Source of the DNA: Lytechinus pictus
Lineage: Eukaryota
DNA: 64,000 nucleotides
NCBI RefSeq assembly: GCF_037042905.1
Contig: NC_087255.1
Location: 26,288,001-26,352,000, forward strand
Reading direction: 5' to 3'
Shown: in pieces, positions 1-64,000 of the stretch
Position numbering within the stretch: the stretch's first letter is position 1
Layout: every line of letters starts with the position of its first letter
Notes under the pieces: generated by a model
What the model was told of the DNA's origin: nothing
What the model saw: only the letters and a program-made list of their open reading frames with translations
Databases searched by the model: none
Made by a program: the position numbers and the translations under genes

Positions 1-444
1 CAAAACACACATCAGCATGGATGCCTTAAAGAGTAGAGATTTGCACGTGATTTGCACTAGTTTTACTTCTTTTAAATGCTGTGGAAATGTTTTCTACATC
101 TTCCGATAGCAAATTTAACAAAATGTCGGGACCCCTGCGATTCGTGAAAAATTCTGTACGCGAAAATAACAGCTTCTACAGTATTTGCAATGTAGTATTT
201 CTCTCATATTTTCTTTGTTATTAATACAAAGAGTGCCAGCCATTTCATTTAATGGCACGAATCGGCCAGGTTTCTTTGGAATATTGTCATTCACTTCGAG
301 CCTTATATCCCTTCTGTATATCTATCCACTTTAACACACATGTAGTCATATGCCACAAACTTAAGAAATTATGACTTATAAGTGAGTTTAAGATTCTAAT
401 AGAAAGATCTATGGGAGGAGTAATTGCAAAGAATTTGTTGACAC

Positions 445-638
445 CTGGGGGGTGTTTCGCTAAGAGTAGTTGCGTGCGGTAAAAAAGGCATGACCACATT
501 GGGCAGAACATGCCAACAGGATGTGCACTACTGCGTATTTACCAATAAGATTGCATGTTTCATATCTTGTACGCGTCAACATTTAAGTGCAACTCTAAGT
601 CATACATGTACTTAAATCTTTGTGAAACACCCCCTGGA
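445..638. mobile_element. MITE with GGGGGGTGTTTC termini at a CCWGG site
   Basis: Inverted ends CCTGGGGGGTGTTTC...GAAACACCCCCTGG; same terminal type as 45793-45955. Confidence 0.6.
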
Positions 639-798
639 GGTGTCTTTCACTGTGTACTTAAATTTGACTATTTGATTTTTTATGAATTACTTTTATAAAT
701 GTTAATGTGTGACCCCTTTTAGAAATATTCTAAACCATCAAACCTACATTTTGTACTAGTATTATATTGTATTGTGTTTGTGCTAATTGTTTCTTCAG

Positions 799-3700
799 AT
801 CCGGGTATATCCGCGTGCAAGCAATCTTGACAATGCCTTTGCCTTCATCGTCAAGGTTCCCTTTCAAGTACTGCTAATGAATGTCTTCAAAGACCTTCTC
901 ATAGTCTTCTGTGCTGACTATCATATATCACTCTTTAGCTGCGAGAGGAAAGACGGTCCGCCAAGTAAGTTATCTCTTTACGAAAGGTGACAATTTACAC
1001 AACACACTATACAAGGGCAGTACCATGGGTCAGGGGGGGGGGGCGGGGTAATTGGCCCCTTTTATTTTGAAGTAGTGAAAAAAGTACAAAAAAAGAGAAG
1101 AAATGGGGGAAAGTGAGAAAGAAAAGGGGCAAAAGAAGTCAGAAAAGTATTGAGAGATCAGAGCCATGTAACTCTGTAATGCTGCTATAATTCATTCATT
1201 AAGAAAAAGAATATGTCACCTCTAAGTCGTCTTGGCCCAAGTTTAGCTGGACTTCAGAATAAGGACCAGTACGGAAACAACATTTTGAAATCTTTGGCTT
1301 CCCATAATTTTAGCACAGTCTTTTATACATTGTGTGCTACATGTATATAACAACAAAGTCAATATTTGAGTGAGAGACTTGATTGAAATTGTTTTTATTT
1401 TTTTTATTCATCCTTTTTTTGCCTCAGGTCCTACAGCAACTCTTACCAGGATACAGGATCTTTCGCTTGCAAACTTTGTTCCTCATCCGTCCTCTCTCAT
1501 CTCACTCACCCTTACATCACTCAGGTCTGAATCAGGTATGTTCTTGACCTTATCTTAGAAAGAGTTGTGATCGATCCGATCAATCACATCTATGGACGGC
1601 CAGCAACGTCAACATCTATTAAGCATGTTTGTTCAAAATAATTTCTAACTATGATGTATTTTCATGCATTCATTGTTGCATTCATTGTTTTCTTGAAAAT
1701 TCACTTTGTTTCTCTTTATTTACAAAGGACATTGTGCAAATTTCCTGTAGAAAAAATTATGACACTGGTGGATTTCCATAGACTTACGATTGATTGGATC
1801 AATTGTAACTCTTTGTAAGACGGGGCCCTGGTCCTCTTAACACAAATCCAAGCCATTGATTGTTGGGCTAAGTTTTATTTGGTCATGCACAATAATCAGT
1901 GGAAACCATGGAAGGCAGCCCCATGATTATTTGCAAAGCTTTATGTTACAGGGTCCCCTTATCCCAAAGCCAAGCCTTTAATTGTACCTAGGCTTCATTT
2001 TCATGATTGATTGCACTGAGTGTTATGTGCAATCAATTGCCCTTGTTAGAAAGAATAGGATTTTCATTCTACTTTTTTTTTTTTGGGGGGGGGGGTAGTT
2101 TTACTGCACTCTCTCATGTGAAATGGAATATCTTTTCTAATTGGAGCAAAATTATCCCAATTTTTTAATCAGAAATGTTGGGAGGCCAATGGCCTGTATA
2201 AGGTAAACCATGCTGTTTGTACTAAAAAGAAGTTTGGTAGACGTTTAGTAGAATTGAATGAAATTGTGAAGCATTAACTGCATGATGATTTTCTTGTAAG
2301 TACCATTAGTTTGATCATAAATCAAATCGTTTCTCAGCTATCATGCATCTATTGCCAAGTATCGAAGGGTTGTATAGTTTTCTTCTTAATAGTCATTATT
2401 GACTGATAATTTTGATAACTTGCATGCTTTATTTTGAATTTTTCTTTGTTTTCAGTGTCTCCCAAGTCATTCAATCAGAGCAGCGAGGCCGAAAGTCTCA
2501 TCATCAATGTCGCTGGTCGTGTATTGATGCTTCAGAGAGATCGTACCAAAGCGCCCTCGCCCAACAACGATTACCATGATCGAAGGAAAACCAAAGATGC
2601 CGAGGTATGGAACATTGTGACAGACCAAGGGGGCCATTTCATGAATGTATTTTTAACTTGTCCATGACTGGAATATGTTCCCGTGTGGTAATTCAGCTAC
2701 ATAGGAATATATCACTTAGCACAAGAACAGGCAACCAGTCATGTATAAATTATATGAAACTTAAGAATAACTTTTAGGAAGTCATACTATATTTATGCCT
2801 CCGCCAGAATCAGTCAGTTGCTGGTGTCATTAATATGTCCGGATCCTCTTTTGACTTCTTTGAATACAATTGGTACTCAAGTTTGTAACCGTGATACAAT
2901 GTGGAGCCAGGAGAATGTGTCCTGAGCTCCCTCCTTGGTTCAAATAAACTATTGAGATCATCATTTGTTTTTTATTCACAGATCCCTTTTGTAGCGCCCA
3001 TCATTCTTGCCTCATCTGTAGAAAGTATGTGGACCACGTCCCGGTCTAGCGCCAGTAAACCTCATCTCATGGAATCACTCTGGCTGGGGTGTGGAGCCGC
3101 AGGAATGAAGGTACAGTACATAAGCAGAAATATTTATGTTTTCATATTTGTTTATTCTGCTAGTCCAACATCGAAAAGATATGATTGCGATGGTGATGAA
3201 TATATTTATCTGATTGCTTAAAAAAATGAATGCTTGTAAGTTAGGTAGTAAAGATAAATACATTCGCAAAGGGCAGAAGGGCAAGTGAGAATTGAACCCG
3301 GGTCACTGAATGGCAAGACTAGCATTTGTATGCTGTAAACAATCCCTTTAATTTGTTCATTCAGTATTCATAAGTATGGTGAATAAGTAGAATGATTAGA
3401 AATCATTGGAATATCTGCATGCAATGATATTGGCTTTTACAACCTTTACATGATGAGGAAACCAGGAGGTAAGATAGTTTCCTTTCTCAAATACATTTTT
3501 CACATCCTAATAAAGTAAGGAAAATAGAGAGTAGAAGAAAAAGAAAGAGTGAAGGAGGAAGAGAATCGGAATTAGCCGATGAAATTAGACTTGAAAAGAG
3601 AGTTGTAAGAAAGTGCTGTTACAATATTCTTGTTTTTTTTTGTTTTTATTTAGGTGTGGTTACCTCTGTTTCCAGACCGATCAGAGAAGTTACATCATAG

Positions 3701-6700
3701 CTTTCTGTCCAAACGTATTATGCTGCCATTCAAGTTAAGAATATATCCACTTGGTAAGAATATACCTTCAAATACAGTGCATTAGTGTTTCAAAGAATAA
3801 ATTTCTATAGGTACCCATTTACCTCGCCTAGATCAATTGTGGCAAATGTGGATCAATGATCTGGAAATGTGATGCTAATTCTGCCTTTTACATGTCAGAA
3901 TTTCATAATTGATTACCAGTGATCACCAAAGTAATGGTAATGTGGTACATCCACATTACCATACATGTGGTACAATGTGTACAATGTGTACATTGTACAT
4001 TGTACATCTAATGATCTAATAATCGCTTGGCTGTTTAAACATTGTTTCTCAAAAATAAATATTAGGACACATTTGAAAACCTTGATTTCAGAGTTATGAC
4101 AAGAGTATTTTGCCTAGAAAGTAATTTACTTGGAACAAATTTTCTACTGGAATTAAGGAGACTGTTTCCAGACATTATGAGGTTGTCACCATTAATTTCC
4201 AAAATACAGCTTTTTCTGAGCAGCCTTCAAAATTTTTGAGATAAAATGTTTTAATGGCCCTGCAGGGACAATTCAATCTCAACATTCATCAGAATTGTAT
4301 GCTTAAGACTGTAAGGTTCTGCAACCAAATTATGAATTTCATTGTTTAATCTTAGCCTTTTGGTATTTTCATTCTGTTTCCTCTTTAGCTGTCTTATTTG
4401 AGGATGCAGTCGTCCTTGGGGCAGCCAATGACTTGCTGTCATTTGAACCCATGACTCCTAGTATAGAACGGACTCGTCGATGCCCAAGCTTGCCATTCAC
4501 AACATTAGAAAGAACTGTAAGTGTAACATAACCTTAGACTGAATTAAATGACCGCTTTCAAAAGAAATTCTATATTTTCAGAAATACGTTTTCTCTAACA
4601 TTAGATGGAGCTCAGTCATTCTTTTCATTGAGGAATTCAGCTGTGAGAAGATGTATATGTGTGTTTCATCTGTAAGTTTAGTTGCAAAGTTTGGTTTTCA
4701 ATCTAAGCTTATCACCAGCGTTTTTTATTGAATGGTCAAAGTCAAGTTTTAGATACGTTTGCAACAGTGTCCTTTTTATGAATGAACTGTAAAATATATA
4801 TGCACCAATTGATCCAGAATTGCTATATTTGTAAACAATTAGGGGCCTTTTTTGGATGACATTGGAATAAGTTCTTCTTCCAAGAGACCTAGATTGATAG
4901 ACAGATTTAGAATGTAGAAGGAGTTAATATCAAGTTACATCATGCAATATTGTGATTAAAATAATTACTCCTGTATTCTTCATCTCTCTGTTTTGTTGCA
5001 GACACAAATCTATCTTCATCATTTATTAAGGCAGTTGCTGAGAAGAAAGTAAGTTTTCATCTAATATCTTTCACTTAAAAAAATAAAATGATGTGTATAC
5101 ATGCAGGAACTTTTAATACACAGAGCCCATATATCGGTGAAAGACAAAGCCTTGTTAAATGTTACAGAATTACTGCATATACAATACAAAAGAATCAACA
5201 TTAAGTGACATTAGTAATTTTGTAACAAGAAATAACGAGGTAAATGTGATACAGTTTGACTGAAATCATTGGAATACTTTTTTTTTACTTGAACCCATAT
5301 GCTGTATTGAACTGTCATATTTGTTTTTCCAGCCTTGGGATGCACGCCCTTCAGATAGCCCGTAGTTGTATGTCTCTACCATATTTCTCTCATGTCCTGG
5401 AACTCATGCTCCATGAAGTCTTAGAAGAAGAAGCGACTGCTTCAGAACCAATACCAGGTATGCTATTAGTGTCTAAAGTCATTGGGTTGTTGGCTTAACA
5501 ATGAGAGCACCGTGACAGCTCATTGCTTGAATATTTGCCAAGGAATGGAGATATGTATACACTATTTGGTACTCTCTGAACCAGTTAACCTAACCAGAAC
5601 CACTTCATAAACCTTTTTAATTTTGGGGGTAAGGAAAGATACCTAAATTCTTTGAACTGGGTTAATAGGAGTTTGGGAATTTCACAATCACTTTCCATTT
5701 TAAGTTTCGGGAAGTAGGTCCTAATCGTCTTTTTTTTTTTAATTAGCAAATTTGTGCTCTAGCTCTGCATACATGACAATCAGATCAGCTGTGTAACTGT
5801 AAATCAATGAATAATTTAGGTCAGTTTGAATAAAAATTGATTGATGAGTCATACAAAATTGCAGTTTTCTGCTTCAGAAAGTTTGATGATCCATGTGTAT
5901 GACTCTGTTTAAATTGTTAGGTTATTCATGAATTCCGAAATTTGATACATTGGAAACATGGTAAGATTTGATATAAGATATGAAATATTTTCAGGAGAGA
6001 TTAATGTACTAAGTATAGATTAAGGGCATGGAATAATTATACTTCCGTGGTTAAAAACTCTGTTAAATAATTTTGTGTATTTTTTTTTCTCCTCTCAATC
6101 AGATGCCTTATTACCAAGAGTAGTAGCCTTCATCCAGGAGTTTCCTCAATATTTAGAGACAGTAGTTCATTGTGCAAGGAAGACAGAGATAGCGCTGTGG
6201 CCCTACCTCTTCGCTTCAGTTGGCAATCCCCAAGACTTGTTTGAGGTTAGTTTTGACACCATTAGATATATTTTTGAGTGAAAAGAATTATGCTGCAGCC
6301 ATCCACTCAATCTGGATGACCTTGTTATGGCAAGCCTGTTGATATATTGCGGATCGCTTCAACAAACTGTGTTGTTACATGTGACTTTGTGAACAACTTT
6401 GATACCAAATTCTGAAATAATATGGATGATGATAAAATTAACTAGTGCAACTCTTTTAGGGCACAAAAAAGGGAAAAAAGGACGAGAGGGGAAACACATT
6501 TTTTCGTTAAGGTTTGAATAAAGTATTACTGCTCTTCAAATGATTTCATTTACAATATTGCCCAAAGTATCTTTATGTTACAGGCTGTGATATGTCCAAT
6601 ACAAACACCAATAGGTTCCTTCAACCATTGGGGTAATAGACAGGATTGATTGTGATGTAAGTCATTGGTCATTCTGTACTTTAGCTGCAGTTTGATATAA

Positions 6701-9700
6701 GAGTGCAATGAACTTGAATGATCAATGAACAATGAAAAAGTGACTGCAACATACAATGAAAGTACATTGAACTTGATATTGTTTACAGGAATGTTTGAAG
6801 ACTGGTAACCTACAGACAGCAGCATCGTATCTCATCATTCTTCAAAACCTAGAGACTGTCAAAGCAAGCAGACATGTAAGTACATGCAGTATAGTTTTTT
6901 TTTTTTTTGGGGGGGGGGAGTTGCACCACTGAAATGGCATATTAGCTTTTGATTTTTTTTTTAGGATATGAAGTATTGTGGCAAAAGTATGTACAGTTTA
7001 TCTTTATCTTCTTGCTGAAACAAAACCACTATAATTTTGAAAATCAATTCCTCCAACTTATTTAAAACAGATTCATAACAATTAGCATTCTCCATTAAAA
7101 AGTATGTTTGTACACAGACACACAAATTTATGCAAAATGTAAGGGGAGTGTAAATATTATGAATTGTTTGATCAGCTCATGACCTTACACCTATTTTTAC
7201 CAATCTGTTTACAGAAATAAGAATTAATATTATTGCATATTGTGACATGGGTTGATTGTAAATAGTCAAATAAGATTTAAGCAGAGTTATAGAAGATCAT
7301 TTGCCAGTAGTTTTTGTCCCCAAATCCAATTTAGCATGCATCTGTTCTTGAAATGTTCAAAAGTTATGTTGTTATTTTCCTTCATTTCATCCAGCATGCA
7401 ACAATGCTTCTAGATGCAGCCCTAGAGCACAGTGAATGGTCACTGTGTCGCGATCTTCTCAGGTTCCTCCGTTCCATCGGATCAGGGGATCTCGATTCGC
7501 CCAGGCCCCCGCCCCCTCTTGCCAATCACCACATGTTTCCCCTGGGTGTGGGGAGGGGAACGCCAGCAGGCGTGACCAAGCCCAGGGGGAGACATGCTAG
7601 CCATAACACAAAGTCTGGTGGCTCTGTGGACAGGCAGACTGACCAGAATACAACAGAGAAAAGGTAAGGCATCATGACAATAATATTTTCTTTTTGTAAA
7701 ATATTTATTTAACAGTGGGGAAGTTCTTTGAATGAGTAAGATTTTACCACTTCAGGTTTGGACAATAAAATAGTTGACCGATAACAAGGAGTAGTAGACA
7801 TGGGATACATTTTTTCTAATGTGTTTGTCCTAATGTGTTGCATGTAACAAACTCATTTTATTCTTTTCTCACCCAGGAATTCTGTGCTTTCAAGGCAGAA
7901 CAGTGTCCCCGACCCCAGCATAGACGAGTACTACATTGATACCATACTAGCAAGACACGCTAGGAAGCTGCTGGCAGCTTACAGATTGAAAGAGTTAGGG
8001 ATCATGACGGGCTACCTAGATTTCAAACTTACATCATGGCTTGTTAGGGAAAGGTAAATTGGTTAGCTATCAGAAGAGTAACTTTGAAAAGTCTGAAGGG
8101 AAATGATTGTAATTTGATGTAGGAGAGCATGTAATGAACTTCTTTTGTTAAGATTTTGTTTCTAGTTTAGTAATAATTTTTGTTTATTAAGTGTAATAAA
8201 CCCCTGTTCATTCATGCCTTGCAATACTGCCAGTATTCCACATAAGTAAAATAGTTCTTTGCAATGGTGTTCGTTTATCAAACCTTAGGATGTTAAAGAA
8301 TTAATTTTTGACTTTTGCTTTTTATAGTCTGATATTTTCTTCCAATAACATGCCAAAAGTTAATTTTTTTAAAGTTTAGTGAAGCATCTAACTCAGTCTG
8401 CACTTGACATGCTTGCCTGCACAAGGGTTTCTACTGAGATAAATTAGATTTATAGATTCAGATTCAGATTCAGATTCAGATATTTTTATTGTCCAATTGC
8501 AATCAAGTACAAATGGAAATTCAATTTGTTCGCACAAAATAATTTAGAATATTACATGATACACACAGAAGATTACACGATACATATATTAAACATTATA
8601 CAAATCAACAAGAAAAGATAAGAGAAAGTAAGATAAAGGCAGTGGGGTAACATAATTTCAAGTATGGCTATTAAATGCACGAATTGAAACTGGAACAAAA
8701 GAATTTACGAAGCGTGAGGTTCTGCCGGGAAGGGATCTCAGACGTTTGCCTGACCTCATCAAATTATAATATTTATGAAGGGCATGGTTCTCATTGGTCA
8801 GGATCTCTTTGCCTTTTTCAAGGACTCTTCCTTCATTCTCGTCTACAAAGCACCCTTTTTCTTTTGTTATTTTAGAGGCTTGCTTTTCAACTCTTTCTAG
8901 TTTCTGTATGTCCTCTTTCCTACTTGCATGTATCCAAACAATTGAATTAAAAAGAAGTGCACTTTCCACCATTGCTTTATAAAAGACCTGCAATATCCTC
9001 TCTTGAACATGCGCGGTCCTAAGCTTTCGAAGGAAAAACATTCTACTTCGAGCTTTTGAAAGTGTGATCTTGGCTTGGGATATCCAGTTAAGTTTAGTGT
9101 CAATGGTTGTCCCTAGATACTTAAAACTATCTACTACTTCAATGGTAACACCGTCTAATACAATTGAATCTGGTTGTGGGGGAGCAATTCTGAAATCAAA
9201 AATAAGTTCTTTACACTTAGATGGGTTTATGAAGAGGTGGTTGTTTTTACACCACCTTGAGAAGCGTTCAATACTTCTGTGATAACTATCATCATCAGTT
9301 TCACTTTTCATCAGGCCTAGAATTACTGTGTCATCAGCGTATTTTAGTATTGTTACATTTCCGTCATTTGAGTTACAATCATTAGTATACAAGATATACA
9401 TGAGTGCTGATAAGACGCATCCTTGGGGGGCACCTGTATTTACTATAATCTCATCAGACATAGTATTCTGAACTCGAACACATTGGGTTCTAAATGTTAA
9501 AAATTCTACTAGCCAAAGTACAATTTTAGGGTGAAGGTTAAATTCATTCAGTTTATCAACAAGAATGTGTGTCTGTATCGTATTGAAAGCCGAAGAAAAA
9601 TCTACGAAAAGGGCCCTAGAATAACACCTCAGTTTGTCTGTATGTTGAGCTATTTCATGTACTAATGTCAGCACAGCGTCCGTAACTGATTTCTTCGGTT

Positions 9701-12700
9701 GGTAGGCAAACTGATGTAAATCTATAACAGGGGAAACTACTGGGAGGATGAGTTTCATTATGATCCTCTCAAAACATTTCATCACTATCGATGTCAGGGC
9801 AACAGGTCGGTAGTCATTTAATTCAGACGCTTTGTTTGTTTTGGGGACTGGTATAACTTGCTTTCTTCCAACAACTAGGTAAGTCACCTTTTAGAAGCGA
9901 GTGTTCAAAGAGGTTCGCGTAGGGGATGGCTAATTGGTGAGCACAATATTTAATAATCTTTCCCGGGATATGATCTGGCCCCATTGCCTTGCGGGGGTTA
10001 ACACGGCGAAAAACGTTAATGACCTGTTGAATGCTTATTTCATGAATGTGCGGTAAGGCAGGTACCGTACGTAACACGTACATGTGACCCTTTTTATTGT
10101 GTATCTTTATCACTCTTCTTGCCCCTATCATTATGAGAGAAAATGATATCAATAGTCCGTTTTTGTATATTGCTTTGTAGGCTTCAACCATTATTACCCC
10201 AGTCATCAGATATTTGATTGCCCGCACAATATGTATGCACTTTCTCCACTTGCTTGGAATCAAACCACGTTTCATATTTTAATCATTAATCTTTCTTTAC
10301 ACAGGATGAGAGTAGCTCGTGTAGAAAGCTTTGTCGATGCATTGAAGAGACTACACTCTGATTTCAATTGGCCCCTTCCTGTCATTGGAAACCCCTTGAG
10401 TTCAAAGAGCTGTAAGTACACCTACATTCATCTCAAGTCCATACTCTCTAGAGAATTCTCTACCATGTCTATGAATGTTTTTGTAATTTGCAGAAAGGGT
10501 TGTGCTTGTGCTCTGCTTCGTACTGAACTTGATGATATAAAGATTTCTAAGATTATATTAAAAAAGATGTCATCTAAATTCTGATTCTAGACATGTATTC
10601 CTCACTGCACTCTGGTTACATACTTTTATGTCAATCAATTAATTTCACTTTTTCCCCAATTTTCTTGGTTGTAATTTATTGAAAACTCTGAAAATTGAAT
10701 GTAGTTAGATGATGAGGTCCTTTCATATTTTTTTCAAGAGCAATTCTATGAAAATTCTAAAAAAGGAAGGAAATGTAATAAAACTTCTTTTTGTCCATTT
10801 AAACATCAGTTTCACTGTATGTTTCTTAGTGATTTTAGTGGGGGGATGCTTGTTAATCACATCAGTGTGTGAACTTAGACAGATAATGTGGAGACATTTT
10901 ATAAAAACTGAAATACAGGTGATTACTAAAGCAGGTTTGACTGTATTTGATCTTATCTCTCTGTTTCTTTACAGTGCAAAGGACATCCACTCCAACGGGT
11001 ACCCTCAACGGGATGCACCCCCATACGGAGTCCCCGACCTCCCCTGTGGACCTTATCCCCACCACCAAGTTTGCAGGTATCGGCAGTATACCCCCTAAGC
11101 CTGCCACGCCCACCCCCATAGGAAACAGACCAATCAACGGTAATCACCCTGCTGGTGGGCTAACCCTCAAGTTCTCCAGGACTCAGAGCATGCTGTCTGA
11201 AAGCACTGGCAGTGATACGAGGACCGAGGAGGCTGTCCTTAAACACCCGTCGGCAAAAGGTAAATCTTCTAGATGTATTTGAGGGTAACTGTCGCAAGTT
11301 GTTTATGTCTAATTTAGGATACAGACACAAAGCACACCATTGTTTAGTCTTGTGTAAGATAAGAAAAATATTGCATTTTAAAGCTTTGCTTGAATATTTC
11401 TGTTAATATAATATCTTTCAATATTTTATTGTATGAATTCATTTTCACCCAATAATGTAGAGCATATTTGGAAACCTTATGGAATTTGTAAAGTAATTGT
11501 TATTTTGCATGAGTTTCAGGCCTCATGATCAAAGTTAAAGGTCAATTAGGGTGAAAGAACTTTGATCATCGTGTGGTATCAAAATAAAAAAAACTCAAGC
11601 AAGGTTATGACTTTAAATTTTCAAGATAATATTGCAAGATTGCCAGAGGCATTCCACTTGTCTCTACCATGAGCATAGTATTATTAACTTCCTAGTAGCT
11701 AGATTTTCAACTACTTTGTGAGTTGAAATGACTACATTCTACAGTTGATGATTATAAGTTATACATATCATGTTGACTCCCCCCCCCCTCCTCTACCAAA
11801 TGATCTAGCTTTAAGAATCTCCTTTAACAATAAAAGGACATGATATAGTATTCTAATAACATGATCTATGTGTCCTCTAGGTTCTGATGAAACCAGTGTT
11901 GGTACAACAGAAGCCTCAGAGGGAAGCCTCCTGGGAGAAGGAGACAACAATCTTGATGATAGCTTCTGGTCAAACAACGTCACAGTAGATGAACTAGAAC
12001 AGTTCTTCAAGGAAGTCATTTGGCATGGACCAAAACAATCAGAGAGAGAACTCAGGTAATTGCATTTCCATATTGGTCTGAACCTGGTAGCATTAGGGCT
12101 GTTCCTGTTACCAAGGTGGCAGCTCTTCATTTCGATTTCAAAGCTGATATTTCACACAACTATGTTGTGTCTATAACAACTGTAGGCTTACATGATTTTT
12201 ATAGACATTTACTATTTTTGATGAGGTAAAGAATTAAAAGTCGCTTTGTCCATGTAAGCATAGTCTGATATTGTCCACAACACTGAATTCTTGGAGGACA
12301 AGTGAAATGTTTAAATTGGGTCTATGATAATTCTTATTAATCAGGACCCATTTAACACAAATTTTGTATTCATCATTGATTGCACATCATTATGAATGCA
12401 ATAATTTATGAAAATTGGTCTTGTTACCAATTTTTGAGCTTTGCATTATTGGACCTGGGCTGTGAAGGTGAGGTAAATGTGAGGTTGAATTAATTCAATA
12501 TTACTATCCAGAACCCTGGTGATACCAGCTAGCAGGACATTCATCCAGCAAATTACATTTATTGGATCACTTTTATTGCAGGTATCTTTTGAAGATAGTA
12601 TTAGAAGCTAGCTGTCTGGAGTGGGGCCTCCTCATCTCCATCATCCTCAGGGACAGAGCAGCGTTGAGTCAAGTGGTGAACATAGCTAGCCTTGGGGAAA

Positions 12701-13442
12701 TCCCCATGGATGTCATTGCTAGGATGAGGGAAGGTCTTTCCTTCCTGGAGCTCTGGGCTGATTCGGAATGGTGAGACAATTTTTCTTCCAACTCTACCAG
12801 TTTATATTCTTACCCACCTCTGCCGCCTTTTTCCTTGTAAAATGAGAACTGTTAATTCTTATGCACTGCCAATTTTTTTTTGAGGGGGGCAGCACTGTTT
12901 GTGTGCTCCAAATTTGCCCTTCTCTTCTTCAAACCCTAAGCAGTTACATAGATCCCTGGCTTTTCCACCTATTAATATTATATAAATGATAACTGTCATG
13001 AACTGCTGTCTAGGAGGTCCTATTTTAAACAGGTTCCCCAATGCCCAACCCCCCCCCCAAAACAAAAACAAAAAAAGGGGGAGGATAAAGGTCATCAGAT
13101 TGTGACCCTGGATATTGTTTTCCCTCTGCATGTCTTCAAATTGTTATTGTGATGAGTTATTTTTATATTAACAATATCTGGTGATATCCCCTTTTCAGCC
13201 CTGGTTACAAGCCCCTCCTCATGGCAATGAAGCCCCAAGCCAGCGTCCTAGCTGAGGTAGTAGAGAGGGCACCATCACCAACCCGGTCAAGGTCCTCATC
13301 TGCCTCGGAACACTCCCTGAATGAGTCCAAGAAGCACAGTTCAAGGGGAAGCATGGGAGAACCTGAGCCATGCGATGACGAGGTCTTTGAAGAAGTGGAG
13401 GAAGAGGAAGAGAAGGAGGAGTCGGCGTGTGTTATATCATGA
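799..13442 (+). CDS. RIC1: RIC1 (RAB6A GEF complex partner 1), 3' part: 17 coding exons, ~875 aa in window; 5' exons lie upstream of the window
   Basis: GT-AG exons 799-964, 1428-1535, 2456-2604, 2982-3110, 3654-3753, 4389-4516, 5002-5048, 5333-5457, 6103-6245, 6789-6875, 7395-7663, 7877-8053, 10305-10411, 10975-11259, 11881-12055, 12582-12770, 13199-13442 join in one frame (2628 nt). They give RIC1 signatures [110 protein letters not shown] and [13 protein letters not shown]. The protein ends ...EESACVIS*. Confidence 0.95.
1550..1831. mobile_element. MITE remnant (GGGCCCCGTCTTACAAAGAG-type termini)
   Basis: Imperfect inverted repeats TCTTAGAAAGAGTTGTGATCGATCCGATCAATC / GATTGATTGGATCAATTGTAACTCTTTGTAAGACGGGGCCCTGG. 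Confidence 0.55.
8454..10080 (-). mobile_element. 5'-truncated non-LTR retrotransposon (Rex1/Babar-like), antisense in a RIC1 intron
   Basis: RT ORF 8658-9887 has [41 protein letters not shown] and FKYLG. The upstream part ([10 protein letters not shown]...PSCWKKA) is in another frame, implying one frameshift near 9855. It has a 3' microsatellite tail (GAATCT)n at ~8454-8480 and no endonuclease domain. Confidence 0.9.
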
Positions 13443-16104
13443 CCCAGGCATGGATGAAGGGAATGGAAGTTGGGAGATAAAGCCATTCCAGAGACAGATC
13501 CTCAGGATGTGAAAAGCGATGTATTCATCACAGGTTTGAAGAGAATGCATATTCAGGGTATGCACAAGCTTGTCAGAGGGACTTCCATCAAGACTTGCAC
13601 AGCTTATTTTTCTGCAGGAAAATATGTGAATGGGACTAAACCAAGATTTTGAGGTTTTCTCCTGTATTTCATAAATTTTTAAGAAAGTGATGACTTTGAA
13701 GAGGCGTATCTTCAATGCCTATTTTCAGGGAAAGACTCAAGCTTGCGGTAGTCAGGCGTTTGAACACGTCTTTCAGTGTTGGTGAAAGACATCGTTCGCG
13801 GGGATAGAGTGTTACAGGATAAGATGTGAGGTTTGACGGCAACAGTAACTCATCTCGAATCTCCATTGTGTCTTTGACAAAATTCTTATATCGGAGGAGA
13901 AAACTTGAATTGCTACTGTGAAAGAAACGGCTCTTCAATTGTCAGATAGCTGTGTAGATCTGTTTAATCACAATGGAGGAGATATGGAAACCACAACTCA
14001 GTGTAGGTTCATATCGAGTATTACAAAGATGGCTGTATCATGATAATGCAAAGGACCAAATTTATGCAGACAATTAGGAGCAAACTTCCGTTTTCCATTG
14101 TGTGAAAATCATATTTGATATTGTGCTGTTGAGGACTGGTGGGTTATTTATTTGAAATTACATATACTTAAAATACTATAGTGGCATTATTTTATTCATT
14201 GAATGTATTTCCACTTCCTGTAGAGAGTCATCTTATTTTTGGATGTATATGACAATGCTTTTCCTAGAATTAATTCATTATCAGTCTTACAATTGCATAA
14301 GAAACAGATGTTTTGAAGAATAGAGAAAAGTCAGATACATTAACCTGTTGGAGACTAAGTCCCGATATATGCAGTCTGGAGTCTGTGGAATGTGTTATTG
14401 TGAAATCATTCAGTCTCCAAAAGGTTAAAGCATTAGGAATTAAATCATAAAATCTCTTGAACTATTACATTTTAGGGCTGAAATCACATCGCTCTTTAGA
14501 AAAATATGAATAGGATCAAACAAATACTCTTTTTCAGGGTTTGCTCCAATTTCTCATCAATTTCAGAGAATGTGATATCCTTAAGAGGCAAATTTTCAAA
14601 AGAAATTTGCTTTGCACAGATTCAATGTGAAAATTCAAACAATTATGTTTAACCCCCTTCTATAACTTCACTGTGATGTGGTAGGTTTATTGTTTAGAAG
14701 TGAGGCGTTGAACTTGCAAGGAGCACCTGGGTTCCGCAACACAAAGCTTAGCAATTGATTACAAAACAACTTTTAAACAGTTGATTGCATTGACCACAAC
14801 CAGTGGTACAGTAATTCATTTAGTTTTGCACTACAGGGCTGAGGTAAAGATTGTGTGATTGCAGCTTGCCAGTATTTTAATTATAAGTTTCCTAGCACTG
14901 TAGCACAAAAATCTCATCGAGTTCTTTACAAAAATGACCATATTCGATGTGAGTAGTTGAAAGGACAATAAGTGGGATGTTCTGGGTGTAGTATTCTGTT
15001 TACCTTTATTACCTATGATTTAGGAATCTTCATTTTGACCATCCTGAACTCTTGTTTGGATATGATATTATGATTTTCCTATTTTTATCAATAATTTACT
15101 ACACCCAGATTCCTACAGGCAGTGCAGTGTCTTTCATATGTTTAAGCAGATTAATACATATTTTCAGTGAGAAACCGGCAGTCTGGTGTAGGCAAATTTG
15201 TCCCGGGGGGGGGGGGGGATGTGAAGCAGCATATTTTTGTATGCCTTTATACTCTCAAACTTGCCCTACCCTACCCTCCCTCTGCAAGTAGGTTGATCAA
15301 TCTTCCCTCTTTCCTTGGATATCTAATCATACCATAGATGATGTGTCTTATCAGCTTTTCTCATGAAACATCACCAAAAATTTGACCAAATTATTATTGT
15401 TTATAATACTATTTCTCGTCGGGAATCCACCAATTTGCATCGTTATTCAGGGTGACAATAAAACAATAGAGAGACTTTTTTGTGTAGAACATCTCTCTAT
15501 CCTATACAGGGTATTCTAATTCATCAAGGGTATTTGCAAAGGGTCTGTCTATCTGCCTTTGTTTATTGTCTTCATTGTAGTTAATGTTGTCTTCATATAT
15601 TGCCTGAAGCACCCATTGTGGTTTATTAGGAATAACGTGCAAATGATGCCCTTATTCTTGTAATATACATGTATGAGGAATGTCCACCCAGATGACCAAA
15701 TTCATATTGTCTTCATGTTCATTCAAGTGCATTAGATGTGGTTTTCTAAATGGAGTTTGAACGTAAGATGTAGTTTAAAATCTGTCAGTTTTCATTATGG
15801 GTGGTAATAGTCGGTTTGCATTCTTTGTTTATTTTCCTTATTATTATGTAATCGCTGTTCCTCATGTAACTTGTAAAGGTTTCCATGGCGAAGAAGAAGA
15901 GTGTTGTGATTTCATGGTTCACCATGTATTCTTTTGTGGACATTGTTGGTCCTGAAAAGGACCACCCAGCCTGAATGTTAGGTGGTTTGGGTGGTCCATA
16001 TCAGGACCAACATCTGCCCACGAAAGCATACAACTACACTCTGCTGTTCCTCATGCTTTGCAAAAAAAACTCAGTCGGTTGTCATGGGCAATTTCATACC
16101 ACTC

Positions 16105-16265
16105 GGGGGAGGGTTTCATCAACACATTTTGTCTGACGTCTGACAAGTTGTCACATCTGACAACTTTCCTTGGTTTTGATTGGCTGAGAGGCACTGTAAC
16201 TGATCAATAAAACAAAACTTGTTGGGTAAAATGTCCGACAAGTCTTTTCATGAAACCCTTCCCTT
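16105..16265. mobile_element. MITE, degenerate copy of the 45793-45955 family
   Basis: Shares GTTTCATCAAC...GACAAGTTGTCA.ATCTGACA...GATTGGCTGAGAGG...CCGACAAGTC.TTTCATGAAAC with 45793-45955 and partly with 60280-60365. Confidence 0.6.
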
Positions 16266-19200
16266 CCCAGATGTTTACAATGTAACAGGTGTTGTCAGTC
16301 TTTTAGAATGGACTCAAGTTTTACTATCACCAGACCATCTGGTATGCTCTTTAAATCAAGGACACTATTCTGAGATCCATTTTATCTTCAAGATATTGTA
16401 TTTTTTGTTTGAAATGAAATTGGTATTCTGAGATCACTTATCTCTCGGAAAAAAATACATTGAAAATTGGATCTAAAATGAAACCGTGCTTCATTGCAAT
16501 TTCTGCCAATCAAACGTGTTTGCAGTGTTAACATGTATTTGCCTTGCTCTATCTGCATACTTAAGTGCTTGATCAAAGAACACCAACAGAAAAAAATATT
16601 ACAATTTAGAAAACTTGGGACTATCTACATAAATTATTGTCTGCACTTTGCGACCTCCCATGAAAACTGTCAATTATTTTTCTGGCTTTAATATAAAATA
16701 AAACGTTGTTTCACTTAGCATTTCCATTATGGTTAAGCTTTCTGTTGTATTTGGCTGCCGTAGGTAAATCTTAGTTTTAGGATGAAAATTGCAGACAGAA
16801 AAAACAATTTTACTGGCTTTGCATGAATCTACAAGCTGTCACAAAACAGAACATGGGTTACACTCTTTCAACATGTCCAACATAATATATTTTTACTGGT
16901 GAAGGTGATAGGATAAACTATCACCCAGTTACTCTGGATCTAGCTATCATTCTAAAGGGGAACCTGAAAGACACTGATCAGAGCATTTTCATGATTTGGA
17001 GGAAGTGATAGTGTTTTGATGGCTTAAACATTTTAATCACAAATAAATGATTTTCAAATTGTTATCATTTGCAAATGCCAGATTACACCTGGGCCTCTGG
17101 AGCTTAGAGATTAGATACAATGAATATTTAGGATTGATTGTATTTGTGATACAAATTGTATTATTGATTGTATGTTTTATGTAATAGGCCCCTGTACTTG
17201 TTTGTCAGTATACAAATATGGACTGCGTATGAGGATGACTGTAAACCATCATTCCCGAGGTGTGTTCATACCAGCCCTTCTATCACCAGAGGCCTGGGCC
17301 GAGGGGTGTTAGACTGGCCGATACGAAAAGCATCGAGGGAGTGATGATTTCCATTGTCGTCCGAATACAGAGCAGTCCATATTTGCTTTATATACCTCAT
17401 CGTTAATCACATAACTCTAGACCCAAAGGTGTCAACTTTAAAACCACTAGTGTAACCCTAATCTAATTTGATTTGCTAAATAACTTTGTAATTTAAATGA
17501 GCTGCTAGCTTTGCTGCTTTCCTGGGCAATTGATCCACCATATCCAGTGTGCCGTTGGCTGCGCTTACATGACCGAGGAGCAGCAGCACAGTAAAGCCCA
17601 GTCATTTAGCTCTAGTCAGCTAGATGTGCGTGTAGCAACACAACTTGTGGTCCTGCCCTCAGGGATTACAAGTAGTATCAGAGGGTTTGATAGAAGAAAT
17701 AGGCAGAAAGTCAAACCCTGAGATGATTGATGGGCGGAGTAGCACCATGTCACATGATGCAACTTTGACCAATCAGTGATAACAATCTTAGTATGAGGTA
17801 TACAATTGTCCTTATATCAGCATTTGTCTACCCATGTACTTACGTATATTTGGTACAACACTAATTTTTTAGACGCTGGGTTTGAGTCTCCACATTGTAT
17901 TTGTTTCTACTGCACCCATTTCACACTTGCAAAAGTGTTCAATAATTTGAATAACATGTAATTTATGCATGAACAGTATTTATATTAACTGTATTTAAAA
18001 TATTGTAAGGTATTATTTGTTCAATGTGAGCCAAGTCATATTTAGTACCTTAAAAGATTGCAATGTATATTTTTCAATAGTTGGCAGTATAGCAAATAAT
18101 CTATAATTTATACATGTACATTTATGTATAGAAAGGGAATGGATAGAATTATGTGCTTGTAATTGAAATCCACAGTAAAATTAGAAATAATAATGTATTA
18201 GCGTTGTGTATTGTATTTTCTGTGTAAGCTTCAGTATATACTCATCTGTCATATGGCAGTCCTCACAAAGGTGCTAAGTGTTTGTTAAATATATATCTCT
18301 CATTGTTCCCCTCACAAAGTGGACATTTATATAATGTGTATAAAGTAATGAAGCATTGGTTATATATTTGTAAATACATTAGTGTAAAAAGTGTACAAAA
18401 AGGCATACTATGGACCATGATAAAAGAATAAAAGATTTTTACCTAACTTGCCATACAAATTGTGTGACTGTTGTGAATTTGTTATGTTGTTTTTATATAA
18501 TAAAGTAATTTGATGGATGCGGGAAATTTGTCCACCTTGGATCTCCCACTGCAAGAACAAGAAATTCATTCCTATTCTGCCTTTCCCTTTCGCATGACGC
18601 AAAGAAGCTTTGATCTTCAATTTGGAGATAAAAGTGAGCATCGGATTAGACTTCTCTCTTTCAAAGTTTATGATCAATGACAGGTTGATGATTGATAGGA
18701 TATTTTCTACGTATGGGAGGATCAAAGATTTCAGCTAAGAAGAAAAATTCGAAGTGGTCGGTAGGAAACCCATTACAAAATTATAGGCATGATAAAGTAA
18801 TAGAATAAAATATATTGTGTGTGAATTTAAAGGGACGGGGGGGGGGGTGCTATCTAGTTATCAACAATGGCTAATCAAGCCCTTGCAATAAAAATAAAAC
18901 ATGAATGTTCTATTGTTTTGGCCTTATTTGTGTCATGGCCCAACTAAAAACATTCATCAAAGGAAGTGATTAATATATTTCCTCATCAGAATTCAGGATT
19001 TGAAGAATTGCAATTAATTTGTTTCCCCATAACTTATTAAATGCACCTGCATAATATAAGACAGGAATTGGTGAATTGACTTATGTACTCTTGATGAAAA
19101 TAAACACTATTTCAAAAACTATAATGGAAATATCCACTCTCCCTTGCACTGCCCAGCTGTGAGCTTTGAGTGAACTAGTACTGAATTGCTCCTCTAATAT

Positions 19201-20685
19201 TAAATAGATTATTTGTTGTTTAACTTGCCAGTTTCATTACTGTTTGATTTGAAATATAAAGGTATACATATAAGCCTACCCCCCCCCAAAAAAAAAATGA
19301 ATATCAACGGAATTCAAAACTCTCTAGATAAGTGGTCAAATACATATACTTTAAACAAATCTCAATCACAAATATACTTTTTCACTATTTTTTATTATTT
19401 TAAGAATACTGAAAAAGGTTCTTCTTGACATTATTAAAAGCACCGACTGAATGCTTGTCAATTGATTTCCAGACATAGCAACATGCAAATGGATAAAAAT
19501 TGAATTCCAAGTATTGTAGTTTATTTATTACTAACACTAACAATTCATAGGAAAACCTTGTTACTAGATTCACAGGAAAGTTAGCACAAATTTGAACACT
19601 CAGTAAACATGCTTTTGGTTTGGTTTGGTTCTATTTACCGTATCAAAATCACAGCAAAATACATTGTACAACATATTAAGGGGGTATTCAGACACTAGAA
19701 GTAAACAGAGTGTTTTTGTCAACTTTGATGGTAATGGATACTGCTTACGTCATAATGAGTTAACTTATTGCATTTCCACGCTTTGTCTATTGTGATTTTC
19801 AGTTGTCCAATATTCAGTGTATTTGGAGGGTAATGGTCTGCGGATAGGGGGTGTACTGTAATCCCATACATTGACATTATTTTGTGATCAGGCCTGTTGA
19901 ACCGTGGGCAGGCCGATGATAATCACTTTTAAGTATTGACTATGGTAGTTCTAATCAGTTCCCTGGTATAATCTTTGACACCCGGAAGCATGACACGCTT
20001 GGAAACTAGTTTGGAAACTAGAGCAACATTCGATCGGAGTCGCCAGAATTATTTTGCACCCATTATGACAGGATTTCCCCTTGGAAATACATGTACATGT
20101 ACGTCTGTGTGTAGCGTGTGGCATACAGAAGGTTGTTACGTAATCAAGAACTTTCTTATTACTCCCACCATATCGCGAGTAAATGTTGAACTCGGAGTGT
20201 CGGCCCTGTCTGCGAAGAATTCAAGGAAATAATATGGTTTGTTAAAGCTCGCTGCATCGATGTCATACATGCCTTCGATGAGGTACAAGAGTTCACTATT
20301 TGTGATGTCGTTCTGGAGCATATAGATGGAACTTAACTCTCTCAACTTGGAGTTTAATCAACGTCGTGGATTGTGAAAGATTGTTCTTGAATATTGCTGC
20401 ACCAAGATTGTTGTGTTGGTAATAGATTGGCCAGCTTTAAACGGTGACGACGTGGGTGCATGCATAAAGAAATACTAATAGGCCTACACGCTCATCGAAA
20501 GACTTTTTGTTATTGTTTCGAGATTGCTGCATCCCCCCCCCCCACCAAAAAAAATAATGATAATAATAATAAATAAATAGGCTCACCCGAGGTAAAGGTT
20601 TTGTTACAAATCTTTGCTTGCTGGACAATCGGATATCATTCTTCATTTAGTCGACTGTATACCGTCGTGACTAAACTCAACCAAG

Positions 20686-23600
20686 ATGTTTTACGGAATA
20701 ACCATCTTTGTTCTGAATTTCATACAAATCGGTAAGCCCTACATGATATACATTCACATTCATTAATGTGATTTAAAACGATGAATGCATTCGTAATTCA
20801 AATTGTAATAGTGATATATATCATGTGCAATCCATTTCTATTTGATATTAAGTGAATGAATAAAGCAGAACTTACACTCTGAATAAACTTCTCCTCAAAT
20901 TTGAATACAAACTTGGACTTTAAAGTTACTTGAGAAAAAAATAAGTGTCTTTTACTGTAAACGAATATAGTATTTTTCAAAAACAAAAATTTAACTTAGT
21001 GGCCCTTTATTTTCAATATAGATTGTGGCCCTATGATCGAGTATCCACTGTTTGAGATAGATTGCATTTAGAAAGAAGGTTCAGTGATCTATCATGTCTT
21101 CTGTAAATGTGGATACTTTTTTAATGACATGATCGACGCGTAAAACATATGTAGAGACTGTTATTAAGCTTTAACATGCTAGACAAATGGAGATTATCGG
21201 ATCGAAAGACGATCATTATTTATCTATTTTTTATATTTTGTAAGACATCATATTCCGTTCCTCTCCATCTCTCTGTTTCTCCCCCCCCCCCACCCCTCTC
21301 CCTCTCTCTCTCTCCCACACGCAGTATCTAGCCAGCCATCGGCCGACCAATGGCATATTTTTGAAGATGCCCTATATCTTGTGGATAACGACACACGATT
21401 AAATTATGACCAGGCACAGTCGTACTGCCAAGAACTCGGAGGCAATCTCGCCCGGATAGATTCCGATGAGATACAGGTAATCTCTATGAAATTTGAAACT
21501 GGAAATGATTTGAAGGGACGTCATTTTTTTTCTCAATAAAAAAGGAGTATATCGTAGCAGTCGTACAAACAGAGATATATACATTACTCCTATTTCATGC
21601 AATTTCTTCTCCCGATGTCATTTTTTTCTGGATGGGGGGGGGGGTGCTTAAATAACCATAGTGGTTGATTAAATTAAGATGGTGCACTTTCCTCTTTTCT
21701 CATATTATAGGTAAACTTGATAATATCGTTTTCCATACAAGTGTTAAAAATACATATTAATTATAATCTAACCACTCGTGGACCCATCCTATAATGAACA
21801 TGTAATTCCTGACCAATCCGTCTGCTTTAAGATTAAAGCATCGTCTATGTTTTTAGTTAAAGTTTCAATCGCGTAATAATATAATAGTATAAAAGTCTTT
21901 CAAAGCGTGTTTTAAGTATTTGATATGTTTTTCATTTCTTCCCCATACAGTCTTTCTTGACAGATATCGTTAGTCCAGGTTTCGTACCAACACGATGTTT
22001 CTTTATTGGTGCTAACGACATAGAAGACGAAGATGAATTTAAGTGGCAAGACGGGACCCAAGTCCGGTAAGACATCATGACGTCAAAGCAAGTTCAGAGT
22101 CGAGTCCATCTTTGTGAATCACAAATCGAATCCGTCTCGGACTCAACCTGTGGGTTGAATCATGGATCCTATACTAATGGGATCCATGGTTAAATCAACG
22201 GATTAATCCATGCATTTTGCAAAATGAATTCCGGCCATTGTGGTCTAATGTTTTAGAATCACCTCTGACTCAACCGTGGGTTAAATCATGGGTCGTACTA
22301 ATTATTGGGATCCATGGTTAAATCAACGGATTAATCCATGCATTTTGCAAAATGAATTCCGGCCATTGTGGTCTAATGTTTTAGAATCACCTCTGACTCA
22401 ACCGTGGGTTAAATCATGGGTCGTACTAATTATTGGGATCCATGGTTAAATCAACGGATTAATCCATGCATTTTGCAAAATGAATTCCGGCCATTGTGGT
22501 CTAATGTTTTAGAATCACCTCTGACTCAACCGTGGGTTAAATCATGTGTCGTACTAATTATTGGGATCCATGGTTAAATCAACGGATTAATCCATGCATT
22601 TTGCAAAATGAATTCCGGCCATTGTGGTCTAATGTTTTAGAATCACCTCTGACTCAACCGTGGGTTAAATCATGGGTCGTACTAATTATTGGGATCCATG
22701 GTTAAATCAACGGATTAATCCATGCATTTTGCAAAATGAATTCCAGCCATTGTGGTCTAAATGTTTTAGAATCACCTCTGACTCAACCGTGGGTTAAATC
22801 ATGGGTCGTACTAATTATTGGGATCCATGGTTAAATCAACGGATTAATCCATGCATTTTGCAAAATGAATTCCAGCCATTGTGGTCTAAATGTTTTAGAA
22901 TCACCTCTGACTCAACCGTGGGTTAAATCATGGGTCGTACTAATTATTGGGATCCATGGTTAAATCAACGGATTAATCCATGCATTTTGCAAAATGAATT
23001 CCAGCCATTGTGGTCTAAATGTTTTAGAATCACCTCTGACTCAACCGTGGGTTAAATCATGGGTCGTACTAATTATTGGGATCCATGGTTAAATCAACGG
23101 ATTAATCCATGCATTTTGCAAAATGAATTCCAGCCATTGTGGTCTAATGTTTTAGAATCACCTCTGACTCAACCGTGGGTTAAATCATGGGTCGTACTAA
23201 TTATTGGGATCCATGGTTAAATCAACGGATTAATCCATGCATTTTGCAAAATGAATTCCAGCCATTGTGGTCTAAATGTTTTAGAATCACCTCTGAGATA
23301 CTTGAAAAATAATTACATAGTATTATGATAATATTTTAGATTCAGAAGATTTGGCAGGGGCGGTCAGTGGGTGATTTCAAGTCGGTGTTGGTGTTGGAAG
23401 CACAATGTGGATAATCCATATAACACAAAATTTACTTTTCAGGACCATCTTCACTTTGTGTTTGGTGTTATTTTCGTGTAAATATTGACCTAACACCAAC
23501 ATCAACACTGGTTTCAAAATCAACCATCGGTTGATGATTTTCCAAAGACAGAAAAAAGGGGGACGAAGGAAAAACGAAATTTGAGGAGCCAGATTCGATA

Positions 23601-26600
23601 TGTTTGATTGTTTGTTGGTTAAATTTTAAGCACCTTTCATTGGGAACGCAAACAATTTTGTCTGTAGGTAATAGTCAAAATACCATATCGCCACCTTTAT
23701 CAAATTTGTTTATTTCTGGAAAATTCCAAAGGAATTGTACAACAAAATAGAATCGATGACCTGTAACAATATGATTATACAACGGTTGGATAGCCCCATT
23801 TCAGAGCAATTGACTCAAATGGTCATGTTTTCTATTACTTTAGCTCGGTGGTTGGTTCCGAGGTCACTGGCGGAAATTCAAAACAATTCCTGAGATCCCA
23901 AAATTCATCGAAAAATATATGTATTGTTCAATATGTATGACATTACATGGACTGAGTCTGATAGTGAATAAAACTGCAAGGATCCCCACTATCGTAGCTT
24001 GATGGAGATAATGACAATGTTATTCATGGAAATATATGAATTCTCCAAACAACCCACAAGTAAGATAAAACCACATTCCATGTAATAGGCTAATGCCCTC
24101 GCAAATCATCCAGTATTTCGACTTAAAATGGTCGTGTGTGCTGACGGTCAGAAATATTTTTTCCTTTAATTATTTAAAACTTTAATTATTATTATTATTA
24201 TTCTATTTGACTGACATTTGACTGACTCCGAGCAGAACAATATCAACTTTGTAAAATATATATTCATTTAACTCTTTATTGTTTATCAGAATTTTCGATT
24301 ATTGTGTGGAAAGGTAATTGAAAAAGCCATTAATTATACTCTCCCTAAATACCTTATCATAACATATTTACTATCTTCTCTCGATTATATGTTCATTTTA
24401 TGATTAGATATGATGGATGGTCACCTGGGCAGCCTGACGACACAGAAGGGAACCGAGATTGCGCCTGTCTATGGTCCTCCAAAAATCCCAGTAGACATGG
24501 GCAATGGGATGACACCAACTGCTTTAATCGTATGAACTTCATATGTCAGAAGAGACTGTGTGAGTCAAGTCTTTTCTAACCTATGGGTTAGGGTTGGGCG
24601 CGTACGTGTGGGTGTGTGTGAGTGAGGATGTGCGTATGTGTGCGTTCTTATGTGTAGAAGGTGCGTGTGGGTGTTGCTGGGTGTGTGTAGTGGTGAAGGC
24701 ATGTGAATTTGTGGGCGTGTGGGTGATGGTCGGTATGTAGTGGTGAATGGGTGTGTGATGTGTATAGGTAGGTGGGTGAGGGTGGATGTGTGTGGGGGAC
24801 TGTTGATATACGATTGGGGTTTCATATATTGTCGAAGCTTAGTATTGGTTATGATTTGAATTGTTTTTATTTGATGTGTTCCACCTTTTTCATCTTGCAA
24901 TAGGCTAGTCAATTTTACATCAAAGGTTTATTACTAAGGATTATCCTTTGCTACAGATAATTTTACACTGACGAGTTCTCGGAGCAATCCAGGATCGGGC
25001 TATGTTACCTGCGCTGTCGACATCGTAGACGACAACGAAATCCTGCCACCCGATGATATCAGATTGTCAGTTGGAAAAACTTTGGCATCGACGAGATCGA
25101 TTCCTTACTCATCGACGCGCGTCATTGGTCAATTTCGTGACAGTACGTTTGAAATAGACAATCTCGAAGAAGACGACATGATATTCTGTCATGTTGGGGA
25201 CTTGTCAAGGAACACGACATCATTCTCAAGAATTCAATTTCTTCCGATTAATTTTTATGGTAATGACTCACTGATGTCTGATTGTAGATCGAAATGTTTA
25301 ATGAAATTGACGATGAATAGGAAATTTGTCATAACTATTTTCTTATACTCCATCCATTCAACAAATGAATAAAAAAAGAGAAGCATTTGTGACATAGAAA
25401 GGCAACATGTGTTGTAATTTCCCATACGTCATACATTTGATGATTTCGTAGATTTCATAGATTCGGAGAAAACAAGGAAATTGAAACGAAAACATTTCCC
25501 ACATCCATCCAGATAGTTTGCCTGAGAATACATACTCACTTAAACTTGATAGCTAATGCAAAAGAAGTTACATTACATGTGGCCCGATTCTTATTTGCTC
25601 CTATTGATCGTTTAAGGTCTACCGCGCCATAACGATTTAATGACTGTTCCACCCTGACAGCTCTACCCGGACTGACGTTCTCTCCAGCTGTGGACGACAT
25701 CGGTTCAACCTCCCTCACTGTCACCTGGAGCTCCTGGATACCATGTCTTGATACCGGTGAAGGGCCAGTGGTCAGTTACCTGGTCTACGTACAAACAACG
25801 GGTAAAGAATTGATAAATGCTGGTGAGGTCGACTCGGATGAGGGAGAGGGCGCACTTCATGGAACAATGGAGCTCGCTTTGACTGAATTGGAACCAGGAA
25901 CTGAATACAATATCAGTGTTTCTGCTGTCAGAGAAGGTGTTGGTGGAGAGGGACCGAGGAGTCCATTTGTGTCTGTTACGACGAGCATTGGTAGGTGAAT
26001 ATTACACTTTATTGTCTCTTTTATCCTTTTCTTACTTCGGTATTTAAAACGTCGACTAAGTCGTTGCCCGTCTGCATTGTTCAATAGAAAGATTTGACTA
26101 TTTATTCAAACAAGAGATAGTTTGATATGTTTTGGTGATTTCAAGTTGGCTTTTATTGATATCAATTATTTCTTAAATATGTTTGAACGTATCTTAGCTG
26201 AAGATCATTCTGAAGTAGGAGCTAGTAGAGTGGAGGTGACAGCAACATGAAAACAAGTAAAAAAATAATACTTTTTAAAATATCCCAAAAGCAACCTTAA
26301 AAGCAATAGAAACTAAATGTTTCCTAAAGTAACATAAACACTTGAAGAAGATCTACATGCCTTGTTGAATGATCATTTACACGATGAGACCAGGCTTTAT
26401 TGTAACAAGGAGCTAGTTAGGTACACCTAAAATAGCGTTACAAAATTAATTGAATACATTAATTTTTTGTGATTTCTATCTGATCTTTTGAAATTTCAGT
26501 AAGCGCACGTCGTTCTGCGATATTAGAAAACGGGATTCTGCCGTGGATATTCTTTGGAGTGTCATTAGCGGGAAATGTATTACTATTGGTCGTCATCATT

Positions 26601-51000: not shown

Positions 51001-52809
51001 ACTTCAGGGAATGGTCGTACGCAGCAAGGGGGAAGGGGGGGCACATTCGCGATCTGCTATTGTGAAAAACAATTTTTTTTCCCTTAACATTTCATGAAAA
51101 CTATGAAAAATTTGCAAATGTGAGATGTGCACCAAATTTTCGAGTCCTGCCCCCCCCCCCCCGGAAATATTAACTGCGTGTGGTCATGCAAAATGGCATG
51201 ACTGGAAATCCTACATTTTGAAAAGAGCATTTGACAGGGTCAGACTTTACCCCTTTTTCAACATTTTCTTTTATGGCGCCGGTGAAGTGCAAAAATATGT
51301 GCGCCGCTCGGCAGTGCGCCCCCCCCCCTTCGCCAAAAGCTGGATCCGCCTATGGTAAGGACTGTGTATTGCATTATTCCGAGTATGATGTTTCTTTCAT
51401 GTTTCAGGCAGTGCCTTTCAGGAAGACTCTCGTCGCGTTTGGATTGCTTTATTTCTGGTTTCATTTCTCGGAAATCTCATTCTTCTCGCTGTTCTTTTGA
51501 TTATATGGTAAGTATGAAAACATGACACCGGCCCACAGGGATAGAAACAAATAGAGATTTCGCTGACCTTTATTTTCTATCATATTTGTCCCTAAATTTG
51601 AAATAAAGTCTAATGCGGAAATTTACAGTAAAAAAATATTGATAAACTGCTTGTTAATACTAGAATCATGTGAATTCAATTAGAGTAAGGTTTGCATGTA
51701 GTGTTGGTGAATCTATGCTGGCCTACTTTGACGTATGCGAGCGAAGAGGCAAAGATCTAAATGGGTATGTGACAAAAAAGTGACATATCAACCGAAACAG
51801 ATTACTTTATGTGGTACAAAAAAAAATGATAACCTCTACCGGACGAAATTTGACAGAAAAATGCGAATGCTGCTATGAATGGTGGCTAATTAATCAACGT
51901 ACTAGTCGGTGTCAATGTAAATTACAAAAAATAGCTCTTTGATCGATTATCATAAGTTTTTACACTTGTTCCCTTTTGTCAACGTAGGCCAGCAGGACCA
52001 ATACTAGATGCCTTACATTTTATCATGATTCTGGTATCAAGATTGTTTAGCTATAAATTTCCGGTTGGTCTTTCACCGCTTCGTGTAGGCCTACTTTCCG
52101 TTTCGTCTCACCCCCGCAAATGGAAAATATAGTACTCCATGTTCGATCGTCTACAACCAGATCGTCTACTTACCATTTGAGTATATTGCCATAAAACCTA
52201 TTTACCTTCTTGTCCTAATTCTATTTAGGCTATACAAATTTCGTCTTACTGGTCTAACACAACATGTATATAATTATGGTTATATAAACTCTTTATGAAC
52301 CAAATTTTCAGATAAATTAAGAAATATAATTTCAGCTAAATGAGGCAAAAGGTGGGCATATTTCATATCAACTTCCGTTGCATTTCAAGTAATCACTCCA
52401 CAATTATTTACAGATTTTTTTAAAATAGATATTTCTTTAATATTTCCATGTATTTCTGTTATCATGGGATTCTGCCCCATCCTTCAAACTTACAGTATAC
52501 TATTAAAAGAAAATCATCCCGATTCTTTTTACAAACAGCAAGTGGAAGCAGAAGAAGCAGGACCTGTCTCACTTACGTGCTGCCCCAATAAGAGCAGGGG
52601 GAGGAGGAGCAAGAGGAAGCGACCCAAAGAGCTCCCATTACGAGCTACCTCAACAAAGTGGAGTCAGGCACGAATACCAGGGTCTTAAGGTGACTGGGAG
52701 CAGCGCTGATGAATACCAATGTCTTAAGATGACTGGAAGAAGCGCTGATGAGCAGGTATACGCCGACATCGAAGATCCAGAAAAAAACTACATCAATATC
52801 CCTTCTTAA
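43818..52809 (+). CDS. Receptor B: paralog of receptor A (C-type lectin + Ig-like + FN3 + TM + ITAM-bearing tail), exons 2-8 (~500 aa with candidate exon 1)
   Basis: Exons: 43818-43969, 44448-44563, 45383-45534 (WAPSQPDN..DCACLW..GQWDDDRC..NFICQ), 46620-46925 (Ig-like), 47698-48033 (FN3, LTGLDPGTEYNISVSAVREG), 51408-51507 (TM VWIALFLVSFLGNLILLAVLLII), 52539-52809 (tail ending VYADIEDPEKNYINIPS*). Intron phases match receptor A, and the three CTL exons have the same sizes (152/116/152). Confidence 0.87.
44971..45050. repeat. (ACT)n/(GCT)n microsatellite
   Basis: Read directly from the sequence. Confidence 0.9.
45793..45955. mobile_element. MITE with GGGGGGCGTTTCAT termini, CTG target duplication
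   Basis: CCTGGGGGGCGTTTCATCAA ... TTTCATGAAACGCCCCCCTGG. Confidence 0.8.
46367..46590. mobile_element. CACTG-ended (EnSpm/CACTA-like) MITE
   Basis: Ends CACAGTAAAAAAC / GTTTTTACAGTG, with an internal inverted pair TAAGCCAACCACTC.AAC / GTTGGAGTGACTGGCTTA around TTTAAAC repeats. Confidence 0.55.
47313..47556. mobile_element. hAT-type MITE with perfect 8-bp TSD
   Basis: TTTAGTGG|CAGGGGCGGAAATC ... GATTTCTGCCCATG|TTTAGTGG. Confidence 0.85.
48830..49670. repeat. Complex minisatellite built from ~17-20 bp AATC(G/A)GCGCC units
   Basis: Recurrent AAGAATAATCAGCGCC / ATCTGGTTATAAATCGGCGCC / ACCTAAATCTAAATCGGCGCC / GAGTCTTAACCGGCGCC blocks. Confidence 0.9.
50090..50751 (-). mobile_element. Partial inverted copy of the 27495-29211 element
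   Basis: Reverse complement of 27495-27600 plus 28470-29000, ending GGATCGACGCCCCTA. It lacks the nested foldback MITE at its (TA)n site. Confidence 0.75.
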
Positions 52810-52859
52810 AGACATCGGATACCATTTTACTACTAATAAAAATAACAATGAAATTCCGA

Positions 52860-53199
52860 TTTCATATAGCGGTTATACATCGGAGCGGCATCTCTAAGCG
52901 CTTTATAGATACTGTACTATTACCCCGGTCATCGGATCCTGGCATACCCGCACTTTCTTGACTCCATGGTCATGCTCGTGAGCATTGGGATTTCAAAAAT
53001 CGTTTTTATTTTCAATTTCTATGCAATACTACATAGGCTTTTGCATCCTACCGTATATCTCTTTAACAGCTGGATGGAGAGCGACATAGTTTGGGTCGAT
53101 GCCTTGCCAAAGGACGCTAGGCCGCGGTGGGATTCGAACACTTGGCCATCTGATAACAAGGCGAGAGTCATGCAGAACCTGCTACACCACGACGCTTCC
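52860..53199 (-). mobile_element. tRNA-derived SINE just downstream of the receptor B stop codon
   Basis: The minus strand begins GGAAGCGTCGTGGTGTAG (A-box-like), has GTTCGAATCCC (B-box), and ends AAAGCGCTTAGAGATG...CGCTATATGAAA. Confidence 0.6.
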
Positions 53200-53471
53200 G
53201 TTATAAAGGCCTTAAATCCAGAACCTTGAAGTGTGTTGTATTTAATATAGGTGGTATGGATAACAAAAGGACCATGGAAGAAGAAATGTCGTGAAGACAC
53301 TTTCAAGACAGCAGATCTCGGGAAAAATCAGTAAAATGAAAAGAACATTTCGAATGAAAATACCTGTGACTGAAAAAAAAAATAATGTGATTCATTTACT
53401 GGGGAGTAACAAATACATTTTATGGAATAAAGTTGGGAATGGTGTTTCCACTCACTTCATGTTTTACTTCT

Positions 53472-54025
53472 TTAAAGTGATTGGCTAACATTGATTTGAA
53501 TTTTAAGACATCTGCGCTAGAAGGTCACACTTGTCACCTGTGTCTGTGACATGTTACAAAAATGAAGCCCAGAAAAAATCGCGTCCGAAAATCATTAATT
53601 AGTGCTTTAAAAAGTGAAACATAAAGTGACCGGAAACACCATCTTAATTTCATCCCATACACTTGTGTGTTCTATTTAAGTGTATTTAAGACGCCTAATT
53701 ACAAAATCAGGGTTTGCTTTGTATTTTTAGCTTTTCATTCTCAATAATGGTTGTTTTCAGGTTTTTTTAGTTCTAGTACATGTTATACATGTTTCATCTT
53801 GGTTTGAGAATTTTTTAAATCGACTGCTCACAAAGTTAAATAATACCTTTAAAGCACTAAACAATAATTTTCAGGTGCAGTTTTACGTGTGTGTGTGTGT
53901 GTGTGTGTGAGTGTGGGTGTGTGTCTGGGCTTTGGTTTTACAATATATTACTGACACATGTGACAAATGTTAACTTGCGGCTCAGAATTTTTTTAAGTCA
54001 AATCAGTTTTTACTAATTCCTTTAA
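53472..54025. mobile_element. Degenerate TTAA-flanked (Kolobok-like) MITE
   Basis: TTAAAGTGATTGGCTAACATTGATTTGA ... TCAAATCAGTTTTTACTAATTCCTTTAA, with further imperfect inverted similarity (TTGTCACCTGTGTCTGT / ACTGACACATGTGACAA). Confidence 0.45.
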
Positions 54026-54518
54026 GTACAACATTAGCAATTCACGTTGCATATTCCTGAGGCATCATGTACATGTAGGTCTATGTATATTCGTGATATT
54101 GATCCATCTATGAGTGTTGCCGTAGACTTCTTTCTCTTGATAAGCCTCCCTAAAAATAATTACACTCGCGGTCATTAATTTCTTTCCAAACTATACTCTT
54201 GAATGCATCGTTCATATAATTATACATGATTATTTGTTATTACTCAACTACTTTCATATATTTATTGGATTGTTACATTCCAAATATAATTTGAATTGCA
54301 GTTATCTTCATGATTTAGAAACCTACAGACTGAATTTATTTTTATTTTACTGTAATGTTTTCAAATATTAAAGTCAAATGAAATAAATTTGAGAAGTACA
54401 TTTCAGTTGATGTCTATTCATTTCTTTACATATTCAAAATCAATAAAAGAAAATAGTCCTCTACCTTTTTCTCTCTATCGACTGGGGCATTAATCCGAGG
54501 AAATACGGAGGGGCTTAA

Positions 54519-55033
54519 AGGGATGGTCCGGGCTGAAAGTATGTATAGCTTAATAAATAGGGTAGAATTCACAGAGCAAAATGCTGGAAATTTCATCAAA
54601 ATCGGATAACAAATAACAAAGTTATTGAATTTTAAAGTTTAGCAATATTTTGTATTTTATTACATGAAATTAGGTTTATTCAATTTTTTTCCTCCAAGAA
54701 CTAGAAAAATTGGACTGACAACTGATTTAGTGCATTATATATTTATTGCTGCAACTTATTTTTTTATAAGGAGACATATTATTCACACAAGTATGAAATA
54801 ATGAAAAAAATATGATTTTATGTAATAACATAAGAAAACGGAAAGTGGAGATGTGACATCATCAGCCCACCTAATGAATATTCATGACGACTGTTTTCAC
54901 AAAATATTGCTAAACTTTAAACTTCAATAACTTTATCATTTGTTATCCGATTTTGATGAAATTTTCGGCATTTTGCTCAGTGAGTTCTACTCTATGTATT
55001 AAGATATAAATAATTTCAGCCCGGACCATCCCT
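54519..55033. mobile_element. Kolobok-like MITE, TTAA TSD, ~135-bp TIRs
   Basis: TTAA|AGGGATGGTCCGGGCTGAAA ... TTTCAGCCCGGACCATCCCT|TTAA. Confidence 0.85.
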
Positions 55034-55259
55034 TTAAGAGAAAATATTATCCACAGATTCATTGGTTGCCTACCAGTGTTATAAAACAAATAATTTAGAG
55101 GATTTAAAGTCGGTACGTTAGTGGCAATGCAAGCATCTCGGGTATTGGCAATGTTAATGTAAAAGCGCATTCTACATGTTCTAAATACACCTACGGACGC
55201 TGTATCGCACGGACCATCATACTCGAAACTCTGCATTATTTGTATATAAAATACACATA

Positions 55260-58200
55260 TTATGTCCTTTTGACGGTGATGATGGCGATTATCAAATCCA
55301 TGATGATCGGAGAAATGACGAGACATGATTCAATTAAACTGGCAACTCCAAGTATACAGAACATGATATCAAATGATTCGGTGGCATTGTACGCAGCACC
55401 TGTTGAAAACAAATGATACAAAAGATTCTTAAATTCATTACAATGATGCATATCTTTATCGTCCAATAACCATGATAACTTAAAACATAAAAAATACTAT
55501 GAAAAATATCTCACATTCCCTGTAGTGTTTTATAAAAAAAATGTTTGTAAAGTTCTCGTGACCATTTGAGCCCAATTGTTTTTATTGAGTTTTCAAGAAA
55601 CTCAAATCTTAAGATGTTAAGTAATTACAATCTAGAGGAGTGAAAAAGTAGCAATATTTTTGAAAGTTTGTACGCAATGGTACAATGAAAAATGATGTAT
55701 TTCTTAAGAATTTGTAATTACCGTACATATAATTGTTTTAATAGTCAAATTGATTTGTTCCTTGTCAAACAGCTCAATATGCTCCAATACACAAAACGTC
55801 TAAATATATTCTAAAGAACTCAGTCATATATTATATAGAGGACATTTTGGCAATATGCTATTTGTTGTAGTACTAATCCGAAAGTGGAAGTGCTTAGAGG
55901 AAACAAAAAAATTTAATAAACATCCCCCGTTCCCGATGATTTTTGCTTTCATTTATATTCGTCTTTTCGTAACCAGAATACATGGAAAGGGGATTAAAAC
56001 ATAATGTCGTAAACCGGAATCCATATTTCGAATGAATACACCATTGGGTTATGAAAAGTTGACATTATCTTCAAGAAAGAATGGACGTCAATGCATGCTT
56101 CATAGTTTTTCTGTTTAAAATTCAATTTTCTTTCTGTACCTTCGCCTTAACTGGGTTCTCTTAAAAAAACAAGACAAACATGGTACCAAAAAAGAAAAAA
56201 AGAGAAAACTAGATTTAAAAAATCAAATCTTTTGTGACATACCAATGATAAAACCGGCGAATGACTCTCCTAAACCAAAGATCAGTGATACTAAAATCAT
56301 TGCAGATGGAAATCTTTCTTCTGGGACACTGCTCTTGGAAAGCAGTGTAGCACTGATGACCTTCACCCCCCCTGCAAAGGCATTCACGGCCGCTAAACAG
56401 CCAAGAACGAGGAAACGCTTGGTGAAGGAATTGTAAAAGTACGCCGCTGCCGACAGGATGCAGACCAAACTGTAGATGATCTGTGGTCTAATGTTGAATC
56501 GGGCAGAAAGGAGTCCCATGGTGAGTCTTCCAGAGATGTTCGCAGTCCCACCAACGGTTGCAAGTAAGACTGCTCTGTCGGGAAGGATACCCTTGGCTTC
56601 GGCATTTGGGATCAAGAATACAATCCAACCATAGTAGCTGACGGCAGAAGCCACCTCGGCCAGGCAGAATATGGTGAAGCGAGGGTATTCATAGAGGAGT
56701 TTTAGGTCAAATGTATCCAGAAACATCTTTCTTGCGATCTTGATGATAGAATGGAAGAACCCATCTTCATTCCAACCATCTTTCACCCCGTCACCACCAC
56801 CACGACGACCACCACCACCCCCACGACCATCACCATCACCACCGCCATCGTAATCATTACCATCGGCGTCAACACCATCTTCACTTCCGGGACCAAACGC
56901 ATCTCGTTCATTTATCAAGGATACTGTTAATTCGGGGTCTTCATTAACCTGTGATGAGTGTGATTTTGCCGATCTGACCTTTGGTTCAGCATGCTGATGA
57001 TCACTGGTCATCATAAGCAACGCCGTTACACAGGAGTGTAGGTTCAAGGCCCCTATGACAAGAATAGCTCCTCGCCAGGAGTAAACCTCGTCGAGAAGTT
57101 CTGTAAGTAATGGGAGTGTCATCATACCAACACCACTGCCGAGGAGGACAATGGTAGAGGCAATCTCAAAGTGATCTGGAAAGTAATAGATCACACTGAT
57201 CTGGGCAGGAAGGATGACTACGCTATAACCAAACCCTGGTAATGAACAGAATAGAGGTAACAATATTATTAAGTTTTATGTTCTCAGTGTTGCCACTCAT
57301 ATTCGAAATACTCTCTCCTTGAAGAGTTAGATATAGTTTTGTAAAGACCATCCTCTTCCTTAAATTTGCTATGATAAGACTATTACGTCTACGTTAAGTG
57401 TACTTTACAACACTATGTACGGTACAAACTGTCATAAGGCTAAATTTTGGAATTTTTAGGAGCCAAGATATGTTTAGTATATTGGGGTCATAAAAACGAG
57501 GGAGCGGAGTGATCGGGCGAGAGCTATTAGGTTTTGAAAGTAATGCGAAATCGGGTTAATTTAAGCATTCAAATGCGTTCAAAGATTAATTCGTTTAGAC
57601 ATTAGATCAGTGTTTTGATATTTCAGATTTGATAAGTTTTGTGTGTGGGGGGGGGGGGGGTGAAGCAAGTGATGTTTGTACACCCCACCGTCAGTTGATT
57701 CACCAATAAAAGAATAATGCATTTGAATGGGTTCTAGTTTAACCCACAAAACGGTTAATTCCCTCCAAGAAGTTTATCAAAATTTTGATATTGGTCGATT
57801 AATGTCAATAACAAATAAAAAAACATTATAATGATTATACTGACCAAAAAAAATCGTTCAATCAGTTATTCAAATATTTGGACGATATTAGCATCAGCAT
57901 TTAATTTAGGTAAGTTCTGAGTAGAACACTGATCTTGAGTATTCCTTGCAATATTATCCGCTCTTTGTCCAGGAGAACTTTGCTGAAAAGAATACACAAC
58001 TACAGTCCTTTTGAGGACCTATACTAGCAGGGGTTCTCAAACTACGGCCCGCGGGCCGGATCCGGCCCGCGGAGCTTCTCAATCCGGCCCGCGAGACTCT
58101 GCTGGGTTTTTTTAATCACTTTTAAGTCACAATATGAATCATAGCTCAATATGATTACATTGTGTATCCATGAAAAAGTAATAAAAGTAATGACAGTCAA

Positions 58201-60648
58201 ATAAATTTGACTTTTAAGCAAAGTTTAGTGGAGTCTTTTCTGTCTGTTCGATCTACTTTCTTATTAGATGACCTGCGCTGTTCTCACCATGTTTGGATGT
58301 ACATAATACAGGTGCGAAAGTGCATTTTCCACAATGAATATTTTAAAGAACTATCTCATACTGCAGTACCTTTACAGGGCCCGCGGAACGGTTTTCAAAG
58401 TGGGGAGGGGGGGGGGGGTGTGGCCATGCAAAAAATCACAATCATATGGTTATTTTTATGTTTTTGTACATGGTTTTGGAAAAAAGTGGGGCGGGGGGGG
58501 GGGGGCTTCAGCCCCCCCCCCTTCCGTGGCCCCTGCTTGACCAGTGAACATTTGCACCAATGCGTTCGTCTGGCAATTACACCTTTTGTGCCAAGGTTCA
58601 AGCACCTTGTTGCTGACAGTGTCACTTTTCCCACATTGAAAGTGATTATGAGACTGACATCCTTGTTAGAGTCTACAACAGACATGCTCTATTATTCAAT
58701 CTACTTTTACAAAATAATTTATTTGATACTTCAAGACATTATCTGTCTCCCCAATACCAGGTATGTATAGGTACAATCTAGATTCCTTTTAACAAAGTAC
58801 TACAATTTTGTTATCATTAATATTGACTCTCGCTGTATTTTGATTTTTTTTCTTTTAATTTTGCCTGCGTTCCATATGAAACTGTTATAAATTTGTTGGA
58901 TGTTGGATAAATGCTCCCAAAATAAGGGCCAGAGTGCACAAGAGAGCATCTAGGACCCCAACCGCAAGGGTCTTTGCGCTTCGCACAAATTTTTTTTTTT
59001 ATAAGTATCCACTTCACTCTGGCCCTTTTAGGTTTACTTGGAGTCTCATCTGGCCCTTCAAAGAAAAAGTTTGAGAAACCTTCTACGCTCACAGAGATCA
59101 TTGTCGTACTTTATGAATGTTCAACATTACAATAATTAACTGATAACATACCTACTAAGATCATTAGTAGAAGAAAATGTACCCAAGCTGTTGCAAAACA
59201 CATTAGGCTGAATCCTGTACCAGCTATGACACTGCCTGCGAAGACGAGTTTACCGGCTGAAAACTTCTTAAGAAGGGGAATATTCATCACCGCTGAAAAA
59301 AAACGACAACAGGGCAACACCCGAATACATTTCCATTACTGATTCAAGGAATAAAACATATAACCTATCATAGTTATTAAGATAAGTGATTAAAATGTTA
59401 ACTAAAAATTATAAAAAGTATATAAGTACTGATATTATTAATATTAAAAGGTATATAAATATGTTACATGGACACCATGGTTTCCATGCAAAGCCATTTC
59501 ACATTATTTTGATCTGCGACCTTTTGGTACACGATAGGCTGCAACAGGCATCAATCGCTAGCTGTCTTATAAGATCACATAAAGGCTCTCACAAATGCAA
59601 CAGCTGTCGTACAACAAAAGCGACCAGTAAACACCGTTGAAGAAATAAGTCGCATTTGCTCGCACAACGCTCGTGCGAGAGGCATTTGCGTTCACATGCA
59701 AATGTTGCAAGACTGATGGCGAGTGGTTCTATACCAATCCCAACATGCACGACCGATTGCATCGTATTGAGAGTCGACGTACGTGAGGCAACGCGATCGC
59801 TCATGCGATTGAATGAAACCGGTGAGAGCGTTCGTGTTAGTGATGTGAGGTTTAAAACCTCCTTAAACAATTGAATGATATGCAGAAGAATATAGGTACA
59901 AAACAAGAAGAAACTATTAGAGGACCCTAGGAACTCTCTGACTGAAGCTCATTTTTAATTCCCCTACATCACCCCGAGGAACGGTCGTATGTATCATGCG
60001 CATGCGGTAATGCAACGTTCTAAGCCGTGTTGCGATCGGTCTTGCAACAGTCTCATGGTCTCTATGTTATCGCACCCGCGGTCACAAGACTGGTCTGTGA
60101 AGATCGCTAGCGCACGTGCAGGTGTTGCATGACCTCCAGCCGAATAAATGAAAAGTCGTGCCAAATTAAGTCGTGCAACTTTGCACAATGCAATATTCGC
60201 CGCGACAATCGCAAGACTGACCGTATACGATCTGATGCGAGTGAATCGACATCGACCGCGCCAAATTAAAGAACTCGGGAGCGTTTAATCAACATTTTTG
60301 TCTGACAATTAGACAGTAACTTTGTCGGATCTGACAACTTTCCTTGATTTTGAATGGCTGAGAAGCGCTCCCAGATCACAATATTATTGCGTTTCTTGGT
60401 CTTGGTCCATATCGAGGAGATATAAAGAGAAGGGTCTTACCAAAGAATTGTGCAACGCTATGAGATAGTCCAATCGCAAGTCCGACGACACCAATTGACG
60501 TTTGGAATTCGTTTGCCATTTCCTCCAGGATGACGCCGAGTGATTTTATCGATCCGATGTCGAAATATCCGACGGCGAATAATCCCACGAGGACCAGCCA
60601 TCTTTTCATTGAATGGGGTCTACTGCGCTGCGAGTCCATTATTGTCAT
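55260..60648 (-). CDS. SLC16/monocarboxylate-transporter-family MFS permease (~493 aa, 4 coding exons)
   Basis: Exons 60648-60441, 59292-59152, 57235-56243, 55399-55260 (1482 nt, all phase-1 GT-AG introns). About 12 hydrophobic segments with SLC16-like motifs WLVLVGLF..G..KSLGVIL, YFPDHFEIA..I..LGSGVGM, YSWRGAILVIGALNLH, A.ISGRL..G.LS and GAAYNATESF. The subfamily cannot be assigned. Confidence 0.88.
58029..58100. mobile_element. hAT (Charlie-like) terminal fragment
   Basis: CAGGGGTTCTCAAACTACGGCCCGCGGGCCGGATCCGGCCCGC is a typical terminus; the partner end is not seen. Confidence 0.55.
58375..58535. mobile_element. MITE, second copy of the CAGGG(G/C)CCGCGGAA family
   Basis: CTTTA|CAGGGCCCGCGGAA ... 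TTCCGTGGCCCCTG|CTTGA; the interior is the reverse complement of 32664-32823. Confidence 0.8.
59490..60275. mobile_element. Probable Harbinger-like transposon remnant in SLC16 intron 1
   Basis: CGAT/TCGCA/GCAAGACTG-rich blocks, similar in texture to the 31670-33570 subtermini; termini not resolved. Confidence 0.35.
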
Positions 60649-60789
60649 CAGAATCTAACCTGTGGATTCAAAGTTCATAGACTCTGTAATTAGACAGTTT
60701 TCCATATCGTGGTTACGGGACAGTGTTTTGAGGGCGATCATTGCCGACAGAACAGTGCGATTTCGCTTGAAACAGTCCACCTGGCAGTG

Positions 60790-61051
60790 TGTGACGAGAT
60801 AATAATACATGTTTAAGTCTGGGGGAGAGACTAAAAAAAGGATATCGCTAGGTGAACAACGGACCTGTGAGTCGATCGGAATCGTCATGTGTATATATTT
60901 GTAAATAAACTGTTTTTAAACGATTTGACACGGCGTGGCTTGTTTGCTAATTCAGGAGTGTCTGAATGGAGAACAAGATTCAGGAGGTTTACGTTGGAGT
61001 TTGTCCAGGACAGGTAACAATAAGAGCTTGTCAGGACCAGCAAACGTAACA
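60790..61051 (+). mobile_element. 5' LTR of a Gypsy element
   Basis: TGTGACG...CGTAACA inverted termini, internal AATAAA (60904), immediately followed by a PBS. Confidence 0.75.
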
Positions 61052-61052
61052 G

Positions 61053-61066
61053 TGGGGGCTTGTCCG
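61053..61066 (+). promoter_or_regulatory. Primer-binding site, tRNA-Pro type
   Basis: TGGGGGCTTGTCCG, 1 nt after the LTR end, matches the tRNA-Pro PBS TGGGGGCTCGTCCG at 13/14. Confidence 0.8.
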
Positions 61067-61755
61067 TGAATCAATCCTCCGCCTAACAGTGGGGGCTTGG
61101 TGATGAGAGTCGAACCAGAACTCTCGGCGTAAGTTGTATCGAAGTACCGTATAACGTATAATGCTAGCGCCGGCAAAGTCGCATGAACGTATTATCGATG
61201 CCGTGTGCAATCGTATTCAACGTGAGGATTGTCATTAGACATTTGCATGGGTGTGTGTACACGTAGATGTAATGCCATGTGTGTGTGGATATCGCTGTCA
61301 GTTGTTGTGTATGACGCTGTGTGATGGCGCACAAGGTTGAGTATGGCGTGCCGTTTGTCCCATAGGCAATTCCATGTATTTCAGTGTGTCTCGCTATGCG
61401 ATGTGTTTTTGTCACGTAGTGTTGAATGGAATTTGGGTTGATGATATTTCAACTGGTTAACCATTTTTTAAAGGGTTGCTGTGTCGGTTAATGGAAACTG
61501 ACAGTGTCGACTGGAGTCAAGTTGACAGTGTGGTTGGAAAAATTTTCAACTGGGGTGACCGAGTCAGGTTACCGTTTCTGTAGGTTGAGGTCATATCTAC
61601 AGGGTCAGCCAGGTCAGGTTGACATTTTCTTCTGTGGTTGATATAATTTTCAACTGTGATAACCGTATTGGTTATTGTCTTGGCTAAGAATTAAAGGTTT
61701 TCTTTAGCTGTTTCTAGTCTTTTCAGCGTTAAAGATTAGGGGTCTTTTGTTGACC

Positions 61756-64000
61756 ATGGCGGAATTTTCTTTGGACGATTTCGTTGATTCTCCCAGTGTT
61801 GAGAAGTTGCTGGTTCTGAAGAAGGTTCATCTCTTGGAGATTGCTCATCATTACCAGGTTGCTGAGGTAAGGACTACTTGGCGTAAATTAGAAATTCTGA
61901 AAGCTGTAATTCAGTGGTTTGTGGAAGAGGAAGATGTTCTGCCACTTGAGGCTTTATCTAAGGTTCCGATTGAGTCTGTGAATGTGGACTTGACAGAACA
62001 ATTACGTTTAAAAGAGTTGGAATTAGAGATAGCGAAAGTTGAACTTGAACGAGAACAAGTAGTTTTGAGAAGGGAGCATGAGAATGCTAGAGAAAGAGAA
62101 GAAATTAGGCAAGTAAAGTCTGATTTTGATGTTGCGAAACATGTTCGAATGGTTCCCGTTTTTCAGGAGGGGGAGGAGATAGAGAAATATTTCCTTCACT
62201 TTGAAAAGGTAGCTGTTAGTTTGAGTTGGCCGCAAGAAAAATGGTCACACTTGTTACAATCTCAGTTGAAGGGTAAAGCTCGAGATGCTTATTCAGCTTT
62301 GTCAGTTGATGATGCGGGTCGTTATGACGTTGTAAAAGCAGCAGTGTTGCGTGCTTATGAGCTTGTACCGGAGGCGTACCGTCAACAATTTCGGAAAACA
62401 CGCAAAGATGAGACCGAAACTCATCTTGAGTTTGCTAGGCGCAAACAACAGTTGTTTGATAGATGGAGTTCGTCACTCCATGCAGATAGCTTTGATAAGC
62501 TTAGAGAAATAATTCTTCTCGAAGAGTTTAAGCGTAGTGTGCATTTCGATGTTAGGTTGCATCTTGAAGAGCAGCAAATAGGAACGCTTAATGAAGCAGC
62601 GAAGCTTGCAGATGATTATGCGCTAACGCACAAAATCACAAACAAAAAATCAGATGAGACAAACAAATCTGGAAAGTGGAAAAACAAAAACAAAAATGGT
62701 GCTTCAGCACACAACAAGAAAGAAGTAAAACCACAATCTAAAGATGACGAGCAAGAAAAGAAATGCTATGCATGTCACAAGGTTGGTCATTTTAAAGCAA
62801 AGTGTCCTACACTTAAAGGAAAAACAAGTGAATCAAGTAATGCACATCCAAATGCATTTGTGAATAATTTGCTAAGTTCAGAGAGTAGGATTGAGCCAGT
62901 TAACTTAGAGAAATTGAAAAAGCAATATGAACCGTTTGTTTCTGTAGGATATGTTTCCCTAGCTGGTAGTGTCGAAGCAAGAAAAGTGAAAGTGTTGCGT
63001 GATACTGGTTCTTCTCAGTCTTTGATTTTGGAGAGTGTGTTGCCTTTTGGTGAGAAATCTTGTGTTGGAACTAGTGTTTTGCTCCAAGGAATAGGAGATG
63101 GCTTTGTAAAAGCACCCCTTCATGTGGTAGACTTGAAATCAGACCTTGTTTCTGGCAGTGTGAAAATAGCTGTGAGACCATCACTTCCGATGGCAGATGT
63201 TTCCATCATTTTAGGGAATGATCTTGCTGGTGATAAAGTTGTACCATGTCCAGTTGTGAGTGCTATTCCGTGCGAGAGTAGTAAAACAGAGCAGTTGGTT
63301 GCAGAATTTCCTACTGTGTTTCCGTCTTGTGCTGTAACTCGTTCGATGGCAAAGAAAGTAGAATCTGAATCGAAGTCTAGTGAGATAGATGAGGTTAAAT
63401 TGGGAGATTCTTTCTTTTGTCGTTTGGTTGATGATGAATGTGAATCAAATGTGAATGAGGGTGCAGGAGAAACTCAAAGTACAGAAGAGAAAAGTAAATG
63501 TGAACCAATGCCGATAAGTAAGAGTAAGTTGTTAGAGGAGCAACAAAAAGATCCTCAGTTAGTATCCATGTTTGAGAGAGCGATCTCCGAGGAGGAGGCA
63601 TTGACCGTGCCTGTTTGTTATTATACGAAGTCAGGTGTTTTGATGAGAAAGTGGAGGCCGATAGATGTTCCTGCTGATGAAGTTTGGAAAGAGGTCCACC
63701 AGATTGTAGTTCCTTCTACTTATAGGCCGGAAATACTTAGTCTTGCTCATGAAGCACCACTTGCAGGTCACTTGGGAGTCTATAAGACTCGGGAAAAAAT
63801 CCTTTCTCATTTCTTTTGGCCGGGTTTACAAAAGGATGTTGCAAACTATTGCAGAAGTTGTCATGTATGTCAGGTAGTAGGTAAACCGAATCAGAAAATA
63901 CCAGTCGCGCCATTAAAACCAGTGCCAGCGTTCGATGAACCGTTTGCAAGAATAATCATAGATTGCGTAGGTCCGCTTCCGAGGACAAAAGTGGGTAATG
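61756..64000 (+). CDS. Gag-Pol polyprotein of a Gmr1-like Gypsy retrotransposon (open to the window end)
   Basis: One frame from ATG 61756 encodes: coiled coil (LRLKELELE), SCAN-like capsid (YFLHFEKVA..WP..KW..LKGKA..AY; AYELVPEAYRQQFR; ILLEEFK), CCHC knuckle (CYACHKVGHFKAKC, ~62764), protease (LRDTGSSQS, 63001), integrase HHCC (AHEAPLAGHLG..FFWPG..CRSCHVC) and core start (IDCVGPLP). It is absent from the ORF track, consistent with having no stop in the window. Confidence 0.92.
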   Translation, partial: MAEFSLDDFVDSPSVEKLLVLKKVHLLEIAHHYQVAEVRTTWRKLEILKAVIQWFVEEEDVLPLEALSKVPIESVNVDLTEQLRLKELELEIAKVELEREQVVLRREHENAREREEIRQVKSDFDVAKHVRMVPVFQEGEEIEKYFLHFEKVAVSLSWPQEKWSHLLQSQLKGKARDAYSALSVDDAGRYDVVKAAVLRAYELVPEAYRQQFRKTRKDETETHLEFARRKQQLFDRWSSSLHADSFDKLREIILLEEFKRSVHFDVRLHLEEQQIGTLNEAAKLADDYALTHKITNKKSDETNKSGKWKNKNKNGASAHNKKEVKPQSKDDEQEKKCYACHKVGHFKAKCPTLKGKTSESSNAHPNAFVNNLLSSESRIEPVNLEKLKKQYEPFVSVGYVSLAGSVEARKVKVLRDTGSSQSLILESVLPFGEKSCVGTSVLLQGIGDGFVKAPLHVVDLKSDLVSGSVKIAVRPSLPMADVSIILGNDLAGDKVVPCPVVSAIPCESSKTEQLVAEFPTVFPSCAVTRSMAKKVESESKSSEIDEVKLGDSFFCRLVDDECESNVNEGAGETQSTEEKSKCEPMPISKSKLLEEQQKDPQLVSMFERAISEEEALTVPVCYYTKSGVLMRKWRPIDVPADEVWKEVHQIVVPSTYRPEILSLAHEAPLAGHLGVYKTREKILSHFFWPGLQKDVANYCRSCHVCQVVGKPNQKIPVAPLKPVPAFDEPFARIIIDCVGPLPRTKVGN

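What the first reader, a model, noticed from the sequence alone, without database searches (positions are those of the whole stretch)
20686..52809. Tandem pair of kinase-less C-type lectin-Ig-FN3 receptors with ITAM-type tails: candidate undescribed invertebrate immune receptor family
Seen: two paralogous 8-exon genes with identical exon phases encode signal peptide - one CTLD - one atypical Ig - one FN3 - TM - a ~75-90 aa tail with five tyrosines and no catalytic domain. The ORF track catches only fragments and misses both tails' reading frames. Known: ITAM/hemITAM signalling through Syk is the hallmark of vertebrate myeloid C-type lectin receptors (Dectin-1, CLEC-2, FcRgamma-coupled Mincle), but those are type-II proteins without Ig or FN3. 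I know no characterised type-I CTL-Ig-FN3-ITAM family. Inference: this is an independently assembled glycan-sensing activating receptor family, expanded by local duplication.
Basis: partly seen in the sequence, partly recalled or inferred. Interest (0 to 1): 0.9.

Follow-up and report, generated by a model that had tools for sequence, protein, structure and literature searches.

The report
Sea urchin lectin receptor gene pair
Two neighbouring, transcribed sea urchin genes encode membrane proteins with a sugar-binding-type domain outside the cell and a short tail with four strictly conserved tyrosines; they look like enzyme-less signalling receptors, are listed in databases only as "uncharacterized", and the claimed immune ITAM motif is clear in only one of the two.

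Summary
The window is Lytechinus pictus chromosome DNA. It holds two tandem paralogues, RefSeq LOC129271085 and LOC129271086, both named "uncharacterized protein". Each has 8 exons with identical phases and encodes signal peptide, C-type lectin domain, Ig-like domain, FN3, TM and a 77-90 aa tail with no catalytic domain.

- **Gene 1:** RNA-seq joints confirm exons 2-8, and a read overhang confirms exon 1.
- **Assembly gap:** it lies inside intron 1 of gene 2 and touches no coding frame.
- **Middle domain:** it folds as an Ig constant-type sandwich (pLDDT 83, Z 8-9).
- **Nearest relatives:** the Ig-FN3 module is otherwise found only in the membrane-proximal part of sea urchin receptor tyrosine phosphatases. 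These carry a C-type lectin domain and a Tie2-like ectodomain.
- **Tail:** 4 of 5 tyrosine columns are invariant across 9 proteins from 3 species, against 3 of 72 other columns.

A strict ITAM occurs in Lytechinus gene 2, partly through a 39-bp duplication, and in one S. purpuratus paralogue. Gene 1 has none. The family-wide pattern is YE[VL]P, YxxL, Yxx[I/M], YxN, which reads as a multi-SH2 docking tail. Immune function and glycan binding are untested. I found the family only in camarodont sea urchins, and no paper describing it.

The parts
20686..20731 (+). Gene 1 (LOC129271085) exon 1: start codon and signal peptide, ends in phase 1
   Evidence: RNA read and contig overhang at the exon 2 acceptor matches 20701-20730; GT donor
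21325..21476 (+). Gene 1 exon 2: first part of the C-type lectin domain
   Evidence: RNA joint 21476|21951 GT..AG in 4 runs; Lectin_C
21951..22066 (+). Gene 1 exon 3: middle of the C-type lectin domain
   Evidence: RNA joints on both sides
24408..24559 (+). Gene 1 exon 4: end of the C-type lectin domain with the QPD and WDD motifs
   Evidence: RNA joints; a minor alternative donor at 24557 in one contig; motifs
24957..25259 (+). Gene 1 exon 5: Ig-like domain (two Cys 59 residues apart), one exon
   Evidence: RNA joints; AF2 pLDDT 83; Ig constant-type matches at Z 8-9; no Pfam hit
25661..25990 (+). Gene 1 exon 6: FN3 domain, one exon
   Evidence: RNA joints; fn3 E 3.6e-12
26500..26608 (+). Gene 1 exon 7: stalk and transmembrane helix
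   Evidence: RNA joints; hydrophobic stretch in the translation
26740..26971 (+). Gene 1 exon 8: cytoplasmic tail (YEVP, YEGL, YSEA, YISM, YVNT) and stop; the 3' UTR runs on past 26999
   Evidence: RNA joint 26608|26740; contig continues about 420 nt beyond 26999; motifs
38639..38708 (+). Gene 2 (LOC129271086) exon 1: start codon and signal peptide; the donor reads GA in this assembly
   Evidence: Matches the N-terminus of RefSeq P0020 and of the L. variegatus orthologue P0042; sequence
40786..41490 (.). Assembly gap (two N runs) inside intron 1 of gene 2, flanked by trinucleotide repeats and followed by a LINE reverse-transcriptase fragment (41650-42600)
   Evidence: N runs; exon positions; reverse-transcriptase-like ORF
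43818..43969 (+). Gene 2 exon 2: first part of the C-type lectin domain
   Evidence: tblastn to gene 1 plus AG/GT sites and the same length; equals P0020
44448..44563 (+). Gene 2 exon 3
45383..45534 (+). Gene 2 exon 4: QPD and WDD motifs
46620..46925 (+). Gene 2 exon 5: Ig-like domain
   Evidence: 45% identical to gene 1 exon 5
47698..48033 (+). Gene 2 exon 6: FN3 domain
   Evidence: fn3 E 2.3e-9
51408..51507 (+). Gene 2 exon 7: stalk and transmembrane helix
   Evidence: Only candidate with the right phase and strong splice sites; equals P0020
52539..52809 (+). Gene 2 exon 8: cytoplasmic tail (YELP, YQGL, YQCL, YADI, YINI) and stop
   Evidence: held at 0.76-0.86 in transcript-type contig sets
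52672..52751 (+). 39-bp tandem duplication (2.1 copies, 87% match) inside gene 2 exon 8 that adds a second YQxL motif
   Evidence: present in both Lytechinus species and absent from the S. purpuratus tails

Best explanation
The region holds a tandem pair of transcribed, sea-urchin-specific genes for enzyme-less type-I membrane receptors. Each ectodomain has one C-type lectin domain of QPD type, one divergent Ig constant-type domain and one FN3 domain. The Ig-FN3 module derives from the same stock as the membrane-proximal module of sea urchin lectin/Tie2-like receptor tyrosine phosphatases. The short cytoplasmic tail is a phosphotyrosine docking platform. Inferred mechanism: ligand binding at the lectin domain clusters the receptor, and a Src-type kinase then phosphorylates four conserved tyrosines. 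These tyrosines then recruit SH2 proteins: a Crk/Nck-type partner at YE[VL]P, a Grb2-type partner at YxN, and possibly a tandem-SH2 kinase of Syk/Shark type at the YxxL...YxxI pair. A strict ITAM is present only in gene 2. Shown: gene structure, expression, domain folds, homology and conservation of the tyrosines. Inferred: ligand, phosphorylation, SH2 partners and biological role.
For: RNA-seq joints and strand for gene 1. Both models equal RefSeq proteins. Lectin_C and fn3 score above cut-off. Both QPD and EPN variants occur across the family. The middle domain models at pLDDT 83, and its best matches are all Ig constant-type domains at Z 8-9. Ig-FN3 is 31% identical (E 1e-24) to the L. pictus phosphatase LOC129271718, whose relatives match the Tie2 ectodomain at E 1e-42. 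In the tail, 4 of 5 tyrosine columns are invariant against 3 of 72 others, Fisher p 1.3e-4, and two of those three others are motif residues. A TM helix with a basic stop-transfer stretch is present in both. The genome carries many SH2 genes. These include an SH2, an ankyrin-like start, a second SH2 and a tyrosine kinase in series at C16:2.41-2.45 Mb.
Against: There is no evidence of phosphorylation, of any SH2 partner or of any ligand. The canonical WND calcium/sugar motif reads WDD in every member, and the Glu before the Cys is R in gene 1. YxxL and YxxI also fit YxxO endocytic sorting signals. The tissue of expression is unknown because the runs are coded. The Syk/Shark-type gene is only a candidate: one transcript is not shown, and the kinase fragment is not closest to Syk or ZAP-70.
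Confidence: 0.55

Rival explanations
1. One reading: a dedicated ITAM receptor family that signals through a Syk-type kinase as an activating, glycan-sensing immune receptor, a type-I analogue of Dectin-1 or Mincle/FcRgamma.
For: Gene 2 carries YQGL-x9-YQCL and YADI-x6-YINI, both within the ITAM consensus, and both are conserved in L. variegatus. One S. purpuratus paralogue has YDDI-x7-YVNI. A YxxL-x12-Yxx[I/M] pair recurs across the family. A tandem-SH2 kinase candidate exists in the genome. Sequence divergence is fast and S. purpuratus has at least 7 loci, as in sea urchin immune families. ITAM signalling has precedents in invertebrates (PMC9546547).
Against: Gene 1 and its orthologues have no ITAM within x6-9. 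Their pair is spaced x12, and in Lytechinus the second motif ends in M. At the last tyrosine the conserved residue is N at +2, not L/I at +3 (T, S, I or M occur there), which points to a Grb2-type site. One of gene 2's ITAMs is a recent 39-bp duplication. There are no data on immune cells or on induction.
Confidence: 0.15
2. An endocytic or scavenger lectin receptor. The conserved YxxL and YxxI motifs are YxxO sorting signals for clathrin adaptors, and the protein takes up glycosylated ligands, like the mannose receptor family.
For: The closest solved relatives of the lectin domain are MRC1, PLA2R, Ly75, MRC2 and the IgY receptor, at E 1e-33 to 1e-18. The proteins are type-I with a short tail, and two invariant tyrosines sit in YxxL and Yxx[I/M] contexts.
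Against: The other two invariant tyrosines (YE[VL]P and YxN) do not fit YxxO, yet they are equally conserved. The acidic residues around the tyrosines are typical of kinase substrates. There is a single lectin domain, and no FxNxxY or dileucine motif.
Confidence: 0.18
3. A partner or counterpart of the related receptor phosphatases. The short receptors and the long CTLD/Tie2-like phosphatases share Ig-FN3 modules, associate through them, and the tails are regulated substrates, forming a paired receptor system.
For: The only detectable relatives of the Ig-like domain, among 1.84 billion representative proteins and in the own genome, are these phosphatase-type genes.
Against: The link rests on homology alone. 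The genes lie megabases apart or on another chromosome. No binding or co-expression data exist, and I ran no complex prediction.
Confidence: 0.1
4. Decaying or non-functional duplicates, or an annotation artefact.
For: The donor of gene 2 exon 1 reads GA in this assembly. RefSeq also lists a truncated isoform of gene 1 without TM and tail.
Against: Both reading frames are intact. Gene 1 is spliced exactly as modelled, with no reads for the truncated form at the reporting threshold. Orthologues with the same architecture exist in three species, and tail residues are selectively conserved.
Confidence: 0.02

Closest known systems
Sea urchin CTLD/Tie2-like receptor-type tyrosine phosphatases (L. 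pictus LOC129271718; S. purpuratus 'RPTP alpha/epsilon-like' models, LOC105442673)
   Same: N-terminal C-type lectin domain (25% identity). The same unusual Ig-like domain followed by FN3, with the same exon boundary (31% identity, E 1e-24). Type-I topology.
   Different: The phosphatases insert two Ig domains and EGF repeats that match the Tie2 ectodomain (E 1e-42), and they carry one or two PTP domains. The pair lacks both and has a tyrosine-motif tail instead.
Vertebrate ITAM/hemITAM C-type lectin receptors (Dectin-1, CLEC-2, Mincle with FcRgamma)
   Same: A C-type lectin domain combined with tyrosine-based signalling and no enzyme domain. Gene 2 has ITAM-consensus motifs.
   Different: Those are type-II proteins without Ig or FN3, with one hemITAM or a separate adaptor chain (general knowledge). 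Here the topology is type-I, there are four conserved tyrosines, and a strict ITAM is absent from gene 1. There is no sequence relationship beyond the generic lectin fold.
Draper/CED-1/MEGF10-type engulfment receptors and Hydractinia Alr proteins (invertebrate type-I receptors with ITAM tails)
   Same: Type-I, enzyme-less receptors in invertebrates with YxxL/I pairs. Syk/Shark-type kinases are the expected readers (PMC9546547). Alr proteins also combine Ig-like and FN3-like folds.
   Different: Their ectodomains are unrelated (EGF repeats in Draper, V-set Ig in Alr) and carry no lectin domain. Here the conserved YxxL-Yxx[I/M] pair is spaced x12, outside the x6-9 consensus.
Mannose receptor family (MRC1, PLA2R1, LY75, MRC2)
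   Same: The closest solved sequence relatives of the lectin domain (E down to 1e-33). Type-I proteins with short tails that carry tyrosine motifs.
   Different: They have eight to ten lectin domains plus CysR and FNII domains, and no Ig or FN3. Their tails serve endocytosis (general knowledge).
Insect Contactin (C-type lectin domain + Ig + FN3; recalled from memory, not checked here)
   Same: An invertebrate surface protein that combines a C-type lectin domain with Ig and FN3 domains.
   Different: It has six Ig and four FN3 domains, is GPI-anchored, has no cytoplasmic tail, and functions in septate junctions.

Membership tests
ITAM-bearing receptors | Yxx[L/I]-x(6-9)-Yxx[L/I] in the cytoplasmic tail (consensus as given in PMC9546547) | tested here: inconclusive
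   Met in gene 2 (x9 and x6), in its L. variegatus orthologue and in one S. purpuratus paralogue. Not met in gene 1, its orthologues or most S. purpuratus members, where the pair is spaced x12.
ITAM-bearing receptors | The motif is conserved among orthologues and paralogues | tested here: not met
   The tyrosines are invariant. At the last one, however, the conserved residue is N at +2, while +3 varies (T, S, I, M). One of gene 2's ITAMs comes from a lineage-specific 39-bp duplication.
ITAM-bearing receptors | A Syk/ZAP-70/Shark-type tandem-SH2 kinase is encoded in the genome | tested here: inconclusive
   An SH2 with an ankyrin-like continuation, a second SH2 and tyrosine-kinase exons lie in series at C16:2408632-2449605. 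The first SH2 matches SHP-2, SYK and ZAP-70 best. One transcript is not shown, and the kinase fragment is not specifically Syk-like.
ITAM-bearing receptors | Tyrosine phosphorylation and recruitment of the tandem-SH2 kinase | not testable with these tools
   Needs biochemistry.
C-type lectin-like domain proteins | CTLD fold with the four conserved cysteines | tested here: met
   Pfam Lectin_C at 73 and 69 bits against a cut-off of 22.6. PDB lectin domains match down to E 1e-33. The cysteines are invariant in the family alignment.
Calcium-dependent carbohydrate-binding C-type lectins | EPN or QPD motif plus the WND motif and a Glu at calcium site 2 | tested here: inconclusive
   QPD is present in both window genes, and EPN occurs in some paralogues. 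WND reads WDD in all nine aligned proteins. The Glu position is R in gene 1, Q in gene 2 and E in one paralogue.
Immunoglobulin superfamily | Ig beta-sandwich with the B-F disulphide | tested here: met
   Two invariant Cys lie 59 residues apart. The AF2 model has pLDDT 83 and eight strands. The top 30 or so structural matches are almost all Ig constant-type domains at Z 7.6-9.0, and all Foldseek hits are Ig folds, though weak at E 5e-3.
Immunoglobulin superfamily | Recognisable by sequence profiles, including the conserved Trp in strand C | tested here: not met
   No Pfam Ig family matches. A profile search of PDB sequences finds nothing. There is no invariant Trp between the cysteines. Hence the label 'atypical'.
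Fibronectin type III | fn3 profile match above the curated cut-off | tested here: met
   46.8 and 37.7 bits on the single exons, against a cut-off of 25.
Receptor tyrosine kinases / receptor tyrosine phosphatases | A cytoplasmic catalytic domain | tested here: not met
   The gene 1 transcript runs from the TM exon into the tail exon, stop codon and 3' UTR. Pfam finds no catalytic domain in either protein. The relatives that share the Ig-FN3 module do carry PTP domains.

The most novel reading that the evidence does not exclude
Camarodont sea urchins evolved a private receptor system from one stock of ectodomain modules. Short CTLD-Ig-FN3 receptors carry phosphotyrosine or ITAM tails, and long CTLD/Tie2-like/Ig-FN3 receptors carry tyrosine phosphatase domains. 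The two act as an activating/terminating pair on the same ligands or on each other. This would be a convergent counterpart of vertebrate paired immune receptors and of phosphatase-exclusion triggering.
Probability: 0.1. Interest if true: 0.8.

Novelty: new variant of a known kind. Interest (0 to 1): 0.5.

Why it matters
Enzyme-less receptors that signal through tail tyrosines are central to vertebrate immunity, but few are documented in invertebrate deuterostomes. This family is small (two genes in L. pictus), expressed, and has four sharply conserved tyrosines. L. pictus can also be bred and gene-edited in the laboratory. That makes a clean test of tyrosine-tail signalling, and of ITAM-like versus Grb2-type wiring, feasible in an echinoderm. 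The homology to lectin/Tie2-like receptor phosphatases also gives a concrete case of domain shuffling between catalytic and non-catalytic receptors. Nothing here shows an immune role yet, and the genes are already annotated, so the value is that of a well-defined candidate rather than a discovery of a new principle.

Tried and rejected
- **Exon 1 of gene 2:** my own scan for ATG, a hydrophobic stretch and a phase-1 GT donor failed, and a DNA alignment to gene 1's exon 1 region was uninformative. The exon was found through the RefSeq protein, and its donor reads GA.
- **First structure model:** a model of the middle domain from two sequences was too poor to use (pLDDT 63). It was replaced by the 17-sequence model.
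- **Spurious profile hits:** P0006-P0008 and P0011 are long, repeat-rich proteins. The three I scanned (P0006-P0008) carry bacterial surface-protein domains, and the matches look compositional, so I discarded them.
- **Fish look-alikes:** teleost 'mannose receptor-like' CTLD+FN3 proteins have two lectin domains, repeated FN3 and no Ig-like domain, so they are not this family.
- **Kinase near the phosphatase-type loci:** a motif scan of 20 kb at each locus found none. Protein models later showed PTP domains instead.
- **Syk search:** four tandem-SH2 loci had no kinase within 20 kb, apart from a Src-like one. The C16 candidate's kinase fragment could not be classed.
- **Exact-sequence lookup:** The look-up of encoding contigs found no record for P0020.
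- **Literature:** searches by gene identifiers, architecture, ITAM/Syk and phosphatases found no description of the family. Byrum et al. 2006, on sea urchin phosphatases, is not held.
- **Nearby kinase exon:** an intronless-looking tyrosine kinase exon 27 kb beyond the window is a ROR/Trk-type receptor exon on the other strand, and I judged it unrelated.
- **Complex prediction:** I did not run one, because unphosphorylated tails would not be informative.

Full report
**Where we are.** The window is Lytechinus pictus contig C11:26288001-26352000 of an 812-Mb assembly. I identified the species from exact or near-exact protein matches whose records sit on a contig of the same length. The DNA is AT-rich and intron-rich, with LINE fragments and satellites.

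**Gene 1.** Three-frame translation showed C-type lectin, FN3, transmembrane and tail pieces on the + strand. I laid two transcript-contig sets and two stranded RNA-seq runs of the same species on 21000-26999.
- All four runs gave the same GT..AG joints: 21476|21951, 22066|24408, 24559|24957, 25259|25661, 25990|26500 and 26608|26740.
- Depth in the introns was zero, and all reads had the orientation expected for a + strand mRNA.
- An overhang at the exon 2 acceptor matches 20701-20730, which is exon 1.
- One contig runs about 420 nt past 26999, so the tail exon is the last coding exon and is followed by a 3' UTR.

The spliced CDS is 1440 nt and 479 aa. It equals RefSeq LOC129271085 isoform X1. 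RefSeq also predicts isoform X3, which lacks the TM and tail. No joint for it reached the reporting threshold.

**Gene 2.** tblastn with gene 1 found exons 2-6 at 44-61% identity. Splice sites with the same phases fixed exons 2-8. The product equals RefSeq LOC129271086 isoform X1, 500 aa.

Exon 1 lies at 38639-38708, upstream of the assembly gap. The gap therefore sits inside intron 1 (38709-43817), and no reading frame crosses it. The L. variegatus orthologue, from a different assembly, has the same exon 1 to exon 2 continuity.

The donor after exon 1 reads GA in this assembly. A canonical GT in the same phase follows 38741. I could not resolve this, because the single read-laying run had been used on gene 1. 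Gene 2's tail exon is held at 0.76-0.86 by the same contig sets that carry spliced gene 1 mRNA. Exon lengths show identical phases in the two genes. The proteins are 47% identical overall.

**Domains.**
- Pfam finds Lectin_C and fn3 above cut-off in both proteins and nothing else.
- The lectin domains carry QPD. Among paralogues EPN also occurs. The WND motif is WDD in all members, and the Glu before the Cys is R in gene 1 and Q in gene 2. Sugar binding is therefore plausible but not assured.
- The 101-residue middle exon has two invariant cysteines 59 residues apart and no Pfam or PDB sequence match.
- With a 17-sequence alignment, AlphaFold2 gives an eight-strand sandwich at pLDDT 83.
- An exhaustive structural comparison ranks almost only Ig constant-type domains at the top: butyrophilin IgC, HLA-DM, PD-L1 IgC and beta-2-microglobulin, at Z 8-9, rmsd 2.4-3.3 and 79-93 aligned residues. 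Foldseek hits are weak but nearly all Ig folds.

Z 8-9 is only just above the tool's stated background. I therefore call the middle domain an atypical Ig-like domain, with moderate confidence.

**Relatives.** A profile of the Ig-like exon, searched against 1.84 billion representative proteins, returned 12 hits. Eight are genuine and are sea urchin proteins or unnamed ENA fragments that resemble them. The other four are long repeat proteins that I discarded.

Full-length searches found the family only in L. pictus, L. variegatus and S. purpuratus. S. purpuratus has at least 7 loci, several on one chromosome. E-values then drop sharply from 1e-102 to 1e-18, where generic fish lectin domains begin. 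All members are named 'uncharacterized protein' or generically.

In the L. pictus genome the Ig-like exon has only four other, distant copies. They belong to genes with a lectin domain, two Ig domains, EGF repeats, this Ig-like domain and FN3. The Ig/EGF part matches the Tie2 ectodomain at E 1e-42. Protein models of these genes carry one or two tyrosine phosphatase domains. The Ig-FN3 module of gene 1 is 31% identical (E 1e-24) to that of L. pictus LOC129271718, and the lectin domain is 25% identical.

The pair is therefore a short, non-catalytic offshoot, or sister, of a sea urchin group of lectin/Tie2-like receptor phosphatases. It is not a wholly independent assembly of domains.

**Tails.** I aligned the tails of 11 family members. 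Four tyrosines are positionally conserved in both paralogue groups: YE[VL]P, Y[EQ][GD]L, Yxx[I/M] and Y[VI]N.

In the 9-protein alignment, 4 of the 5 tyrosine columns of gene 1's tail are invariant, against 3 of 72 other columns (Fisher p 1.3e-4). Two of those three are the E and L inside the motifs. Overall tail identity between the two genes is only 30%. The tyrosine motifs are thus the constrained elements of the tail.

Against the ITAM consensus Yxx[I/L]x(6-9)Yxx[L/I] (PMC9546547):
- Gene 2 has YQGL-x9-YQCL and YADI-x6-YINI. The first arises from a 39-bp tandem duplication shared with L. variegatus.
- One S. purpuratus paralogue has YDDI-x7-YVNI.
- Gene 1 and the remaining members have none. 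Their YxxL...Yxx[I/M] pair is spaced x12.
- At the last tyrosine it is N at +2 that is conserved, while +3 is T, S, I or M. From general knowledge of SH2 specificity, this fits a Grb2-type site better than an ITAM half-site.

**Readers of such motifs.** The genome has at least 50 SH2 matches. At C16:2408632-2449605 there lie, in series, an SH2 exon that runs into an ankyrin-like motif, a second SH2 and tyrosine kinase exons. The first SH2 is most like those of SHP-2, SYK and ZAP-70. This is the layout of Shark, the insect ITAM reader (PMC9546547). I did not show a single transcript, however, and the kinase fragment could not be classed.

**Interpretation.** The best-supported reading is a non-catalytic, tyrosine-phosphorylated lectin-type receptor with a multi-SH2 docking tail. 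Gene 2 additionally qualifies as ITAM-bearing.

The rivals are:
- an endocytic lectin receptor that uses YxxO signals; the lectin domain's nearest solved relatives are mannose receptor family members;
- a partner of the related phosphatases.

Fast divergence (63% identity between Lytechinus and Strongylocentrotus orthologues) and copy-number differences are compatible with an immune or reproductive role, but they prove nothing. The tissue of expression is unknown.

**Novelty.** I found no paper that names these genes or this architecture. The genes are already in RefSeq as uncharacterised models. I rate the finding as a new variant of a known kind, namely enzyme-less tyrosine-motif receptors and C-type lectin receptors, and of moderate interest.

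Noticed in passing
window 23368-23406 (intron 3 of gene 1): A stretch of about 39 nt has very high RNA depth: up to about 1900 in contig sets, and over 100 raw reads. Overhangs differ on both sides and agree poorly with each other, and there is a 1-nt insertion polymorphism at 23381/23382. It looks like a short sequence shared with one or more abundant transcripts from elsewhere, not an exon of gene 1 (sequence).
   Followed up: partly
window 22136-23296 (intron 3 of gene 1): A 128-bp satellite with 9 copies at 98% identity. It produces a ladder of identical 53-aa ORFs in the ORF list.
   Followed up: no
window 48838-49601 (intron 6 of gene 2): A degenerate tandem array with a 41-bp unit and 103/123/144-bp higher-order periods. 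It is GC-richer than its surroundings.
   Followed up: no
window 41650-42600 (+) and 8658-10275 (-): LINE-type reverse transcriptase fragments. The first lies in intron 1 of gene 2, directly after the assembly gap.
   Followed up: no
window 38709-38710: The donor site of gene 2 intron 1 reads GA instead of GT. This could be a base error, an allele that disables the site, or a rare non-canonical intron. An alternative in-phase GT follows 38741.
   Followed up: partly
window 56223-57263 (-): A 346-aa open frame that looks like a multi-pass membrane transporter exon with a Gly/Asp-rich insert. This is a different gene on the opposite strand, downstream of the pair.
   Followed up: no
L026 (G000:C11:26377000-26382000), 1597-2739 (-), 27 kb beyond the window end: A single 380-aa exon holds a complete tyrosine kinase domain with a DYYR activation loop. 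It is the best PK_Tyr match in the genome, and by my reading of its motifs is probably the last exon of a ROR/Trk/MuSK-type receptor kinase.
   Followed up: partly
L003-L014 (G000 C11:29.31 Mb, C11:12.53 Mb, C19:8.43 Mb, C19:8.26 Mb): Four L. pictus genes combine a C-type lectin domain with a Tie2-like ectodomain (Ig, three EGF-type repeats, Ig, FN3). Protein models of this group in L. pictus and S. purpuratus carry tyrosine phosphatase domains. I could not find this receptor phosphatase architecture described in the papers held.
   Followed up: partly
window 26609 (exon 7 donor of gene 1): Four reads of one RNA run continue from exon 7 into a sequence that resembles the start of exon 8 but differs from it. 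This may be a second allele or an unplaced copy.
   Followed up: no

What the first reader, a model, noticed from the sequence alone, without database searches (positions are those of the whole stretch)
52539..52809. Receptor B tail: canonical ITAM at the C-terminus plus three further tyrosine motifs
The in-frame translation is CKWKQKKQDLSHLRAAPIRAGGGGARGSDPKSSHYELPQQSGVRHEYQGLKVTGSSADEYQCLKMTGRSADEQVYADIEDPEKNYINIPS*. E-x2-YADI-x6-YINI fits the ITAM consensus (D/E-x2-YxxI/L-x6-8-YxxI/L). EYQGL recalls the CD3zeta LYQGL half-site, DEYQCL is hemITAM-like, and YINI is also a YxN Grb2-type site. The ORF track reports only a different frame here (52464-52688).
Basis: partly seen in the sequence, partly recalled or inferred. 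Interest (0 to 1): 0.82.

Follow-up and report, generated by a model that had tools for sequence, protein, structure and literature searches.

The report
Sea urchin lectin receptor ITAM-like tail
This stretch is the last coding exon of an expressed but unstudied painted sea urchin (Lytechinus pictus) surface lectin receptor, and its inner tail carries conserved tyrosine docking sites, the last two arranged like the activation motif (ITAM) of vertebrate immune receptors.

Summary
Window 52539-52809 (+) is exon 8, the last coding exon, of Lytechinus pictus LOC129271086 (XP_063962303.1, 500 aa, 'uncharacterized'). It encodes residues 411-500, the cytoplasmic tail.

- **Protein:** signal peptide, C-type lectin domain, Ig-like domain, FN3, transmembrane helix, tail.
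- **Motif:** E-x2-YADI-x6-YINI fits the strict ITAM pattern. Only 0.5% of shuffles of the tail give it.
- **Orthologues:** L. variegatus keeps it, with one conservative change in the spacer. One S. purpuratus tail keeps it as YDDI-x7-YVNI.
- **Tyrosines:** in 11 aligned tails, three of the four invariant columns are tyrosines.
- **Reader protein:** a Syk/ZAP-70 orthologue is present in the genome.

Receptor A and most S. purpuratus paralogues have T, M or S at +3 of one or both distal tyrosines. What the family keeps is YE[LV]P, YxGL, Yxx[I/T/M] and YVNx. 'DEYQCL' comes from a Lytechinus-specific 39-bp duplication, and its Cys reads Gly in all four RNA data sets laid and in L. variegatus.

Binding to Syk is inferred, not shown. 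The closest described cases are the oyster transmembrane C-type lectins that signal through Syk. The scan had noted this stretch before (s1-317520, s1-317709).

The parts
38639..38708 (+). Exon 1: ATG and signal peptide (residues 1-23 plus the first base of codon 24)
   Evidence: Exact match of P0021 residues 1-22 at 38639 onward. The bases after 38708 are not GT by eye, so this donor is unverified.
43818..43969 (+). Exon 2: first part of the C-type lectin domain
   Evidence: P0021 residues 24-74 map here, with acceptor cag| and donor gtatgt. Weak Lectin_C match on the exon alone.
44448..44563 (+). Exon 3: middle part of the C-type lectin domain
   Evidence: P0021 residues 75-113.
45383..45534 (+). 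Exon 4: last part of the C-type lectin domain, with QPD and WDD in place of EPN/QPD and WND
   Evidence: P0021 residues 114-163. Lectin_C E 2e-7 on the exon and E 7e-19 on the whole protein, residues 49-161.
46620..46925 (+). Exon 5: Ig-like beta-sandwich domain with two invariant cysteines
   Evidence: P0021 residues 164-265. No Pfam match. Alignment A2 has invariant C23 and C82. AlphaFold model pLDDT 76, all-beta. Best PDB matches are Ig-fold domains of MHC class II, ICAM-1 and neuroplastin, TM about 0.5.
47698..48033 (+). Exon 6: fibronectin type III domain (phase 1-1 exon)
   Evidence: Pfam fn3 E 2e-9. Boundaries ag| and |gtaagt. Covered by spliced contig X1 record 1.
51408..51507 (+). Exon 7: short stalk and transmembrane helix (residues 388-410, with a conserved Gly-Asn at 51470-51475); ends with 'tg' of the split Cys411 codon
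   Evidence: Sequence with ag| and |gtaagt. Covered by spliced contig X1 record 1. P0021 residues 378-410.
52539..52809 (+). Exon 8, coding part: cytoplasmic tail residues 411-500 plus stop TAA 52807-52809 (the finding)
52639..52650 (+). Tyr445 motif YELP (YE[LV]P in 10 of 11 aligned tails)
   Evidence: Alignment A3: Y35 and E36 invariant, P38 in at least 90%.
52675..52686 (+). Tyr457 motif YQGL (YxGL or YxDL in the family)
   Evidence: A3: Y47 invariant, L50 and H45 in at least 90%.
52672..52749 (+). 39-bp tandem duplication (13 codons x 2) that adds Tyr470 (YQCL, 52714-52725); 52720 is T in the reference and G in RNA
   Evidence: 34/39 identical. Present in L. variegatus with Gly and absent from all S. 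purpuratus tails. 52720 T>G in runs X1, X19, X20 and X5.
52750..52800 (+). ITAM-like module: E482-x2-Y485ADI-x6-Y495INI. The last Tyr is also a YxN site.
52810..53207 (+). 3' untranslated region (at least to 53207), overlapping a repeat that is highly covered in RNA runs, mostly in the opposite first-mate orientation
   Evidence: X1 contig record 1 runs to 53207. Depth is in the hundreds at 52819-53212 with first mate on +. No Rfam match.

Best explanation
Window 52539-52809 encodes the cytoplasmic tail (residues 411-500) of a type I membrane receptor of the painted sea urchin, LOC129271086. Its ectodomain is a C-type lectin domain, an Ig-like domain and an FN3 domain.

The tail is a low-complexity phosphotyrosine docking region. 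Four tyrosines are conserved across the echinoid family and a fifth was added by a Lytechinus-specific duplication.

Proposed mechanism:
1. Ligand binding clusters the receptor.
2. A Src-family kinase phosphorylates the tail.
3. The doubly phosphorylated distal pair (YADI-x6-YINI) is read by the tandem SH2 domains of the sea urchin Syk/ZAP-70 orthologue, as a cis-ITAM.
4. The last tyrosine (YxN) and the first (YExP) can also take Grb2-type and Crk/Nck-type SH2 adaptors.

Shown here: the exon, splice, frame, transcription, membrane topology by domain order, motif pattern, conservation, and presence of Syk.

Inferred: phosphorylation, Syk binding, an activating output and an immune role.

My odds are about 0.95 that this is the expressed tail of this receptor, about 0.8 that the conserved tyrosines are functional SH2-docking sites, and about 0.4 that the distal pair works as a true Syk-recruiting ITAM.
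For: - Splice and frame come from a spliced contig and stranded raw reads and are identical to RefSeq model P0021.
- Domains: Lectin_C E 7e-19 and fn3 E 4e-8 on P0021; Ig-like fold for exon 5; a hydrophobic 23-residue helix followed by CKWKQKK.
- The motif is rare by chance: 0.5% of shuffles, or 0.07% with the acidic residue at -3.
- Conservation: L. variegatus keeps all five Tyr and the YADI-x6-YINI spacing. The S. purpuratus tail is only 47% identical, but the identical blocks sit on the tyrosines, and YDDI-x7-YVNI fits ITAM.
- In 11 tails, three of the four invariant columns are Tyr, the fourth Tyr is in at least 90%, and E at -3 of the third Tyr is in at least 90%.
- Syk/ZAP-70 orthologue at G000:C11:2018395-2046730 (-). 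The N-SH2 exon matches ZAP-70/SYK at E 4e-38, against 3e-13 for the next family. The C-SH2 exon matches only SYK/ZAP-70, E 3e-15. Kinase exons lie downstream.
- Precedent: oyster transmembrane C-type lectins CgCLec-TM1 and CgCLec-HTM associate with Syk through hemITAM or non-classical ITAM tails (PMC13027682). Syk orthologues of S. purpuratus and L. variegatus are listed in PMC13344425.
Against: - L/I at +3 of both distal tyrosines is found only in the two Lytechinus orthologues and in one S. purpuratus tail. That tail appears in three protein models (P0003, P0005, P0018).
- Receptor A and the other S. purpuratus paralogue tails have T, M or S there. Selection in the family therefore seems to act on the tyrosines, on N at +2 of the last one and on P at +3 of the first, rather than on an ITAM as such.
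- A 6-residue spacer is the shortest allowed by the consensus.
- There are no phosphorylation, binding or cell-type data.
- RNA depth is low: 2-7 reads over the exon in about 6% of two 21-Gb runs.
- A motif match alone is weak evidence for a specific SH2 partner.
Confidence: 0.45

Rival explanations
1. The tail is a multi-adaptor docking scaffold in which each tyrosine is read singly. YE[LV]P would take Crk/Nck/Abl-type SH2 domains, YVNx would take Grb2/Drk, and YxxM variants in paralogues would take PI3K p85. The ITAM fit of the distal pair in Lytechinus would then be incidental, with no bidentate Syk engagement.
For: The best-conserved specificity residues are P at +3 of Tyr1 (10 of 11 tails) and N at +2 of Tyr4 (9 of 12 tails that have that Tyr). 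The +3 residue of Tyr3 and Tyr4 drifts among I, T, M and S. Some paralogues end in YVNM, YVDM or YVYM.
Against: The Tyr3-Tyr4 distance is held at 10-11 residues in every tail that has both. An acidic residue at -3 and the DPEK spacer are kept in the B clade. That pattern suggests the two sites are read together. Both Lytechinus species and one S. purpuratus gene keep I at both +3 positions.
Confidence: 0.3
2. The YxxL/I sites are tyrosine-based YxxPhi sorting signals read by AP-2. The protein would be an endocytic lectin that takes up glycan ligands rather than a signalling receptor.
For: YQGL, YADI and YINI all fit YxxPhi. Many type I C-type lectin receptors are endocytic (established knowledge).
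Against: Several family tails have T, S or P at +3 (YDDT, YTDT, YVNT, YVNS, YE[LV]P), which does not fit YxxPhi, yet their tyrosines are conserved. Four or five such signals in one tail is more than sorting needs.
Confidence: 0.12
3. The tail is inhibitory. ITIM- or ITSM-like sites would recruit an SHP-type phosphatase.
For: The S. purpuratus tail reads L-E-Y-V-N-I, which fits [ILVS]xYxx[ILV].
Against: In L. pictus and L. variegatus the -2 residues of the distal tyrosines are Q and K, so neither is an ITIM. The ITIM fit is not conserved.
Confidence: 0.05
4. The motifs are chance features of a fast-evolving, low-complexity tail and have no function.
For: The tail is short and low in complexity, has no Pfam match, and diverges fast: 47% identity to S. 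purpuratus and 27-37% to the A clade.
Against: Against that divergence, three of the four invariant columns are tyrosines. The arrangement is rare in shuffles.
Confidence: 0.03

Closest known systems
Oyster transmembrane C-type lectins CgCLec-TM1 and CgCLec-HTM (Crassostrea gigas)
   Same: These are invertebrate membrane receptors with a C-type lectin ectodomain and a tyrosine motif in their own tail. They are reported to associate with Syk and drive ERK and cytokine expression (review PMC13027682).
   Different: They are described with a hemITAM or 'non-classical' ITAM, not a dual Yxx[LI]-x6-8-Yxx[LI]. I did not compare sequences. No Ig-like or FN3 domains are mentioned for them. They are molluscs, not deuterostomes. 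No homology was tested here.
Receptors with an ITAM in their own tail: human FcgammaRIIA and Drosophila Draper (from established knowledge, not tested here)
   Same: These are type I receptors whose own cytoplasmic tail carries two Yxx[LI] sites read by the tandem SH2 of Syk or Shark, with no separate signalling chain.
   Different: Their ectodomains are unrelated (Ig, or EMI/EGF). Their spacers are long (11-12 residues), against 6 here. The family-wide Tyr2-Tyr3 pair (YxGL-x12-YxxI in S. purpuratus tails) resembles that long spacing more than the distal pair does.
Vertebrate myeloid C-type lectin receptors (Dectin-1 and CLEC-2 with a hemITAM; Dectin-2 and Mincle through FcRgamma)
   Same: A C-type lectin domain is coupled to Syk-type tyrosine signalling.
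   Different: Those are type II proteins with an N-terminal tail and a single YxxL after an acidic triplet, or they borrow the ITAM of FcRgamma. This one is type I, with Ig-like and FN3 domains and a C-terminal dual motif.
S. purpuratus LOC115928901 (XP_030852830.1) with LOC115928769, and L. variegatus LOC121424038 (XP_041475548.1)
   Same: These are orthologues with the same exon layout and tail motifs.
   Different: All are annotated 'uncharacterized'. The S. purpuratus gene is split into two models, lacks the 13-residue duplication, has a 7-residue spacer, and runs about 25 residues further after the last motif.

Membership tests
ITAM (immunoreceptor tyrosine-based activation motif) | Two Yxx(L/I) sites | tested here: met
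   YADI and YINI.
ITAM (immunoreceptor tyrosine-based activation motif) | Spacer of 6-8 residues between the two sites | tested here: met
   EDPEKN is 6 residues, the lower limit. The spacer is 7 in S. purpuratus.
ITAM (immunoreceptor tyrosine-based activation motif) | Lies in the cytoplasmic part of a membrane receptor or adaptor | tested here: met
   The transmembrane exon is spliced to the tail exon in RNA. The signal peptide and ectodomains lie upstream, and a basic cluster follows the helix. Topology is inferred from domain order.
ITAM (immunoreceptor tyrosine-based activation motif) | Motif, including L/I at +3, conserved in orthologues and paralogues | tested here: inconclusive
   Kept in L. 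variegatus and in one S. purpuratus tail. Not kept in Receptor A or in the other S. purpuratus paralogue tails.
ITAM (immunoreceptor tyrosine-based activation motif) | A Syk-family tandem-SH2 kinase is present in the organism | tested here: met
   G000:C11:2018395-2046730 (-). SH2 exons match SYK/ZAP-70 at E 4e-38 and 3e-15, with kinase exons downstream.
ITAM (immunoreceptor tyrosine-based activation motif) | Both tyrosines are phosphorylated and bind the tandem SH2 of Syk | not testable with these tools
   Needs biochemistry. No complex prediction was run, because no unspliced reference for the tandem SH2 was available.
hemITAM (Dectin-1 / CLEC-2 type) | A single YxxL preceded by an acidic triplet (DEDG-type) in the N-terminal tail of a type II lectin | tested here: not met
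   The context is S-A-D-E-Y-Q-C/G-L, with only two acidic residues. The tail is C-terminal and the protein is type I. The consensus is from established knowledge.
ITIM | [I/V/L/S]-x-Y-x-x-[I/V/L] | tested here: not met
   The -2 residues are S, H, D, Q and K for the five tyrosines. Ser at -2 of YELP fails because P is at +3. Only the S. purpuratus LEYVNI fits.
Grb2-type SH2 site (pYxN) | Asn at +2 of the tyrosine | tested here: met
   YINI here. N at +2 in 9 of 12 tails that have the fourth tyrosine. Binding was not tested.
C-type lectin-like domain proteins | Match to the Lectin_C profile above the curated cut-off | tested here: met
   PF00059 E 7e-19, 68.9 bits against a cut-off of 22.6, residues 49-161 of P0021.
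C-type lectin-like domain proteins | Complete Ca2+/sugar site (EPN or QPD, plus WND) | tested here: inconclusive
   QPD is present, but WDD replaces WND, and Q stands where mannose-binding protein has a Ca-ligand Glu (read from P0021; the comparison is from memory).

The most novel reading that the evidence does not exclude
The Ig-like + FN3 module of Receptors A and B is shared with three receptor-type tyrosine phosphatase genes in the same genome. The tyrosine-motif receptors and these phosphatases could recognise related ligands and act as an opposing pair. One would offer ITAM-like tyrosines to Src/Syk kinases and the other would erase them. That would be an echinoid-specific activating/inhibitory receptor system, built independently of the vertebrate ITAM/ITIM pairs.
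Probability: 0.08. Interest if true: 0.75.

Novelty: new member of a known kind. Interest (0 to 1): 0.45.

Why it matters
Syk-family kinases predate vertebrates, but few receptors that feed them are known outside vertebrates. The known cases are insect Draper and a few oyster receptors. I found no paper describing one in echinoderms.

This gene is a concrete, expressed candidate in L. pictus, a sea urchin that can be bred and gene-edited in the laboratory (established knowledge). Its dual-tyrosine motif fits the strict consensus and is kept across two genera. Peptide binding, chimeric receptors and knock-outs can test it directly.

The paralogue series, with I, T, M or S at +3, is also a natural experiment on how an ITAM-like pair arises from, or decays into, single SH2 sites.

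Tried and rejected
- **Tail against 1.84 billion cluster representatives.** The only true relative was the S. purpuratus tail, P0003. The other three hits (a SAR86 bacterial protein, a stick-insect protein and a repeat protein, P0004) matched in several short stretches and looked like repeat or low-complexity matches. I set them aside without aligning them.
- **Tail exons of B and A against the own genome.** No further copies were found.
- **Pfam on both tails.** No match.
- **Rfam on the highly covered part of the 3' UTR.** No match.
- **hemITAM and ITIM readings.** Rejected on sequence; see the membership test.
- **Organism B (run X5) as an independent orthologue.** It showed only the shared acceptor and G at 52720. 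The L. variegatus protein replaced it.
- **Complex prediction of the tail with Syk.** Not run. The tandem SH2 is split over several exons and no stored full-length protein was reachable within the length limits of the searches. A single SH2 with an unphosphorylated peptide would not separate the ITAM reading from the multi-adaptor rival.
- **Four literature searches.** No paper on this gene family was found.
Full report
**1. What is in the sequence.**

The exon upstream ends '...ata tg|gtaagt' at 51507. The finding begins with 'c' at 52539, after the acceptor '...acaaacag|'. A translation started at 52539 itself is therefore out of frame.

The true frame has no start codon inside the exon.

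**2. It is a real, transcribed exon.**

I laid four runs on 47500-53400.

- One 1564-nt contig of run X1 lies on three pieces: 47697-48032, 51407-51506 and 52538-53207. Each joint can shift one base to the right. That places the exons at 47698-48033, 51408-51507 and 52539 onward, each intron bounded by GT..AG.
- The joint 51507>52539 is also present in raw stranded RNA reads: X19, 4 reads from 3 starts; X20, 7 reads from 5 starts.
- All these reads have the first mate on the minus strand, the orientation usual for a + strand RNA in stranded libraries.
- Depth is low, 2-7 reads over the exon in about 6% of each run.
- A contig of a related species (run X5) uses the same acceptor.

**3. Which gene.**

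A search with a S. purpuratus relative returned P0021. This is XP_063962303.1, 'uncharacterized protein LOC129271086 isoform X1 [Lytechinus pictus]', 500 aa. It lies on a contig of 35,715,200 bases, the length of the window's own contig.

Mapping P0021 on the window gives eight exons:

| Exon | Window coordinates | Content |
|---|---|---|
| 1 | 38639-38708 | signal peptide |
| 2 | 43818-43969 | C-type lectin domain, part 1 |
| 3 | 44448-44563 | C-type lectin domain, part 2 |
| 4 | 45383-45534 | C-type lectin domain, part 3 |
| 5 | 46620-46925 | Ig-like domain |
| 6 | 47698-48033 | FN3 |
| 7 | 51408-51507 | stalk and transmembrane helix |
| 8 | 52539-52809 | cytoplasmic tail |

- Pfam finds Lectin_C (E 7e-19, residues 49-161) and fn3 (E 4e-8, residues 279-364).
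- Exon 5 has no Pfam match. It has two invariant cysteines about 59 residues apart and folds as an all-beta domain (pLDDT 76).
- The best PDB matches of that model are Ig-fold domains, TM about 0.5. I call it Ig-like with moderate confidence.
- The 23-residue hydrophobic helix is followed by CKWKQKK.

The protein is therefore a type I receptor, and the finding is its 90-residue cytoplasmic tail.

**4. Is the motif more than chance?**

In 200,000 shuffles of the tail:

- Yxx[LI]-x6-8-Yxx[LI] appears in 0.5%.
- The same with an acidic residue at -3 appears in 0.07%.
- All five tyrosines followed by L/I/P at +3 appears in 0.0025%.

**5. Conservation.**

- **L. variegatus.** The orthologue is LOC121424038, P0029. 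Its tail is 90% identical. It keeps all five tyrosines and the distal module as YADIEDPDKNYINI.
- **S. purpuratus.** The closest tail is in P0003 and P0005 (LOC115928901). It is only 47% identical (E 1e-18). The identical blocks sit on the tyrosines: YELPQQS, YQGLK, VYxDIxDPEK and YxNI. The distal pair reads YDDI-x7-YVNI and again fits the ITAM pattern. The S. purpuratus locus has the same exon layout, but the annotation splits it into an ectodomain gene and a TM-plus-tail gene.
- **Whole family.** In 11 tails from both clades and three species, the invariant columns are Y35, E36, Y47 and Y75. Y85, P38, H45, L50 and E72 are in at least 90%. Mean column identity is 43%.

The tyrosines are clearly under constraint.

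**6. Where the ITAM reading weakens.**

The strict pattern occurs only in the two Lytechinus orthologues and in that one S. purpuratus tail. The tail is present in three protein models.

| Tail | Distal pair |
|---|---|
| Receptor A of this window (tail 26711-26968) | YISM-x7-YVNT |
| S. purpuratus orthologues of Receptor A | YLSI-x7-YVNT |
| Other S. purpuratus B-like tails | YSDI/YVDM, YDDI/YVYM, YADI/YVNS, YTDT/YVNM |
| Two S. purpuratus models | end after YDDT |

What the family keeps is YE[LV]P, Y[QE][GD][LF], Yxx[I/T/M], and YVN[x]. The last two lie 10-11 residues apart, with an acidic residue at -3 of the third tyrosine. N at +2 of the last tyrosine is kept in 9 of 12 tails.

A second pair, YxGL-x12-YxxI, is kept in most S. 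purpuratus tails of both clades. It fits only the loose, long-spacer ITAM definition.

**7. The 'third' half-site.**

Positions 52672-52710 and 52711-52749 are a 39-bp tandem duplication, 34/39 identical. It is shared with L. variegatus and absent from every S. purpuratus tail.

At 52720 the reference has T (Cys472). All four RNA data sets laid read G (Gly), as does L. variegatus. The usual form of the site is therefore EYQGL twice, and 'DEYQCL' is not a hemITAM.

**8. The proposed partner exists.**

SH2 and tyrosine-kinase profile searches of the genome find a gene at G000:C11:2018395-2046730 (-). It has two SH2 domains followed by kinase exons.

- The first SH2 exon matches ZAP-70/SYK tandem-SH2 structures at E 4e-38. 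The next family scores 3e-13.
- The second SH2 exon matches only SYK/ZAP-70, at E 3e-15.
- A recent paper lists SYK/ZAP-70 orthologues for S. purpuratus and L. variegatus (PMC13344425).

**9. Family context.**

The Ig-like exon finds five genes in this genome. Two are Receptors A and B, in tandem in this window. Three are more distant genes whose downstream exons carry an FN3, a transmembrane helix and, in at least two of them (L004 and L006), protein-tyrosine-phosphatase domains (Y_phosphatase E 7e-10 and 2e-9). Those are receptor-type phosphatases. S. purpuratus has an expanded tandem array of B-like genes.

**10. Interpretation.**

The shown facts support an expressed type I lectin receptor whose tail is a conserved multi-tyrosine docking region. 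The best mechanistic reading is that, in Lytechinus, the distal pair serves as a cis-ITAM for Syk. My odds for that are about 0.4.

The main rival is a scaffold of singly read SH2 sites (YxxP, YxN), at about 0.3. The family-wide pattern of specificity residues favours that rival. The fixed Tyr3-Tyr4 spacing and the conserved acidic context favour a bidentate reader.

Sorting-signal, inhibitory and no-function readings are less likely, for the reasons given under the rivals.

**11. Comparison with known systems.**

The closest described cases are the oyster transmembrane C-type lectins CgCLec-TM1 and CgCLec-HTM. They are reported to associate with Syk through hemITAM or non-classical ITAM tails (PMC13027682).

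In mechanism, the closest are type I receptors with an ITAM in their own tail, FcgammaRIIA and Draper (established knowledge). Vertebrate Syk-coupled C-type lectins are type II.

Four literature searches found nothing on this echinoid family. I rate it a new member of a known kind. It is moderately interesting because it is directly testable in a tractable sea urchin. It is not a surprise in principle.

Noticed in passing
window 21321-26968 (+): Receptor A is a tandem paralogue with the same exon layout: lectin exons near 21321-21530, 21945-22091 and 24403-24573; Ig-like 24959-25240; FN3 25645-25983; TM 26502-26600; tail 26711-26968. Its tail reads YEVP, YEGL, YISM-x7-YVNT. S. purpuratus LOC100890603 is its orthologue.
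   Followed up: partly
G000:C11:29307010-29317009 (L004, -), G000:C11:12530001-12540000 (L005, +), G000:C19:8259031-8269030 (L006, +): Three genes share the Ig-like + FN3 module of Receptors A and B. Their downstream exons carry a transmembrane helix, and in L004 and L006 they match tyrosine-phosphatase domains. These are receptor-type phosphatases with a related ectodomain.
   Followed up: partly
G000:C11:26378872-26379693 (-), about 27 kb beyond the window's end: The best tyrosine-kinase profile match in the whole genome (E 4e-90) is a single uninterrupted ORF of 382 aa close to this receptor pair. Its nature (intronless kinase gene or retrocopy) was not examined.
   Followed up: no
window 51470-51475: A Gly-Asn pair sits in the middle of the transmembrane helix. 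It is kept in most family members of both clades, which suggests helix-helix association in the membrane.
   Followed up: no
window 52720: The reference has T (Cys472), but all four RNA data sets laid and the L. variegatus protein have G (Gly). This is either an allele of the sequenced individual or an assembly error.
   Followed up: yes
window 38708-38710: The donor after exon 1 of the RefSeq model is not GT by eye (the bases after 38708 read 'ga'). The 5.1-kb intron 1 holds two N runs (40786-41133, 41179-41490) and reverse-transcriptase-like open frames (42001-42644).
   Followed up: no
window 22178-23217: Intron 2 of Receptor A holds a tandem repeat with a period of about 128 bases. The same 54-codon open frame recurs at 22285, 22413, 22541 and 23056.
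   Followed up: no
window 50061-50848 and 52819-53212: These two stretches have RNA depth in the hundreds to thousands in all runs, and most reads run on into unlike sequence. They are dispersed repeats, one in intron 7 and one in the 3' UTR. The 3' UTR stretch (52700-53400) has no Rfam match; the intron 7 stretch was not searched.
   Followed up: partly
L003 1-10876 (S. purpuratus AAGJ06000003.1): The S. purpuratus annotation splits the orthologous receptor into two gene models: a 382-aa ectodomain and a 139-aa TM plus tail. Another lectin paralogue starts about 9 kb downstream.
   Followed up: partly
window 10900-13450 (+): Long open stretches of an unrelated upstream gene, Ser/Pro-rich with an acidic C-terminal stretch, were not identified.
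   Followed up: no
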